Shown: one piece after another, positions 1 through 64,000 of the stretch | Numbering within the stretch: the first letter of the stretch is position 1 | How the letters are laid out: every line of letters begins with the position of its first letter | Assembly (NCBI GenBank): GCA_038244815.1 | Contig: JBBRTB010000001.1 | Span: forward strand, 40,099-104,098 | Length of the DNA: 64,000 bases | Direction of reading: 5' to 3' | Source of the DNA: Thermoanaerobaculia bacterium | GTDB taxonomy: Bacteria > Acidobacteriota > Thermoanaerobaculia > Gp7-AA8 | Position numbers and translations under genes: made by a program | The notes under the pieces: generated by a model | The model's database searches: none | The model's input: only the letters and a program-made list of their open reading frames with translations | Told to the model about the DNA's origin: nothing

Positions 1-298
1 CAACTACTTTCTATCGACGTTCGTCGGAGTACAGCCTCCCGCGGATATGCCCAAAGACATCGAGCGCATCACCGACAAACAGGCCGTCCTCGCGGAGCTG
101 AAGCGGTCGTTCGAGGACCTGCGCCATGTGATCGCCAATGAGCCCGACGCCGATCTCGACAAGAGCGTGAACATGTTCGGGAAACCGGCCACACACCGCT
201 ACGTCTTCACCACCATCCTCAACCACCTCCACGAACACCTCGGCCAGTCCATCGCTTACGCGCGGATGAACGGGGTCGTGCCGCCCTGGAGCCGGTAA
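1..298 (+). CDS. DinB/YfiT-like (DinB_2) family protein, 5' end outside window
   Basis: ORF in frame from window edge; C-terminal helix with LNHLHEHLGQ metal-binding-like motif typical of DinB_2 four-helix bundle proteins. Confidence 0.45.
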   Translation, partial: NYFLSTFVGVQPPADMPKDIERITDKQAVLAELKRSFEDLRHVIANEPDADLDKSVNMFGKPATHRYVFTTILNHLHEHLGQSIAYARMNGVVPPWSR

Positions 299-301
299 GC
301 G

Positions 302-952
302 CTACGGTCTGCGGTACGTGCGGACGTACGAGGGCACTTCGACGCCGGGCGCCAGACGCTCGTCCGCAACGGGCGGCTGCGGCGTGAGTCGCAGCGGCAG
401 CACGCCCGCCCAGACCGGTAGCGCGTAGTCCTCTTCGTCGTCGACCGGCGGTCCGGTACGAATCTTCGCCGAGGCTTCGGCAATGGGCAGCGCCAGGACG
501 AGCGTCTTCCGCAGCTCGGTCTCGTTCGGCTTGCGCGCGTCGGCGGAGCGGCCGCGGGCGACGTGCTCCACGAGCGCATCGAGCACCCGGACCTTCTCAT
601 CGCGGTCGAGGACCTCGCGGGCCGTCCCGAAGACGACCGCCGAGCGGTAGTTCATGGAGTGATGAAACGCGGATCGCGCCAGGACCAGACCGTCGAGCAG
701 CGTGACGCAGACGCACGCTTCCACCCCTCCACGGAGCGAGCGCAGCATGCGGCTGGCCTGGGAGCCGTGGAAGTAGAGCGTCTCGCCGACACGGGTGTGA
801 ATGGTGGGGATGACCACCGGCTTCCCCTCCACGGTGAAGGCCACATGGCAGATCAGGGCCTCGTCGAGGATGGCGTGAACCGTGGCCGGGTCGTAGTTGC
901 CGCGCTCGGCCAGACGTCTGACGGTCGTTCGTTCTGTTTGCAGTTCGCTCAT
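302..952 (-). CDS. pyridoxamine 5'-phosphate oxidase-like FMN-binding (PNPOx-like split-barrel) protein
   Basis: 216-aa ORF; split-barrel FMN-binding fold signature (HVAFTVEGKPVVIPT...LYFHGS); divergent from MocR regulator. Confidence 0.75.
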   Translation of the reverse strand: MSELQTERTTVRRLAERGNYDPATVHAILDEALICHVAFTVEGKPVVIPTIHTRVGETLYFHGSQASRMLRSLRGGVEACVCVTLLDGLVLARSAFHHSMNYRSAVVFGTAREVLDRDEKVRVLDALVEHVARGRSADARKPNETELRKTLVLALPIAEASAKIRTGPPVDDEEDYALPVWAGVLPLRLTPQPPVADERLAPGVEVPSYVRTYRRP

Positions 953-976
953 ATGTGCTAGTACAATCCTTAGTAC

Positions 977-2272
977 GTGCTAGCACAACGTTACATCTCC
1001 GGGGACAGCAGCGTCAAGATCGCCGCATCTGTGGAGCAAGCTGTGGCCGCCGGAAGGGCTGCTCCGGGCGCGCTGCTTCCCTCCGTTCGCTCCGTGGCGG
1101 CCAGGCTGCGCGTCAGCCCTTCGACCGTCGCCGCCGCGTACAGGATGTTGCGCGACCGCGGCGTGGTCATCGCCGACGGCCGCCGCGGGACGCGCATTCG
1201 CGAGGCCGGACCGATCCTGGCCGCCTCCGCGCCGGTGCCCCCGGGCGTCCGCGATCTGGCCACGGGCAATCCCGACCCTCGCCTGATGCCGCCCCTGGGA
1301 TCGGTGCGGCCGAAGCAGCTTCTCTACGGTGGTCCGCTCAACGATCCCGATCTCCTCGACGCCGCGCGCGGGCAGTTTCACGATGACGGCGTTCCGGCGG
1401 ATCACATCGCCGTCATGAGCGGCGCGCTCGACGGCATCGAGCGTGTGCTGCGCGAGCATGTGCGCCCCGGCGATCGCGTCGTCGTCGAAGATCCCTGCTT
1501 CACCGGCGTGGCCGATCTGCTGGCGTCGCTGGCGCTGACGCCGGTGCCGGTCGCCGTCGACGACGAAGGCTTCCAATTCGACGATCTCCGGCGCGCGCTC
1601 TCCCGCCCCGCCGCCGCGCTCGTGGCCACGCCGCGCGCGCAGAATCCTACCGGCGCGGCGTTCTCCGAAAAACGCGCGCGGCAGATCCGGACGCTGCTGC
1701 ACGGGCATCCCGATCTGCTGCTGATCGAAGACGATCATGCCGGCGTCGTGGCCGGCGTTCCCTACAGGACGCTGGTCAGCCGCACTCACCACCGGTGGGC
1801 GGTGGTGCGGTCGGTCTCCAAATCGCTCGGACCCGACCTTCGCGTGGCCCTCGTGGCCTGTGATCCGGTGACGCTCGCCCGCATCGAAGGGCGGCAGACC
1901 CTGGGTATCCGCTGGGTCAGTCACGTCCTGCAGCGGACGGTGGCATCCCTCCTCTCCAATCGCAATGTGACCCGCCTGCTCGAGCGCGCTGCTGCGACGT
2001 ATACGGAGCGCAGAAATGCACTCCTCGGCGCATTGCGCGCGCACGGGATCGAGGCTCACGGCGCCTCCGGACTCAACGTCTGGATCGCCGTTCCCGACGA
2101 GTCTTCCGTCGTGCGGGGTCTCCTCGACCGGGGGTGGGCGGTCAACGCCGGCCAGCGCTATCGGATCAACACGCCGCCGGCGATTCGGGTCACCATCGCC
2201 GCCCTCGCGCCGCACGAGGCGCATCGGTTCGCGAACGACCTGCAGGGAGTGCTGACCGCGCGCGGACGAACC

Positions 2273-2284
<12 letters not shown>
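977..2284 (+). CDS. MocR/GntR-family transcriptional regulator with PLP-dependent aminotransferase domain
   Basis: N-terminal GntR wHTH (LPSVRSVAARLRVSPSTVAAAYRML) fused to class-I aminotransferase-like domain; GTG start. Confidence 0.85.
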
Positions 2285-4282
<1,998 letters not shown>

Positions 4283-4354
4283 CGCCAGCAGTATATGCAA
4301 CGCGCAAACCGCGACCGTTCATCCATCCGCAGCCGGCGGGAGAGCCGCTCCACG

Positions 4355-4843
4355 TCAGTGCAGACGCGCGGCCCGCGTGCCTTCGTACGGCACGCTCACG
4401 ACCTGCCCGTCGCCCGGCAGGACCATCGTCACCGCCGCCGGAGTGACCACGATGATGGGGATGCCCAGGCGGTGCGCTTCGAGGATGTCGGCCGCGGATG
4501 GGTTGGGCAGCGTTCGCGGGTGGGAGTGGATGACCGCCGCCGTGCCGTACGGAATCGGTCCCGCCCATTTCGCCGTGTGGAACTGGAGCTTCGACGGCCA
4601 GACGTCGCAGGTGAACCCGCCGTCATCCGCGATCACCAGAAACGCCGCGCGCTCCCACTCCACGCGGCCGTACCAGCCGAGATCGAGGACACGATCGGCG
4701 CAGGCGGCCACGTCCTCGCGCTGGAGCACGGTGCGGCTGAACGGATACGCGACCGTGGGCCACGTCACCTGCGACGGCGGGACGGCCATCGAGCCACAGC
4801 CAACCACACAAAACCAGAGCAGCGCGATCGATGGCCGGACCAT
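4355..4843 (-). CDS. JAB/MPN (JAMM) metalloprotease-domain lipoprotein
   Basis: Signal peptide with lipobox-like VVGC; exact JAMM motif E...HSHPRTLPNPSAAD (HxHx7Sx2D). Confidence 0.55.
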   Translation of the reverse strand: MVRPSIALLWFCVVGCGSMAVPPSQVTWPTVAYPFSRTVLQREDVAACADRVLDLGWYGRVEWERAAFLVIADDGGFTCDVWPSKLQFHTAKWAGPIPYGTAAVIHSHPRTLPNPSAADILEAHRLGIPIIVVTPAAVTMVLPGDGQVVSVPYEGTRAARLH

Positions 4844-4920
4844 GGAGGCACGATCGGCTGCACCGGGGAGTGAAGTCCTTTGAGAATTCTCGGAAAGATC
4901 TCCGAATTACAATCGCAGCG

Positions 4921-5518
4921 ATGCGGGCACGGTTTGGGGACTGCGTGATCGATACGGAAAACCGCGAACTGTCGCGTGCCGGCCGGTCCGTCAGTCTCAC
5001 ACCGAAAGCGTTTGCCCTGCTGGAGGCGCTGGTTCGGGCTTCCCCCCGCGCGATGTCGAAGGCCGACCTGTACGACCGGTTGTGGCAGGGCGTGTTCGTG
5101 GAGAGCGGCAACCTGCACACGCTCGTCGCGGAGATCCGCGCTGCCGTCGGTGATGAAGGGCACGAGATCATTCGCACCGTTCATCGCTTCGGTTATGCAC
5201 TGGCCGCCGAGCTGTTCTCCGAGGAGCTGGCCGGGGCGGTCCTGATCGTGGGATCGCGAGAGCTGCCGTTGCGCGAGGGGGAGAACATCATCGGCCGCGA
5301 GGTCATCAACACTCCCGACGTCTCGCGCCGTCACGCCCGCATCGACGTTCGTGGCAGCGAGATCACCATCGAGGACCTGCACAGCAAGAACGGCACATGC
5401 GTGGGCGGCCGGCGGATCAAATCGGCCTCGCTGAAAGATGGCGACGAGATCATCTTCGGCCTGACGCACGCCTTCATCCGCCTGGTGCGCAGCGATGTCA
5501 CGATGACCGCGCCCCCGC

Positions 5519-5535
<17 letters not shown>
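4921..5535 (+). CDS. winged-helix (OmpR/CadC-type trans_reg_C) DNA-binding domain fused to FHA domain; EmbR-like regulator
   Basis: N-terminal trans_reg_C-like region (LTPKAFALLEALV...LYDRLWQG...LHTLVAEIR) plus FHA (IIGREV...RRHARIDVRG...DLHSKNGTCVGG...DGDEIIFG); ATG 4921 chosen because 4831 start would overlap JAB gene. Confidence 0.65.
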
Positions 5536-8128
<2,593 letters not shown>

Positions 8129-8160
8129 GTCACTGGATGATACGCACGGGCCCGCTGATG

Positions 8161-8390
8161 GTTCGCAACGAGGCTGACACAACTCGCGGCTATCGCTTCA
8201 TGCCCTTGCGCGCGCGGATGGAAATGGATGGGACAGCCGACGAGGCCGAGAGCGTCGCGAAACTGATTCTCGAGATAGCGGCGATAAGAGAAGTGAATGG
8301 GCTCGTCGACGTTGGAGAACATGGCGATGGTGGTGGGCTGCGTCTTCAACTGCGTCGCGTAATAGAAACGGCGCGGCCTGCCCTTGACGC
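8161..8390. repeat. diverged copy (~95% identity) of the der 3' end plus 30 bp of its downstream flank
   Basis: 8161-8390 aligns base-for-base with 12253-12486 (authentic der C-terminus ...KTQPTTIAMFSNVDEPIHFSYRRYLENQFRDALGLVGCPIHF); no intact ORF. Confidence 0.7.
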
Positions 8391-8455
8391 TAGAGGGTGG
8401 CCAAAGGCCGGGGGAGGAGAGAGCGGCCCTTTGACGCCGCAGTGGAGAAAAACAA

Positions 8456-8893
8456 TCAGTTCCGGCGCCGGGCCCGTTGCGCTTTCAGCATTGCGAGATT
8501 CGCTTTCCATTGCTCGTACTGGGCGTCCGGCATGGGCGTGGGAATGATCTCGATCGTTTTTCGCCGCCGCGCATGCACGATCGTCAGTGAATTCGGCTTG
8601 CCGACCTTCAGCTCCGCGAGCCCGAGGACAAGATCGAGACCATCGCGAAACTGCAACGGTTTTCCGCTGATCCCTACGATGAGGTCGCCGGCTCGCAACC
8701 CCGCCTTCGCCGCAGGGCTGCCGGGATCGACGTCACGAACGTTCAGCCACGATGTTCGGTCGGCGGCGACTCTGTGAATCGTGAATCCGAATCCGAGATA
8801 CCCCGGTCGAACGGGGGCGGCGTCGTCACCACTCAGCGGGAACACCGCCGCGATCAGCGTGATTGCTCCTATCACTCTCAGAGATCTACTCAT
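8456..8893 (-). CDS. secreted PDZ-domain protein
   Basis: Signal peptide; PDZ core (GYLGFGFT...VDPGSPAAKAGLRAGDLIVGISGKPL). Confidence 0.6.
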   Translation of the reverse strand: MSRSLRVIGAITLIAAVFPLSGDDAAPVRPGYLGFGFTIHRVAADRTSWLNVRDVDPGSPAAKAGLRAGDLIVGISGKPLQFRDGLDLVLGLAELKVGKPNSLTIVHARRRKTIEIIPTPMPDAQYEQWKANLAMLKAQRARRRN

Positions 8894-10811
8894 GTCTTCC
8901 CTCGCGCAATTCAGCCCCCCAGACGATCGTCGCTTCCCCTCCGGCCGGCACCAACTTTGTCACGCAACTGTCTGAAATGCGCGGTTCGGCGCACAACCAG
9001 TACAAACCAGGTTCGATGTCAAACATGAATCCGTCCTCCGCCCGCTCGGCTGGAGGCCCTCCAGACCGTGGAAGAAACAGATCGGGCAATCGAAAGAACG
9101 CCGTGCCGTCACGAGTCATGAAAGGCCACGGTGGCGCGCCCGATGGCATCCTCACGTGCAGTCGTGCGGCCTTCGGAATCAATGTGATCCGCAGACTCTG
9201 CTCCGCCTCGTCGGATGCCGGAACATAGTTGAGCAGCTTTCTTGGCAATCCGGGCGCGATCACCGCGATGGCGACGGGCGACGCCGCCGGAACGGAAATC
9301 AGGAAGTCACCAGTCAGTCCGGTCGCAGTCCGCTGCGCCATTGAAGCCGGCGTGAGATAACGAATCATTGCCCCGGGCACGGCGTTGCCCGCGGCGTCGA
9401 GCAACGTCCCTCGAATGGTAACGGTCGACCGAACCAGCAGGGTGAGGTGTTGTTCCTCATCGTTCGAGACCGACGCACGCACCATGCCGCTGGTTGCAGA
9501 CTTCGCCGTCGCGTTTACTTGTCGGTCGCCCGCAGCGAGGCCCTCGAATCGGAATTCGCCCCTCTCGTTTGTCTGGCCTGATGCCTCCAGCGCCGTGTCG
9601 CGGAAAAGAAGGACTGCCGCGCGAACCGCATGACCTTGTTCATCGACGACGCTTCCGCTCACCGCGCCGCCGGGAAGCTCGATGCGCACCTTGGCACTCT
9701 CTTCATCCGGCCGCCGTTTCACGCTCACGGAAGGAACGTGAAGTTCGACGGGTGGCGCTCCGAATCGCACGACCGCGCGCCAGGTTCCCTCATGCGGCAG
9801 GATTCCGGCGAACTCCCCGTCGCTGTTTGTGCGGAAGGTCAGCCGCGAGCCGTCCTCCCAGATGAGCGCCACACCTCCGGAAATCGCGCGACCACCGACT
9901 GTGGCGCTTCCCTGAAAAGGAATGCTATCGATGCGGATGTTGAACAGGGTGTCCTGCAGCAGATCGACTTCGCTGGAGGTCACACGCGCGCCTTGGGATG
10001 TCAGAACGTCGAGTCTGTACAACCCCACGTTGAGCAGAGTCGTCGTCCACTCGCCGGCCTCCGTTGCCGTGCCGGATCGTACGAGCTCTTGATACGCCGA
10101 CTGTGGCACTGCGCGATTCAACCGCACTCGCCAGGGTTTGCCCCAGTAATCGACTGGCGGACTGATGAAGGCCTGCAATCTGATCAGCGATTTCAGAAAG
10201 ATTGCCTCGATATCAACTTCACGCGGCGCTTCGACGCGGATGCTCGCTTTTGAAACCGAAGAGAAGCCTTCTTTCTGCGCCACGATCGAGTACGTACCGC
10301 TCTCGACGTCGGCGAAGTCATACATCCCTTTGCGGTCGGTCACCGTCTGTCGCGTACGCAGTCGATTACGACGAGCATCCTCTTGTGAGAGTTCAGACGC
10401 GGGAACGAGCTCGACTTGAACGCCTTTCAGGCCGAAACTGTGATCCGAAACCTTGCCCACAACTGACGATCCGCGTGTGAGACGAAGAGTTCCGGCATCG
10501 ACGGTGCCTTGCGGCTGCAGGACGACGTTCCACCGATAAACAGGCGCGTAGCCTGACGCGTACAACTCTGCGTCGAACGTGCCGTCAGGAACACGACAAA
10601 TCCAGGCGCGATGCGCGACCTCGCAATCGCCACTGAACTCTCCGCCGTTATCGCCGCGAGACTGAAGGCGCAGACGCAGCGATTTCGGCGCGGATGTACC
10701 GCGCCCTTCCATCTCGAGTTGGCCGGTCAGGATCGCCGTGTTTTCGGCGGCGGCACCAGCAGCCGTAATCACGCACAACGCGGCGTAGCAACCGACGATG
10801 GATAAACGCAT
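8886..10811 (-). CDS. secreted multi-repeat carboxypeptidase-regulatory-like (CarbopepD_reg) domain protein
   Basis: Signal peptide MRLSIVGCYAALCV; several ~80-aa repeats with G.V.D..G.PV.GA.V......T...G.F.F..L..G pattern. Confidence 0.55.
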   Translation of the reverse strand: MRLSIVGCYAALCVITAAGAAAENTAILTGQLEMEGRGTSAPKSLRLRLQSRGDNGGEFSGDCEVAHRAWICRVPDGTFDAELYASGYAPVYRWNVVLQPQGTVDAGTLRLTRGSSVVGKVSDHSFGLKGVQVELVPASELSQEDARRNRLRTRQTVTDRKGMYDFADVESGTYSIVAQKEGFSSVSKASIRVEAPREVDIEAIFLKSLIRLQAFISPPVDYWGKPWRVRLNRAVPQSAYQELVRSGTATEAGEWTTTLLNVGLYRLDVLTSQGARVTSSEVDLLQDTLFNIRIDSIPFQGSATVGGRAISGGVALIWEDGSRLTFRTNSDGEFAGILPHEGTWRAVVRFGAPPVELHVPSVSVKRRPDEESAKVRIELPGGAVSGSVVDEQGHAVRAAVLLFRDTALEASGQTNERGEFRFEGLAAGDRQVNATAKSATSGMVRASVSNDEEQHLTLLVRSTVTIRGTLLDAAGNAVPGAMIRYLTPASMAQRTATGLTGDFLISVPAASPVAIAVIAPGLPRKLLNYVPASDEAEQSLRITLIPKAARLHVRMPSGAPPWPFMTRDGTAFFRLPDLFLPRSGGPPAERAEDGFMFDIEPGLYWLCAEPRISDSCVTKLVPAGGEATIVWGAELREGRHE

Positions 10812-10828
10812 TGCCCTCGTGGACGAGC

Positions 10829-11059
10829 TCAGGCGTGCAGGCACTGCTCGCCCTGGCAGGTCGGTTCGCAATAGGTTTCGCCGCTGCCGTCACTCCAGCA
10901 CGTGCGGGTGCCGACGCAGTTCGCATATTCGGGATAAGCCAACCCCGATACGCCGGAGAAGCAGTTCGCGTACGGTGCGCTGTCGTCGATGTAGCAATAC
11001 TGACATCCGCCGCCGCCACTACCCCCACCGCTGCCACCTCCGTGATTCCATCCCGCCAT
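10829..11059 (-). CDS. small Cys/Gly-rich peptide (76 aa; 8 Cys, G-S-G linker); possible 5' extension through in-frame TGA to a signal peptide at 11176
   Basis: Protein-like composition in this frame; the overlapping alternative frame is Ala/Arg junk; see finding. Confidence 0.4.
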   Translation of the reverse strand: MAGWNHGGGSGGGSGGGGCQYCYIDDSAPYANCFSGVSGLAYPEYANCVGTRTCWSDGSGETYCEPTCQGEQCLHA

Positions 11060-12049
11060 GCACTGCTCACCTGAAACGGTCGCGTCGCAGAAAACGCCCT
11101 CGTCATCAGACTGGGCGAACAGTCAACCGGGAACCATGAGCAGCACAATAACGAAGAACAATCGCGCAGATTTCATCTTCGCCTCCAACGCCACGACCAA
11201 ATATAGGTTCGAGGTGGAACTCTGTCCAGTAGTGCGAGGCGGAACTCTGTCAAGGAGTTCGAGGATAGGAAAAAGCATTTCGCGTTCGACTCTACGAAGT
11301 GCGAGATTCTGAAGCTTTAGAGTCTTTTCCCATGCGCGCTGACGGTTTTGGATCGATCTTCGCGAGAAGTATCGGTGGTTTCGTCATGGCGGCGGATGGA
11401 GCGAGCCGGGAGAGGTGACGTTCGCGGTGTTTGCGCTCCCGCGTGTGGGTGAGTGAGCAGGCTTCGGCCCGTCTGGTCACCAGCCTGCTGTGCTGGGCGG
11501 CACGCGCTCGCGGTTGACGCGTTGACCAGACGCTTGGAAACAGACACAGGCGGCACGCGCTCGCGGATCTCGATCCCCGTTGCCGACTGCACGATGTCCT
11601 GCACGCCTTCGAGGTGCTGAACGTTGAGCGCCGTCATCACGGACGTGCCGGTGGCGAGAATCTCCTCGACGTCCTGCCTCCGTTTGTCGTTGCGCGAGCC
11701 GGGGCCATTCGTGTGCGGCAGCTCGTCGACGACCACGCGTCGGAATGTCGCGCGAGGATCGCCTCGAGGTCCATTTCTCGATCACGACCTCGCGATAGCT
11801 CACCTCCTGTGCGGAATGACTTCGAGATCGCCGACGCGGGCGAGCGTCTCCGCGCGCCCATGCGACGCAGGCGAATCCGACGACGATATCGACGCCGGCG
11901 CGGCGTGCGCGTCGTCGACGCCATGCGCGCGGTTTTGCCGACGCCCGCGGCCATGCCGGCTGCGCCAGTTCCTCGGCTGTCGGCATGGTGGCGGTGCTGG
12001 ACAACGACCAACACGAAGGACGCCCCGGGGTACGTTCTGCTCGACGCCG

Positions 12050-12249
12050 AATCAGATCCGCACGTGCGAACGGCGAGCGGCCCGTGAGCACCTCGAACAG
12101 AGCGGCGCCGAATGCGAAGATGTCGGCGCGGTGGTCGACAGCTACCCCTCCACCTGCTCCGGCGACATGTACGCGCCCGTTCCCATGGCCTGGGAGGGAG
12201 CGGTGTCCGAACGGTCCGCGCCCTCTCTCGCCTCCACGAGCTTGGCGAT
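12050..12249 (-). pseudogene. Ser/Thr kinase remnant (internal ~200-bp fragment, frameshifted) fused to der 3' flank
   Basis: 12107-12249 about 94% identical to kinase 7497-7640 (encodes VAVDHRADIFAFGA..LTGRSPFAR); C8 homopolymer difference causes frameshift; no ORF. Confidence 0.6.
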
Positions 12250-12282
12250 CACGTTCGCAACGAGGCTGACACAACTCGGTTG

Positions 12283-13635
12283 CTATCGCTTCATGCCCTT
12301 GCGCGCGCGGATCACGAAATGGATGGGACAGCCGACGAGGCCCAGGGCGTCGCGAAATTGATTCTCGAGATAGCGGCGATAGGAGAAGTGAATGGGCTCG
12401 TCGACGTTCGAGAACATGGCGATGGTGGTGGGCTGCGTCTTCAGCTGCGTCGCGTAATAGAAGCGGCGCGGCCTGCCCTTGACGCTGGGCGGCTGATGCG
12501 CGCGCAGGGCGCCCTCCAGGATCTCGTTGAGCTCGGAGGTGCGGAACCGCTTTCGGTAACCGGCCACGATCTCGTCGATGCGCGGAAAGATCTTCTCGAC
12601 GCGACGCCCTGTCTTCGCGGAGATGAACTCGACCGGAGCGTACGGAATGAACTTCAGCATGAAGCGGATCTGGTCCTCGAATCTCTTGGCGTCGTCCTGC
12701 GAGTGCTCGCCGGCATCCCACTTGTTCACCAGCAGCATGGCCGCCCTCCCCTCCTCCTCGGCATATCCGGCCACGGTGGCGTCCTGGGCGGTCACGCCGT
12801 CCACGGCGTCGATCATCACGAGCGCGATCTCGCAACGCTCGATGGCCTTGCGCGCCGAGATGACGGAGAGCTTCTCCGCCTCGCCGGTCGTTTTTCCCTT
12901 ACGACGAATGCCCGCCGTGTCGATGAGGAGGTAGCGCCTGCCGCCGCGCTGGATCTCCGAGTCGATGGCATCGCGCGTGGTGCCGGAGATCGGCGAGACC
13001 ACCGAGCGCTCCTCGTCGGTCAGCCGATTGAGCAGCGACGACTTGCCGACGTTGGGCCGGCCGATGATGGCCACGCGGATCGGCGCGTCCTCCCCCTCGT
13101 CTTCCCCGGCAGCCGAGTCCGCGGGGACGATGTCCGCGATCAGGTCGGTGAGATCGTCGGTGCCCGCGCCATGCTCCGCCGAGATCGGCTGCAGACGTTC
13201 CAGGCCCAGCTCGTAGAACTCGTTGACGGCCGCTTGGGCGTCCTTACGGTCGATCTTGTTGACCACCAGAATGGTCTTCGCGGCATCGCGGCGGAGCTGG
13301 TTGGCGATGTCGCGGTCCTCCGGCAACACACCCGCGGCACCGTCGACGACGAAGAGGATGAGATCGGCATCGCCAAGCGCTCGTGTGGCCTGGGCCTTGA
13401 TCTCGCCGGCGTACGCGGACATCGGCGTGTCGCCGTACTCGAGCCCTCCCGTATCGGTCAGCTCGTAGCGGCGGCCGTCGTCGAGCGACACGACGCCGGT
13501 CAAGCGGTCGCGCGTCATTCCCGGCAGGTCGTGCGTGAGCGCCCGGCGCTGACCGGCCAGACGGTTGAACAACGTCGACTTGCCGACGTTCGGCCTTCCG
13601 ATGATGACGACGCGCTTCAGATTGTGATCGGCCAT
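12283..13635 (-). CDS. der: ribosome-associated GTPase Der (EngA), two GTPase domains plus KH-like domain
   Basis: Tandem G domains (GRPNVGKS twice, DTAG/DTGG, NKxD) and conserved C-terminal KH-like domain. Confidence 0.95.
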   Translation of the reverse strand: MADHNLKRVVIIGRPNVGKSTLFNRLAGQRRALTHDLPGMTRDRLTGVVSLDDGRRYELTDTGGLEYGDTPMSAYAGEIKAQATRALGDADLILFVVDGAAGVLPEDRDIANQLRRDAAKTILVVNKIDRKDAQAAVNEFYELGLERLQPISAEHGAGTDDLTDLIADIVPADSAAGEDEGEDAPIRVAIIGRPNVGKSSLLNRLTDEERSVVSPISGTTRDAIDSEIQRGGRRYLLIDTAGIRRKGKTTGEAEKLSVISARKAIERCEIALVMIDAVDGVTAQDATVAGYAEEEGRAAMLLVNKWDAGEHSQDDAKRFEDQIRFMLKFIPYAPVEFISAKTGRRVEKIFPRIDEIVAGYRKRFRTSELNEILEGALRAHQPPSVKGRPRRFYYATQLKTQPTTIAMFSNVDEPIHFSYRRYLENQFRDALGLVGCPIHFVIRARKGMKR

Positions 13636-14948
13636 ATGAGAAGAAACAGCAGCGCACCGATGGCGGTGTTGAAGAAATTGAGAACGCCGTTCGCCACCGG
13701 CGATCCCGCTTTACGGTTCCAGCTTCCGGCGATGCTTTCCAGGTATGAGCCGAGAAACGCGCAGACCGTCACGGCGATCATCACGCGCGTCCGGTATGCC
13801 ACCGGGAAGACCAGTTGCGCGGCGGTAGTCCCGGCCATGGCCACGACTCCGGCGGCGAGGATGCCGGCGACCGTCCCCTCAATCGAGACCGCTCCTTCAG
13901 TCCCCGGCTCGGCTCGGCGCATGGTGATTGGAAGAAACGCTCGCCGTCCCACGAGCTGTCCGATTTCTGACGCCGTCGTATCCGCCGCGGCCGTGGCCAG
14001 GGAAGCGATGCCCATGAACAGCGGGATCACGCCATACGGGATCTCCGCACGTGTAGCGCGCGACACTGCGATCGCGCAGATCGCCGCGACACCGGCGTTC
14101 GAGAATGCGTGACTGAAGTCGCGGCGCCCCTCTCGCTCCTGCGCCAGCCCGCGACGGCGCTTCGACGCGTAGCCGATCTTCGTCACCAGTGTTCCCACGA
14201 CGAAGAACGCCAGCAGCGCGATGTACAGCGGCCAGCCGGCACCGAGAAGAATGATCGCTCCGAGGATCCAGCCACCGATGAGGCCGGAGAGATCGACCGT
14301 GCGCAGGAGCCATCCCGCCAGCGCCAGGCCGGTGTGAATGGCCATCCAGATGAGCGCGCGTGGCGGCAGCCTGTAACCACGCATCGGCTCGATGGCCAGA
14401 ACCGCAAGCGTGACCGCCGCAGCGAACGGGACGGTGATGTTGTCGTCGATTCCGAGCGCGAGGCTTTCCACGATGGCCCCGGCAAAGACCGCCCCGATCA
14501 CAAAATGCATCGGCGGCCCGCCGAGCCACGCCGATACGGCCAGACCCGCGGCGCACCCGGCCACGATGAAGGCAAGGAGCCCTCCCCAGCTCTTGGCGCG
14601 ATTCCACCGCAGCGGGGTCCCGCCCCATCGCTGGCCGACGACCGTGGCGAAGCCGTCGCCGAACGCCAGCGTCGTCCAGGCCACCGCGGCGACCGGCAGG
14701 TTGTTCCGGAAGACGACGATCAGAACCAGAACCGCCAGCGGATAGAGCAGGATGCCCGCGTCCCAGCCCCGCTCGTGCCGCGCCACGCGAGTGCCTACGA
14801 TCCTGTGCAACACGAGCCAGTTGCTCAGAAGCGCGGCCAGAGCTGCGATCGCGGCCTGCCACCACGGGAGCCAGGCGAGCGTGAAAGCGAACAGTCCGAA
14901 GGCGATATGCAGCGATTTTCGGAGGTTTTCGCTCGGTTCGTGTGACAT
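13617..14948 (-). CDS. integral membrane protein: CTP-transferase-like (CdsA/polyprenol-kinase-like) N-terminal half fused to DUF92/TMEM19-like half
   Basis: Approx. 12 TM helices; GDGFATVVGQRWGG...NRAKSWGG resembles the CdsA/dolichol kinase signature; C-terminal half resembles DUF92 (KIGYASKRRRG...SHAFSNAG). Confidence 0.6.
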   Translation of the reverse strand: MSHEPSENLRKSLHIAFGLFAFTLAWLPWWQAAIAALAALLSNWLVLHRIVGTRVARHERGWDAGILLYPLAVLVLIVVFRNNLPVAAVAWTTLAFGDGFATVVGQRWGGTPLRWNRAKSWGGLLAFIVAGCAAGLAVSAWLGGPPMHFVIGAVFAGAIVESLALGIDDNITVPFAAAVTLAVLAIEPMRGYRLPPRALIWMAIHTGLALAGWLLRTVDLSGLIGGWILGAIILLGAGWPLYIALLAFFVVGTLVTKIGYASKRRRGLAQEREGRRDFSHAFSNAGVAAICAIAVSRATRAEIPYGVIPLFMGIASLATAAADTTASEIGQLVGRRAFLPITMRRAEPGTEGAVSIEGTVAGILAAGVVAMAGTTAAQLVFPVAYRTRVMIAVTVCAFLGSYLESIAGSWNRKAGSPVANGVLNFFNTAIGALLFLLIWPITI

Positions 14949-14973
14949 CGGCTGCTTACAATACTTGGCACTG

Positions 14974-16383
14974 ATGCCAGACACCAATCCCGTGCCACTC
15001 CTTTCCGTGGTCGTTCCCTGCTACAACGAGCGCGCCACCGTCGCCGAGCTCCTGCGACGGGTGAGAGAAGTTCCGATCGACAAAGAGATCATCGTGGTTG
15101 ACGACGCCTCCACCGACGGCTCGCGCGACGTCGTGGCCGCGCTCGCCGAGCAGTGGCCGGAGATCCGCCACATTCTGCAGGGCCTCAATCAGGGAAAGGG
15201 AGCGGCCATCCGCCGCGGCATCGCCGAAGCGCGCGGGGACATCGTCCTGATCCAGGACGCCGACCTCGAATACGATCCCGTCGACTACCCGAAGCTCGTG
15301 CAACCGATCGTCGACGGCCACGCCGACGTCGTGTTCGGCTCCCGCTTCGAAGGCTATCCCCGCCGGGTCATGCTCTACTGGCACCGCCTCGGCAACACCT
15401 TCCTGACGTTCCTGTCGAACATGACCACGAACCTCGATCTCACCGACATGGAGACCTGCTACAAGGCCTTCCGGCGCGAGGTGATCCAGTCGATTCCGAT
15501 CCGCTCCGACCGCTTCGGGTTCGAGCCGGAGATCACCGCCAAAGTCGCCAAACGCGGCTATCGAATCTTCGAAGTGCCCATCTCCTACTACGGCCGCGAC
15601 TACTGGGAAGGAAAGAAGATCAACTGGAAGGATGGACTCAGCGCCGTCTGGACGATCCTTCGCTACGGCCTGTTCTGGGATTCCTCGAGCGAGCCGCGCA
15701 CGTTCACCACGATCCGGCGGCGCGGGCGTCTCACTCGTTACAACAACTGGATCTGGGACCGGATGAAGCCGTACACCGGCCAGCGTGTGCTGGAAGTCGG
15801 CGCGGGCTCGGGCGCGATGACCCGATTCCTGTACGGCCGCGAGCTGATCGTGGTGACCGACCGGGAGACCGCGTATGTGGACCGGCTGCGCAACGCCTTC
15901 CGCCGCAGTCCCGGAATCACGGTGGAGCGCTTCGATCTCGAATCCGATGAGGCCCTGGCGTTCGCGAAGGATCGCTTCGACACGATCACGCTCATCAACG
16001 TGCTCGAGCACACGGCCGACGATGAAGCGGCCCTCCGGCGCGCGCACCAGATCCTCGTTCCTGGCGGCCGCGTGATCGTGTTCGTGCCGGCCTCGAAAGA
16101 GCTGTACGGATCGCTCGACGAGGGTATCGGACATCAGCGCCGCTACGAGCGGGACGAGCTCGCCGCGAAACTGGCGGTGAGCGGATTCGAGGTCGAGCTG
16201 GCCTCGTATCAGAACCGCATCGCCAAACTGGCCTGGCAATTCAACACGCTCCTCGGTCGCAGGGCGTTGCCGGCGGGCCAGTCGCGTCTGTTCGACGTCC
16301 TCGTACCGCTGCTGCGCGCGCTCGAAGGCGAGAACCCTCCGACCGGGCTGAGCCTCTTCGCGGTGGGAAAGAAGCCCGCATGA
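14974..16383 (+). CDS. GT2-family glycosyltransferase (Dpm1/polyprenol-phosphate mannose synthase-like) fused to class-I SAM-dependent methyltransferase
   Basis: LLSVVVPCYNE...VVDDASTDGS...DADLEYDP GT2 motifs; C-terminal half has VLEVGAGSG methyltransferase motif I; ATG 14974, 25 bp from the divergent membrane-protein start. Confidence 0.8.
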   Translation: MPDTNPVPLLSVVVPCYNERATVAELLRRVREVPIDKEIIVVDDASTDGSRDVVAALAEQWPEIRHILQGLNQGKGAAIRRGIAEARGDIVLIQDADLEYDPVDYPKLVQPIVDGHADVVFGSRFEGYPRRVMLYWHRLGNTFLTFLSNMTTNLDLTDMETCYKAFRREVIQSIPIRSDRFGFEPEITAKVAKRGYRIFEVPISYYGRDYWEGKKINWKDGLSAVWTILRYGLFWDSSSEPRTFTTIRRRGRLTRYNNWIWDRMKPYTGQRVLEVGAGSGAMTRFLYGRELIVVTDRETAYVDRLRNAFRRSPGITVERFDLESDEALAFAKDRFDTITLINVLEHTADDEAALRRAHQILVPGGRVIVFVPASKELYGSLDEGIGHQRRYERDELAAKLAVSGFEVELASYQNRIAKLAWQFNTLLGRRALPAGQSRLFDVLVPLLRALEGENPPTGLSLFAVGKKPA

Positions 16384-17189
16384 AACGCGCGGCGGTCATC
16401 CTCGCCGGCGGAGCGGGCACACGGCTCTATCCGCTCAGCTCCGAGGAGAACCCGAAGCAGTTTCTCAAGCTGTTCGAGGGCCGGTCGCTGCTCGAGAAGA
16501 CGTTCGCGCGGCTGACGCCATTGATCGGTAGCGAGGCGATCTTCGTCTCGACGAACGAGCGGTATGGCCGGAAGTGTCTCGAGCAGCTACCCGAGCTTCC
16601 GGCTTCGAATGTCATCACCGAACCGGCGCGCCGGAACACCGGTCCGGCCATCGCGCTGTGCACGTTCGAGATCGAAAAGCGCCTCGGCCAGTGCTCGCTG
16701 GCCTTTCTCGCATCCGATCACTACATCAGTGATGAAGCGGAGTTCGTCCGCGTGCTCGAGCGCGCCTTCGTGCATGCCGAAGGGCACGACGATCTCGTCA
16801 CCATCGGCATCGAACCGACGGAGCCGAACACGGGATTCGGCTACCTCGAGCTCGGCGAGGAGATCGCGCCCGGCGTGGTCCGGCTGCGCCGCTTCACCGA
16901 GAAGCCGTCGCGCCAGCGCGCCGAGGAGTTTCTGCGCGCCGGAAACTACGCCTGGAACGCCAGCATGTTCGTCTGGCGCACGAGCGTGTTCCGCCGGGAG
17001 CTGGAGCGCGCGGCGCCGGAGATCGCCGGCGTGACGCTCGCCAACTACGACACGATGCCGTCGATCTCGATCGACTATGCCCTGATGGAGAAGGCCTCCC
17101 GCGTGGCCACCGTCCGCGGCGAGTTCGGCTGGTCGGACGTCGGATCGTTCGAAGCGCTGGAGAGAGCGGGCGTCGTCATCCCGCGCTGA
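16380..17189 (+). CDS. mannose-1-phosphate guanylyltransferase-like nucleotidyltransferase (N-terminal domain only)
   Basis: VILAGGAGTRLYPLS..ENPKQF signature; ATGA start/stop overlap with upstream GT2-MT gene. Confidence 0.8.
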   Translation: MKRAAVILAGGAGTRLYPLSSEENPKQFLKLFEGRSLLEKTFARLTPLIGSEAIFVSTNERYGRKCLEQLPELPASNVITEPARRNTGPAIALCTFEIEKRLGQCSLAFLASDHYISDEAEFVRVLERAFVHAEGHDDLVTIGIEPTEPNTGFGYLELGEEIAPGVVRLRRFTEKPSRQRAEEFLRAGNYAWNASMFVWRTSVFRRELERAAPEIAGVTLANYDTMPSISIDYALMEKASRVATVRGEFGWSDVGSFEALERAGVVIPR

Positions 17190-18024
17190 AGAGCTTCTCC
17201 GCGTTGTCGTGGAGAATCCTTCGTTCGATGTCGGCTCCGAGGTTCAACGAGCGGAAGTCGTCGATGTTCTTCTTCATGGAAGCGACCCCTGGGGAAGGCC
17301 AGTCCGTGCCCCACAGCGCTTTGTCCGCCAGCTCGACGATCTTCGGCACGTACTTCTGGAGAGCCTTCGGAGGAATGCCCGACACGTCGATGTACACGTT
17401 GCGATGACGGCGGACGAGAAACGCCGCCGTGTCGCCATACAGCGGACGTCCGGCGTGGGCGAGGATGATCTTCAGCCGGGGGAAATCGACGGCCACGTCG
17501 TCGACCGGCATCGGGTCGGCGAACACGTTGCGCGCTCCGGGAAAGATCGAGGTGCCCGTATGAAACATGACCGGGACCGCCCGCTCCTCGCAGGCGCGAT
17601 ACACCTCGGCCAGCGGAGCCAGCGCGCCCCGATACGCGTTCGGCGAAAACAGCTGATGGGGCGGATGGATCTTGATCATGCCGATGCCGAGGTCGAGGAC
17701 GCGCCGGATCTCGCCGCGCACATCGCGATCGTGCAAAGGATTGACCGAGCCGACGGCGACGAGGCGGTCGCGATGATCCCTGGTGAAGTCGGCGATCCAG
17801 TCGTTGACCTCGCGCGTGAATCCCATGACATCGGGCGATACATAGTTGATGCAGCAGGCGCGCTCGACGCCGTTGTTGTCGAGATGGCGGAGCAGGGCAT
17901 CCGGTGACGACAGAGCTTCACGGGCGTCCTGGTGCGAGGCGTCGTCGACCAGAGCGAGCACTTCCGGTCTGACCATCGACCACGGCTGCACGTGAATGTG
18001 TACGTCGAAAACGCGATCCGGCAT
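17176..18024 (-). CDS. amidohydrolase-2 family (TIM-barrel metal-dependent hydrolase)
   Basis: N-terminal FDVHIHV metal-binding motif, later HAG..., D near C-terminus; start ATG 18024 overlaps GNAT stop by 1 nt. Confidence 0.8.
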   Translation of the reverse strand: MPDRVFDVHIHVQPWSMVRPEVLALVDDASHQDAREALSSPDALLRHLDNNGVERACCINYVSPDVMGFTREVNDWIADFTRDHRDRLVAVGSVNPLHDRDVRGEIRRVLDLGIGMIKIHPPHQLFSPNAYRGALAPLAEVYRACEERAVPVMFHTGTSIFPGARNVFADPMPVDDVAVDFPRLKIILAHAGRPLYGDTAAFLVRRHRNVYIDVSGIPPKALQKYVPKIVELADKALWGTDWPSPGVASMKKNIDDFRSLNLGADIERRILHDNAEKLFSAG

Positions 18025-18536
18025 CACGACATCATCATGAGCCGCATGCACACCGCGCTGGAGGGACAGCCATCCTGAAATTCGGGCGAGGCCAGCAGCT
18101 GCGGATTCACTTCATCGCGGTCGATCTTCCTGAAGCCCCGCTTCTGAAAATACTTCTCCGCCCCGGTCGTGAGCAGGTAGAACTCGCGCAACCCGCGCGC
18201 GGAGAGCCGGTCGAGGAGTTGCCGCACCAGACGGCGTCCCAGACCCTTGCCGCGATACCGCGGCGTCACGGCAATCGATCGGATCAGCGCCGCCATGTGA
18301 TACGCCTCCGCACCTCCGCAGGCCACGATCGTCCCGCCATCCCGCGCCACGACGAACGTCCGCCAATGTTCGTCCACACCGGCCACCGGAAGGTCGCTCT
18401 CCTCGAGGATCGCCTTGATGGCCGGGAGATCCGCGGCCGCAGCCGGTGCGATGACGATCTCTTCCACGGTGACCCGATCATAGCGTGTGTTGTAGCAGCC
18501 GGCTTCAGCCGGCTGACTGAAAGCCGGCCGCGACAC
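18024..18536 (-). CDS. GNAT-family N-acetyltransferase
   Basis: Acetyl-CoA-binding motif (RGKGLGRRLV), ~170 aa. Confidence 0.75.
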   Translation of the reverse strand: MSRPAFSQPAEAGCYNTRYDRVTVEEIVIAPAAAADLPAIKAILEESDLPVAGVDEHWRTFVVARDGGTIVACGGAEAYHMAALIRSIAVTPRYRGKGLGRRLVRQLLDRLSARGLREFYLLTTGAEKYFQKRGFRKIDRDEVNPQLLASPEFQDGCPSSAVCMRLMMMS

Positions 18537-18537
18537 A

Positions 18538-19257
18538 TCACCGCAATTCGAAGATCACGGAGACCGAATAGGAGACGTCCTGAGTGCCGGCCGCGACCGG
18601 CACTTCGCTTACTCCCGTCTCCGCGCGCATGGCCATGACACGTGGATATGGCACCGGCTGAGCCTGTCCCCCTTCGGAGATCGACAGCGCACGGCCGAGT
18701 GTGCGGCCTGCCGCCTGCGCCAGAAGCTGCGCCTTCGATCGCGCTTCGTCGTAGGCAGCGTGGATGGCCTGATCGCGCCCACGGGCCGGATCCGAGACCT
18801 CGAATTGCAGACCCGAGGACTGGTTCACCCCCGCGTTGACCGCGGACTGCAGCAGCTTGCCGGCCTCACCGATGTTGTCGCGCCGCACGGTGATGGTGTT
18901 CGAGACCTGATACCCGAGGATGCGCGGGAGTTTGTTCTGTCCGTAGTCCTGCTGGGGATAGATCGAGAAGTTCGAGGTGCGGATGTCCTTCTCCGCGGCA
19001 CCGGCTCGCTTGAGCGCTGCGATCGTCGCGGCCGTCTTCCGGTTGTTTTCGTTCACCGCCTGTTCGACGGTATCAGCGACGGTCTGCACGCCGACCGTGA
19101 AGGTGAACCGGTCGGGCGTGACGCTGGCGTGACCGTTTCCGCTCACGCTCACCGTCTCCATGGCCCCTGGCACCGGCTCGCGGACGGCCGTGGCCGGCTG
19201 GGCCATGGCCGTGACGCAGATGGCAGCCGCGATTGCGGCCGAGAGAAATGACTTCAT
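18538..19257 (-). CDS. SIMPL/DUF541 (YggE-like) periplasmic protein
   Basis: Signal peptide MKSFLSAAIAAAICVTAMA; SIMPL-family length and conserved N/C regions. Confidence 0.75.
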   Translation of the reverse strand: MKSFLSAAIAAAICVTAMAQPATAVREPVPGAMETVSVSGNGHASVTPDRFTFTVGVQTVADTVEQAVNENNRKTAATIAALKRAGAAEKDIRTSNFSIYPQQDYGQNKLPRILGYQVSNTITVRRDNIGEAGKLLQSAVNAGVNQSSGLQFEVSDPARGRDQAIHAAYDEARSKAQLLAQAAGRTLGRALSISEGGQAQPVPYPRVMAMRAETGVSEVPVAAGTQDVSYSVSVIFELR

Positions 19258-19328
19258 GCTTCCTCCTTGTTCCTGACTTAGAATGTCGCGCGCTCGTGAA
19301 ACGCTCACGCGCGCAGCTCGAGTTCCGA

Positions 19329-19562
19329 TTGGCAGACCCCAACGATAAAGTCCCCGGCCAGCCCGCCGGCCGATACTACGTCGACTCCCAGTGCATCGAT
19401 TGCGATCTCTGCCGCGAGACTGCGCCCGGGAACTTCATACGCAACGACGAAGCAGGCTTCTCCTACGTGTTCAAGCAGCCCGAGTCCCCCGATGAAGAGA
19501 CGCTCTGTAAAGACGCGCTCGACAACTGCCCTGTCGAAGCCATCGGAAACGACGGAACCTAG
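19329..19562 (+). CDS. small ferredoxin (single Fe-S cluster, CIDCDLC...C...C)
   Basis: YYVDSQCIDCDLCRETAP...CPVEAI motif; start uncertain (TTG 19329 is the first start after the divergent SIMPL gene). Confidence 0.6.
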   Translation: MADPNDKVPGQPAGRYYVDSQCIDCDLCRETAPGNFIRNDEAGFSYVFKQPESPDEETLCKDALDNCPVEAIGNDGT

Positions 19563-19621
19563 TGGAGTGTAACGGTGCGCGCACCGGGGTCCGGACGTTT
19601 CCGGGGAGCCTCGCGGCTCAT

Positions 19622-20047
19622 TCAATGCATCTTGTTGTCGATCGACACCTGATCGTGCCAGTCGTCGGCGAGCAGCACCTCGATCAGCTCCTGCAGCTCT
19701 TCCATGTGAAACGGCTTCGTCAGCGCAGCGGTCATGTTGTTGCCTTTCGTGATCGTCAGGATGTCGCCCTTCCCTGACGCGACGACCACCGGCGTTTTCT
19801 TTCCCTGCTGCGCGTACCAGGCGATCCACTCCTCGCCGCTCATGCCCGGAAGGTTGAGATCGAGCAGGATCAGGCGCGTGTCGGGATTCGATTTGAGAAT
19901 GTCGATGCCCTCGACGGCGCCGGAGGCGGACAGAACCTCGTACCCTCGCTTCTGCAGGTATGACTTGTAGAGCGCGAGTACATCCGGGTCGTCTTCGATG
20001 GCCAGGATCTTGTGGTTCTCCTGCTTATGACGAGTCATTTCGAGCAT
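19622..20047 (-). CDS. stand-alone response-regulator receiver (CheY-like) protein
   Basis: ILAIEDD...D(L)NLPGMSG...K receiver signature; no output domain. Confidence 0.8.
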   Translation of the reverse strand: MLEMTRHKQENHKILAIEDDPDVLALYKSYLQKRGYEVLSASGAVEGIDILKSNPDTRLILLDLNLPGMSGEEWIAWYAQQGKKTPVVVASGKGDILTITKGNNMTAALTKPFHMEELQELIEVLLADDWHDQVSIDNKMH

Positions 20048-20134
20048 CGATCTGGTCTCCGCCGTCCTCCACTTGCGAGTTCCGTGCTAACTGCTGAGTT
20101 GTCGGCGGCTTCGCAAATAACGAATAATCGCGTC

Positions 20135-20398
20135 GTGGGCATCGCGCTGTGGCTGCTGTGCGGAGTGACCGTCTTCGCGATCGCGCGATGGGTTCCCGCT
20201 GGCCGGCCATCCGGCTTCGGGCGCGAGCTGATCGTGGCGCTCGTGGTCTCGTTCGCCGCGGGACTAGGCGCCTCGTTGCTCGACTTCGGCGGCTGGGCGG
20301 AGCTCGACTGGCGCGCCGGCGTATTCGTGACGGCCTGCTCGTTCGCGGCGATCGGGTTCAGCCGGTCGATCGCTCTGGCAAAGCGGAGCGCGGCCTGA
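20135..20398 (+). CDS. GlsB/YeaQ/YmgE-family small membrane protein
   Basis: GIALWLLCGVTVFAIARWVPAGRPSGFG...LGASLLDFGGW pattern matches Transgly_assoc family; GTG start inferred. Confidence 0.5.
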   Translation: MGIALWLLCGVTVFAIARWVPAGRPSGFGRELIVALVVSFAAGLGASLLDFGGWAELDWRAGVFVTACSFAAIGFSRSIALAKRSAA

Positions 20399-21291
20399 GA
20401 TCCATCCGCGCCGCGGCCACGATCCTGCTCGTCGCACTCAACAGTCTCTTCTGGGGGATTCCGATCACGATCCTCGGACTGGTGAAGGTGGTGATGCCCA
20501 CAGCGGCGGCGCGGCGGCGCATCCGCACCGCTCTGACGGACCTCGGTTCGCGATGGAGCGGCACGAACAACCGCATCTTCGACGCCATGGTCAGGACGCG
20601 ATGGGACATCCGCGGCGTGGAGGGCCTGCGGCCTGAGGGTCACTATCTGATTCTCAGCAACCACGTGTCGTGGCTGGACATCTTCGTGCTGTTCCGCGCC
20701 TTCCACCGGCGCGTGGCATTCATGCGCTTTTTTCTCAAGCGGGAGCTGATCTGGTTTCCGATCATCGGACTGGCCTGCTGGGCCATGGATTTTCCGTTCA
20801 TGCGCCGTTACAGCCCCGCGTATCTGGCCCGCCATCCTGAAAAGCGCGGCCGCGATCTCGAGGCCACCCGCCGAACCTGCCGCCGCTATCGCAGGATCCC
20901 CGTGGCCATCCTCAATTTTCTGGAGGGGACGCGCTTCTCCGGGGAGAAGCACGCCGATCAGGATTCGCCGTATCGGAATCTGCTGCGGCCCCGGGTGGGA
21001 GGGACGGCGTTCGTGCTGGCGTCGCTCGGCGAGCAACTCGACGCCATCGTCGACGTCACCATCGTCTATCCCCGCCAGGACGTGACGCTGTGGGAGTTCC
21101 TCACCGGCCGCATCGAGGCCATCGTCGTACGGGCCCGGGTGCTGGAGGTGCCGCCGGAGTTCGTCAGCGCCGCCATTACCGAGCCCGGCCCGGCCCGGGA
21201 GAGGTTCCGGGAATGGATCGATGAGCTCTGGCTGGAGAAGGACGCTCTTGTCGAGGAGTTGCGTACCGTGATACCTTCGTACCATGGTTGA
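20188..21291 (+). CDS. PlsC/YihG-like lysophospholipid acyltransferase (start unresolved: 20188 ATG or as late as GTG 20482)
   Basis: HX4D motif (NHVSWLD), EGTR motif, N-terminal TM helix (ILLVALNSLFWGIPITILGLV) argues the start lies upstream of 20404; Arg-rich N-term from 20149 looks spurious. Confidence 0.7.
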   Translation: MGSRWPAIRLRARADRGARGLVRRGTRRLVARLRRLGGARLARRRIRDGLLVRGDRVQPVDRSGKAERGLRSIRAAATILLVALNSLFWGIPITILGLVKVVMPTAAARRRIRTALTDLGSRWSGTNNRIFDAMVRTRWDIRGVEGLRPEGHYLILSNHVSWLDIFVLFRAFHRRVAFMRFFLKRELIWFPIIGLACWAMDFPFMRRYSPAYLARHPEKRGRDLEATRRTCRRYRRIPVAILNFLEGTRFSGEKHADQDSPYRNLLRPRVGGTAFVLASLGEQLDAIVDVTIVYPRQDVTLWEFLTGRIEAIVVRARVLEVPPEFVSAAITEPGPARERFREWIDELWLEKDALVEELRTVIPSYHG

Positions 21292-21547
21292 AGCGAAATA
21301 CGAGATCGAGCGCGTGCAGACCGGCGTGCGCATCGAGAAGCGCATCCTCAAGGTCCTCAAAGGTCTGGCCGAATATCACGACATGTCCCTGGGCGACCTC
21401 CTGGAAGGCATCGTCCTGCACGCCTTCGAGGGCAAGGCTCCCTTCGGCAAGGAGAGCATCCGCAAGATCGGCGAGCTCCGGAAGGTCTATCACCTCGATC
21501 TCGGTGCCGCCGCCAGCCACAAACTCATCGAGCGCAAGCGGACATGA
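21284..21547 (+). CDS. small ribbon-helix-helix-like (CopG/Arc/MetJ-type) protein
   Basis: Beta-strand/helix pattern VRIEKRILKVLKGLAEYHDMSLGDLLEGIV; ATG overlaps acyltransferase stop (ATGGTTGA). Confidence 0.4.
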   Translation: MVEAKYEIERVQTGVRIEKRILKVLKGLAEYHDMSLGDLLEGIVLHAFEGKAPFGKESIRKIGELRKVYHLDLGAAASHKLIERKRT

Positions 21548-21738
21548 ACGATCGCGAGTTCGTTGCCGCCTCCGAGAGCACGACGCTGCCCGAGCTCCAT
21601 CACCGCGACCACGTTCGCGCCGCGTGGTGCTACCTCACCTGGCGCCCTTCGATTCTCGATCGGCTGTACCGGCCCGACACGATCCGCTCGGCGCGGGCGC
21701 GATGCTCGTTCGTGCTTCCCGACGCCGCCCGGGCGTGA
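21544..21738 (+). CDS. small hypothetical protein (64 aa), translationally coupled to upstream RHH-like gene
   Basis: ATGA overlap; no recognisable domain. Confidence 0.25.
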   Translation: MNDREFVAASESTTLPELHHRDHVRAAWCYLTWRPSILDRLYRPDTIRSARARCSFVLPDAARA

Positions 21739-21751
21739 CAGTCTCTGCCAT

Positions 21752-21791
21752 CTACGAAGATTTTCGTTGACGATACGAAACCCTTCGTATA
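21752..21791. promoter_or_regulatory. two adjacent dyad operators (ACGAA-N4-TTCGT and ATACGAA-ACCC-TTCGTAT) upstream of blaI-like gene
   Basis: Perfect 7-bp inverted repeat with 4-bp spacer 40 bp upstream of ATG; GGAGGA RBS follows. Confidence 0.4.
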
Positions 21792-21831
21792 GCTTCTCCG
21801 TATCGAGACTGAGAAGCGGAGGACTGGCAAG

Positions 21832-22218
21832 ATGACCGAGGCGATCCCGAGACCCACCGACGCGGAACTGACGATCCTCAGAGTGCTGTGGGAGCGAGGG
21901 CCGAGCACCGTGCGCGAGGTACATGATGCCCTGAGCTCGACTCAGGCCACGGGCTACACGACCGTTCTCAAGCTCATGCAGATCATGACCGAGAAGGGTC
22001 TGGTGGTCCGCGACGAGTCGGAGCGCGCGCACGTGTACGAGGCCAGTCACACCGAGCAACGCATGCAGCGGCACATCGTGGCCGACCTCGTCGAGCGGGC
22101 CTTCGGCGGATCGCCCGCGAAGCTGGTCCTCCAGGCACTGTCAGCACGCAAAGCGTCGCCGGCAGAGCTCAACGAAATCCGCGAACTTCTCGACAGACTG
22201 GAAGGAGACAAGCGATGA
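21832..22218 (+). CDS. BlaI/MecI/CopY-family transcriptional repressor
   Basis: wHTH (LTILRVLWERGPSTVREVHDAL...YTTVLKLMQIMTEKGLV) and C-terminal dimerisation helix typical of penicillinase repressors. Confidence 0.85.
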   Translation: MTEAIPRPTDAELTILRVLWERGPSTVREVHDALSSTQATGYTTVLKLMQIMTEKGLVVRDESERAHVYEASHTEQRMQRHIVADLVERAFGGSPAKLVLQALSARKASPAELNEIRELLDRLEGDKR

Positions 22219-24047
22219 ATACAGCCGATCTTCTAGGTGGACCGCTGGGTCATGCCGTCGGCCTGGCACTTCTGCACGCACTCTGGCAGGGCACGATCGT
22301 GGCCATCGTTCTCGCGGCCATCCTCACTCTTTCCAGCCGTCGCAGCGCGGCATTCCGCTACGGTCTGTCCTGCGCGGCACTGGCCATCGTGTTTGCTCTG
22401 GCCGTGATCACGGGCGTGCGCTCGTACAACCCGGGACCGGCCGTCACCGCGTCGCCGGCGGTGACCGCGGTCGCCGACGCATCGGCGGTCGATGACGCCG
22501 TCCTCATCGCGGCCAGCAGCACTCCCCGGTCGTGGCACGACACCTGGCTCGCCACGATTTCCACGCTTCTCGCGCACATCCCGCAGATCGTGGTCCTCTG
22601 GTTCCTGGGAGTGCTCGTGCTGACGCTTCGGCTGGCGGCGAGCTGGACGCGCACGCGCGCGCTGGCCACTCGAGGAGCGGTCACGGCGGACGAAACATGG
22701 CAACTCATGGCCGCGCGTCTCTCGCAGGCGCTGGGGTTGCGCAGGCCGGTGCGGCTCGTCGTGTCCGGCGGCGTGGACGTGCCCAGTGTGGTGGGATGGC
22801 TCAAGCCCGCCATTCTCCTGCCGGTGAGCAGTCTGACCGGCCTGACCTCCGAACAACTGGAGATGGTGCTCGCCCACGAGGTCGCGCACATCCGCCGTCA
22901 CGATTTTCTGATCAACGCGATGCAGTCGGTGGTGGAGACTCTGCTCTTCTACCATCCGGCGGTGTGGTGGCTGTCGCGACAGATCCGCATCGAGCGCGAG
23001 AACTGCTGCGACGATCTGGCGGTGTCGGTGTGCGGCGACGCCATCCTCTACGCCCGTGCCCTGGCGCAGCTCGAAGAACTGCGAACCTCACCGCTGCTGG
23101 CGATCGCGGCGAACGGCGGATCGCTGCTCGACCGTGTGCGGCGCCTCGTCGGCGCACACAGCGACCGGTCGCTCTTCTCCAGCGGCTGGACCGCCGCCGC
23201 GGCCATGGCCAGCTTCGTGGCCTTGCTCACGCTGACCACGGCGCCGATCCTCGCCGAGCGCCAGACCCCTCCGCCAGCGCCGCCAGCGAAGCCCGCGGTC
23301 GCACACGTGGATGTGCGCGCGCCGAAGCCTGCCACGGAGCCGACGCCGGAGCCCGACGAACTGGATGTGGACGTCGACGCGGTGGTTCCCGTTCCTGCCC
23401 TGCCGCCGGAGCCACCAGAACCGCCTGACCTCAGCGTCGTGCTTTCCAGCGTCGCGCCACGCGTCAGAGTGAGACCACGCGCGCTTCAGAGCCCCGTCCG
23501 GCACGGCTACATGGTTGCACCGACAGCACAAGCCGTCGTCGAGGGAGTCACCGGCGCGCTCGTGTGGGACGTCGACAACGAGGACCAGAGCTCCTCGCCC
23601 ACGCCTCCCGGGAAGCTGTCGGTCGACGAGCTGATCGCGCTGCGCGTACAGGGTGTGACGCCCGAATACATCCAGGAGATGCGCTCGATCGGATTCGGCA
23701 AGCTCTCCATCCGCGAGATCATCGCGCTGCGCAGCCAGGGCATCACCCCCGACGAGATCGGCAAGATGCGCTCCACGGGACTGGGCGATCTGAGCGCGCA
23801 CGACATCGTCGCTCTTCACGTTCAGGGTGTCACTCCCGATTACATCAGCGCGATGCGCACCGCGGGTGTGAACATCAAAACGGCCAACGAAGCCGTTTCG
23901 CTTCGCGTGCAGGGCGTGACGGTCGACTTCGTCCGCTCTCTCGCAGTGGCGGGCTATGAGCACCTCACCGTCCACGATCTGGTGCGTCTGGCCACATCGG
24001 GGGTCAATGCCGACTTCGTCCGGGAGATGTCGAAGTACAAGAAGTAG
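22215..24047 (+). CDS. BlaR1/MecR1-like M56 peptidase-family membrane sensor with C-terminal 29-aa tandem-repeat domain instead of a penicillin-binding domain
   Basis: 4 TM + HEVAHIRRHD zinc motif (M56); Pro-rich linker; 5 tandem repeats L..(E/D)(L/I)(I/V)ALR.QGVTP(D/E)(Y/F)I..MR..G; overlaps blaI stop. Confidence 0.8.
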   Translation: MNTADLLGGPLGHAVGLALLHALWQGTIVAIVLAAILTLSSRRSAAFRYGLSCAALAIVFALAVITGVRSYNPGPAVTASPAVTAVADASAVDDAVLIAASSTPRSWHDTWLATISTLLAHIPQIVVLWFLGVLVLTLRLAASWTRTRALATRGAVTADETWQLMAARLSQALGLRRPVRLVVSGGVDVPSVVGWLKPAILLPVSSLTGLTSEQLEMVLAHEVAHIRRHDFLINAMQSVVETLLFYHPAVWWLSRQIRIERENCCDDLAVSVCGDAILYARALAQLEELRTSPLLAIAANGGSLLDRVRRLVGAHSDRSLFSSGWTAAAAMASFVALLTLTTAPILAERQTPPPAPPAKPAVAHVDVRAPKPATEPTPEPDELDVDVDAVVPVPALPPEPPEPPDLSVVLSSVAPRVRVRPRALQSPVRHGYMVAPTAQAVVEGVTGALVWDVDNEDQSSSPTPPGKLSVDELIALRVQGVTPEYIQEMRSIGFGKLSIREIIALRSQGITPDEIGKMRSTGLGDLSAHDIVALHVQGVTPDYISAMRTAGVNIKTANEAVSLRVQGVTVDFVRSLAVAGYEHLTVHDLVRLATSGVNADFVREMSKYKK

Positions 24048-24056
24048 GAGATCACC

Positions 24057-24773
24057 ATGAAACGACTTCTTGCGGCGGCGCTGCTCTTCGCACTGGTGGC
24101 GTCGCCGGTCATGGCCTCCGACATTCACGGAGCGTGGACGATGACGCCGGGCGACCAGCCCGACAGGATCTACCTGTCCATGACCACGGGTGGGTGGCAC
24201 CAGTTCGGCCGCTCATTCACGCCTGAGTCGATGGGCGTTCGCTCATCGGACCTGTGGGCCACGACCACCACTCCGGTCAGCCTGAAGCTCGACCGCGACG
24301 CGGGTACGCTGGTTCTCGAAGGGACGTTCCGGAACGGAGATGGCGCCAGACAGTTCACGTTCGCTCCGAGCGGAACCTACGCTGCCGCTCTTCGTGCGAT
24401 GGGGCTGACCATCGATCTGCCGGACGACCGGTCGATCGAGGACGAGCTCTTCACGCTGGCCATCGTCGAGGTATCGCTGGATTACGTCCGCACGATGCGC
24501 GGGATCTTCCCCGAAGCCACGCTGCGCGACATGCGCAGGGCGCGCGGAGTGAACGTCACCCCCGAGTCGGTCAACTCTCTCCGTCAGGCCGGTCTCGCGC
24601 TCGACAGTCTCCGTTCCGCGGTCCGGCTCGTGGCGGTGGGAGCGACGGCCGACTACATCCGCTCGCTCCGCGCGGCCGGCGCGGGCTACACGAATCTGAG
24701 CACGCGCGATCTGGTTCAACTGGCAGCGGCCGGCGTCGACGCCCGATTCATCCGCAGCATGTCGAAACAATAG
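24057..24773 (+). CDS. secreted protein: N-terminal DIHGAWT domain plus C-terminal repeats of the same 29-aa type as the BlaR1-like sensor
   Basis: Signal peptide; shares repeat (ADYIRSLRAAG..L...DLV) and C-terminal ...ARFIRSMSKQ with neighbours. Confidence 0.7.
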   Translation: MKRLLAAALLFALVASPVMASDIHGAWTMTPGDQPDRIYLSMTTGGWHQFGRSFTPESMGVRSSDLWATTTTPVSLKLDRDAGTLVLEGTFRNGDGARQFTFAPSGTYAAALRAMGLTIDLPDDRSIEDELFTLAIVEVSLDYVRTMRGIFPEATLRDMRRARGVNVTPESVNSLRQAGLALDSLRSAVRLVAVGATADYIRSLRAAGAGYTNLSTRDLVQLAAAGVDARFIRSMSKQ

Positions 24774-24782
24774 GAGATCACC

Positions 24783-25745
24783 GTGAAAAGACTGTTCATG
24801 CTGTTTGGGATCTGCGCCCTGCTGGCATCCGCCGCCGCTGCCGACATCCATGGTGCCTGGACGGCCGAGGTCAGCGACGGCCCGCGGCTCCAGATGAACA
24901 TGACCTCGCGGAACAACCACAGCAGCTTCGGCCACACCATGACCGTGGACGAGTTCACCGGCCTATCCGATGCCGCGCTCCACGCGGCCACGCAGACAGC
25001 GGCGACGTTCTCGCTCAGCCGCGAAGCGGGAACCGTCTCGTTCGAGGGGACATTCAAGGATGGCTTCGGGGCCGGACAGTTCACGTTCAGGCCGAATCCT
25101 CAGTACCTGGCCTCTCTTCGCGGCATGGGCGTCAACTTCGAAGAGAGCGGCCGCGACAACGACCAGATGCTCACCATGACCATGACGGACGTCTCGTCGT
25201 CGTTCATCCGCTCCATGCAGGCGGAGGGCTATCGGGTCTCCGCCGACAAATACCTCTCCTTCCGGATCTTCGGCGTCACCCCGGAGCTGGTGCGGGAGCT
25301 GCGCTCGCTCGGCTATGACAGGATCGAGGCCGATGACCTCGTGGCCACCCGCATTCACAAAGTCACTCCCGACTACATCCGCTCCATGCGTGCCGCCGGG
25401 TATCCGAACCTGACGCTCGACGATCTCGTGGCCACCCGCATTCACAAGGCCACCCCGGAGTTTCTCGACCAGATGCGATCGCTCGGCTACTCCAGTCTCG
25501 ACTTCGACGATGCCATCGCATTCCGGATCCATCGCGTGACCCCCGAGTTCATCCACGATCTTCGCGATCTCGGTTACACGAACGTGCCGGCCGACGAGCT
25601 CGTGGCCATGCGCATCCACAACGTCACCCCACAGTTCATCCGGGAGTTGAAAGAGGCCGGCTACGAGAACATCCCGGTCGAGAAACTCGTGAGCATGCGC
25701 ATCCACGGCATCGACGCGAACTTCGTGCGGAAGATGAATCGCTAG
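24783..25745 (+). CDS. secreted paralog of 24057-24773 with ~7 tandem repeats (DDLVATRIHKVTPDYIRSMRAAGYPNLTL)
   Basis: Signal peptide; N-terminal domain alignable to upstream paralog (DIHGAWT...GQFTF.P); highly regular 29-aa repeats. Confidence 0.7.
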   Translation: MKRLFMLFGICALLASAAAADIHGAWTAEVSDGPRLQMNMTSRNNHSSFGHTMTVDEFTGLSDAALHAATQTAATFSLSREAGTVSFEGTFKDGFGAGQFTFRPNPQYLASLRGMGVNFEESGRDNDQMLTMTMTDVSSSFIRSMQAEGYRVSADKYLSFRIFGVTPELVRELRSLGYDRIEADDLVATRIHKVTPDYIRSMRAAGYPNLTLDDLVATRIHKATPEFLDQMRSLGYSSLDFDDAIAFRIHRVTPEFIHDLRDLGYTNVPADELVAMRIHNVTPQFIRELKEAGYENIPVEKLVSMRIHGIDANFVRKMNR

Positions 25746-25760
25746 CGCTAGCTGTGCGTC

Positions 25761-25827
25761 CTGGGGCCTCGGGCCTCGGGCCTCGGATTACGGCTGAGTT
25801 GCACCCAGCACCCAGCACCGAGCACCC
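25761..25827. repeat. tandem heptamer repeats (GGCCTCG)x3 and (CACCCAG)x3 in convergent intergenic spacer
   Basis: Direct reading; first block is the reverse complement of the GAGGCCC heptamer found inside imuB/dnaE2. Confidence 0.5.
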
Positions 25828-26840
25828 TACCAGTGCTTGACCGCTCGTCTCTTGCCGGCGCGGGACGGCTGCCACCCGAGCTGCACTACCTCGAAGTCGG
25901 AAGCCTTCAGCGCGGCGAAGGCCGGATTGAGAATGTCGTTGTCCCAGCTCGTGTCGTACGTGCCGCTCACATAGAGGTCGCTTCCGTTGTCGGCGACGAT
26001 GAGGCCGTAGGTCTTCATGGCCTGGAAGATCCGCCGGAGCGGATCGGAAAACGACGAGAGATCTTTCGATCCCTTGAGTCGCAGCCGTGCGCCCATCGGC
26101 AACGCGCCGGCGGTCTCGCCAGCGCGATGCGACCCGGGAAAGACGTAGCCGTTGGTGCGGCTCACCGTCACGCGGAAGGCGTGGCGGATGGGATCGGAGC
26201 CGTAGACCTCGTCGTAGCGCACGAGACCGGGCAGGATGGCCAGGCCGGCGGCATCGGCGCTCGTCCATCCGTCCGGCCGTCGCGCGTTGGAGTCGAGCTG
26301 AAACACGGCACCCGATCCCGCTTCCCATTGCGAGCCGTTCCAGCTCAGGGCGTAGAGCTCGAAGAGGATGCGGTTGTCGCGGTCGACGATGAGCATGTGA
26401 CGGTCGCCATCCGCGTTCGGATCGCCGCCGGCCAGGCCTCCCTCGATCCACTTCTGCTGAGTCTTCGCTTCCTCCGGAATCGGATAGCCCGGCGGCCTCC
26501 CGGGTGCGCCGCTGTCACTCTCGTCGTCGTACTCGAACGTCACCGGAACGAGCGGCTGTGAACCGGAGACGACGATGTAGGGCATCCCGTAGATCGGGGA
26601 CGAGGAGTCGCCGTCTGCCCCGAAGTCGGGGTGCATCCCTCGCGTCAGACCGATGAAGGCGATGAACGCGGCGCTGTTCGGGTCGGCCGGCGCGGCGCTG
26701 ATGTCGGTGTTCCACCAGTTCCCGGGAGGAAACAGCGGAAGCGGAGCGGGCAGCGCGCCGCCTGGCACGGGCGCCTGACCCAGCGCGGCCGAGGCAACCA
26801 GGCAGCCGAGGAGCGCGAGCGTGGTGTGCACTCGCTTCAT
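25827..26840 (-). CDS. secreted hypothetical protein (337 aa)
   Basis: Signal peptide; no family recognised; last gene of a 3-gene minus-strand operon. Confidence 0.6.
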   Translation of the reverse strand: MKRVHTTLALLGCLVASAALGQAPVPGGALPAPLPLFPPGNWWNTDISAAPADPNSAAFIAFIGLTRGMHPDFGADGDSSSPIYGMPYIVVSGSQPLVPVTFEYDDESDSGAPGRPPGYPIPEEAKTQQKWIEGGLAGGDPNADGDRHMLIVDRDNRILFELYALSWNGSQWEAGSGAVFQLDSNARRPDGWTSADAAGLAILPGLVRYDEVYGSDPIRHAFRVTVSRTNGYVFPGSHRAGETAGALPMGARLRLKGSKDLSSFSDPLRRIFQAMKTYGLIVADNGSDLYVSGTYDTSWDNDILNPAFAALKASDFEVVQLGWQPSRAGKRRAVKHW

Positions 26841-27178
26841 CCGCCTCGCGCCGCTTTGATCAGCGCCTCCATGTGCGAGAGATAGCGTTCGAAGGCCCGC
26901 CGCCCCGCCGCCGTCAGCGAATAATCCGTGCGTGGAATCCTCCCGTTGAACGACTTTTTGCAGTTGAGGTAGTTCGCTTCCTCGAGCTTGCGCGTGTGCA
27001 CGCTGACGTTGCCGTCGCTCGTCTCCAGGATGGCCTTCAGTTCGTTGAACGAGAGGCTGGGGTTGACCGCGAGCGCGCTGACGATGGCCAGGCGAGTCTT
27101 CTCGTGGATCAGCCGGTCGAAGTCGGGGATCTTCGTCTCCACGACAGGCTGTAGTCTTCGTGCCGTTGCTTTAGCCAC
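26837..27178 (-). CDS. winged-helix transcriptional regulator (HTH_34/ArsR-like)
   Basis: RLAIVSALAVNPSLSFNELKAIL...GNVSVHTRKLEEANYL...DYSLTAAGRRAFERY; GTG start overlapping upstream membrane-protein stop. Confidence 0.55.
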   Translation of the reverse strand: MAKATARRLQPVVETKIPDFDRLIHEKTRLAIVSALAVNPSLSFNELKAILETSDGNVSVHTRKLEEANYLNCKKSFNGRIPRTDYSLTAAGRRAFERYLSHMEALIKAARGG

Positions 27179-27758
27179 CGTAACTCCTTGCGATGATGAA
27201 GCCGAAGATGACGTGCAGGCCGCCGAAGCCGGCGCCCATGAGAACGTTTCCGACCGACAGCGGGACGAAACAGGCTGCCAGCCCGAGGAGCATGAACAAG
27301 GCACCCATGAGCGGAACGACGCGGATGGAGAACGACCCGCTGCTGATGAATGACGCGCCGTACAGCAGCAGCCAGACCGCGGGCAGCGGCGTGAACACTC
27401 CGGCTCGTGCCAGCACGCCCGTGATCAGCGCCGCGGCGATGAGCGGGGCGCTGTAGGAGACGAAGAAGCGGCGGGCCGGACCGCCGGTCAATGAAAGGTT
27501 GGCGCGCCGCGCCTTGAGCAACATCGTCACCGCGGCGATGGCGGCAGCGACGAGCGCATCGCCAATCCACACACTCATCCAGAGGTGCGGATCCGATTCG
27601 AGCGGCCCCGCTACGATGGCGGTGACGATGGCCGTCGCTCCGATCGCGGAGCCACCCCAGCCCGGAATGGACGTGAACGAGGAGGCGCGATCCATGGCCT
27701 CACGGATCGTGCGGATGCTGTTCAGCGCGTGATCGTGGATGGCGACGCGTTCCGTCAC
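27171..27758 (-). CDS. hypothetical integral membrane protein (~5 TM)
   Basis: Hydrophobic segments; co-oriented with wHTH regulator and secreted protein. Confidence 0.5.
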   Translation of the reverse strand: MTERVAIHDHALNSIRTIREAMDRASSFTSIPGWGGSAIGATAIVTAIVAGPLESDPHLWMSVWIGDALVAAAIAAVTMLLKARRANLSLTGGPARRFFVSYSAPLIAAALITGVLARAGVFTPLPAVWLLLYGASFISSGSFSIRVVPLMGALFMLLGLAACFVPLSVGNVLMGAGFGGLHVIFGFIIARSYGG

Positions 27759-27822
27759 AAGGCGATCTTAAGCGCTTTACTGCGGAAAGTGTGATCGCCT
27801 ACGCTGCCCAAAACATCGAGAG

Positions 27823-28542
27823 TCATTTGATCGTTCGGGCCACGGCCGATTCGCCGCCGGCGGCCGCGGCGCGATCGACGAACCACCAGCTCTCGAGTTC
27901 GCCTGCCGTGGCCCGAGTGATGGGACAGTCCCCACCGCGCCTCACCTCGTCGATGACCGTCCGCTTCGACTCCCCTGCAGCGAGGATCATGCGCAGCCCG
28001 GCATCACGAATGACCGGCAGAGTGATGGTCACCCTCCACTGATTCAGCCGCGGCACGAACACCTCGGCGGCGATGCGATCGGTGACGCCGAGTACGTCCG
28101 TGTCCGGAAAGAGCGACGCCGTGTGACCGTCGTCGCCCACGCCCAGAAGCACGGCGTCGATGCGGGCGATGCCGAGCTGCTTCCAGTCGCTCTCGAACTG
28201 GCGGGCCGTTCCGGCCGGATCGCCGAGCTCGGTCTTGAACCGCAGGAACTCATGCCCCGGCGGGATGCCGTCGCGGAACAACGTGCGCTGGATCATGGCC
28301 GCGTTCGATTGCGGATCATCGAGCGGAACATACCGTTCGTCGACCACCACCCAGATCACCGCGCGCGCGGCCAGCTCCTGGCGATACGGACCGCCTCCGA
28401 GGAGCTCGTAGAGCGGTTTGGGCGTCGAACCGCCGGAGAGGGCCATGACGGAGCGCTGCTTTCGCTGGGCGACTTCGAGAACCGTCTCCGCGGCGCCGCG
28501 AACGAGGTCCCCGGCCGAATCGAAAATGCGCAGGTTCATCAC
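27823..28542 (-). CDS. pgl: 6-phosphogluconolactonase
   Basis: Glucosamine/galactosamine-6-P isomerase fold; GVGDDGHTASLFP motif; downstream of opcA. Confidence 0.85.
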   Translation of the reverse strand: MMNLRIFDSAGDLVRGAAETVLEVAQRKQRSVMALSGGSTPKPLYELLGGGPYRQELAARAVIWVVVDERYVPLDDPQSNAAMIQRTLFRDGIPPGHEFLRFKTELGDPAGTARQFESDWKQLGIARIDAVLLGVGDDGHTASLFPDTDVLGVTDRIAAEVFVPRLNQWRVTITLPVIRDAGLRMILAAGESKRTVIDEVRRGGDCPITRATAGELESWWFVDRAAAAGGESAVARTIK

Positions 28543-29593
28543 GAGCCGCGGACCTGTCCGGCCAGTTGCATGGCCAGCGGAAGCGACCGCACGAACACTT
28601 TGTCCGATTCGGGACGTTTGAGCTGACGCACGATCAATCTGTCCACACCACGGCCACGAACGCGCGTCACGCAGTCGAACGTCTGCGAGCTTCCATCGAC
28701 GGACGCGATGAGCACATCGCGCTCCGTGTCCCGATGGATCGTGGCCTCGCCCCCGTCATCGAAGCCCATTCTGACGGCGGCGAGGCCTCCGTCCTGGCCT
28801 CCCCGGTCGAGCTGGAACGAGCAATCGATGTCCGTGGAGCCGCTCTGGGCCATCAGCCAGGAGGCGTAATAGAGCGACTCGATCGACTCCCCGAACAGAC
28901 CCTGCCCGCTGCCAGCGGCGTTGACGCTAAGGCTGCGGATGCGCGGCAGGCGCCTGCGCATCGACAGCGCGTCGAACAGCGAAGCCGTAACGACACGCCA
29001 GTCTTCCAGCCGCATCCAGTTGAGATCGGCAGGCGCCGTGAACGTGCGCTCGGCAATCTGACGGAGCCAGACCAGATCGTCGACCGAGTCAAACCGCGCG
29101 GAGTCGACGATGAGGCGATCGGCCACGTCGAGGAGCGTCTCGACATAGGAGTGATCTTCGTTCGGCAGGTCGCCCACCCACCACACCGCCACGGGCATGT
29201 CGGGAATGAGCAGTGCATTCACGAGCGGCGGGATATGCCGGACCCGTTCTCCTCCCGCAACGATGGCCACTTCTTCGGAGCAGACCTGCTTGTTCCCGTT
29301 GACCCGATGGCAGTTCGCGCTGATCCAGGAGGAAATGGCGGGCGGCGAGTCCATCTCGGCGCGGATGACGATCGACCGCTGCGGCACGGCCTCGCTGACG
29401 CGGGCCAGCGTCTCGCTGGCCTGGGAGTGGTCCCGCGAATCGGTCGTGTGAGCGACCACGTTCCAGAGCGCCGCGCGGGTCAGGGCGTTGTCGCCCTGCC
29501 CCTCGTTGCGCCATAGCGAGGCCAGGCTTTTCTCGATCGCCGAGTAGTCGACGGCCATCTCTTCGCCGGCCCGGGCCCGGGCCAGATCGCCGC

Positions 29594-29597
<4 letters not shown>
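28539..29597 (-). CDS. opcA: glucose-6-phosphate dehydrogenase assembly protein OpcA
   Basis: OpcA-family similarity; ATG 29597 overlaps zwf stop (ATGA); the long upstream extension to 30071 is an artefact. Confidence 0.75.
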
Positions 29598-31141
<1,544 letters not shown>

Positions 31142-31158
31142 GAGCGATCAATTGTAGT

Positions 31159-33018
31159 TCAGCGAAGATCGCGTGGCAGAGGCCACTCCGGACAACCTGT
31201 GGCCGCGCGTGCAGCCAGCCGAGTGGCCGTGGCCTGCGCTCCCACCGCGAACGCCGCCCGCGCCAGCGCCCAGTCGCGCGTAAACGGATCGTCGAGGCGG
31301 TCGAGCGTCTGCGCGAAGCGCGCATCGTTCTCGGCGAATGCTGAGAGCGCCAGCACGTCGGCGTCTCCCTCCGCCTCCTTCCTCGACCGGGCCACCTCTC
31401 CGCGCGCCTCGGCACTTCGACGAAGGGCGATGAGTGCGCGGCCGCGGTAGTACGCCACCGAGCTCACCGCGCGCGTGCGCCGGTACGGCCGGTAGTGGAT
31501 CGCCTGCAGACGCTCCAGGATCTGATCCGCCGAGGCCGGATCGCCGGCGCGCAGCAGCGCCACCGCGATCGAGAACGAGCGCGCCGGCGAAGTCGTGCCG
31601 GCGAGCTCGCGCAGCGCGGCGGCGCGTAGCTGGGCAGGCGGCGAAGGCGGAACGTTCTCCGGCAACCACGTCCCCGCAGTGGCCAGATCATTCTTCTCCA
31701 TGGCTCCGCTCACCGCGAACGTCGCGGTCCATAGATAGTCGTCTTCCTTCTGAAGATCGCCGGGGATGCTCAGCACGACGGCGACGGCGACGATGAGCGC
31801 GCCAGCCACAAAAGCGCGACGCTCGATCAGGGTGACGACTCCGATCCCGCCGAGCGCGGCCAGACCGATGAGTAGCGGCAGGCGATGGCGGGTTGTAACG
31901 AAGAACGCCACCGGCGCCACCGCCGCGCACATCGTGTAAACGATGAGGGGCACGGCGTACGGCCGTGCTGAGAAACCGTACAGCGCCAGCGGAACGAGCA
32001 GAGCCCAGGAGATCCACACTCCGCCGAGGGCGCGATCCTTGAGGACCATCGACGGGACGTCGTACGCGTCGTACGCGGAGACGAGCAGCCTGGCCTTCCG
32101 GGCGATCAGCATGACGGCGTGCCCCGGATAGGCCTCGGCGAATGCAAAAGCCTTTTGCGACCAGTAGCGATTCGCTTCCTCGCGCGAGAGCGGCCGGCGC
32201 AGGGCTCGCGCGGCCACCACACGATAGGCCACGTGCATCGTGTCCGGCCCCGGAATGGTCTGCTCGATGTCCTTGACGATTCGCGGCGGAACGCCGCCGT
32301 AACCGGTCGAGTTCGCGTTCATGCCTTCGTAGAAGACCGTGCCGGGATCCATGAGCAGGAGGCTTCCGGTCATGGCGCGATTGACGAGAAGCACGACGAA
32401 CACGGGCAGTGCCACCCCGGCAATGAACAACGCGTACGGCCTGATTCTCCGCCGCTCCCCGGCCGGCCGGGAGCCCGTCTCGTGGACGAAGAGCAGCGCA
32501 ACGGCGGCCAGCAGAGCCACGGGCCGGTAGATGATGGCCAGGCCGAAACAGAGACCGGCCGCAAACCGCGACCTCGTGAGCAGCATCAGGCCGAGGGAGC
32601 TGAAGAGCAGCAGAAAGATCTCCGGCTCGAGATCGGTCGCGTTCACCAGCGCGGCTCTGCTGCCGAGGATGAGCACCGCGGCGATGACACCGGCTGCGAA
32701 CCCGCGCAGTCGCGATGCCATCACGGCCGCGATTGCGGCGACGGCGCTGAGCAACACGATCTGGAGCGTCCGGATGCCGTGAACGCCCAGTCCGATGGCC
32801 CGCAGCAGCGCGATGGTCCACAGATAGCCGGGACTGAGATCGGGAATGCGGTCCCGCGGAATGGCGCCGCTTAGCAGCTCCCCGGAAAACTCGAAATACT
32901 TCGCGAAGTACGTGCGATCGGCAATCGAGTCGATGAGGATCACGCGAAAGATCGTCGCCGCAACGAGCGCCACGCCGAAGGCGATCCATGCGCGCCGCCT
33001 CTCCCGATCGTTCATCAC
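31159..33018 (-). CDS. polytopic membrane protein, GT39/GT83-like (PMT/ArnT-type) glycosyltransferase with C-terminal helical repeats
   Basis: More than 10 TM helices with PMT_2-like topology; C-terminal soluble TPR-like region. Confidence 0.5.
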   Translation of the reverse strand: MMNDRERRRAWIAFGVALVAATIFRVILIDSIADRTYFAKYFEFSGELLSGAIPRDRIPDLSPGYLWTIALLRAIGLGVHGIRTLQIVLLSAVAAIAAVMASRLRGFAAGVIAAVLILGSRAALVNATDLEPEIFLLLFSSLGLMLLTRSRFAAGLCFGLAIIYRPVALLAAVALLFVHETGSRPAGERRRIRPYALFIAGVALPVFVVLLVNRAMTGSLLLMDPGTVFYEGMNANSTGYGGVPPRIVKDIEQTIPGPDTMHVAYRVVAARALRRPLSREEANRYWSQKAFAFAEAYPGHAVMLIARKARLLVSAYDAYDVPSMVLKDRALGGVWISWALLVPLALYGFSARPYAVPLIVYTMCAAVAPVAFFVTTRHRLPLLIGLAALGGIGVVTLIERRAFVAGALIVAVAVVLSIPGDLQKEDDYLWTATFAVSGAMEKNDLATAGTWLPENVPPSPPAQLRAAALRELAGTTSPARSFSIAVALLRAGDPASADQILERLQAIHYRPYRRTRAVSSVAYYRGRALIALRRSAEARGEVARSRKEAEGDADVLALSAFAENDARFAQTLDRLDDPFTRDWALARAAFAVGAQATATRLAARAATGCPEWPLPRDLR

Positions 33019-33051
33019 CCTCTATGCTATCCTCCCGCGCCGGGTGACCTG

Positions 33052-34344
33052 ATGCCTCAAAATGGCCGGCGCGTCGCCGTCGTTCGCGGCGTGCGCACTC
33101 CTTTCGCAAAATCCGGAACCGTCTACGCGCGCCTGACCGCGCTCGATCTCGGCAAGATGGCCGTGACCGAGCTCGTGGAGCGCACCGGCGTCGATCCATC
33201 ACAGGTCGACGAGCTCGTCTTCGGCAACGTCATCCCCTCGGTCAAAGCGCCCAACATCGCCCGCGAGATCGTCCTGGGAACCGGTTTGCCGAAGAAGATT
33301 CCCGGCTACGCGGTGGGCAAGGCCTGCGATTCCGCGGCCCAGGCCATCACCTCCGGCGCCGATCTGATCTACCGCGGCTACGCGGACACGGTCATCGCGG
33401 GCGGGTCGGAGTCGCTGTCGGACGTTCCGATTCTCTTCTCGCGAAACATGTCCGAGGCCTTTCAGCGCGCGGCCAAGGCCAAGAGCCTGGCGGCGAGGCT
33501 CGGCGCGTTCCGGAAGATCCGCCCGAAAGATCTCGCTCCCGACACACCGGCGATCGCCGAGTCGACGACCGGCCTGAGCATGGGCGAGTCGGCCGAGAAG
33601 ATGGCCAAAGAGAACGGCATCTCGCGCGAGGCCCAGGACAAGTTCGCGCTGCAGAGCCACCACCGCGCCGCCAGGGCGACGCAGGACGGGCGGTTCAAGG
33701 ACGAAGTGATGACCGTCATCGTGCCGCCGAAGTACGACACGGTGGTGGAGACCGACAATCTCATCCGCGGCGACTCGACGCTCGAAGCGCTTTCGAAGCT
33801 CAAACCGGTCTTCGACCGCAAGTACGGCACGCTGACCGCGGGCAACTCGTCGTCTCTCACCGACGGCGCCGCCGCCGTGCTGCTGATGTCGGAAGAGAAA
33901 GCGAAGGCCGCCGGCTACAAGCCGATCGGTTATCTGCGCAGCTACGCCTACGCGGCGACCGATCCGTTCGACCAGTTGCTGCAGGGACCGGTGTTCGCGC
34001 TGCCCATCGCGCTCGAGCGCGCCGGACTGACGCTCAAGGACATCGGCGTGATCGAGATGCACGAGGCGTTCGCCGCGCAGGTACTGTCGAACATCCAGTG
34101 GATCGGCTCGAAGAAGATCGCCCAGGAGAAACTGGGACGCAGCGAGCCGGTCGGCGATATCGATCCCGAATCGATCAATCCTACCGGTGGCTCCATCGCC
34201 CTCGGACATCCGTTCGGCGCGACCGGTGCGCGCATCGTGACCACCGTCTGCAACGAACTGCAGCGCAGCGGGCAGCGGTATGGGCTCGTGACGATCTGCG
34301 CGGCCGGGGGAATCGGCGTGGCGCTGGTGCTCGAGGCGGAATAG
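33052..34344 (+). CDS. acetyl-CoA C-acyltransferase (thiolase family)
   Basis: Thiolase active-site Cys context (GKACDSAAQ), C-terminal CAAGG and GHP motifs. Confidence 0.9.
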   Translation: MPQNGRRVAVVRGVRTPFAKSGTVYARLTALDLGKMAVTELVERTGVDPSQVDELVFGNVIPSVKAPNIAREIVLGTGLPKKIPGYAVGKACDSAAQAITSGADLIYRGYADTVIAGGSESLSDVPILFSRNMSEAFQRAAKAKSLAARLGAFRKIRPKDLAPDTPAIAESTTGLSMGESAEKMAKENGISREAQDKFALQSHHRAARATQDGRFKDEVMTVIVPPKYDTVVETDNLIRGDSTLEALSKLKPVFDRKYGTLTAGNSSSLTDGAAAVLLMSEEKAKAAGYKPIGYLRSYAYAATDPFDQLLQGPVFALPIALERAGLTLKDIGVIEMHEAFAAQVLSNIQWIGSKKIAQEKLGRSEPVGDIDPESINPTGGSIALGHPFGATGARIVTTVCNELQRSGQRYGLVTICAAGGIGVALVLEAE

Positions 34345-34426
34345 GTCGTCGGTCGTGGGTCCCGGGGGCGTTCGAGCTGCGAAGCTCCCGCGACCGGCGA
34401 CCGGCGACCCCTATAATCGCAGTCGA

Positions 34427-35806
34427 ATGAAATCGCTTCTGGCCGTTCTTTTCCTCACCGCAGCAACCACTCTCCATGCCGCCGTTCCCCCGCTCGACCC
34501 GGCCACGCGCCAGCTGGTGCACGACATCTACCAGCAACTCATCGAGATCAACACGACCGAGTCGGCCGGCAACATGACCACGGCGGCAGAGGCGATGGCG
34601 GCGCGGCTTCGGGCGGCGGGATTTCCCGCGTCGGATGTCCGCGTGCTCACCCCGGAGCCGCGGCATGGCAACCTGGTGGCCCGGCTCCACGGGAACGGAA
34701 CGAAGAAGCCGCTGCTGTTGCTCGCCCACCTCGACGTGGTGGAAGCGCGGCGCGAGGACTGGACGACCGATCCGTTCAAGCTCATCGAACAGGACGGCTA
34801 CTTCTATGCCCGCGGGACCGGCGACGACAAGGCCATGGCCGCGATCTGGATCGCCACGCTGATCCGGCTCCGGCAGGAGCACTTCGTTCCCGATCGCGAC
34901 ATCATCGTGGCCCTGACCTCTGATGAAGAGAGCGGCGACTACAACGGGGCGAAGTGGCTCCTCGACAAGCATCGCGATCTGATCGATGCCGCGCTGGCCA
35001 TCAACGAGGGCGGAGGCGGCGCCATCAAGGACGGCAAGTATCTGTACAACGGCGTCGGCGCGAGCGAAAAGGTGTACGTGACATTCCTCCTCACCGTCCG
35101 GAACAAGGGCGGACACAGCTCCGTCCCGCGGAACCCGAATGCGATCTACCAGCTCGCCGACGCCCTGACGCGGCTCGCGCACTACGACTTCCCGGTCAGG
35201 CTCAACGAAGTCACGCGCGCATATTTCCATCGGCTGGGAGAGATCGAAGGCGGCGATCTGGGCGCGGACATGCGTGTGCTCGCGGATCGGGACGACATGG
35301 CCGCGGCCGCCCGCGTTGCGGAGACTCCCGCACTCAACGCGCGCATGCGCACGACCTGTGTGGCCACGAGACTGGCCGCCGGTCACGCCGACAACGCGCT
35401 GCCGCAAACGGCCACGGCCACCGTGAACTGCCGCGTGTTGCCCGGCGAGGATCCGGAAGCGGTGCGCGGCACGCTCCTGAGCGTGATCAACGATCCGGCC
35501 GTCGAGGTCACCTGGATCGACAAAGCGAAGCCCAGTGTCCCTTCGCCCCTGGATCCCGCGATCATGCAGCCGGTCGAATCGCTGACGCGTGAGTTCTGGG
35601 ACGTGCCCGTCGTGCCGCTCATGGCTGCCGGCGCGAGTGACGGTCTCTATCTGCGCAATGCCGGCATCCCGACGTACGGCCTCTCCGGAATCTTCGGCGA
35701 CATCAACGAGAGTCGCGCGCACGGAAAGGACGAGCGCGTCGGGGTGAAGCAGTTCTACGACGCCGCACAATTTCTCTATTCATTGGTGAAAAGGCTCGCT
35801 TCGTGA
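34427..35806 (+). CDS. secreted M20-family metallopeptidase (ArgE/DapE/CPG2-like)
   Basis: Signal peptide; HLDVV, GTGDDK, EESG metal-ligand motifs. Confidence 0.8.
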   Translation: MKSLLAVLFLTAATTLHAAVPPLDPATRQLVHDIYQQLIEINTTESAGNMTTAAEAMAARLRAAGFPASDVRVLTPEPRHGNLVARLHGNGTKKPLLLLAHLDVVEARREDWTTDPFKLIEQDGYFYARGTGDDKAMAAIWIATLIRLRQEHFVPDRDIIVALTSDEESGDYNGAKWLLDKHRDLIDAALAINEGGGGAIKDGKYLYNGVGASEKVYVTFLLTVRNKGGHSSVPRNPNAIYQLADALTRLAHYDFPVRLNEVTRAYFHRLGEIEGGDLGADMRVLADRDDMAAAARVAETPALNARMRTTCVATRLAAGHADNALPQTATATVNCRVLPGEDPEAVRGTLLSVINDPAVEVTWIDKAKPSVPSPLDPAIMQPVESLTREFWDVPVVPLMAAGASDGLYLRNAGIPTYGLSGIFGDINESRAHGKDERVGVKQFYDAAQFLYSLVKRLAS

Positions 35807-37845
35807 GCGTGGTGCACGCGGTCTGCCCGCACGACTGTCCCGATACCTGTTCGATGGATGTGACCGTCGAGAACGGCCGGGCCACGCGCATCGACGGCAA
35901 CCGCGAGCATCCCGTCACGCAGGGATTTCTCTGCACGAAGGTGTCGAAGTATCTCGAGCGCACGTACCACGCCGAACGCCTTCTCTATCCGCAGATCCGC
36001 ACCGGCACGAAGGGTCAGGGCAAGTTCCGCCGCGCCACCTGGGACGAAGCGCTCGCACTCGTCGCCACGCGCCTGCAGTCGATCATCGATTCTCCGGACG
36101 GACCGCAGGCCATCCTTCCCTACTCGTACGCCGGGACCATGGGTCTGATCCAGGGATCGTCGATGGATCGCCGCTTCTTCCATCGCATCGGGGCGTCGCT
36201 GCTGGCACGCACGATCTGTTCGTCCGCCGGCGGCGAGGCGCTCCATCTCACCTACGGCACGCGCATGGGCACGGACACGGAGAGCGTCGGCGAGGCCAGG
36301 CTGATTCTGCTGTGGGGCACGAACACACTCACCGCCAACCCGCATCTCTGGCCGTTCATCCGGAAGGCGAAGGAGAACGGCGCCAGCGTGGTCTGCCTCG
36401 ATCCGCTGCGCACGCGCACGGCGGCCGCCTCCGACCAGCACATCGCGCTGCGCCCCGGGACGGATGCGGCGTTTGCGCTGGCCATGATGCACGTCCTCTT
36501 TCGGGAGAAGCTCGACGACCGCCGGTATCTCCAGGAGATGACCCAGGGATGGGAAGGTCTGCGCCAGCGCGTGCTGAACGAATACCCGCCGGAGCGCGTG
36601 GCGAAGATCTGCCGCGTCCCGGCGGACACGATCGAGCGTCTGGCCATCGAGTACGGGACAAAGCGCCCGGCCTTCATCCGGCTCAACTACGGATTGCAGC
36701 GCCACGCCGGCGGCGGGTCGGCGGTGCGTGCGATCTCGCTGCTGCCCGCGGTGACCGGCTCGTGGAACGACGCCGGCGGCGGCTGCCAGCTCTCGACCTC
36801 GAAGACCTTCTCCCTGAATGAGAGTGCGCTGGAACGGCCCGATCTCATCGCCCCCGGCACGCGCACCATCAACATGTCGCGCCTGGGCGAAGCGCTCGTC
36901 GATCTCCACAATCCCCCGGTCCGGGCCATGATCGTCTACAACTCGAACCCCGCCGCGGTCGCGCCGCAGCGCCAGAAAGTGCTGCAGGGCCTGGCGCGCG
37001 AGGATCTGTTCACGGTCGTCCTCGAACATTTCCAGACCGACACCGCCGACTACGCCGACGTGATTCTTCCGGCCACGACGCAGCTCGAGCACGAGGACCT
37101 GCACAAGGCTTACGGACATCTGTATCTCATGTTCAATCATCGCGCCATCGATCCGCTCGGAGAGTCGTTGCCGAACAGCGAGATCTTCCGCCGCCTCGCC
37201 GCGACGATGGGCCTTCCCTTCCCCGAGCTCCGCGAATCCGACGACGAAATGATGCGTCAGGCGTTGCCCGCGACCGTGTCGCTGGACGAGCTGCGCGCCA
37301 GAGGCTGGATGCGCATCGATGTCCCCTCGCCCCACATGCCGTTCAAGCTGGGCACGAGATTGTGCACACCCAGCGGCAGGATCGAGATCGAATCACCTCG
37401 ATTCACCGCCGCGGGCGTCGATGCCCTGCCCTCGTACGTTCCGCCTTACGAGTCGGAGGAACGCGATCCGGAGCTGGTTTCCCGCTACCCGCTGGCATTG
37501 ATCTCTCCGCCCGCGCATGAATTCCTGAACTCGACGTTCGTGAACGTCCCGTCGCTTCGCCGCTCGGCCGGCAAGCCGACGCTGGAGATCCACGCCGACG
37601 ACGCCATGCAGCGCGACATCGGCGCGGGCGACCGGGTGTCCATCTACAACGATCGCGGAACCTTCGTGGCCGAGGCCGTGATCACGGACCGGGTGCGGCC
37701 GGGCGTGGTGTCCGCGCCGTCGGTGTGGTGGCCAAAGCTGACCGGCAGCCGCACCAACGCCAACCACACCACCTCGGAAGCGCTCACCGATCTGGGCGCG
37801 GGTGCCACGTTCTACGACAATATGGTGGAGGTGCGCCCGGCATGA
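35803..37845 (+). CDS. molybdopterin (bis-MGD) oxidoreductase catalytic subunit with N-terminal Fe-S cluster
   Basis: CPHDCPDTC...C motif, MopB catalytic and C-terminal molybdopterin dinucleotide-binding regions. Confidence 0.85.
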   Translation: MSVVHAVCPHDCPDTCSMDVTVENGRATRIDGNREHPVTQGFLCTKVSKYLERTYHAERLLYPQIRTGTKGQGKFRRATWDEALALVATRLQSIIDSPDGPQAILPYSYAGTMGLIQGSSMDRRFFHRIGASLLARTICSSAGGEALHLTYGTRMGTDTESVGEARLILLWGTNTLTANPHLWPFIRKAKENGASVVCLDPLRTRTAAASDQHIALRPGTDAAFALAMMHVLFREKLDDRRYLQEMTQGWEGLRQRVLNEYPPERVAKICRVPADTIERLAIEYGTKRPAFIRLNYGLQRHAGGGSAVRAISLLPAVTGSWNDAGGGCQLSTSKTFSLNESALERPDLIAPGTRTINMSRLGEALVDLHNPPVRAMIVYNSNPAAVAPQRQKVLQGLAREDLFTVVLEHFQTDTADYADVILPATTQLEHEDLHKAYGHLYLMFNHRAIDPLGESLPNSEIFRRLAATMGLPFPELRESDDEMMRQALPATVSLDELRARGWMRIDVPSPHMPFKLGTRLCTPSGRIEIESPRFTAAGVDALPSYVPPYESEERDPELVSRYPLALISPPAHEFLNSTFVNVPSLRRSAGKPTLEIHADDAMQRDIGAGDRVSIYNDRGTFVAEAVITDRVRPGVVSAPSVWWPKLTGSRTNANHTTSEALTDLGAGATFYDNMVEVRPA

Positions 37846-38624
37846 TGGCTTACGCGTTCGCCGGAATCCTGATGACCGTCGTCTGGATGGCGATCATCTA
37901 TCTCAATGAGACGCACAATCTCCTGAGCTGCGATCATTTCAAGACCGTCGGACTCAAATTCTTCGGCTATGGCTGGCTGGGACTCTTCCTCATTCTCCTC
38001 GGCGTGCTCGTGGCGAACGCGGCGAGCAACCCGGCCCGGGCCAGCGATCTGGCGCGCACACCGTTCTACGCGCTCTTCTCGCTGCACGCCATTCTGGTGA
38101 TGTTTCTGATCGGCTGGTGGCTGGCCACGAGCCGCCCGCCCCTCCGCGAGTTCCTGAGCATCCAGCGCGAGCGTCCCGGCGAGGCGGTGCTCACGGGGCT
38201 GGCCGTCGGAGTGGGCGGATGGGTATTCACGCTCGTCGTGGCATTCGCCATCGCCATGCTGCTCAACGCCGCCGGTCTGATCGGGAATCCGAAGCCGTCG
38301 CCGGTGATCGGGTTCATGGCCTCGATGCCGATCTGGAAGAAGGCACTGCTGGTTCTGTCGGCGATGACCGTGGAAGAAGCATTCTTCCGGGCCTGGCTGC
38401 AGAAGCGGGTCGGCCTCATCGCCTCCACGACGCTGTTCGCTCTCGCGCATTTCACGCTCGGTCAGCCGCTGCTGCTGATCGGCGTGGCAGTGATCTCGCT
38501 CGTCATCGGTTTCACGTTCTACCGCACGAAGAATGTTGTGCCCGGCGTGATCGCGCACGGCGTGTTTGACGCCGTGCAGCTCTTCGTGATCATCCCGATC
38601 GCCTTTCAGGTGGCAGGCCTCTGA
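37842..38624 (+). CDS. CPBP-family (CAAX protease-like) intramembrane metalloprotease
   Basis: EEAFFR, FALAH and HGVFD motifs on TM helices; ATGA overlap with upstream gene. Confidence 0.75.
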   Translation: MMAYAFAGILMTVVWMAIIYLNETHNLLSCDHFKTVGLKFFGYGWLGLFLILLGVLVANAASNPARASDLARTPFYALFSLHAILVMFLIGWWLATSRPPLREFLSIQRERPGEAVLTGLAVGVGGWVFTLVVAFAIAMLLNAAGLIGNPKPSPVIGFMASMPIWKKALLVLSAMTVEEAFFRAWLQKRVGLIASTTLFALAHFTLGQPLLLIGVAVISLVIGFTFYRTKNVVPGVIAHGVFDAVQLFVIIPIAFQVAGL

Positions 38625-38629
38625 TCGCG

Positions 38630-40909
38630 ATGACCTCACGCGCAGCGGATCGGCGCGATCTCTGGTGCATGGCGCTTCTCGTGGGCATCGCAACAGTCTT
38701 TTTCTCGGACGTGCTCTTCGCCGGTAGCAACTTCTACTACCGCGATCTGTTCATCTACCACTTCCCGATGAAACACATTGTCCGGGAGGCGATGATCAGC
38801 GGCGAATTCCCATTCTGGAACCGCTTTTACTCGAACGGCCAGCCCCTCGCTGCCAATCCTGCGTATGAGCTCTTTTATCCACCGCAGTGGCTGATTCTCA
38901 CCGGCTCGTACACCTTCGGGTTCGCTCTTCACATCCTCTTTCATGTCTACGCTGCCCTCGTCGGAACATTTCTCCTGTTGCGGACGATGACGCTCGGCCG
39001 CGCCGCGGCAACCTTCGGGGCACTCTCGTTCGGCATGGGCGGCTTCCTTCTCGGATCCATGACGATGCTGCCGACATTTTTCGTCTGGGCGCTCGCACCC
39101 CTGGTGGGATGGAGCATCGTTCGGGCGTTGTGCGCACCGGGCCCTTCGACCGTCGCGGTGGCGGCTCTTCTGGCGGGTGTGCAATTGATCATCGCCGAGC
39201 CGATGGCCATCCTGCAGGTGTGGCTGCTGATCGCGGTGTGCGTGCTGGTATTCGCTCGCCGCCAAACGGGCGTCCTGGCCGCGATCGGCGGGGCAGCGAT
39301 GCTCGTGGCCGCCGTTTTGATCGTTCCGGCGATCGACCACGCCCGGGACTCCGCTCGGTCGCGTGGGATCGCCTTCAACGTCGTTCGGCAGTATTCGCTG
39401 CCGCCCTCTCGCCCGCTGGAGATGGCCATTCCACACCTCTACGGTGTTCTCGACCCGTTCGCCGCTGCGTATTGGGGGGCGGCGGCCTTCGATCGTGGCG
39501 CGCCATATCTCTCCAGCCTTTACAACGGCATCGCCGTGGCCATTCTCGTCCTGGCCGGACTGATTCTTCGCGCACGGGGCTCGTTAACCGTCGTGGTGCT
39601 GAGCCTCATCTCTTATCTGCTGGCCATCGGCGATCGCACCCCGTTACTACGGGCCCTGTACGACGCCGGAATCGCGCGGGGCATTCGTTACCCCGAAAAG
39701 TTCGCCGCCCTCGCCGTCGTCACGATGACGTTCTTCGCAGCATCCATCGCTGACCGCCTGCTCTCAGGAGATGAGAAGGCGCGCCGGTCCGCGATCGCGG
39801 CGGGACTGATCATCTTCCTGATCAGCGTCGTGCCTCTGTTCTTTGCGCGATCACTCGGCCAGCCAAGGCTGGAAGCTCTGGCGCGGAGAGAGTGGCTGAT
39901 CGGACTGGCCTTCGCTGCCGCGGCCACGTTACTCCTGGCCGCTCTTCCGCGCGTCCCCCGACGGGCCTGGCTGCTGGTGGCATTCGCGGTGGTGCTGCTC
40001 GACCTCGTCCTCGTCGACAGTGAGCTCGTCACGCGCATGCCCAGGTCATTCTTCACGCCACCAGCCGTCGTGGCCGGCTTCGAGGCCGATCGAAACGACT
40101 ATGAAGTCATGCATCGCGGCGAATGGAACGCGGAGGATCCGAACTATCACGCGCTGCGCGCCGCCTTCGGCCCGTGGTTCTCGCGCAATGGACTGCAGCC
40201 ATTCTCACTCGACGCCTGGGGAGTGCGCAGCGCGCTCGAGCTGGACTTCGACGAGACAGCACTTCTCCCAACTCACGATCTGCTCGATGCGATGATGAAG
40301 GTCGGCAACCGAGGATTTGCGCACTGGGCGGAATCGTTCGCAGCGATCTCGAATGTGCGTTATCTGGTCGACTATCTTCCACTTGCCAATGTGCTCTCGC
40401 AGCATGGGCCGGTCGAGCAGGCCCGAATGGTTCGCCTGACGCATCTCCCTTCGACAGGGCGCTACTACTTTCCGCAGCAGATCGTGCATGCCCTGACCCC
40501 GGACGATGTCGTCGCATTCATCGAGAGAACCGGCATCCAGCGGCCGGTCGCGTTCGTGCCGTTCGTCCCGCCAACACCGGCACGGGCGCAAGTGCTGAAT
40601 GTGAGCGAGCGTGCAAACGGTGCCACGATCGACGTCATATGCGAGGAGAGGGCACTTCTCGTGGCCACGGTCACACGCCACAAGTACTGGCACGCAACGA
40701 TCGATGGAAAGCCGGCGCCGCTGCTTCCGGTGAACATCGCCTATCAGGGATTGATGGTGCCGGCCGGCCGCCACCGAGTGGAGATGCGTTATCGCAACCC
40801 GCTCGTCATCGCGGGGGGGATGGTGACCGTGCTGAGCGTCGCGGCGTGCGCAGCCGTGATCGCTACTGCTCCGACACGACCACGCCATCGCCCTCGAAGC
40901 GGATCTTGA
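38630..40909 (+). CDS. YfhO-like large polytopic membrane protein (putative lipid-linked glycosyltransferase)
   Basis: N-terminal ~12 TM region, large C-terminal extracytoplasmic domain and terminal TM, as in the YfhO family. Confidence 0.5.
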   Translation: MTSRAADRRDLWCMALLVGIATVFFSDVLFAGSNFYYRDLFIYHFPMKHIVREAMISGEFPFWNRFYSNGQPLAANPAYELFYPPQWLILTGSYTFGFALHILFHVYAALVGTFLLLRTMTLGRAAATFGALSFGMGGFLLGSMTMLPTFFVWALAPLVGWSIVRALCAPGPSTVAVAALLAGVQLIIAEPMAILQVWLLIAVCVLVFARRQTGVLAAIGGAAMLVAAVLIVPAIDHARDSARSRGIAFNVVRQYSLPPSRPLEMAIPHLYGVLDPFAAAYWGAAAFDRGAPYLSSLYNGIAVAILVLAGLILRARGSLTVVVLSLISYLLAIGDRTPLLRALYDAGIARGIRYPEKFAALAVVTMTFFAASIADRLLSGDEKARRSAIAAGLIIFLISVVPLFFARSLGQPRLEALARREWLIGLAFAAAATLLLAALPRVPRRAWLLVAFAVVLLDLVLVDSELVTRMPRSFFTPPAVVAGFEADRNDYEVMHRGEWNAEDPNYHALRAAFGPWFSRNGLQPFSLDAWGVRSALELDFDETALLPTHDLLDAMMKVGNRGFAHWAESFAAISNVRYLVDYLPLANVLSQHGPVEQARMVRLTHLPSTGRYYFPQQIVHALTPDDVVAFIERTGIQRPVAFVPFVPPTPARAQVLNVSERANGATIDVICEERALLVATVTRHKYWHATIDGKPAPLLPVNIAYQGLMVPAGRHRVEMRYRNPLVIAGGMVTVLSVAACAAVIATAPTRPRHRPRSGS

Positions 40910-42242
40910 AGCCTCCCTGCTCTGTGGCGGCGATCATCACGTCGTGGAGCGACTGGTCGTCGACCACGGTCGGGATCAGGTTTCCGGTCCAGGCCACGAC
41001 GGCATTGGATGAGATCGACAGCGGATACTCCTTCGTCACACGCATCGTCAGCGGCTCGATCGACGTGGAGATGGCCAGCGAGCCCTTGCCGAAGATCTTC
41101 ACCGTGTCGACCTTCCTCTGGTACGCCGAGTCGTAGATCGGTTCGACGCGATAGGTGAGCGTGTCCTCCAGTGCCAGCAGGTTGCTCCCCTCCACGTAGA
41201 TGAACTCCTCACTCAGGTCGAGCAGGAACGTCTTCCGTCCTTTCTCGTAGACAAAGATCTTGCCGTGGCCTTGCGCCTTGACCAGGGTCTGGGCGCTGGT
41301 GCCGAGGAGTCCCGATTCGGCGACGAACTTGAGATTGCCCGAATAACTCGACACCGTTCCGCGCTTCACGTACACGCTGCGCTCGAAGTTGATCTCCAGA
41401 AATCCGTTCTCGTGAAGCACGAAGGTCTTCGACGCTCCCTCGATCTTCCGATCGAGCAGAATGTGCTTCTCCTCGGCCGGCTGCAGCTCGTCGACGGCCT
41501 CCTGCAGCTTCCGCGCAGCCGTATGGCCGGCCGCTCCCGTTATCGCGCGCGAGTCGGGTTCCGGCGGGGGAACCGGAACGCGCGCCGGGATCGGCGTGGG
41601 AACGCGGTTCGGCACGACCGTCTCGTCTGGATCACTCTTCGGCCTGGCCACGGCCGGCTGCGTACGCGTGTCCGCCGGCTGCTTGAGCGCCGGGATCTTC
41701 GCCGTGGTCACATCGCCTTTCTGGTACGACGCCGCGGTCAACGGCGACTGAACGATCTGCCGGACTTCCTGCTCGACCTCGCGCACCAGCTTGTCCGCGC
41801 TCGCAAACTTCAGGTGCTCGATGGCCAGGTTGTACTTGCGCCGTGCCCGGTACAGCAGGCCGAGGTAGAGATGCGACTTCGCGTAATTGGGACGCAGCTC
41901 CACGGCCCGCAGGAGAAATCCCTCCGCATCATCCAGCTTTCCCTGTTTGAACAGAATCAGTCCGAGATTCGAGTGCAGGATGAACACCTGCGGATTCTCA
42001 CGGGCCAGGCGGCGATAGATCACTTCCGCTTCCGGATAGGCGTTGGTCTTGAAGTAGACCATACCCAGCAGGTTCAGAACCTCGGAGTCATCGGGACGGA
42101 GCTTCTGAGCGTTCTCGAGCTCTCGCCGTGCCTCTCCGTATCGCGCTTCCTGAAACGCCTCGCGGCCACGGTTGAAGTGGAGAAGAAACACGCCCTGGTC
42201 GAAGGGCGCCTGGAGCGGAGTCGCATTATCCCGGTCGGGCAT
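40863..42242 (-). CDS. TPR-repeat protein fused to AIM24/DUF124 domain
   Basis: 3-4 TPR units N-terminal; C-terminal 220 aa match AIM24-family pattern (GSL..AESG..GT...QG.G.IF...G). Confidence 0.55.
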   Translation of the reverse strand: MPDRDNATPLQAPFDQGVFLLHFNRGREAFQEARYGEARRELENAQKLRPDDSEVLNLLGMVYFKTNAYPEAEVIYRRLARENPQVFILHSNLGLILFKQGKLDDAEGFLLRAVELRPNYAKSHLYLGLLYRARRKYNLAIEHLKFASADKLVREVEQEVRQIVQSPLTAASYQKGDVTTAKIPALKQPADTRTQPAVARPKSDPDETVVPNRVPTPIPARVPVPPPEPDSRAITGAAGHTAARKLQEAVDELQPAEEKHILLDRKIEGASKTFVLHENGFLEINFERSVYVKRGTVSSYSGNLKFVAESGLLGTSAQTLVKAQGHGKIFVYEKGRKTFLLDLSEEFIYVEGSNLLALEDTLTYRVEPIYDSAYQRKVDTVKIFGKGSLAISTSIEPLTMRVTKEYPLSISSNAVVAWTGNLIPTVVDDQSLHDVMIAATEQGGFKIRFEGDGVVVSEQ

Positions 42243-42260
42243 GCGGAGGCGATTGTAACG

Positions 42261-42938
42261 TCACTGCGTACCGAGATAGCGGATACCGGGGACGATGGCC
42301 ACGATCGGCTCGGCGATCCTGTTCGCGAATCCGCCATGCAGCGACGGCTTCTTCCCGGCGGCGAAGATGACCGGCTGGCCATACGGATGTCCGTAGTACA
42401 CGGTCAGTGCGCGCTTCACGTACATCGTGGTCTCGTCGTACGGGGGGATGCCGCCGTACTTGAGCACTGCGTTCGGGCCGGCGTTGTACGCGGCCAGTGC
42501 CCGGGGCAGGTCGGAGAACATCTCCAGCATCACGCGGAGATGCAGGATGCCGGCGCGGATGTTCTGGTCGGGATCGTGGACCTCTGTCACGCCGTAGTGC
42601 CTGGCCGTCTCGGGCATGAGCTGCATGAGGCCGCGCGCACCTTTCCGCGACACGCACATCGGATCGAAATCCGACTCGACCTGGATGACCGCGCGGACCA
42701 GCGTGGCATCGACGCGGAACTTCTTCGCATACTTTTCGATGAGCGGGTCGTACCGAGAGGCCCGATCGTGCTTGCGGGCCAGCCACTGGAAATTCGTCAA
42801 CGACGGGTGGCCCTTCTCCCGGCCGGTGGGAACGTTGTAGATGACTTTGCTGCCGTCGCTCTTGATGACGAGCTGGACCTGCGCGGAGGCGGCGGACGAG
42901 ACCAGGAGCACCGCCAGAAACACACCCGTGACACGCAT
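42261..42938 (-). CDS. secreted lytic transglycosylase (SLT domain)
   Basis: Signal peptide; ESDFDP...GARGLMQLMP...AYNAGP catalytic motifs. Confidence 0.8.
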   Translation of the reverse strand: MRVTGVFLAVLLVSSAASAQVQLVIKSDGSKVIYNVPTGREKGHPSLTNFQWLARKHDRASRYDPLIEKYAKKFRVDATLVRAVIQVESDFDPMCVSRKGARGLMQLMPETARHYGVTEVHDPDQNIRAGILHLRVMLEMFSDLPRALAAYNAGPNAVLKYGGIPPYDETTMYVKRALTVYYGHPYGQPVIFAAGKKPSLHGGFANRIAEPIVAIVPGIRYLGTQ

Positions 42939-43136
42939 TGCCCAAAATGGTACCACTTCAGCGAAGAAGTCCTGACACGCCGGAAAGCATTTCAGCCTTC
43001 CCGACGTCCGTGTGCGGCGGTTTGCGCTATGATTGTCCTGTTCCGTACAACGGGTTTTGCGCCGGGCCCTCTCTCGGGAGCGTCCCCGGGTCTGTTGTCC
43101 GTCCGACGCAGGTACGTGAATGCAGGAGAACCCTCT

Positions 43137-43508
43137 ATGGACGGACTTCTTCGGTCGCTCATCAAAACAGTCCGGCGCCGTCTAAAAGCAGACGAGGAAG
43201 TCACGGTCGAAGCCGTGACTCGCGAGCTCGGTTACACCCGGCAGTACATCTCCGGACGATTCCATCGCACGACCGGACGGCTGCTGAGCCACTTCCTCAA
43301 GGAGAAGCGGCTGGAAAAAGCGGCGCGTCTTCTTCGTGCCGGGAACCTGCGCGTGTCTCAGATCGCGCGCCGGTGCGGATTCGACTCCGAGAACTACTTC
43401 CGCCAGCAGTTCCGCCAGCGCTACGGGATGTCACCGCGCCAGTTCCGGACGTCGACGGCCAGCCGCGGCCTTCACCCCCTGTCGAAGCCCGCCTCGGTCC
43501 AGATGTAG
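43137..43508 (+). CDS. AraC-family HTH domain protein (short, 123 aa)
   Basis: Two HTH_AraC helices (RELGYTRQYISGRFHRTTG...IARRCGFDSENYFRQQFRQRYGMSPRQFR); the long upstream ORF extension is antisense artefact. Confidence 0.7.
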   Translation: MDGLLRSLIKTVRRRLKADEEVTVEAVTRELGYTRQYISGRFHRTTGRLLSHFLKEKRLEKAARLLRAGNLRVSQIARRCGFDSENYFRQQFRQRYGMSPRQFRTSTASRGLHPLSKPASVQM

Positions 43509-44119
43509 CGGAGCGTGTTCGCGTCGAGCGTCCGCGACGCGATGGCATCGCGGAGGAACAGGAGCACGCGCCGAACCGACGAGTGCGGAACCTGCGTCTT
43601 CGCGAGATAGGCCCGATGCCCTTCGGCCGACTCGAACGTGATCGATCGAAGGACGCTGGTCAGGCGCACGACGCTTCCCTGGATCGTGATCTCCTGCCAC
43701 TCCCCTTTGTTCGCGTAGCGCATGTAATAGCGGCGGTGGAAGAGGCGCACCTCGCTGGCGTCGCCGATGCGGAGCGGCTTGCCGCTGTACATGGGAACCG
43801 ACCGGATACGGAATCCACGCGCTTTGGCCGCGGCCGCGGCCGTGGCGATCTCACCCGCCAGAGCCTCGTCGACGATCTCGCGCTCGCGAAGGAGGAGGAT
43901 CCAGTCGTTGCTGGCCGCATCGACGGCGCGGTTGAACTCCGCGCGGTGCGCGGCGATCCGGTCGCGCGGCGGAATCTCGAGGACGAGTTGCTCCAGGCGC
44001 GAGAAGTGCGGCGTCAGCGCCTGAAGCTCGTCGGCGTGAACGTGCCCGAAGGTGATCACCGAGAGTTGCAGCGTGGCCGGAGCGGTGGCGTCAGCGAGTC
44101 GGTCCCACGCCGCCGGCAC
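43472..44119 (-). CDS. hypothetical protein, degenerate GT2-like fold
   Basis: LSVITFGH and NDWILLLRERE resemble GT2 N-terminal strand and DxD region; weak. Confidence 0.4.
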   Translation of the reverse strand: MPAAWDRLADATAPATLQLSVITFGHVHADELQALTPHFSRLEQLVLEIPPRDRIAAHRAEFNRAVDAASNDWILLLREREIVDEALAGEIATAAAAAKARGFRIRSVPMYSGKPLRIGDASEVRLFHRRYYMRYANKGEWQEITIQGSVVRLTSVLRSITFESAEGHRAYLAKTQVPHSSVRRVLLFLRDAIASRTLDANTLRYIWTEAGFDRG

Positions 44120-44121
44120 GT

Positions 44122-44910
44122 TTACTCTCCGAGGTCTTCGCGGATGCGGGCGATGCGCACGGCCTTGCCGGTGGCCTCATCGATCTCCACGAGGACACCG
44201 GACAGCCGGACGTCCCGCTTGGCCACCTCGAGCTTCTTCGGTGTGTTCATGAGAAAGCGATGCAGCGCTTCGTCGGGACGGAATCCGATGACGGAATCGT
44301 ACGCGCCGGTCATGCCGACGTCGGTCTGATAGCCGGTGCCGTTCGGCAGGATCCTCTCGTCTGCGGTGGGCACGTGCGTGTGCGTGCCCAGGACGGCGGA
44401 GACACGGCCGTCGAGGTAGCGGCCCATGGCCTGCTTCTCGGAGCTCGCTTCGCCGTGAATGTCGACGATGATCACCTTCACCTGCTCGCCGATCTCCTTG
44501 AGCTCCTTGTCGGCACAGTAGAAAGGATTGTCGACCGGCGGCATGAAGACGTTGCCCATGAGCTGCAGCACGGCCACACTGACGCCGCCCGCGGTCTGCC
44601 GGATCACTTTGCCCGTCCCTGGATTTCCGGCCGGATAGTTGGCGGGCCGGATCACGTGCGGATAGTGGTCGTAGTTGTCGACGAAATCCTTCTTGTCCCA
44701 GATGTGATTGCCCGACGTGTAGGCGTTGATGGGAAGCTCGGAAAGCTCCTCCATGATCGCTTCGGTCACGCCGAAGCCGCCGGCCGCGTTCTCGACGTTC
44801 ACGATCGTGAAGTCGATTTTCTCGCGGTCGACGACGTGCTCGAGCTTCTGGTGCAGCGCTCGACGGCCGGGCTGGCCGACGACGTCACCGATGTAGAGGA
44901 CTCTGATCAT
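44122..44910 (-). CDS. ymdB: YmdB-family metallophosphoesterase (TIGR00282; 2',3'-cyclic-nucleotide phosphodiesterase)
   Basis: IGDVVG...GNH...GTHTHV metallophosphatase motifs; conserved rny-ymdB linkage. Confidence 0.85.
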   Translation of the reverse strand: MIRVLYIGDVVGQPGRRALHQKLEHVVDREKIDFTIVNVENAAGGFGVTEAIMEELSELPINAYTSGNHIWDKKDFVDNYDHYPHVIRPANYPAGNPGTGKVIRQTAGGVSVAVLQLMGNVFMPPVDNPFYCADKELKEIGEQVKVIIVDIHGEASSEKQAMGRYLDGRVSAVLGTHTHVPTADERILPNGTGYQTDVGMTGAYDSVIGFRPDEALHRFLMNTPKKLEVAKRDVRLSGVLVEIDEATGKAVRIARIREDLGE

Positions 44911-44914
44911 TTTA

Positions 44915-45007
44915 GGGTCATTCTGAGCGCCGCAGAGCGCGAAGAATCCGGGCGGAGGCGGACCGCCCCCCAGATCCTTCGCCGTCTCCGCGGCTCAGGA
45001 TGACACA
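44915..45007. repeat. ~95-bp imperfect palindromic intergenic element (copy A), rny-ymdB spacer
   Basis: GTCATTCTGAGCGCCGCAGAGCGCGAAGAATCCGGGCGG...CCGCGGCTCAGGATGAC; ~85% identical to 59825-59917. Confidence 0.5.
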
Positions 45008-45026
45008 GTGCGCTGCGCGCAACGTG

Positions 45027-46592
45027 TCACTTCGCGTACTCCACGGTTCTCATCTCCCGGATCACGGTCACTTTGATCTGTCCCGGATACTGCAGCTCGG
45101 ACTCGATCTTGCGGGCCACGTCCTTGGAGAGCCAGATGGATTGTTCGTCGCTGATCTTCTCGGCGTTCACGATGATGCGCAACTCGCGCCCGGCCTGGAT
45201 GGCGAAGCTCTTCGAGACACCGTCCATGCTGTTGGCGATCGACTCCAGCCGCTCCAGGCGATGCACGTAATTCTCGAGAATCTCACGGCGTGCGCCCGGC
45301 CGGGCCGCCGACAGCGCGTCCGCGGCGTTGACCAGCACCGCCTCGACCGTCGTCGGATCGTAATCGCCGTGATGGCATTCCATGGCGTGGATGATCTCGC
45401 GCTTCTCGCCGTACTTGTCGAGCACCTGACGTCCCAGCTCGAGATGCGTGCCTTCCATCTCCCGGTCGATGGCCTTGCCGATGTCGTGCAGCAACCCGCC
45501 GCGCTTGGCGATCGTGTCGTTGACCCCGAGCTCGACCGCCATCAGCGCCGCCAGCTGCGCAACCTCGAGTGAGTGCACGAGCACGTTCTGCCCGTACGAG
45601 GTCCGGTACCGCAATCGTCCCAGCAGCTTGAGCACTTCGGGATTGATATCGGTGATGCCCAGTGAGAACGCCGCGGCCTCCCCTTCCTCGAAGAGCTTCT
45701 GGTCGAGCTCCTGCCGTACTTTCTCGACGAGCTCCTCGATGCGGGCCGGGTGAATGCGTCCGTCCTGCATCAGGCGCTCCAGCGAAATTCGCGCGATCTC
45801 GCGGCGGATCGGATCGAATCCCGACAGAATCACCGCTTCGGGCGTGTCGTCGACGATGAGATCGACTCCCGTGGCCAGCTCGAGCGCGCGGATGTTGCGC
45901 CCTTCACGGCCGATGATGCGGCCCTTCATGTCTTCCGACGGCAGGTCGACGACGGAGACGGTGTTCTCCGCGACGTAGTCCGAGGCCATGCGCTGGATGG
46001 CCATGCCCAGGATCTTGCGGGCCTTCTGCGTGCCCAGCTCGGTGGCCTCGGTCTCGATGCGCTTCACGATGTTGGCGGCGTCGAGCTTGGCTTCGTTCTC
46101 GATGCCGCGGATCAGTTCCTGGCGGGCCTGCTCGGCGGTGAGGCCGGCCACCTGCTCCAGTTTCCGGCGCTGCTCCTCGAACATCTGATCGAGCTGGCCC
46201 TCACGCCGTTCCACATCCTTCTCGCGGCTGGCGATGCCCTGATCGCGCTTCTCGACCTCGTCGATGCGGGCATCGATCTGCTGGGTCTTCCGGTCGATGT
46301 TCTCTTCTTTGGATTGGAGCCGCTGCTCCGACTTCTTCATCTCGTCGCGGCGTTGCTGAGCCTGCTTGTCGAACTCCGACCGCATCTGCAGCAGTTTTTC
46401 TTTCGCTTCGAGACTGGCTTCCTTGACGCGCGCCTCGGCCGACTTGCGGGCGTCTTCGACGATGCGCTCGGCCTCGCGGCGCGCTTCGACGAGCTGCGCC
46501 TCGACACGCTTGCGGTTGACCATCGCCCAGAGCAGGGCGAGCACGATGGCGCCTGCGACGCCAATCGCAATTCCTGTGATGATGGGTACCAA
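45027..46592 (-). CDS. rny: ribonuclease Y
   Basis: N-terminal TM, coiled-coil, KH domain, HD domain (HDIGK). Confidence 0.95.
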
Positions 46593-46629
46593 ACTCCACC
46601 TCCCTCGAGGGAGGCTCGCGCAGTAGAGG

Positions 46630-46850
46630 AAAAAAACTCGGAGATCCCCGCCTGAGCCGTGTGGAGATTCTCACTCGAACCTGTAAAAGAACAGGTGGGC
46701 GCCCTACTGGGACCGTTTTGGCTACCTTCTATACCCGGTGAAGGGCGAAGGCGTGCTCGCGATCCGCAGACCCGGACACCCGAAGCAAGAATTACGGTTC
46801 AAGCGTTAGATCGTTCATCACGCACTCTGCAGGGATTCTCCGAAAATTCT
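46630..46850 (-). ncRNA. ssrS: candidate 6S RNA (SsrS), co-transcribed downstream of zapA
   Basis: ~220-nt non-coding gap between zapA and rny; 5' CGGAGAAUCCC pairs with 3' GGGGAUCUCCG to close the molecule; ends in U7 run; zapA-ssrS synteny is widespread. Confidence 0.35.
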
Positions 46851-46865
46851 TTTACGTCTGATGAC

Positions 46866-47156
46866 TCAACTGATTACCTTGTTGAGCCGCTCCGATATTT
46901 CCTCCGTTTTCTCGATCCATATTCCCCTGGCGCCTTGGCGCTGGTTCCGGAACCGGGAAAACTCATCAGCGATATTGAGAGCTGCCAGGATCGCGATTTT
47001 CATCGGATCGACCGTCGCGACTTCCGCGGCCACCTCTCGCATCCTGGCATCGACAAACCGCGCAAGCTCCATTAAATAATTCGGGTCCCCTTCCCCGCGA
47101 ACGTGGTACGCCTGACCAAAGATCTCTACCTCGGTCGAATCGTGTTTTCCGGTCAT
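46866..47156 (-). CDS. zapA: cell division protein ZapA
   Basis: 96 aa; ZapA family N-terminal beta region and C-terminal coiled coil. Confidence 0.85.
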   Translation of the reverse strand: MTGKHDSTEVEIFGQAYHVRGEGDPNYLMELARFVDARMREVAAEVATVDPMKIAILAALNIADEFSRFRNQRQGARGIWIEKTEEISERLNKVIS

Positions 47157-47318
47157 CGGGAAAAGTTACCGCGCGCGGATTATACGGGATTTATCTTTCG
47201 ACGTCGGGCCGGTTCTCAGCCAGCCCTGTCTGGCGAGCCCGGGTAGTGCGGCGTCATGCAGATGGAACAGGGCCCTGACGGGTGCGGGGTGCCTCAGGAG
47301 TAAAGCGCAGCTCACGCT

Positions 47319-47642
47319 TCATCGCCGGTCGGAGGACTTCGCGATTCTCGTGATGCGCAGCGGTTTCGCATCCCTCACGGTCGTCTCTCCACGCGCGAGC
47401 TCTTCAAGGCCGCGAGCCACCGACTCCAGCGCATTGCGATTGCGGAAGAGCCACACCTCGGATGTGGGGATCGTCACTTGCGGTTCGAGAATGATGTTGC
47501 CTCGACCGTCGCGATAAACATCGAACGTCGCGTCACTTAGGTCTTTCAGCGCGGCGCCTGGAGACACGCGCTGGCGATTGTCGGGTCTAACGTCGCGAGC
47601 GACGAGCTCTCGGTCGTTCTGGTGTTTCATGGTCTGACCCAT
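47319..47642 (-). CDS. hypothetical protein, possible SpoVT/AbrB-like swapped-hairpin DNA-binding domain
   Basis: Weak pattern (RVSPGAALKDL...GNIILEP); no partner gene. Confidence 0.35.
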   Translation of the reverse strand: MGQTMKHQNDRELVARDVRPDNRQRVSPGAALKDLSDATFDVYRDGRGNIILEPQVTIPTSEVWLFRNRNALESVARGLEELARGETTVRDAKPLRITRIAKSSDRR

Positions 47643-47738
47643 TCTGCCATCCTGGGGCAGGCTGGGCGGGATTTGCCACTACCCCAGCCGTTGCTTTACG
47701 CCTGATTACCGCCTATCGTATGGGCGCAGGCTCCCCAG

Positions 47739-48560
47739 ATGGCTGCACCGGCTCGACCACTCTCCTCACAGTTCCGACTTCTCGATCTCAGGCCGAGCCA
47801 GGCGAAACCTGTCCTCGTCCCGCCTCTTCAACCGGTAGAACGCGGGCAGCGCGAAGCGCTCAGAAATCTTCGGGCCTCGCTCGATCCGGCCATCGCGCGG
47901 CACCTCACGAGCGCCACCGAGCTGATTCGCGCACTCGACAAAACCCGGCGCGAAGACTTCCTCCCCACCACGGTCGACGCCATCGACACGCTCCTGGGCG
48001 GTGGGCTGCGCCGCGGGAAAGTCGTCGAGCTCGTGGCCCGCCGCGCCACGGGCCGCTTCTCGATTGTCCTCTCGGCGCTGGCCGCGGCCACCTCGATCGG
48101 TGAAGCGGCGGCGCTCATCGACGTCAGCGATCACTTCGACCCGCAGATCGCCGAAGAGGCCGGAGTCGATCTGCGCCGTCTGCTGTGGGTGCGTCCGAAG
48201 ACGATGAAGGACGCGGTGCTGGCGGCGGAGCTGATCACGGCCACCGGCTTCCAGCTCGTGGTCATCGATGCGGGGCTCCATCCCGTACGTGGACGGCGCG
48301 TTCCCGACGCCACCTGGGTCCGTCTCGCTCGCGCGGCCGAATCGCACGGCGCGGCCATGCTCATCTCGGCACCGTACCCGTTCACGGGAACCGCATCCGA
48401 AGCGCTCATCCGCGGTGAGAGAACGCGCGTGCAATGGCTGGGCAGCGGAAAGTCGCCGCGGCTCCTCGGCGCCATCACCACCGATTTCCGGCTGGAGAAA
48501 CATCGTCATCGAAAACCGGGCGCGCCGGCGACCTGCGACCTGAGGCCGGTGACGCCATGA
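47739..48560 (+). CDS. imuA: ImuA (RecA/SulA-like inactive ATPase) of the ImuA-ImuB-DnaE2 mutasome
   Basis: RecA-fold remnant (LDTLLGGGLRRGKVVELV), position directly upstream of imuB with start/stop overlap. Confidence 0.65.
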   Translation: MAAPARPLSSQFRLLDLRPSQAKPVLVPPLQPVERGQREALRNLRASLDPAIARHLTSATELIRALDKTRREDFLPTTVDAIDTLLGGGLRRGKVVELVARRATGRFSIVLSALAAATSIGEAAALIDVSDHFDPQIAEEAGVDLRRLLWVRPKTMKDAVLAAELITATGFQLVVIDAGLHPVRGRRVPDATWVRLARAAESHGAAMLISAPYPFTGTASEALIRGERTRVQWLGSGKSPRLLGAITTDFRLEKHRHRKPGAPATCDLRPVTP

Positions 48561-50125
48561 CGCGGATCGCCTGCTTCTACGTCCCGATGTTCCCGCTGGC
48601 GGCGCGGCTGCGCAGCGAGCCGGAGCTGCTGGAAGAAGCGCTGGCCATCGTCGAGGGGAACGGCAACAACGCGCACGTGGTCGCGGCGACACGGCGCGCG
48701 CGCACGAAAGGCATTCGCCCCGGCCACTCGCTCGCCCAGGCGCGATCGATTCTGCCGAAGCTCATCGCGCGCGGCCGCGACGCCGCATGCGAGCACACCG
48801 CGCAGGAAGCGCTGCTCGAAGTCGCGGAGACGTTCTCGCCGCGCATCGAAGACGCCGGCGACGGCGTGGTGTACCTCGATGTCACAGGGATGGAGCGACA
48901 TTACCAGGCCTCGGGCCTCGGGCCGCAGGCCTCGGTCGAAATCAGGGCGGGGGAAACCGAGGCCCGAGGCCCGAGGCCCGAGGCCTCTCCCGAGCTCCTG
49001 CTCGGCCGCGAGGCCATCCGCCGCTGTGACGCCATCGGATTGCCGGCGCGCGCCGGCATTGCCGCGAGCAAGCTGGCGGCGCGTGTGGCGGCGGAGCTGC
49101 CGAAGTCGCCGCGCGTCGTCGAGCCGGGTCAGGAAGCGGAGTTTCTCGCACCGCTGCCTCTGACGCGACTGGCGCCCGAGGTGAATGCGGCGATGACGCT
49201 GGACCGGTGGGGAATCACGTCGATCGGCGACCTGGCCCGTCTTCCCGAAAGCGAAATTGCCAGCCGTCTCGGCGAGTGCGGCCGCGATCTGCACTCCGCG
49301 GCGCGCGGCATCGATCCGACACCGCTCATTCCGCGCCCCTTGCCGCCGGAGTTCCGCGAAGGGCTCGACCTGGAGTGGCCGCTCGTGGCGCTCGAGCCGT
49401 TTCTCTTCATCGCCAGCGCCGCGCTCGACCGGCTGACCAAACGGATGGAAGTGCAGGGCTTCGCCTGCACGCGGCTCGAGCTGACGATGCAGCTCGAACC
49501 GGATGGGTTTCATTCGCGCGCCATCGAGCTTCCGGCGCCGACGCGCGATGTGAAGACGATGCTGACGCTGCTGCGCCTCGACCTCGAGAAAACACCGCCC
49601 GGCGCGCCGGTCACCGGATTCGTGATCGTCGCCCATCCCGACCGCCCGCGGCGCGCGCAGTTGTCGCTGTTCGGTCCCGCCGCACTCTCGCCGGAGAAAC
49701 TGGCCACGACGATCGCCCGCCTCGTCTCACTCCTCGGCGACGGCCGCATCGGCATGGCCACGACGGTCGACGGTCATCTGCCGGAGCGTTACTCGATCGC
49801 CGACTACGCCCCTCCTGCCCCGCCCGACGCGCGGAAGAAACCGCCGCGCAGCCGGGGACTGCTGGCCGTGCGCGTGTTCCGCCCGCCCATCCCCGTCGAG
49901 GTCATCACGCGTGTCGTCGGCGGCGAAATGCAGATCGAGAGGATCGAAGGAGACGGCGACGTCTCCGGCCCCGTGCGCATCTCCTCCGGCCCCTGGCGCA
50001 TCGAAGACGGCTGGTGGAAAGACGCCCCCGCCGCGCGCGAGTACTGGGACGTGGAGGTAGGAGCGAGCGTGTATCGGGTGTTCCAGACTTCCGAGGGGTG
50101 GAGGGTGGATGCGAGGTACGACTGA
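48558..50125 (+). CDS. imuB: ImuB (Y-family DNA polymerase-like, catalytically inactive) with in-frame repeat insertion
   Basis: UmuC/DinB-like palm (ACFYVPMFPLAA...YLDVTG) lacking acidic triad; C-terminal ImuB-specific region. Confidence 0.85.
48906..48987. repeat. palindromic heptamer-repeat element inside imuB: (GGCCTCG)n left arm plus GAAACC(GAGGCCC)3GAGGCCT right arm
   Basis: Read directly; encodes in-frame ...GLGPQASVEIRAGETEARGPRPEA... Confidence 0.55.
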
Positions 50126-50130
50126 GGAGA

Positions 50131-50575
50131 AATACAAAATGCAAAATGCAGAATTTAAAATTAAACAACCGCCTCGCATTCAGGATCGCGCGTTCGATTT
50201 TGCATGTCGGATCGTTCAGCTTCATCGCACGTTACTTCGGACAGGACCCACGGCACGGCGGCTTGCAAATCAACTCCTCGATGCCGGTACGTCAGTCGGT
50301 GCCAATCTCGAAGAAGCTGAAGCCGGCCAGAGTAAACCCGACTTCATTTCAAAGTGCCGCATTGCGCTCAAAGAAGCGCGTGAAAGCCTTTACTGGCTTC
50401 GCTTATTCGCAGGCACAGAAATCGTCAAGCCGGATCAACTCGCACCGATCATTCAGGAGGCACGCGAGATCGTCGCGATTCTGACGACGATCGTTCGAAA
50501 CGCGACAAAGTCGCGTTAACGATTTTTACTTTCAACATTCTGCATTTTGCATTTTGCATTTTGCATTTTGCATCT
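50131..50575. mobile_element. low-GC insertion carrying a four-helix-bundle (23S rRNA IVS-type) gene, bounded by inverted (TGCAAAA)n heptamer repeats
   Basis: Left AATACAAAATGCAAAATGCAGAAT, right ATTCTGCA(TTTTGCA)4TCT (inverted); local GC far below flanks; sits between imuB stop and dnaE2 start. Confidence 0.55.
50139..50519 (+). CDS. four-helix-bundle protein (TIGR02436 / 23S rRNA-intervening-sequence protein family)
   Basis: Family hallmark ...FISKCRIALKEARESLYWLRLF...; ATG lies inside the left inverted repeat. Confidence 0.8.
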   Translation: MQNAEFKIKQPPRIQDRAFDFACRIVQLHRTLLRTGPTARRLANQLLDAGTSVGANLEEAEAGQSKPDFISKCRIALKEARESLYWLRLFAGTEIVKPDQLAPIIQEAREIVAILTTIVRNATKSR

Positions 50576-50600
50576 ATTCCACAGCTCGCTCACGCTCGCC

Positions 50601-53600
50601 ATGTCCCACGGACGAAAACCAACCAGAAACCTCGACGCGTTAAACATCACGTACTCGCCTCCCGGCGAGACGAAGGAGAAGGTCAAAGCCCGCGCCACGA
50701 GCGTGCCGCTCTCCTCCCAGTACGACCACATCCCGTTCGTCCACGAGAAATTCGGCGGGACGAAGCCGGATGAAGCGCCGCCGGAGCCGGCGCCGCCGAA
50801 ACGGAGCACGACGAGAACGAAAACGCGTCCGTACGCGGAGCTGCATGCCGCCAGCGCGTTCTCGTTTCTCGATGGCGCGTCGCTGCCTGAAGATCTCATG
50901 TACCAGGCAGCGGAACACGACCTGCCGGCCATGGCGCTCGTCGACACGAACGGCGTCTACGGCGCACCGCGCTTCTACGGCGCGGCGAAGAAGACCGGAG
51001 TCCGAGCCCTCGTCGGCAGTGAGCTCGTCCTCGAAACCGAGGCCCGAGGCCCGAGGCCCGAGGCCTGCCTCACCCTCCTCGTCGAGAACCGCACCGGCTA
51101 CAGGAACCTCTGCAAGCTCGTGACGGCGGGGGCCGCCGGACGAGAGAAGGGCAAAGCGCGATTCACCTGGGATCTCGTCGAACAGTACGCGGAAGGGCTG
51201 CACTGCCTCACGCGCGCGGACGATGAAACCGCCGGCCGGATCGCCGGTATCTTTCCGAACCGGACGCACGTCGAGCTGCAGCGTCACTTCCGCCGCGACG
51301 AAGAGCGCCACAACATCCGCCTCATCGATCTGGCGCGCCGCCTGAGACTCCCGCTCGTGGCCACCAACGGCGTGCGTTACGCACGGCCGCAGGACAAGGA
51401 GCTGCACGACGTCCTCACCTGCATCCGCGAGAAGACTCACGTCGACAAGGCCGGGCGTCTGCTCGGCGTCAACCGCGAGCGTTCCATCAAGTCAGCGGCG
51501 GAGATGAGCCGTCTCTTCGCCGATCTGCCCGAAGCGCTCGACGGCGCCTGGTCGCTCGCGAACACGCTCGACTTCACGCTCGCCGACCTCGGCTACCAGT
51601 TTCCCGACTACCCGCTTCCCGCCGGCGAGACGAACAACTCCTTCCTGCGCAAGATCGCCTGGAACTCGGCCAAAGCGCGCTTCCGGCCGCTGACCGCCAA
51701 AGCGCAGATGCAGGTCGAGAAAGAGCTGAACATGATCGAGAAGCTCGATCTGGCCGGCTACTTCCTCATCGTCTGGGACATCGTGCAGTTCTGCGGCCGC
51801 GAGAAAATCCTCGTGCAGGGCCGCGGATCCGCCGCGAACAGCGCCGTCTGTTACGCGCTCGGCATCACCGCGGTCGATCCGGTGAAGATGGAGCTGCTGT
51901 TCGAGCGTTTCCTCTCCGAGGAGCGCGGCGAATGGCCGGACATCGATCTCGATCTGCCTTCGGGCGATCAGCGCGAGAGAGTCATCCAGCACGTCTACCA
52001 GACCTACGGCGTGCACGGTGCGGCCATGACCGCGAACGTGATCACGTACCGCGACCGCTCCGCCGCGCGCGAAGTCGGCAAAGCGCTCGGCTACTCGCTC
52101 GAGCAGGCCGACAAGCTCTCGAAATGCGTCTCCACCTGGAACTTCGGCGAGATCAGGGAGGCCATCGAGAATCTCGCCGGCGAGCTGGAGAAAACGGGAT
52201 TCGATCCCGCCGACCTGCGCGTGCAGCACTTCATGCGCCTCTACCTGCAGATCCAGAATCTGCCGCGCCACCTCGGCCAGCATTCGGGCGGGATGGTGAT
52301 GGCCAAAGGACGCCTCGACGAAGTCGTGCCACTCGAGCCGGCCTCGATGCCCGGCCGCGTGGTCATCCAATGGGATAAGGAGGACTGCGCCGATCTCGGC
52401 CTCATCAAAGTGGATCTCCTGGGACTGGGGATGCTGGCGGCGATCGAAGAAGCGCTGCCGACGATCCGCACCAACGAAGGCATCGATGTCGACCTCGCTC
52501 ACCTGCCGGAAAACGATCCCGCCGTCTACAAGATGCTCAACGAGGCCGACACCGTCGGCATGTTCCAGGTCGAGAGCCGCGCGCAGATGGCGTCGCTGCC
52601 GCGCAACGCGCCGAAGAAGTTCTACGACATCGTGGTGCAGGTCGCCATCATCCGTCCCGGACCGATCGTCGGCGGCATGATCCGGCCGTTCTTCGATCGC
52701 CGCCAGGGCAAGGCGCCGGTCGAATATCCGCATCCCTGCCTCGAGCCGATCCTCAAGCGCACGCTCGGTGTGCCGCTCTTTCAGGAGCAACTGCTGCGCA
52801 TGGCTATGGTGGCGGCGAACTTCACCGGCGGCGAGGCCGAGGAACTGCGCCGGGCCATGGGGTTCAAGCGTTCGATGGAGCGCATGCACGACATCGAGAA
52901 GCGGCTGCGCGAAGGCATGACCAGCAACGGCATCGATCTTCCCGCCCAGGAGCAGATCGTGAAGTCGATCACCGCGTTCGCGCTCTACGGCTTCCCGGAA
53001 TCGCACGCGGCGAGCTTCGCGCTCATCGCCTACGCCAGCGCGTATCTGAAAGCGCACCACTCCGCGGCGTTCTACGTCTCGCTGCTGAACGCGTGGCCGA
53101 TGGGTTTCTACCATCCGGCCACGCTCGTCAAGGACGCGCAGCGGCACAAGACCGGCGTGCTGCCGATCGACGTGAATCACTCCGGCTGGATGTGCCGCTG
53201 GGAAAACAACGGCGTGCGCATGGGGATGCGGTTCATCAAGGGACTGCGCGAAGCGACCGCGAAGAAGATCGAGGCCAATCAGCCGTTCACGTCGACGGAG
53301 GATCTCGCCTGGCGCTGCCGGCTGCGTGACGACCAGCTCACCAAGCTCGCCCACGCCGGCGCGCTCGGCTCACTCGGATTGACGAGACGCAACGCGCTCT
53401 GGCAGGCCGCCAAAGCGGCGAAACCGGCCGGAGAGCTGTTCGAAGGAAACCGAGGCCCCAGGCCCGAGGCCCGAGGCCTGCTTCCGGAGATGTCCGCGAT
53501 CGAGAACACGATGGCCGACTACCACACCATGGAGCTGACGACCGGTCCGCATCTCATCGAGCATTTCCGTTCGCAGCTCGAGAGAGACAACATCCTGTCG

Positions 53601-53903
53601 GCCGCGGATCTGACGCGCATCCCCAGCGGCCGGCGTGTCACGACCGCCGGCGCGGTCATCGTGCGCCAGCGTCCCGGGACGGCGAGGGGATTCGTGTTCC
53701 TCACGCTCGAAGACGAGACCGGTCTCTCGCAGGCCATCGTCAGCCCGGCGCTGTTCAGCGATCAGCGCTCGACGATCCTCGGACACTCCGGCCTGATCGT
53801 CGAAGGCATTCTCCAGAACACGGATGGGCAGTGCTCGGTGAAGGCGGAGAAGTTCTGGCCGCTGCCGGGCGTCGACGAGATCCAGAGTCACGACTTTCAT
53901 TGA
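50601..53903 (+). CDS. dnaE2: error-prone DNA polymerase DnaE2 (Pol III alpha family), two in-frame repeat insertions
   Basis: PHP domain, Pol III alpha catalytic region (GRGSAANSAVCYALGIT), no tau/beta-binding tail; follows imuA-imuB; ATG 50601 (upstream 54 nt are repeat sequence). Confidence 0.9.
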   Translation: MSHGRKPTRNLDALNITYSPPGETKEKVKARATSVPLSSQYDHIPFVHEKFGGTKPDEAPPEPAPPKRSTTRTKTRPYAELHAASAFSFLDGASLPEDLMYQAAEHDLPAMALVDTNGVYGAPRFYGAAKKTGVRALVGSELVLETEARGPRPEACLTLLVENRTGYRNLCKLVTAGAAGREKGKARFTWDLVEQYAEGLHCLTRADDETAGRIAGIFPNRTHVELQRHFRRDEERHNIRLIDLARRLRLPLVATNGVRYARPQDKELHDVLTCIREKTHVDKAGRLLGVNRERSIKSAAEMSRLFADLPEALDGAWSLANTLDFTLADLGYQFPDYPLPAGETNNSFLRKIAWNSAKARFRPLTAKAQMQVEKELNMIEKLDLAGYFLIVWDIVQFCGREKILVQGRGSAANSAVCYALGITAVDPVKMELLFERFLSEERGEWPDIDLDLPSGDQRERVIQHVYQTYGVHGAAMTANVITYRDRSAAREVGKALGYSLEQADKLSKCVSTWNFGEIREAIENLAGELEKTGFDPADLRVQHFMRLYLQIQNLPRHLGQHSGGMVMAKGRLDEVVPLEPASMPGRVVIQWDKEDCADLGLIKVDLLGLGMLAAIEEALPTIRTNEGIDVDLAHLPENDPAVYKMLNEADTVGMFQVESRAQMASLPRNAPKKFYDIVVQVAIIRPGPIVGGMIRPFFDRRQGKAPVEYPHPCLEPILKRTLGVPLFQEQLLRMAMVAANFTGGEAEELRRAMGFKRSMERMHDIEKRLREGMTSNGIDLPAQEQIVKSITAFALYGFPESHAASFALIAYASAYLKAHHSAAFYVSLLNAWPMGFYHPATLVKDAQRHKTGVLPIDVNHSGWMCRWENNGVRMGMRFIKGLREATAKKIEANQPFTSTEDLAWRCRLRDDQLTKLAHAGALGSLGLTRRNALWQAAKAAKPAGELFEGNRGPRPEARGLLPEMSAIENTMADYHTMELTTGPHLIEHFRSQLERDNILSAADLTRIPSGRRVTTAGAVIVRQRPGTARGFVFLTLEDETGLSQAIVSPALFSDQRSTILGHSGLIVEGILQNTDGQCSVKAEKFWPLPGVDEIQSHDFH
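51033..51068. repeat. GAAACC(GAGGCCC)3GAGGCCT element inside dnaE2 (copy 2)
   Basis: 34/34 nt identical to imuB copy; encodes ETEARGPRPEA. Confidence 0.55.
53445..53481. repeat. GAAACCGAGGCCCCAGGCCCGAGGCCCGAGGCCT element inside dnaE2 (copy 3, 1 substitution)
   Basis: Encodes NRGPRPEARG in frame. Confidence 0.55.
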
Positions 53904-53980
53904 CCTACCAGAATCAGACCCACCGGCCTCGATCGATCCGCGATACCATGCCCGCTTCCCGGACAAATTGAAGGAGTGGA

Positions 53981-54832
53981 ATGATGGTCTCTCGACGGAT
54001 GGCTCCCGCCCTCGGTGCTCTGGCACTGCTCGTGACCGCGGCTGCATATGCAGGCCCGGCCAAAGGCACGTTCACCGTGAACGGCAAGACGATGAACCTG
54101 AAGTACGCGTACGCGACGACGAAGGCAAACCCGTTCGACAAGAAGAAGACGGACGTCTTCGTCATCGTCACGGACAAGGATCTCCCCGAGGGTGCGTTGT
54201 TCGATGAATTCGCGCAGATGGACCTGAGCGACAAGGGCATTTCCGGATTCACCGTCGAGATCGACGCGGACAAGTCGGTGAACAGCGGAACGCTCTTCAG
54301 CCCGGCGTTCAAGAAGATGCATCAGTTCTCATCGGTCGGAAAGCAGAAGGTCGACCTCAAGACCATGACGAAAAGCAGCGTCGCCGGAACGATCTCTATG
54401 CCGGCCGACGATTTCTTCGACGAGAAATATCAGTTCACGGCCACATTCGACGTGCCGGTACAGACGAAGCCGGCCGAGAAGCCGGTCGTACTCAAGGGCA
54501 CACCGCTGCCTGCTGATGGCGGCGAGCCGGCGAAAGCATGGGAGTCGTACCGGAAGGCCATGCGTTCCGGCGACCTCGCCGCGATCCGCAAGACCGTTGC
54601 GAAAGAACTGGTCAAGAGCACCGAAGATCCCGATTTCAAGAAGATGCTGCCGCTCATCCAGTCGATGCAGCCGAAAAAGGTGAAAGTGAACGGCGGCAGC
54701 GTGGACGGAGACAACGCCACGCTTCTGGTCGACTCACTCGACGAGAAGGACACGAAGGGAACCGTCACCATGCACCGTGAAGGTGGTCAGTGGAAGCTGG
54801 TCAAAGAGTCGTGGAAGACCAGCGCGGATTGA
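53981..54832 (+). CDS. secreted Lys-rich hypothetical protein (lower-GC gene)
   Basis: Signal peptide; 11% Lys, atypical composition versus neighbours. Confidence 0.55.
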   Translation: MMVSRRMAPALGALALLVTAAAYAGPAKGTFTVNGKTMNLKYAYATTKANPFDKKKTDVFVIVTDKDLPEGALFDEFAQMDLSDKGISGFTVEIDADKSVNSGTLFSPAFKKMHQFSSVGKQKVDLKTMTKSSVAGTISMPADDFFDEKYQFTATFDVPVQTKPAEKPVVLKGTPLPADGGEPAKAWESYRKAMRSGDLAAIRKTVAKELVKSTEDPDFKKMLPLIQSMQPKKVKVNGGSVDGDNATLLVDSLDEKDTKGTVTMHREGGQWKLVKESWKTSAD

Positions 54833-54842
54833 ACCGCTACGC

Positions 54843-55535
54843 TCACTGATCGGTGCACTGATAGACGCCTCGTTTCTGTTCGTCCGAATCGTAATAAGGG
54901 CTGATCGGCTCGGCGATCAGCCCTCTCTTGTACCGCTCCGCGTCCCTGACGACGATGCCTCTCACCTCGTCGGGATCAAAGACAATGGAGACGTTGTAGA
55001 CGCGTAGCTGCCACTGACCCGTCGGACTGACGTTGTTTCCTTTGTAGCGGATGGTCCCGCGATATCGCCTAGCCGTGAAAGGGTCGAGAACAACGTGGAT
55101 CGGCGTCTCGATGGCTACTGTCTCGCCAGAACGATCGATCAGCCGGACATAGGCGCAGGCATCCAGCGGCTTGCTCCCGTCATTCGAGATGATGGCTTTC
55201 CAGCCGTACGTTCCCTGCGGCATCGGATAGTGCCCGTCGTCGAAGAGAAACCGCGTCTGCGGCGAGCGGATCGTCACGTCCATCCATGCCGGCCTCAGGT
55301 CGGTAATGGGCGCGTTGAGAACGCCGGGCGCCAGATCGACGATCTGGGGATGACGAATCCGATCGGACAGCTCCACCATCGTCTGGTACGTGGCCGCGGA
55401 GTCGCTTTCCACACGCCCCACGCGCACAGCCGCGTCGCGCAGGAGCAGATCCGACGGGTCGATGACGAAGTAGGCCAGCGCGAATCCGAGCAGTCCCGCG
55501 CAGAATGCCATGACGCCCGCGGCGCGGCTCGTCAT
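54843..55535 (-). CDS. membrane-anchored hypothetical protein
   Basis: N-terminal TM (MAFCAGLLGFALAYFVI); ATGA-coupled to upstream small ORF; long N-terminal ORF extension is artefact. Confidence 0.45.
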   Translation of the reverse strand: MTSRAAGVMAFCAGLLGFALAYFVIDPSDLLLRDAAVRVGRVESDSAATYQTMVELSDRIRHPQIVDLAPGVLNAPITDLRPAWMDVTIRSPQTRFLFDDGHYPMPQGTYGWKAIISNDGSKPLDACAYVRLIDRSGETVAIETPIHVVLDPFTARRYRGTIRYKGNNVSPTGQWQLRVYNVSIVFDPDEVRGIVVRDAERYKRGLIAEPISPYYDSDEQKRGVYQCTDQ

Positions 55536-55726
55536 CGCTGTGGCTCCGCCATCATTTCGTGGACGCTGTGCAGCCGTTCTTCCAGACGCTGCAGGCGTTT
55601 GATCAGCAGCCGGTCGGCAAACGAAGGCTGCCGCGACCAATGCCCGAGGGCCGCACCGAAAAGAAGGAACACCAGCGCGATGAGAAACGTGGCGACGGGA
55701 GAGACGCGATCGCGCCACACCCTCAC
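55532..55726 (-). CDS. small single-TM protein (64 aa)
   Basis: TM helix plus charged coiled tail; overlaps both neighbours by 4 nt. Confidence 0.35.
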   Translation of the reverse strand: MRVWRDRVSPVATFLIALVFLLFGAALGHWSRQPSFADRLLIKRLQRLEERLHSVHEMMAEPQR

Positions 55727-56262
55727 TGGTACTCCTTCGCCTGGATCTCGATCTTACTGACCGCTGCCTGCGAGTATGTGAGCTCGTCTTTTGCCATGCG
55801 TTGCGCGCCGGCCTCGAGCTTCACGCCATCCTTGTGTTTCTCGACGACGAAGTCGTCCGCGGTGCAGTACTCGAAATAGAGGTCCAGCAACACCGCCGTC
55901 GCGCGCGTGTTCGTGACCTTGTACGTGATCACATACGTCCTGCCGATCGAGTAAGGCGTGGAACTGAGCTGCCCTTCGAGCTTCACGCCTTCGGGAGCGA
56001 CGATCGCTTCCGGCTCCTGGTACGAGGTGGCATGCACCGCTTCCACCACGGGGACTGCCGCCGGGAGCGCCGATCGGGGCCTGGCCGAGGGCCGCAGATT
56101 CTGAGCGGCCTTCTCGTTTGCGTCCACCTGGGTTCTCACGGTGTCGAGGCGGCTCGACAGCTCGTGACGATGCCGGGCATCGTCCGGAGGTTCGTGGATA
56201 TAGCCCGCGGCCGCGACGACCAGCAGTCCGCCGAGCGCGGCGAAGACCGGCCCCGCACGCAT
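55723..56262 (-). CDS. secreted/anchored hypothetical protein
   Basis: N-terminal hydrophobic segment; first gene of a 3-gene overlapping operon. Confidence 0.45.
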   Translation of the reverse strand: MRAGPVFAALGGLLVVAAAGYIHEPPDDARHRHELSSRLDTVRTQVDANEKAAQNLRPSARPRSALPAAVPVVEAVHATSYQEPEAIVAPEGVKLEGQLSSTPYSIGRTYVITYKVTNTRATAVLLDLYFEYCTADDFVVEKHKDGVKLEAGAQRMAKDELTYSQAAVSKIEIQAKEYQ

Positions 56263-56289
56263 GCGCAGTCATTGTAGGACGACCCCTGG

Positions 56290-56997
56290 CTACTCGAGCT
56301 CCCGCGCCTGCATGCGCTCGCGGAAGTAATTCTGTCCGCGGTCGTAGCCGACGCGGAACGCCGCGGTGCGGCACGGGCCGGGATAGCACGTCTCGATGTA
56401 GGCGACGACATCGTCGTAGTCGCGGCCACGGGTGGTCGGATGCAGAGCCGCCTCGAAGCCGGATCGATAGTCGGCCTCGATCGGACCGAGCTCCTGGCCG
56501 CGCGATCGAAGGTAGTCGCACTCGCGATCCTGCAGCGCGAGCCACCACGCACGCCGCCCGCCCTGAACGGGCCGAGATCCCGCGCGCTCGAGCAGATTGC
56601 GAGCCTGCGTCTCCTGCGTCGAGTCGCGCGCATCGACGATGACGAGGGCATTGCCGTTACGGATGGCCTCTTCGTAAAAGTAGAGATCCTCGTTCGGGAT
56701 GCCGTGCGTGTAACGGTCGATCGCGGCGCGCGCCGCGGATCCGAGGGCCGTTCCGATCAGCGCCGTGGCGATCGTGCCCACGCCGAGTACCGGCCCGAGG
56801 CCTGGCAGGAACGTGGCCAGGCCCTGACCGGTGATGCCGCCGATGGCGGTACCGCCACCCTTCCCGTGCTCACGGAACGAAGATTCGCCACGGGTCAGGG
56901 CGTTGATCTGGCGCTCGTCGAATCCGTGCGTCCTCAGGACGTGCATCGCGTCTTCCGCTTCTGCCGGGGACGCGAAGATAGCGGTGACCGTGCTCAT
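56290..56997 (-). CDS. DUF1269/YflT-like general-stress-type protein
   Basis: N-terminal alpha/beta unit (VTAIFASPAEAEDAMHVLRTHGFDERQI) plus Gly-rich hydrophobic core; ATG 56997. Confidence 0.45.
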   Translation of the reverse strand: MSTVTAIFASPAEAEDAMHVLRTHGFDERQINALTRGESSFREHGKGGGTAIGGITGQGLATFLPGLGPVLGVGTIATALIGTALGSAARAAIDRYTHGIPNEDLYFYEEAIRNGNALVIVDARDSTQETQARNLLERAGSRPVQGGRRAWWLALQDRECDYLRSRGQELGPIEADYRSGFEAALHPTTRGRDYDDVVAYIETCYPGPCRTAAFRVGYDRGQNYFRERMQARELE

Positions 56998-57062
56998 GAC
57001 GTCCTCACGCCGGGGAGGCGTGCACGCTTTCGGCCAGACCGGACGCGCGTACAATCGCTGCG

Positions 57063-58145
57063 ATGAGCATGAACCCCGTTCTGCCGCTTCCGGCAGCGGA
57101 TGCCGGCCCCACGCCGCAGCTGGTGGGGAGGCGCGTGACGGCGGAAGAGATCGCCGCATGGACTCTGCTTGGGGCGCTGCTCCTGTTCGTGCTCTTTCAG
57201 CATCTGGTCTCCGCGGCCGTGGTGGCCCTGGCGCTCTATGTGATCCTCGAAGGTGTCACCAAACGGATCTCCCGCAGGCTGTCGGGCAGTACGGCGCGTC
57301 CACTGGCCGTGCTCATCGTCACGGCTGTAACGGCGGCGCTCGTCGTGGGAGCGATCGCTCTCGCTGTGACGATGATCCGCCATGGAGCCACCACCATCCC
57401 GGACATGATGAACCAGATGGCCGAGATCCTCGGCTCGGTCCGCCTGTGGCTCGGCGGCGTTGGTCACGAGTTCATCCCCGACGTGATGACCGACGCCGAG
57501 GATCTGAAAGCGACGATCGCGCTGTGGCTGAAGGCGCACGCGCAGACGCTCCGCGCGGGCGGCATGTACATCGGCGTCGGCCTGGTGCACGGCATCATGG
57601 GTATTCTTCTGGCGATCCTGGTCTTCTTCCGCCACGTCACGCACCACGATGAAGCGCGTCGCGGACCGCTGGCCCGTCACCTGGTCGACAAGATGGACCG
57701 GTTCAGCGACGCCTTCGCGCGCGTGGCCACGGCACAGATCAAGATCTCCATCGTCAATACGACGCTGACCGCCCTCTACCTGCTGGTGGGATTGCCGCTG
57801 TTCGGCATCCACGTTCCGTTCGCGTCGACGCTCGTGCTGGTCACATTCGTTTGCGGGTTGATTCCCGTGGTCGGCAACCTGATCTCGAACACGATGATCT
57901 GCATCCTGTCCATGGGCGTATCCGTGACCACCGCGTTCGCCTCGCTGGTGTTTCTCGTGGTCATCCACAAGCTCGAGTACCTGATCAACTCGCGGCTCGT
58001 GGGCGGGGAAACCGATTCCCAGGCCTGGGAGATCCTGATGGCCATCATTCTCGGCGAAGCGGCCTTCGGGATCGGCGGCGTCGTGCTTGCCCCGATCGTC
58101 TACGCGTTCGTAAAGCGCGAGCTCACCGATCGCGGTCTGGTCTAG
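57063..58145 (+). CDS. AI-2E family transporter (PerM/YdiK-like permease)
   Basis: 8 TM, conserved C-terminal EYLINSRLVG...GGVVLAPIV region. Confidence 0.8.
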   Translation: MSMNPVLPLPAADAGPTPQLVGRRVTAEEIAAWTLLGALLLFVLFQHLVSAAVVALALYVILEGVTKRISRRLSGSTARPLAVLIVTAVTAALVVGAIALAVTMIRHGATTIPDMMNQMAEILGSVRLWLGGVGHEFIPDVMTDAEDLKATIALWLKAHAQTLRAGGMYIGVGLVHGIMGILLAILVFFRHVTHHDEARRGPLARHLVDKMDRFSDAFARVATAQIKISIVNTTLTALYLLVGLPLFGIHVPFASTLVLVTFVCGLIPVVGNLISNTMICILSMGVSVTTAFASLVFLVVIHKLEYLINSRLVGGETDSQAWEILMAIILGEAAFGIGGVVLAPIVYAFVKRELTDRGLV

Positions 58146-58152
58146 CCACGCT

Positions 58153-58740
58153 CTAGACCGGAAGGATCCGGTCGATCCTGGCGGCCAGGACGAAATCGCT
58201 GCGCGTGAGTCCGTCGATCTTGTGCGTCCAGATCTCGATACCCACCTTTCCCCAGGCCAGATGAATGTCAGGATGATGCCCTGCCCGTTCCGCCAACGCG
58301 CCGACAGCGTTCGTGAATGAGAGCGCCTGCGCGAAATCAGGAAAGCGGAACTCCTTCTCCAGGTGGTGCCCGTCCACTACGCGCCAGCTCGATCCAAGCT
58401 CGCGCGCCACGGCGGCGAGCTCGGCTCCCGCGAGCGGGGGTACGCCACCTTTGCACGGAATGCACTCCTCGGCCGCGAGCGTCGACGCGTTCGTCGCGGT
58501 GCGATCGCGGACCAGCCGCGCGAACTCGTCCGCGGTGATGTGGTGCCGGAATATCTCCGCGTTGTCGATGCAGACGACGGGCACGTCACTCGTGTAGCGG
58601 CGGCGCAGTTCCGGATCGTTGTCGATGTCGATCTCCTCGATGCGCACGTCGAGGCCTGAGGAACGCATGACCGCTTTTGCCTCGTCGCAAAGACGACAAT
58701 CGCGGCGGGTGTACATTGTCACGTCGATCGCCGGCGCCAT
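58153..58740 (-). CDS. glutaredoxin-like (CxxC) domain fused to pterin-4a-carbinolamine dehydratase (PCD/DCoH)
   Basis: N-terminal YTRRDCRLCDEAK thioredoxin-fold; C-terminal E...HHPD...W...H....G....D PCD signature. Confidence 0.7.
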   Translation of the reverse strand: MAPAIDVTMYTRRDCRLCDEAKAVMRSSGLDVRIEEIDIDNDPELRRRYTSDVPVVCIDNAEIFRHHITADEFARLVRDRTATNASTLAAEECIPCKGGVPPLAGAELAAVARELGSSWRVVDGHHLEKEFRFPDFAQALSFTNAVGALAERAGHHPDIHLAWGKVGIEIWTHKIDGLTRSDFVLAARIDRILPV

Positions 58741-58756
58741 GCCGGGAGCTTATCCG

Positions 58757-59524
58757 ATGTCTCCGCAGAACGTCCTGAACCTCGATAGAAAAGTGGCGCT
58801 CATCACCGGAGCGTCGCGTGGCATCGGGCGGGAGACCGCACTACGGATGGCCGAGGCCGGTGCACGCGTGGTGGTGAATTACAACCGGAGCAGAGACGAA
58901 GCAGAAGAGCTGGTCCGCGCCATCGGAGAGAGCGCCATCGCCGTTCAGGCCGATGTGGCGGACCCTGGCGACGTCGAGCGCCTCGTCGACCGCACGCTCG
59001 CGGTCCACGGCCGCGTCGACATCGTGGTGAACAACGCCGCGCTCTACGCCGACAACCGATTCGATGGCGACGACTACGCGGCCTGGCAGGAGGGCTGGCG
59101 GCGCACGTTCGCGCTCAATGTCTTCGGCGCCGCTAACGTCGCTTTTCTGGCCATGCGCTCGATGCGGCAGACCGGCGGCGGCAGGATCATCAACGTCGCT
59201 TCCCGTGCCGCGTTCCGCGGGGAGACGGAATTCGCGGACTACGGCGCGTCGAAGGCCGCGCTCGTCAACCTCACGCGATCCATTGCCCGTGCCTGTGCAA
59301 AAGACGGAATCATCGCCAGCTGCGTCGCGCCCGGCTTCATCGAGACCGAGATGGCGCGCGCGTCCCTGGAGCGGGATCGACACGAGATCGTCGGCCAGAT
59401 CCCACTCGGACGCGTGGGCACACCGGAGGAGGTCGCCGGCGTCATCCTCTTTCTGGCCTCGCCGCTGGCCGGCTATCTCAATGGAGTGACCATCGACATC
59501 AACGGCGGTTCGTGGTTTCACTGA
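58757..59524 (+). CDS. SDR-family oxidoreductase (FabG-like)
   Basis: TGASRGIG Rossmann motif, NNAA, S...YxxxK catalytic triad. Confidence 0.9.
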   Translation: MSPQNVLNLDRKVALITGASRGIGRETALRMAEAGARVVVNYNRSRDEAEELVRAIGESAIAVQADVADPGDVERLVDRTLAVHGRVDIVVNNAALYADNRFDGDDYAAWQEGWRRTFALNVFGAANVAFLAMRSMRQTGGGRIINVASRAAFRGETEFADYGASKAALVNLTRSIARACAKDGIIASCVAPGFIETEMARASLERDRHEIVGQIPLGRVGTPEEVAGVILFLASPLAGYLNGVTIDINGGSWFH

Positions 59525-59608
59525 GGGTGGCAGACGGTTTCGAAGCAGGGCGCCGAGGAAGCGGTGGAGGGGGCGGCTCAGAATTTGCTGTGAGTGTAGT
59601 GAGGCGTC

Positions 59609-59809
59609 ATGATGTCTTCGATTTTCATCACACTGATTGTCATCGCTGCCGCGGTCGCGCTCGGTGTGGCACTGGCGTATCTGCCGATGCGGCTGCTCCT
59701 TTCCCACCTCGCCAGAAACGTGCGCGAGTTCATCCAGCGCCAGCGCGACCGCCGCACGAGTTCCCGCGACACGCCGGACCGGCGCAATGAAGCGCCGCAG
59801 CAGCCCTGA
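59609..59809 (+). CDS. small TM protein (66 aa), hypothetical
   Basis: Single hydrophobic helix then basic tail; weak. Confidence 0.3.
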   Translation: MMSSIFITLIVIAAAVALGVALAYLPMRLLLSHLARNVREFIQRQRDRRTSSRDTPDRRNEAPQQP

Positions 59810-59824
59810 GGCGAACCGTTACAA

Positions 59825-59917
59825 GTCATTCCGAGCGCCGGAGAGCGCGAGGAATCTGGGCGGGGGAGCACACCGCCTCCGCCCGAATTTCTCGCCGTCT
59901 TCGCGGCTCGGAATGAC
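59825..59917. repeat. ~95-bp imperfect palindromic intergenic element (copy B), convergent spacer; overlaps tlpA stop
   Basis: GTCATTCCGAGCGCCGGAGAGCGCGAGGAATCTGGGCGG...TTCGCGGCTCGGAATGAC. Confidence 0.5.
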
Positions 59918-60418
59918 TCAGCGGGCCAGGGCGGATTCGAGCGCCGTGGTCATGGCCGCATCCCTCATGTCCACGATTCCGAAGTGTTTCCAGACGATGT
60001 TCCCGGACCGGTCGACGATGACCGAGGTCGGAATCACCGACGTCTTGAAGATCGTGGCCAGGTTGCCGTCGGGATCGACCACGATCGGGTAGGCGATCTT
60101 CTCATCGGCAACGAACGGCTTGACGTCGGCGGCACCCCCTTCGTCCACGCTGACGCCGATGACCTTGAATCCGCGGCTGGCATACTTCGCGTGGAGTTTC
60201 TGCAGTTCCGGGATCTCGAAGCGGCATGGACCGCACCACGTCGCCCAGACGTTGAGCAGAACGACGTTGCCCTTCTCGCCGGCGATATCGAACGGCCGCC
60301 CATCGAGCCACTGCGCCTTGTACGCCGGCATGGGCGGACCGGACGGCTTGACCACGGTTTCCTGTTGGTGGCAGGCGGCGATGAGCAGCAGCGCCGCGAA
60401 CGAAAGACATTTCTTCAT
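59918..60418 (-). CDS. TlpA-family thiol:disulfide oxidoreductase lipoprotein
   Basis: Lipobox LLIAAC; WATWCGPC redoxin motif. Confidence 0.85.
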   Translation of the reverse strand: MKKCLSFAALLLIAACHQQETVVKPSGPPMPAYKAQWLDGRPFDIAGEKGNVVLLNVWATWCGPCRFEIPELQKLHAKYASRGFKVIGVSVDEGGAADVKPFVADEKIAYPIVVDPDGNLATIFKTSVIPTSVIVDRSGNIVWKHFGIVDMRDAAMTTALESALAR

Positions 60419-60958
60419 CTACAACCCCTCACCCGGCCCTGTCGGCTCGATGTGCAGCGCGTTCGTGATGCGATTGAAATAGTTGAAGAGCCCGGCCATC
60501 GCCGAAATCTCGAGGATCTCTCCCTCTTCGTAGTGCTTGCGCAGCCTTGCGAACAACTCGTCGCCAACCCGATTGGCGTCGAAGGTGAGCTGCCGTGCGA
60601 ACTCCAGCGCCACTTTCTCCCTTTCCGTGAACGGCCCGCTCTCGAAGTCGACGAGCTGATCGAGCTGCTGATCGGTGGCTCCATGCCGCGCAGCCTGCGC
60701 GGTGTGGGAGCGGTTTCAATACTCACACGAGTTGAGCCGCGACACCAGCGACGCCACCAGCTCCTTCGTCTTGACCGGCACCGTACCGGTGTTCGTGATG
60801 GCCTGAAGGTGCGCCGCCATCGTTGTCAGGATCTCCGGCCGGTGGGCGTAGATGCGGAACATGTTCGGCACGTTCCCGCGCTGCTCCCCCACCCGATTGA
60901 AGAGATCGAGGACTTCACCGCCAACCTGATCTTTCGAGAGTCTCGTCAGTCGAGCCAT
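60419..60958 (-). CDS. AhpD/carboxymuconolactone-decarboxylase-family protein with in-frame UGA at the active-site CxxC (candidate selenoprotein CEYU)
   Basis: ORFs 60716-61237 and 60419-60613 share a frame; joined sequence ...SRLNSCEY-U-NRSHTAQAARHG...EREKVALEFARQLT fits CMD-family core; hairpin 13 nt after UGA. Confidence 0.55.
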
Positions 60959-60961
60959 GCC

Positions 60962-61001
60962 CCATTGTAAAAACAAAAACGCCCCGCAAATTGCGGGGCG
61001 T
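60962..61001 (-). terminator. Rho-independent terminator downstream of rplY
   Basis: ACGCCCCGC-AAUUU-GCGGGGCGU stem-loop followed by UUUUUGUUUUU on minus strand. Confidence 0.55.
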
Positions 61002-61031
61002 TCGTCTGCAGCGTCGCACGGCAGGAAAAAT

Positions 61032-61694
61032 CTACTCTTCCGCCTTCTCTTCGACTTTGCCCTTCTTGATGAGTTCGGGCTCGGCCGGCACGGCGCCCGC
61101 TTCCACCGGCGCCACTTCCTCGACGACTTCCGCGCGCGCATGCGTGACGCCCATGACGACGCGCTCCGGATCCTCGAGAATCTTGATGCCCGTTGGCACT
61201 TTGAGATCCGACACGCGAATGTAGTCGTGCATGCCAACCTCTTCCACGTTCACGTCGATCGCGTCCGGAATCGCTCCCGGCAGACACTCTACGTGAAGCT
61301 CGCGGATCTGCCAGTCCAGGACGCCGCCTTCCTTCACACCACGAGACGTCCCACTGAGATGCACAGGGACGTTGACGCGGACAACCTCGTCCATCATCAC
61401 GCGGACGAAGTCGATGTGGATCATCTTCCTGGAGATCGGATCGATCTGGATGTCCTTGATCATGGCGTGACGCTGCTGATCGGTGCCCGTCATCTTGAGC
61501 AGGAAGATCGAACGCACCCCGTGCTCGCTCTTCTGAACCAGCTCCGCCACCGACTTGCGGTCGACGGTGATCGCCACCGGCTCACGATGGCCGCCGTAGA
61601 CGACGGCAGGCACACGGCCTTCGCGGCGCAGCTTCTTCGCGATTTCTTTCCCCACCGACTCCCGGCGCACGACTTCCAAACTCACCTCGGCCAT
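61032..61694 (-). CDS. rplY: 50S ribosomal protein L25 / general stress protein Ctc
   Basis: L25/Ctc N-terminal beta-barrel (RVPAVVYG...EPVAI) plus acidic C-terminal extension. Confidence 0.85.
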   Translation of the reverse strand: MAEVSLEVVRRESVGKEIAKKLRREGRVPAVVYGGHREPVAITVDRKSVAELVQKSEHGVRSIFLLKMTGTDQQRHAMIKDIQIDPISRKMIHIDFVRVMMDEVVRVNVPVHLSGTSRGVKEGGVLDWQIRELHVECLPGAIPDAIDVNVEEVGMHDYIRVSDLKVPTGIKILEDPERVVMGVTHARAEVVEEVAPVEAGAVPAEPELIKKGKVEEKAEE

Positions 61695-61760
61695 AAAGCT
61701 CCCCTCAACGGATTTCGACAAAAGTTGGGAAAGTCGGGGCGGCCCGGCCTTATTCCCGGC

Positions 61761-62708
61761 TCACATTTCGAACAGCGAGCTCACCGAGTCCTCGTCGTGG
61801 ATCCTCTTGATCGCCTCGGCCAGAAGCTCGGCGATCGACAGGACGTGCAGTTTCGGACACTCCTGCTCCTTGTCGGTCATGGGCATGCTGTTGGTGGCGA
61901 ACACCTGATCGAGCTTCGACTTGTTGATCCGCTCGACCGCAGGTCCGGAGAGGACGCCGTGGGTGCAGGAGGCCGAAATGGACCGCGCGCCCTGGGCCAG
62001 CAGCGCCTCGACGGAGTGGATGAGCGTCCCGCCCGTATCGATGATGTCGTCGACGACGAACACGTTCCGGTCCTCGACGTCGCCGATGATGTGCATGACC
62101 TCGGTCTGGTTGGCGGCGGTGCGGCGCTTGTCGATGATGGCCAGGGTCGCGCCGAGGCGCTTGGCGTAGGCGCGGGCGCGCTCCACGCCCCCGGCGTCGG
62201 GCGAGACGATGGTCAGGTCGGTCATGTTCAGCTTCTTGAGATGTCCGACGATGACCGGCGCGGCGAAGAGATGATCGACGGGGATGTTGAAAAAGCCCTG
62301 GATCTGGGCGGCGTGCAGGTCGAGCGTCAGGACGCGGTCGGCGCCCGCCGCGGTGATGAGATCGGCCACGAGCTTGGACGTGATGGGAACGCGCGGCTTG
62401 TCCTTCCGGTCCTGTCTGGCATAGCCGTAATACGGGATCACCGCCGTGACGCGCCGCGCAGAGGAGCGCTTGAACGCGTCGAGCATGATCAGCAGCTCCA
62501 TGAGGTGATCGTTGACCGGAGGACAGGTGGGCTGGATGACGAAGACGTCGGCGCCGCGCACGTTCTCGTCGATCTGCACGTAGTTCTCGCCGTCGGAAAA
62601 ACTGTAGAGCGTGACGTGCCCGCATTCGACGTCGAGGCGTGCGCAGATCTCCGAGGCCAGGGCCGGGTGGGCCCGGCCGGAGAAGACTTTCAGCAGCGGA
62701 CTGTGCAA
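61761..62708 (-). CDS. prs: ribose-phosphate pyrophosphokinase
   Basis: PRPP-binding VDHL...DDIIDTGGT motif, 315 aa. Confidence 0.95.
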   Translation of the reverse strand: MHSPLLKVFSGRAHPALASEICARLDVECGHVTLYSFSDGENYVQIDENVRGADVFVIQPTCPPVNDHLMELLIMLDAFKRSSARRVTAVIPYYGYARQDRKDKPRVPITSKLVADLITAAGADRVLTLDLHAAQIQGFFNIPVDHLFAAPVIVGHLKKLNMTDLTIVSPDAGGVERARAYAKRLGATLAIIDKRRTAANQTEVMHIIGDVEDRNVFVVDDIIDTGGTLIHSVEALLAQGARSISASCTHGVLSGPAVERINKSKLDQVFATNSMPMTDKEQECPKLHVLSIAELLAEAIKRIHDEDSVSSLFEM

Positions 62709-62855
62709 GCGGCGGAGATTATACAGAGGGAAGGGCTATGCGGGACTGGCCCGTCGTGAGCGGGCCGGCTCCCACCATCAACCGCGTGCAGATGCAGTTC
62801 GAGGCGATGAAATGGGTGCGCTACCCGGGCGACTGCGGATCTGAGGCACCCCGTT

Positions 62856-63500
62856 CTACCGGCAGTCCTCTACATCTTTGCCATCGACGCGATAGACCGT
62901 CACATGCGACCGCGAGCCGTATCCCTTTCTCACGAACGGGCGCGCGGACTTCGGCCCCGTGCCGATGAAGACGTCGATATGCGCTCCGCCGAAGTGGCCG
63001 CGATCGTTGGCCACGAACTTCCCGTCGTGGACCGTTCCATCCGGAAGCCGTGCGCCTTTCAGTTGCGGGATGTAAAGGGTCGATCCGAGTCTCACGAAAC
63101 GAGGATTGACGGCAATGGTGCGGTAGGGAACGAGCGCACAACCCGTGCTTCCGATTCCGTAGCGGGACTTGAGGACCCGAAAGCGGCTCTCGCCGCGCAC
63201 TCTCCCGTCGTACATCACCGTGCGGCCGTCGCGGAGCCAGCCGGTTCCTTCCATCATCAATTCTCTTCTGAATTTCCGCGTCGTCGTCGCGATCACGTGC
63301 CCGCGCACGTCGCGAAGCTCGGCAGTGCGTTTACCGCGATAACGCGACGACGATTCGTCGATCACCCAGTAGAACGTCATCAGCGCGCGTCCCACTCTCT
63401 TGTGGGTCGCTGCCCAGGCGGGGAGAGCGATCGCGCAGGTCAGTACGATCGCGGCGATGGCACGTCGGGAGAATCCCGAGGCGTTCGGATCCCTGCCCAC
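62856..63500 (-). CDS. secreted 3D-domain (MltA-like) protein
   Basis: Signal peptide; IAVNPRFVRLGSTLYI...GHFGGAHIDVF matches 3D-domain Asp-containing motifs. Confidence 0.6.
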   Translation of the reverse strand: MGRDPNASGFSRRAIAAIVLTCAIALPAWAATHKRVGRALMTFYWVIDESSSRYRGKRTAELRDVRGHVIATTTRKFRRELMMEGTGWLRDGRTVMYDGRVRGESRFRVLKSRYGIGSTGCALVPYRTIAVNPRFVRLGSTLYIPQLKGARLPDGTVHDGKFVANDRGHFGGAHIDVFIGTGPKSARPFVRKGYGSRSHVTVYRVDGKDVEDCR

Positions 63501-63596
63501 GGCCGGATCATACCGTGGCGTTCGGGGCGGCCCGGCGCGGTGGCCGAGGCCGGTCGGTGCCGGACGCGAATCGGCATCCGGCGATCAGCGAGGTGT

Positions 63597-63673
<77 letters not shown>

Positions 63674-63733
63674 CTGATCGAGGCGAACGGGATTCTACGG
63701 GTCGCAACACGCCGCGGCAACTGCTGATTTCCC

Positions 63734-64000
63734 CTATGACGACGCACGCCACAACGTAACCAGCACTCCCACGCCGACGAGGATGAGCAGCAGGGGCCAG
63801 AAAAAGCTGCGCGACTTCACTGGTTTTTCGCCCTCTGCGGGCTGAGTGGTGGCCGAGGTGTCCAACGTTGCGCTCGTCGATGCGGTGCTCGACTCCGTCG
63901 CCGGCGCGGTCTCCAGCGGCGAAGTCACACTCGGCGAAGTCACACTCGGCGTCGGCGTTGGAGCGGCTGTCTGCGTGGCCACGAACGCCGGAGGTGTCGT
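63734..64000 (-). CDS. partial ORF: Thr/Ser/Pro-rich low-complexity region ending in a C-terminal TM helix; 5' end outside window
   Basis: ORF continues to window edge; composition only. Confidence 0.3.
   Translation of the reverse strand, partial: TTPPAFVATQTAAPTPTPSVTSPSVTSPLETAPATESSTASTSATLDTSATTQPAEGEKPVKSRSFFWPLLLILVGVGVLVTLWRASS

Follow-up and report, generated by a model that had tools for sequence, protein, structure and literature searches.

A probable selfish IVS-type cassette with inverted heptamer arms between imuB and dnaE2 of a Thermoanaerobaculia bacterium

The 23S rRNA IVS of Coxiella burnetii is an element of 428-444 nt with a GC content below that of its host, and its borders are inverted repeats forming a 28-bp stem (PMC4990558). 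Its S23p ORF is preceded by the purine tract AGAAGA and by three tandem copies of GACAGAT and one of GACAGAA, in a copy number that varies between strains, and the element is excised in vitro by RNase III, which cuts at the start of the first heptamer (PMC4990558). S23p is apparently not made and its ORF is decaying, and the IVS is regarded as horizontally acquired selfish DNA (PMC4990558). The family to which such ORFs belong, PF05635, resembles Avd (PMC10053308). It carries the motif GxxRxxxSxxxNxxE, and 23S_rRNA_IVP genes have been noted before inside cas operons (PMC3936711).

Heptamer repeats form a separate subject. Xanthomonas was described as having about 186 (GGGAATC/GGGANTN)n arrays, of which 70 are arranged in convergent inverted pairs (Rehm et al., 2015, PMC4692102), and in many bacteria no other long simple-sequence repeat is as common as the heptamer (PMC4692102). 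Repeat #15 of that survey overlaps the start codon of XCC0516 (supplementary table, PMC4692102), whose product is the crystallised four-helix-bundle (4HB) protein 2GSC, a homopentameric toroid (PMC4990558). No link between heptamer arrays and 4HB proteins is drawn in that paper, where the arrays are described as G-quadruplex candidates (PMC4692102). A related report concerns TAACTGA repeats (PMC4679880). The literature search returned no paper in which 4HB genes in general are said to have inverted heptamer arms, and nothing on TIGR02436 or on the combination of "S23 ribosomal protein" and "inverted repeat".

The locus analysed here lies in a 64,000-nt stretch of a Thermoanaerobaculia genome, called the window below, within an imuA-imuB-dnaE2 operon on the plus strand. 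The first gene of the operon (47739..48560) encodes an imuA-like protein of the RecA fold (PF00154, E 1e-12), which also matches the NF033429 model of ImuA with an E of 5e-12, under the cut-off of that model. Its stop shares 4 nt with the start of imuB, a Y-family polymerase-like gene (48557..50125; PF00817, E 5e-19). The imuB stop is TGA (50123-50125) and is separated by 4 nt from a cassette that occupies window positions 50130-50573, 444 nt in all. The four intervening nucleotides (50126..50129) read GGAG, a Shine-Dalgarno-like purine tract located 9 nt 5' of the 4HB ATG; its counterparts are GTAGAAGAA in related junctions and AGAAGA in the Coxiella IVS (PMC4990558).

The cassette begins with the left (5') arm, AAATACAAAATGCAAAATGCAGAAT (50130..50154), which contains about 3.6 heptamers (AAATACA, AAATGCA, AAATGCA and a final GAAT) and includes the 4HB start codon, an ATG at 50139. 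The 4HB (S23p/Avd-like) gene runs from 50139 to 50519 on the plus strand and encodes 126 aa. A weak, terminator-like GC hairpin with a T-run (50499..50517) overlaps its stop; as a conserved intrinsic terminator it was rejected, being absent from two of the related cassettes (L002 and L003) and not kept in others, and the five terminator-like sites found in the region are close to the 3.2 expected by chance. The right (3') arm, ATTCTGCA(TTTTGCA)4, occupies about 50536..50573 and reads as about 5.4 heptamers, one CATTCTG and four CATTTTG, the reverse complement of the left arm. A spacer of 27 nt follows (50574..50600), compared with 0-15 nt in relatives, and no obvious Shine-Dalgarno sequence was found in it. 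The dnaE2 gene (50601..53903) encodes an error-prone DNA polymerase III alpha-like protein that scores 1208 bits against NF004225 (cut-off 939) and in which a profile search identified PHP, Pol3 alpha, finger, HHH and OB domains; the gene starts with an ATG at 50601, and the N-terminal sequence MSHGRKPTRNLDAL of the protein is kept among relatives.

The original prediction had described, from the letters of the window, an AT-rich segment between the imuB stop and the dnaE2 start, bounded by inverted heptamer repeats and encoding a four-helix-bundle protein of the TIGR02436 type. All of its coordinates hold on re-reading the sequence, and the repeats are indeed a (TGCAAAA/TGCAGAA)n array on the 5' side and a reverse-complement array on the 3' side of the gene. 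The two arms are 79-87% complementary over inverted repeats of 30-42 nt, and the longest uninterrupted Watson-Crick helix between them is 20 bp. When the heptamer dimer TGCAAAATGCAAAA was sought with at most two mismatches, six matches were obtained in the window, all within the two arms, against 0.06 expected from shuffles. In the RNA minimum free energy structure of 50110-50610 the two arms are paired with each other (z -4.5). The low GC content was borne out as well: at 0.497, segment 50126-50600 is the minimum of all 475-bp windows in the 64 kb (mean 0.648, sd 0.032), and the GC3 of the 4HB gene is 0.50, compared with 0.83 for imuB and 0.86 for dnaE2. Only one 4HB copy is present in the window, and arms of this sequence, termed type A, occur nowhere else in it.

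Searches for other signals in and around the cassette gave negative results. No promoter-like site was found in the cassette region, no Rfam match was obtained in 49800-50900 at E up to 1, and no transposase or integrase is encoded in the cassette or adjacent to it. By inspection, no direct repeat that could represent a target-site duplication lies outside the arms, either here or at related junctions. Template/variable repeats of the DGR type are absent from 50000-50700, with no reverse transcriptase adjoining. Membership in an anti-phage defence system was rejected, as the cassette matched neither PADLOC models, at E up to 0.01, nor PHROG; phage carriage was likewise rejected, with no relatives in IMG/VR and only two weak matches among GenBank phages.

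The assignment of the encoded protein to the TIGR02436 type is firm (E 8e-24, 84 bits against a cut-off of 24), and the ORF also matches PF05635 (E 2.9e-18, 66.5 bits against a cut-off of 33.8). An AF2 model predicts four helices with a pLDDT of 90.9; residues 1-9 are disordered in the model (pLDDT below 50) and correspond to the N-terminal tail encoded by the left arm. The best structural matches of the model are 2RLD (TM 0.79/0.92, 40% identity) and XCC0516 (2GSC; probability 1.00), whose entries contain five chains each, and Avd is also among the matches (4DWL, TMt 0.82, and the Avd chains of the DGR RNP 8UB7). The family motif is partly kept in the window protein, with S52-x3-N56-x2-E59 present and D48 at the arginine position, which is occupied by R, K, N or S in relatives. 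No catalytic motif is known for the 4HB. Compared with relatives bearing type-A arms, the window gene has a dN/dS of 0.06-0.10.

Inverted heptamer arms are a specific and conserved trait of the 4HB family, and their sequence co-diverges with the protein. Eighty further 4HB loci were gathered from metagenomes, giving a set of 100 distinct cassettes with complete flanks. An inverted repeat score of at least 14 between a cassette's own flanks was found in 62 of the 100, and of at least 18 in 53; at the threshold of 14, shuffled flanks gave 0 of 100 and a flank taken from another cassette 7 of 100. Neighbouring non-4HB ORFs on the same contigs had arms in 3 of 213 cases, which makes flanking inverted arrays about 40-fold enriched at 4HB genes (62% against 1.4% of neighbours). 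About 38% of family members are without clear arms. As RNAduplex produced long spurious duplexes on the full 150-165-nt flanks, uninterrupted helices were counted instead; with G:U pairs included, these reach at least 16 bp in 47 of 100 cassettes and at least 20 bp in 31, and in none of the shuffled controls.

More than 15 arm sequences were distinguished, including TGCA-RAA, TGTT-SAA, TTTC-RAA, TTGA-GAA, GTGA-GAA, GGGT-GAA and TTTA-GAA, among others. In a common register their units follow the logo T-K-K-W-G-A-A, equivalent to GAA(T/G)-NNN, with GAA in 81 of 105 consensus units and C making up only 6% of the bases on the sense strand of the 5' arm. The median array length is 4.7 units, and copy number differs both between the two arms and between strains. 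Each arm is a unit-by-unit mirror image of the other, mixed arrays included, for example at locus L073 (41 of 42). Arm type clusters with the clade of the 4HB protein. Within arm-type groups dN/dS is 0.05-0.12, which indicates purifying selection on the protein, and dS is above 1, so that the arms outlast the saturation of synonymous sites. Mismatches between arms are mostly swaps of whole units, and no strand-specific signature of an RNA stem appears in their spectrum: G:U-compatible mismatches number 68 for the sense RNA and 61 for the antisense (p 0.6). Pairing in RNA and pairing in DNA are thus not separable by this spectrum, and the pairing that matters could be that of DNA instead of RNA.

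When species-representative genomes were scanned with ImuB, 40 loci from Thermoanaerobaculia/Acidobacteriota MAGs were obtained, with imuB 62-84% identical; the imuB-dnaE2 junction was resolvable in 25 of them, and nine more show no dnaE2 in the 4 kb next to imuB. One or two 4HB genes occur at 17 of the 25 junctions. Five others hold repeat hairpins without an ORF, namely L006, where type-B left and right arms abut directly, L017, L020 and L038, each with a tandem-repeat hairpin of about 9-nt period, and L040, with nested heptamer arrays that include about 30 copies of GAAGAGT. The remaining three carry other inserts, among them L019 with an IS200-like Y1 transposase (PF01797, E 2e-26) and REP-like hairpins, the only junction at which a Y1 transposase was found. 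The density of heptamer arrays within the imu operon is 4.5 times that found outside.

Closely related Thermoanaerobaculia carry different cassettes that substitute for each other at this junction. In four loci (L032, L033, L035 and L081) ImuB and DnaE2 are 91-94% identical, yet four arm types are present and the 4HB proteins are 43-55% identical; homology ends at the outer edges of the arms, with a conserved CCACnnnnnGTAGAAGAA 5' of the left arm and the right arm abutting the dnaE2 start codon. Host identity (ImuB plus DnaE2) does not correlate with that of the 4HB proteins at the junction (Spearman 0.06, p 0.45). Vertical divergence in situ of one ancient insertion was rejected on this lack of correlation, and the independence of cassette and host identity marks the junction as a turnover hotspot rather than the site of an ancient fixed component. 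The turnover could be explained without transposition by homologous recombination in the conserved flanks, imuB and dnaE2, which would replace one allele by another; site-specific insertion and such allelic replacement are both possible routes of cassette exchange.

The armed cassettes have a foreign composition, those at the junction having a mean GC3 of 0.58 against 0.80 for the host genes. In one subclade an armless 4HB gene lies 17 nt 3' of imuB with a GC3 of 0.75, against 0.80, and a dN/dS of 0.05; with its ameliorated GC this copy looks domesticated. An ancient integral component would appear as the same gene at the same site with equal GC in many lineages, and what was found is that the genes differ and the armed ones are lower in GC. 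The original prediction had envisaged a miniature mobile cassette that landed in a damage-response operon, presumed to be of the LexA type, and had suggested examining whether imuB and dnaE2 are contiguous in relatives. Mobility is supported by the differences among relatives in presence, absence and type of cassette, by the lack of correlation with host identity, by the low GC3 and by a further copy of a type-A cassette elsewhere (locus L003); the junction is not the site of a one-off landing but a hotspot that is occupied recurrently.

That further copy, 73% identical to the cassette of the window, has a hypothetical gene on one side and an M48 peptidase gene on the other, a context unrelated to the imu operon. 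Among the 80 metagenome loci, 13 are imuB-dnaE2 junctions, with at least seven arm types, and 67 lie in other contexts. Plasmids of Nostoc and Anabaena carry a 4HB gene in the spacer of cas2 and cas1; the (AAGTAAA)n arrays on either side of it are found at other places of the plasmid as well. By crude ORF calls, neighbouring genes are co-oriented with the cassette in 59 of 70 cases upstream and 47 of 69 downstream, and the arms fill the spacers around 4HB genes, which have medians of 45-48 nt.

Taken together, these observations make it probable that window positions 50130-50573 are a promoter-less selfish cassette of the IVS type, inserted in an operon spacer and composed of a 4HB (S23p/Avd-like) gene of the pentamer family and its heptamer arms. 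Co-transcription with the operon, by read-through from imuA-imuB, is suggested by the absence of a promoter-like site, by the sense orientation and by the gap of 4 nt behind the imuB stop; the same absence and gap, together with the arm pairing in the minimum free energy structure, also suggest translation of the 4HB ORF by coupling to the imuB stop, which would precede synthesis of the 3' arm. With that arm transcribed, the two could form a helix of 20 bp or more and loop out the cassette. By analogy with IVSs, this helix may be a substrate of RNase III, an enzyme that needs about two helical turns, for which the length of the helix in the window is adequate; cutting by RNase III has been shown experimentally for the IVSs of Leptospira and Salmonella too. 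It is proposed that looping out and RNase III cutting would allow the insertion to be tolerated in the operon and the dnaE2 mRNA to be separated from the imuAB mRNA. More speculative is a role for the protein, by which the 4HB oligomer might recognise its own GAA(T/G)-NNN arrays, one unit per subunit, for maintenance or spread of the element. This suggestion is based on the co-divergence of arms and protein, on arrays of about five units and on the precedent of Avd for RNA binding.

As an alternative, the ImuA-ImuB-DnaE2 mutasome of this clade might include the 4HB protein as an integral accessory subunit, just as the mutagenic reverse transcriptase of DGRs has Avd as an accessory; the gene would then belong to the operon and the arms would be its regulatory elements. 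Such a subunit would agree with the presence of 4HB genes at 17 of 25 junctions, with no further 4HB copy seen in those flanks or in the remainder of the window, with the armless copy 17 nt after imuB, whose GC3 nears that of the host (0.75 against 0.80) and whose dN/dS is 0.05, with a fold related to Avd, including the Avd chains of 8UB7, and with the 4.5-fold higher density of arrays in the operon. A dedicated subunit is nevertheless an unlikely explanation, given that the same family with its arms is found in other contexts, such as cas1-cas2 spacers, at 67 of 80 metagenome loci, that the five close relatives with ORF-less hairpins do without the gene, that the protein shows no co-phylogeny with ImuB and DnaE2 and that the GC3 of the window copy is 0.50.

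The arms might also belong to a non-autonomous hairpin element of the MITE or REPIN kind, moved in trans by an enzyme, of the host or foreign, that acts on hairpins, such as a Y1/IS200-like transposase, with the 4HB gene as a passenger or addiction gene and not as the mobility factor. The lack of a known catalytic motif in the 4HB fits this idea, as do the ORF-less versions at the same site, the Y1 transposase with REP-like hairpins at the L019 junction and the roughly 186 Xanthomonas arrays with their 70 inverted pairs (PMC4692102). What makes it improbable, to about the same degree as the mutasome subunit, is that arm sequence follows the 4HB clade over more than 15 types, as would be expected of a specificity factor encoded by the cassette itself, and that four arm types in near-identical hosts would not be accounted for by one enzyme acting in trans; there is also no Y1 transposase near the window cassette, and neither a target-site duplication nor a fixed target motif was seen. 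Less probable still is that the arms are simple-sequence repeats generated by slippage, forming an intercistronic host hairpin that serves as a signal for mRNA processing, stability or attenuation and holds the 4HB gene in its loop by chance. Heptamers are certainly common as simple repeats (PMC4692102), copy number varies between arms and strains, junction hairpins occur even without an ORF and GC-rich heptamer hairpins are also present inside the coding sequences of imuB and dnaE2. Chance placement of the gene is difficult to reconcile with the approximately 40-fold enrichment of flanking arrays at 4HB genes (62% against 1.4%), with arms that accompany it in unrelated loci and phyla and are conserved past synonymous saturation, and with the foreign composition that the AT-rich arms share with the ORF.

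The reading as a selfish IVS-type cassette brings together two sets of sequences, the IVSs of rRNA genes and the heptamer repeats, each of which has been unexplained for decades and treated separately. They have one architecture in common, a 4HB gene between inverted GAA(T/G)-NNN arrays, which is exchanged horizontally and occurs far outside rRNA genes, including in operons and CRISPR-cas loci. New in the present analysis are the location outside rRNA genes, the heptamer grammar that co-varies with the protein, the hotspot at the imuB-dnaE2 junction and the link to heptamer repeats that were unexplained earlier. A wider proposal, possible but doubtful, is that the heptamers of Xanthomonas, cyanobacteria and the Coxiella IVS have their missing trans-acting partners in 4HB pentamers, each subunit reading one GAA(T/G)-NNN unit. 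A 4HB gene between cognate arrays would then be a master copy, similar to those of RAYT/REPIN systems, which seeds ORF-less hairpins in spacers, in rRNA helices and in frame inside genes. Under this proposal, the crowding of arrays in the error-prone polymerase operon of Thermoanaerobaculia (4.5-fold) might reflect a functional tie of the mutasome to the formation of arrays or the capture of cassettes. Binding of cognate heptamers by 4HB proteins, excision from mRNA by RNase III and swapping of cassettes at one junction have become testable questions, and the imuA-imuB-dnaE2 operon of Thermoanaerobaculia offers a natural hotspot in which cassette swaps can be caught.

Among known systems, the window cassette differs from MITEs and classical TIR transposons in being without a target-site duplication and without a cognate transposase. 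Like Avd of the DGRs, the 4HB protein is a small basic protein of related fold beside the gene of a mutagenic polymerase, but sequence identity to Avd is only about 15%, and no reverse transcriptase or template/variable repeats are adjacent. Avd genes are, to our knowledge, not bracketed by inverted heptamer arrays. With RAYT/REPIN systems the cassette shares a small gene between inverted cognate repeats, ORF-less hairpin derivatives and a repeat type that co-varies with the protein lineage; within the 64-kb window its cognate arrays occur in this one copy only, its protein is a 4HB instead of an HUH/Y1 nuclease, and its repeats are tandem heptamer arrays instead of REP palindromes. The heptamer repeats of Xanthomonas and cyanobacteria follow the same unit grammar (GAAT-CGG being an instance of GAAT-NNN), typically with about four units, and, as here, they often form inverted pairs, lie between and in some cases within genes and vary between close relatives; most Xanthomonas arrays flank no ORF, and the arms in the window are AT-rich and confined to the cassette.

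Unlike the 23S IVSs, which occupy rRNA helices (9, 25, 45), the window element lies between protein-coding genes of a damage-response operon. Its heptamer differs in sequence from that of the Coxiella IVS, and its ORF is under strong purifying selection whereas that of Coxiella is decaying, a contrast which indicates that the biology of the two cases may differ. Processing by RNase III is a feature of the Coxiella IVS, the window element being known here from its sequence. The two elements nevertheless resemble each other in size, in a GC content below that of the host, in an ORF of the PF05635 type, in a purine tract and heptamers at its ATG, and in a stem of 20-28 bp.

Tandem arrays of period 7 cluster within the imuA-imuB-dnaE2 operon, both in the window and in its relatives. 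Seven is the commonest tandem period in the window, with nine runs against one to three each for periods 5, 6, 8 and 9, and six of these nine arrays lie within the operon (47739-53903; p = 5e-5). Among 40 related Thermoanaerobaculia/Acidobacteriota imuB loci (L005-L044), array density was 0.55 per kb inside the operon vs 0.12 per kb outside it. At 25760-25827 of the window, in the spacer of convergent ORFs, a (GGCCTCG)n array adjoins an array of a second heptamer, (GCACCCA)n, and the two have no mutual complementarity. Divergent from imuA, and separated from it by a region of 96 nt, is an ORF of 107 aa (47319-47642, minus strand), for which profile search returned no Pfam or NCBIfam match.

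The imuB-dnaE2 junction, which in the window holds the four-helix-bundle (4HB) gene, has other contents in several relatives. The closest relative with a seemingly empty junction, L006, carries the left and right heptamer arms of type B abutting one another at 5502-5545 (AAATGTTGAATGTT C AACATTCAACATTGAACATTCAACATT) with no ORF between them; this arrangement is either the footprint of ORF loss or an ORF-less hairpin element. The 340-nt spacer of L040 (5565-5900) consists only of nested heptamer arrays, running from (GCAGATG)3 and (GAGACGA)n through about 30 copies of GAAGAGT/GAAGGGT to the inverse arrays (TCGTCTC)n and (CATCTGC)n, and the long array in its middle lacks an inverse counterpart. 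At L019 the junction is occupied by an IS200-like Y1 transposase gene (5696-6148; PF01797, E 2e-26), followed by repeated REP-like palindromes (6150-6540; CCCAGGACTGAAGTCCTGGG...), and thus the spacer attracts a second class of hairpin-associated element as well.

The operons of some relatives hold two or three 4HB genes. Locus L055 has one in the imuA/imuB spacer and one in the imuB/dnaE2 spacer (1246-1617 and 3209-3550). Tandem pairs, in which an armless copy precedes an armed type-B copy, were found in L025, L028, L029 and L075.

On Nostoc and Anabaena plasmids a 4HB gene occupies the cas2/cas1 spacer, in antisense orientation to both cas genes (L129, 19899-20475; L130, 19809-20563). Its flanking arrays have the units (AAGTAAA)n and (CTTTTNA)n, and arrays of this family recur at several further intergenic sites within the same 40 kb. 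Locus L071 contains, near a 4HB cassette, a GIY-YIG nuclease gene of 107 aa (4860-5270; PF01541, E 4e-15) whose flanks form an inverted repeat of about 30 nt (ATGTCATTCTGAGCGGAGCGAAGAATCTCA...) that is not built of heptamers and is unlike the 4HB arms. This gene is a further small selfish gene with hairpin flanks.

Heptamer arrays also occur within coding sequence. GC-rich arrays with the units (GGCCTCG)4 and (CCGAGGC)4 are located in imuB (48907-48935 and 48957-48985, an inverted pair spaced by 21 nt) and in dnaE2 (51037-51065 and 53450-53478) of the window, and they translate in frame as ...RGPRPEA.... The window imuB exceeds its L006 counterpart in length by about 27 aa, and at the matching imuB site relatives carry pairs of different heptamers, for example (GGGAGTG)n..(CACTCCC)n or (GGGAGTC)n..(GACTCCC)n. 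These arrays have the appearance of palindromic repeats inserted in frame, and can be compared with the RPEs of Rickettsia and the GGGANTN repeats of Xanthomonas.

Follow-up and report, generated by a model that had tools for sequence, protein, structure and literature searches.

The window analysed here, a 64-kb stretch of Thermoanaerobaculia DNA, contains on its minus strand two open reading frames (ORFs) that share a frame and are separated by a TGA, and the question raised by this locus is whether the TGA ends a gene or is decoded as selenocysteine (Sec) within one. The initial annotation had joined ORF 60716..61237, which ends in ...VSRLNSCEY followed by TGA, to ORF 60419..60613, and both the shared frame and the junction are borne out by the minus-strand sequence and its translation. 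From 60958 to 60419 the translation reads MARLT...LNSCEY, TGA, NRSHTAQAAR...GPGEGL and a final stop, with TGA 60718-60716 as the sole interruption; if this TGA is decoded, the gene has the 179 sense codons and the terminal TAG that had been predicted for it. The read-through gene itself thus stands, and only its extent needs correction: the upper limit of 61001 given earlier, like the mechanical ORF to 61237, overruns into the terminator that follows the upstream L25 gene, and the true start is the ATG at 60958. We consider, at a probability of about 0.9, that the region encodes one cytoplasmic 179-residue AhpD-like (COG2128/TIGR01926) thiol/selenol oxidoreductase, with the UGA at codon 81 decoded as Sec (Table 1).

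Table 1. Coordinates of the candidate selenoprotein gene, its active-site codons and hairpin, and the neighbouring elements within the window
Feature	Position	Strand	Details
Candidate selenoprotein gene, complete	60419..60958	minus	ATG 60958-60956; proposed Sec-UGA is codon 81; TAG 60421-60419; AhpD-like / peroxidase-related (TIGR01926, Pfam CMD)
In-frame TGA, proposed selenocysteine codon U81	60716..60718	minus	Within C78-E-Y-U81-N-R-S-H85-T
Cys78 codon (TGT), presumed resolving cysteine of CxxU	60725..60727	minus	From sequence, translation and homologue alignment
His85 codon (CAC) of the CxxUxxxH signature	60704..60706	minus	Invariant columns S84, H85 and T86 in the homologue alignment
Putative bacterial SECIS hairpin	60686..60702	minus	5' arm 60702-60696 CCGCGCA; apical loop 60695-60693 GGC; 3' arm 60692-60686 UGCGCGG
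Downstream thioredoxin-fold TlpA/ResA-like thiol:disulfide oxidoreductase, 166 aa	59918..60418	minus	WCGPC motif; lipoprotein-type signal (…LLLIAAC)
Intrinsic-terminator-like hairpin and T-run	60977..61003	minus	Terminator scan; after the L25/Ctc gene, directly upstream of the candidate selenoprotein gene
Ribosomal protein L25/Ctc gene	61032-61721	minus	Upstream neighbour of the candidate selenoprotein gene

An AhpD-like protein across the TGA

Read with Cys in place of U, the read-through product scores 97.2 bits against TIGR01926 (cut-off 81.8), in a match that extends over residues 4-172 of 179 and spans both halves, and it also matches Pfam PF02627 (CMD; 54.6 bits, 1.1e-14) and TIGR00778 (46.1 bits). 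These matches sustain the earlier proposal that an AhpD/carboxymuconolactone-decarboxylase fold continues across both ORFs. The AhpD-type all-helical fold is predicted from sequence only, by phmmer matches to PDB entries 2pfx, 3c1l, 2oyo and 6k40 that cover residues 13-174, and the alignments to these solved AhpD-fold structures run through the UGA position. Cys-form homologues of full length share 60-70% identity with the window protein. As had been claimed, the UGA falls on the second Cys of the C-x-x-C-x-x-x-H-T motif, which is Cys in 20 of the 22 homologues aligned. P0001 and P0005, the remaining two, are shown with a W, and the DNA underlying the W of P0001 is TGA. The closest homologue (77% identity), recovered from three metagenome samples, has TGA at the same codon and W in its JGI translation. 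H85 is invariant among the aligned homologues. In the 64-kb window the motif pattern matches once, where no match is expected. The window's other in-frame TGA candidates all resembled artefacts of high-GC genes, read antisense or off-frame.

The AhpD-like selenoprotein family was originally reported in the Sargasso Sea metagenome (PMC1088965) and has been listed as "AhpD-like 1" (PMC2398784), and a 2026 review lists "AhpD-like protein, TIGR01926, CxxU" among the prokaryotic selenoprotein families (PMC13188914). The window protein shares with this family the NCBIfam model above its cut-off, the CxxU position of Sec (as was initially noted), a SECIS-like stem-loop immediately downstream with a G in its small apical loop, an abundance of Cys homologues, and a function that is probably thiol-oxidoreductase-like. 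Nothing essential differs: the window member comes from a Thermoanaerobaculia-like acidobacterial lineage, and it lies in a clade-specific order of L25 gene, Sec gene and TlpA-like lipoprotein gene.

Mycobacterium tuberculosis AhpD is an alkylhydroperoxidase that re-reduces AhpC. It has in common with the window protein the signature of the all-helical CMD/AhpD fold, the CxxCxxxH motif with a reactive second position, and an invariant upstream Glu (E66 in the window protein), but the two are distant in sequence, the best PDB matches of the window protein being "uncharacterized peroxidase-related proteins" (the first three entries named above). The window protein also differs in carrying Sec instead of Cys, and no ahpC lies beside its gene, whose neighbours are the L25 gene and the TlpA-like lipoprotein gene.

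The TGA and the downstream hairpin among orthologues

A hairpin begins 13 nt past the TGA. Its position and sequence agree with the initial annotation, which had described a 6-bp stem with a 5-nt loop; covariation indicates that the A-U closing pair is real, and the hairpin consequently has 7 bp and a 3-nt GGC loop. A 48-nt segment containing it has a minimum free energy (MFE) of -20.7 kcal/mol (z = -2.95). In the bacterial SECIS (bSECIS) model as set out in PMC13188914, the upper stem has 4-16 bp and the apical loop 3-9 nt, with the pattern N1-G-[G/U]-N-N2 and at least one G in its first two positions; the UGA-to-loop spacing is 16-37 nt, and the MFE is -7.5 kcal/mol or lower. On all four counts the window hairpin agrees with the published model, with its 7-bp stem and 3-nt loop, the GGC loop in an A-GGC-U context, a spacing of 20 nt (13 nt plus the 7-nt arm), and an MFE well below the limit. 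It also shares with the bSECISearch consensus a hairpin inside the coding sequence and directly behind the UGA, a loop-initial GG, and a closing N1-N2 pair (PMC13188914).

The compatibility with a bacterial SECIS that had been suggested for the hairpin was also recovered by a covariance model (R1) that was built without the clade of the window: it found 60671-60718 on the minus strand (41 bits, E = 2.8e-11) as its sole significant match in the window. A further, lower helix (60711-60707 with 60682-60678) is predicted when the window is folded on its own; it was dropped from the model, as pairing there reaches only 62% across the family, and in this lack of a family-conserved lower helix, as well as in having no Rfam model, the hairpin differs from the bSECIS consensus. 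Compared with the prototype SECIS of Escherichia coli fdhF (about 40 nt), it is shorter and simpler, with no bulged U evident. No Rfam SECIS family matched at the gathering threshold over the whole window or at a permissive E-value over 60600-60780, which is expected, because the Rfam bacterial SECIS models are lineage-specific. The Rfam searches returned only chance miRNA and sRNA matches on the wrong strand.

We searched GTDB species-representative genomes with the motif pattern and included loci whose read-through protein scored >100 bits against the window protein; among the 120 matches listed, 84 genome loci were kept and, together with three metagenome contigs, gave 87 sequences. At least 87 read-through orthologues carry TGA at the same codon, and those among the matches listed come from Thermoanaerobaculia, Terriglobia, Gemmatimonadota, Chloroflexota, Eremiobacterota, Alkaliphilus, and others. 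A perfect 7-bp hairpin is present at +16..+32 in 86 of the 87 Sec-forms among the matches listed, and in none of 119 Cys-motif controls, which are distant CMD subfamilies (≤65 bits) from the metagenome scan rather than orthologues. Five close Cys-form orthologues were retrieved individually for the same comparison, and the hairpin is absent from four of them, which retain 4, 2, 2, and 1 of the 7 pairs; the exception (L248) is a Cys-form with a "fossil" hairpin.

Across the 87 sequences among the matches listed, 99.3% of the cells are paired and compensatory double changes occur in six of the seven pairs; pair C17-G33 is constrained in part by the retrieval pattern. The alignment has a covariation score of 0.394, compared with 0.169 for shuffled alignments (0 of 500 reach 0.394) and at most 0.18 for slid controls. 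In the apical loop, G24, G25, and C26 are each at least 90% conserved in the same set. Part of the hairpin's conservation is inherited and not independent, as many of these sequences are related and the hairpin is itself part of a coding region. Judged from sequence, the reading as a Sec-containing AhpD-like/CMD-family protein with a probable bSECIS 13 nt past the UGA is strongly supported: the core of the initial annotation is upheld by the same-codon TGA, the covarying hairpin, the Cys-forms that mostly lack it, and the coding tail discussed below.

Selenocysteine machinery and alternative readings of the TGA

The machinery for Sec insertion that the source genome would need is predicted here from the gene itself and from relatives. 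Within the 64-kb window, ARAGORN found only tRNA-Leu and tRNA-Arg and no tRNA-Sec, tblastn with E. coli SelA, SelB, and SelD found no selA, selB, or selD, and NCBIfam models assigned the ten largest ORFs to housekeeping genes, none of them Sec machinery. Likewise, no tRNA-Sec was detected by ARAGORN in the 120 genome loci among the matches listed, and no Sec-machinery genes were found in the flanks of the closest relatives. When the tblastn search was extended to the window and all loci, it gave a single match, a selB in locus L006. This selB is bona fide (TIGR00475: 328 bits, cut-off 242) and is located 4.6 kb from a Sec-form orthologue in a Terriglobia metagenome-assembled genome (MAG), and the best 120 matches in a search with this SelB were all Terriglobia-like. 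Acidobacteria are recorded as selenoprotein users (PMC1794560); no papers on the Thermoanaerobaculia-like acidobacterial lineage that mention selenocysteine were found in the searchable literature.

The UGA might instead be read through independently of a SECIS, either by a near-cognate or suppressor tRNA (Trp, Cys, or Gly) with the hairpin slowing the ribosome, or as a sense codon. We regard this as very unlikely. The JGI pipeline did call an orthologue with UGA as Trp, and the Sec machinery of the source genome is known here only as predicted. Nevertheless, TGA is the main ordinary stop in the window, where it ends 15 of 23 confident long ORFs, and it also ends most orthologues of the selenoprotein gene; UGA is therefore not a reassigned codon. 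Furthermore, UGA in place of a redox-active Cys constitutes a classic Sec/Cys pair, the hairpin conforms to the bSECIS consensus for SelB binding, down to the conserved GG of its apical loop, and a selB adjoins one of the orthologues (in the Terriglobia MAG).

Slightly less probable again is that the TGA is a nonsense mutation in a pseudogene or split gene, which would leave an 80-aa N-terminal fragment and perhaps a 64-aa C-terminal fragment initiated at GTG. Standard gene callers do split the gene on the Logan assembly contig SRR19962014 (L124) into 86 and 64 aa, and the window shows no Sec machinery, but this reading is at odds with the presence of TGA at the same codon in orthologues from several phyla, with the location of the stop exactly on the catalytic Cys position, and with the covariation of the hairpin. 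It is also at odds with the coding constraint beyond the TGA: differences at the three codon positions (e.g., 20/12/43 downstream of the UGA and 9/10/38 upstream) are biased to the third position on both sides, this bias extends over the 35 codons from the TGA to the first possible restart as well as over the whole 98-codon tail, and the downstream frame is intact at exactly 98 codons in 13/13 close orthologues. The close relatives, in which a frameshifted or decayed gene had been named as grounds for refutation, show neither a frameshift nor relaxed constraint downstream.

A sequencing or assembly error in an ordinary Cys-form AhpD-like gene, in which a single base would separate the TGA from a real TGC or TGT as in the Cys-forms common among close relatives, is hardly credible, given that the Logan contig, an independent assembly (although it may share the same reads), matches the window at 100% identity over 1691 bp including the TGA, that 13/13 of the closest orthologues carry TGA, and that the SECIS hairpin, which four of the five examined Cys-form orthologues lack, is intact here.

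Gene neighbourhood and proposed function

According to the established route of bacterial Sec insertion, a ribosome arriving at the UGA of the Sec-decoded gene would meet the hairpin 13 nt further on, which would act as a bacterial SECIS and recruit SelB·GTP·Sec-tRNA(Sec), so that Sec would be inserted and 98 more codons read up to the TAG. U81 would then stand where the CxxCxxxH active site has its second and most conserved Cys. By analogy with AhpD, it may serve as the nucleophile that attacks a peroxide, sulfenic-acid, or disulfide substrate, and may form with Cys78 a selenenylsulfide that is subsequently reduced by a reductant.

As had been reported (TAGATG), no base separates the TAG of the gene from the ATG at 60418, where the gene for a 166-aa redoxin begins. 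The redoxin matches Pfam AhpC-TSA and Redoxin at about 1e-23, and its earlier description as TlpA-like holds insofar as it is a thioredoxin-fold, TlpA/ResA-like protein; it is not TlpA proper, with scores below the cut-offs of the TlpA/ResA equivalogs (72.8 against 230 bits for NF047696 and 88.1 against 170 bits for NF002854). It carries a lipoprotein-type signal peptide, MKKCLSFAALLLIAAC, and its relatives also have a lipobox-like N-terminus. The selenoprotein has no signal peptide, and the two proteins are thus expected in different compartments. The suggestion that the redoxin is a plausible redox partner of the selenoprotein has therefore become doubtful, since an exported lipoprotein would have to exchange electrons with a cytoplasmic protein, and the adjacency of the two genes is kept only within the Thermoanaerobaculia-like clade. 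The Sec gene is probably co-transcribed as well as translationally abutted with the gene for the exported TlpA-like lipoprotein, and co-regulation appears a more likely basis for this operon link than direct electron transfer. A sigma-70 promoter scan of 59800-61100 gave no match; the terminator-like element behind the L25 gene is conserved in relatives. We consider it improbable that the conserved coupling behind the L25 gene (TAG/ATG abutment, or GTGA or ATGA overlaps) represents a functional cross-envelope redox module rather than co-regulation alone and that Thermoanaerobaculia constitute an undocumented Sec-using class.

The window gene is a real but ordinary selenoprotein gene of a family known since 2005, and as family, motif, and mechanism have been described since then, it leaves Sec biology unchanged. 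It would indicate that its source lineage, Thermoanaerobaculia, uses selenocysteine. Its value lies in annotation: standard callers split the gene in two or mistranslate the UGA as Trp under code 4/25 (JGI P0001, and apparently P0005), and recognition of the Sec-UGA restores one intact redox enzyme. The analysis also provides a SECIS descriptor specific to the family (7 bp and a GGC loop in fixed register), which tells Sec- from Cys-forms in at least six phyla and may be used for re-annotating many soil MAGs.

Three other families share the CMD/AhpD core with CxxU, and the same motif scan caught some of their members (e.g., NECFYUTTSHT in Gammaproteobacteria). The window protein scores far below the cut-off of each, with 88.8 against 310 bits for the YciW-related NF053654, 36.8 against 175 bits for AhpD_rel_CFYUT (NF041238), and 16.9 against 110 bits for GSU3128 (NF041047), and their hairpins differ from that of the window gene in both register and sequence.

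Reading frame and protein family

On the minus strand, the AhpD-like gene reads as a single frame, MARLT...VSRLNSCEY*NRSHTAQAARHGATD...GPGEGL*, with one internal TGA as its sole break. We consider it very probable (about 0.9) that this is a genuine selenocysteine (Sec)-decoding gene. The ORF listing splits it into two ORFs in the same frame (60716..61237, ending ...LVSRLNSCEY, and 60419..60613). The window sequence and its translation agree with the initial annotation on these ORFs, the TGA, the hairpin 13 nt further on and the TAG/ATG junction with the next gene. Its gene end at 61001 has to be moved, as the start is ATG 60958; both 61001 and the mechanical ORF run into a terminator-like hairpin. 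Over 1691 bp that include the TGA, a contig in the Logan assembly of SRR19962014 matches the window at 100% identity.

Features of the AhpD-like locus and other elements mentioned in the text (window positions)
Feature	Position	Strand	Remark
AhpD-like gene	60419..60958	minus	179 sense codons; TAG stop 60421-60419
TGA, proposed Sec (U81)	60718-60716	minus	
Hairpin CCGCGCA-GGC-UGCGCGG	60702-60686	minus	begins 13 nt after TGA
Covariance-model match	60671-60718	minus	41 bits, E 2.8e-11
Redoxin gene	59918..60418	minus	166 aa; ATG 60418 abuts the TAG
-10-like box TACAAT	60959-60969	minus	ends 5 nt before ATG
Terminator-like hairpin	60977-61003		after ribosomal L25/Ctc gene
Ribosomal L25/Ctc gene	61032-61721		
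195-aa ORF	58153-58740	minus	fusion-like
6S RNA (RF00013)	46641-46838	minus	76 bits
RNase Y gene	45030-46670		adjoins 6S RNA

When U81 is entered as C, the product of 179 aa matches the Pfam carboxymuconolactone-decarboxylase-type (CMD) domain (PF02627, 1.1e-14), as the initial annotation had proposed to check, and NCBIfam TIGR01926 “peroxidase-related enzyme” (97.2 bits vs. a cut-off of 81.8, residues 4-172, on both sides of the TGA). The AhpD-fold structures 2pfx, 3c1l, 2oyo, and 6k40 align over residues 13-174, and place CEYC opposite CFYC or CYYC. A search of 5.8 billion proteins returned 1817 homologs, many of them full-length at 50-77% identity. Of the 22 aligned homologs, 20 have Cys at position 81, and S84, H85, and T86 are invariant, which bears out the earlier placement of the UGA at the second Cys of CxxCxxxHT. 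This second Cys is better conserved than the first, where some forms with a Cys codon at position 81 (Cys-forms) have Thr. The remaining two homologs, P0001 (77% identity) and P0005 (65%), show “W”; three JGI contigs (L001:297-854, L002, and L003) encode P0001, and their codon 81 is TGA, which the JGI pipeline read under a TGA=Trp code (as genetic code 4/25), also past the true TGA stop. The call for P0001 thus carries a wrong active-site “W” and a false C-terminal extension, confirmed in its DNA, and the call for P0005 apparently does too.

Against each of the 13 closest orthologs among the matches listed, the 98 codons that follow the TGA differ mostly at third positions (e.g., 20/12/43), a pattern similar to that in the 80 codons before it (e.g., 9/10/38), and all 13 keep a downstream frame of exactly 98 codons. 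A pseudogene or an untranslated tail would not be expected to show this pattern; the decayed or frameshifted relatives named earlier as grounds for rejection are absent among these 13. Reassignment of TGA is dismissed, as TGA ends 15 of the window's 23 long ORFs called with confidence and is also the true stop of most orthologs of this gene.

A conserved hairpin after the UGA

A scan of the species genomes in GTDB for N-x-C-x-Y-TGA-x-x-S-H-T, a DNA pattern blind to the hairpin except at the two bases that open the Thr codon, gave at least 120 loci. Among the matches listed, 84 loci gave read-through proteins scoring >100 bits against the window protein, making 87 Sec-forms (TGA at codon 81) with the three JGI metagenome contigs. 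The closest matches listed (283-301 bits) are almost all labeled Thermoanaerobaculia; the others come from Terriglobia/Acidobacteriaceae, Polarisedimenticolia, Gemmatimonadota, Ktedonobacterales/Chloroflexia, Eremiobacterota, and Alkaliphilus pronyensis.

A perfect 7-bp hairpin lies at +16..+32 (from the T of TGA) in 86 of the 87 Sec-forms among the matches listed, and in none of 119 CMD-family loci with the Cys version of the motif (mode 2-3 of 7 pairs). Its stem varies in a compensatory manner (CCGCGCA/UGCGCGG, CCGCUCU/AGAGCGG, CCGCCUU/AAGGCGG, CCGUCUU/AAGACGG, CUGCUUU/AAAGCAG, CUGUCUU/AAGACAG, ACGCAGCU/AGCUGCGU, and CUGCCGC/GCGGCGG), and the peptide over it varies along with it (T-A-Q-A-A-R, T-A-L-A-E-R, T-V-L-A-R-R, etc.). 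In 87 distinct sequences among the matches listed, 99.3% of helix cells are paired, with both-side changes in six of the seven pairs; the sole invariant pair, C17-G33, owes its constancy in part to the retrieval pattern. Covariation scores 0.394, vs. 0.169 ± 0.010 for shuffles (0/500 reach 0.394) and at most 0.18 for slid partners. G24, G25, and C26 are conserved at ≥90% across the Sec-forms listed. When the window is folded by itself, a lower helix is also predicted, but it is only 62% paired across the family and is not supported.

The element satisfies every feature of the published consensus for the bacterial SECIS, the Sec-directing RNA hairpin (PMC13188914), in line with the compatibility suggested earlier. 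Rfam has no family matching the hairpin site.

Window hairpin compared with the bacterial SECIS consensus (PMC13188914)
Property	Consensus	Window element
Apical loop	3-9 nt	3 nt
Upper stem	4-16 bp	7 bp
UGA-to-loop spacing	16-37 nt	20 nt
MFE	-7.5 kcal/mol or lower	-20.7 kcal/mol, z -2.95

A covariance model trained only on the 73 listed Sec-forms outside the window's clade gave its only significant match in the 64 kb at this site; because the score derives partly from coding conservation, we take it as supporting evidence, not as independent proof. Close Cys-form orthologs were fetched individually, and three share the L25-upstream synteny. Four retain 4, 2, 2, and 1 of the 7 pairs; the model gave 6.8 bits (E 2.8) for L245 and no match in L246 and L247. 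A fifth, L248, has TGC at the Sec position and keeps the perfect 7-bp hairpin (L248:3241-3288, ENA ERZ27245399 contig k141_1474160, protein P0016; 51 bits with the model), apparently as a fossil SECIS that outlasted a recent switch from Sec to Cys. The only listed TGA-form ortholog lacking the standard hairpin, in a Planctomycetota MAG (L104:2812-2859, 3/7 pairs), may have a shifted stem-loop further downstream, or be decaying.

The same scan also caught other AhpD-type TGA-containing families: a group in Gammaproteobacteria with N-E-C-F-Y-U-T-T-S-H-T, which resembles NCBIfam NF041238 and has the hairpin GCUGCUC-CGGGC-GAGCGGC ~20 nt after the TGA, and a mainly Dormibacterota group, N-R-C-R/H-Y-U-L-S-S-H-T-W-F-L-Q-L-Q-G, with the hairpin CCUGCAGUUGCAGG. 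Such loci include L007, L008, L023, L027, L037, L040, L047, L083, L087, L090, L094, L095, and others, and also L036, L045, L049, L115, and L120.

Probable Sec decoding and the known selenoprotein family

In bacteria, a SECIS hairpin recruits SelB·GTP·Sec-tRNA(Sec) to the UGA, and the window hairpin would, partly by inference, do the same. U81 would take the place of the second Cys in CxxCxxxH. AhpD serves as the model for the attacking nucleophile and resolving Cys; by this analogy, U81 would be the nucleophile and Cys78 would resolve the selenenylsulfide. TIGR01926 itself is annotated only as “peroxidase-related”.

The tRNA search of the window found only tRNA-Leu and tRNA-Arg, its ten largest ORFs are housekeeping genes, and tblastn with E. 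coli SelA, SelB, and SelD found no match in the 64 kb. Indirect support comes from a Terriglobia MAG (L006, DATJYK010000276.1), where a genuine selB (1-1698, minus strand; TIGR00475 328 bits vs. a cut-off of 242; C-terminus cut by the locus edge) lies 4.6 kb from the Sec-form gene. Terriglobia have abundant SelB, and Acidobacteria are on record as users of selenoproteins (PMC1794560); no paper in the searchable literature mentions Thermoanaerobaculia together with selenocysteine. The present gene is an indication that its acidobacterial lineage uses Sec.

“AhpD-like protein (COG2128), CxxU” dates from 2005, when 27 Sargasso Sea sequences with SECIS-like hairpins were reported to form a new selenoprotein family (PMC1088965). 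It ranked fourth in abundance in the GOS data (PMC2398784), is present in Alkaliphilus (PMC1794560), and is listed in a 2026 review as “AhpD-like protein, TIGR01926, CxxU” (PMC13188914). Since the window gene passes the same TIGR01926 model, it belongs to this already known family, and the value of the analysis lies in a corrected annotation and a sharp family-specific SECIS descriptor.

Redoxin neighbor and surroundings

The downstream gene encodes a Redoxin/AhpC-TSA protein of the thioredoxin fold that carries a WCGPC motif. It was initially called TlpA-like; its score does not reach the equivalog cut-off for either TlpA or ResA. The protein starts with a lipoprotein-type signal, MKKCLSFAALLLIAAC, also found in relatives, whereas no signal peptide is present in the selenoprotein; the two are therefore expected to act on different sides of the membrane, and this speaks against the direct redox pair proposed earlier. 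The adjacency is confined to the Thermoanaerobaculia-like clade: 12 of 13 close loci have it, and no more distant Sec-form among those listed does. Some relatives have GTGA or ATGA overlaps at the junction and others an extra gene of ~1 kb, so tight abutment is not universal even within the clade. The inserted gene (~410 aa; L246:1558-2808, L247:1519-2748) has a weak match to BNR_2, a sialidase-like repeat; gaps of ~0.7-1 kb also occur in L092, L121, L017, and L085.

The -10-like box before the ATG, with no Shine-Dalgarno, suggests a leaderless or very short-leader mRNA. TAGAAT or TACAAT is likewise placed in L001, L020, L038, L106, and L246; in L015, L076, L085, L092, L121, and L245, the L25 terminator is instead followed directly by GGAGG. 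Elsewhere in the window are a 6S RNA and, judged by eye only, an ORF whose N-terminus is glutaredoxin-like (CRLC) and whose C-terminal portion looks like pterin-4a-carbinolamine dehydratase (…HHPDI…).
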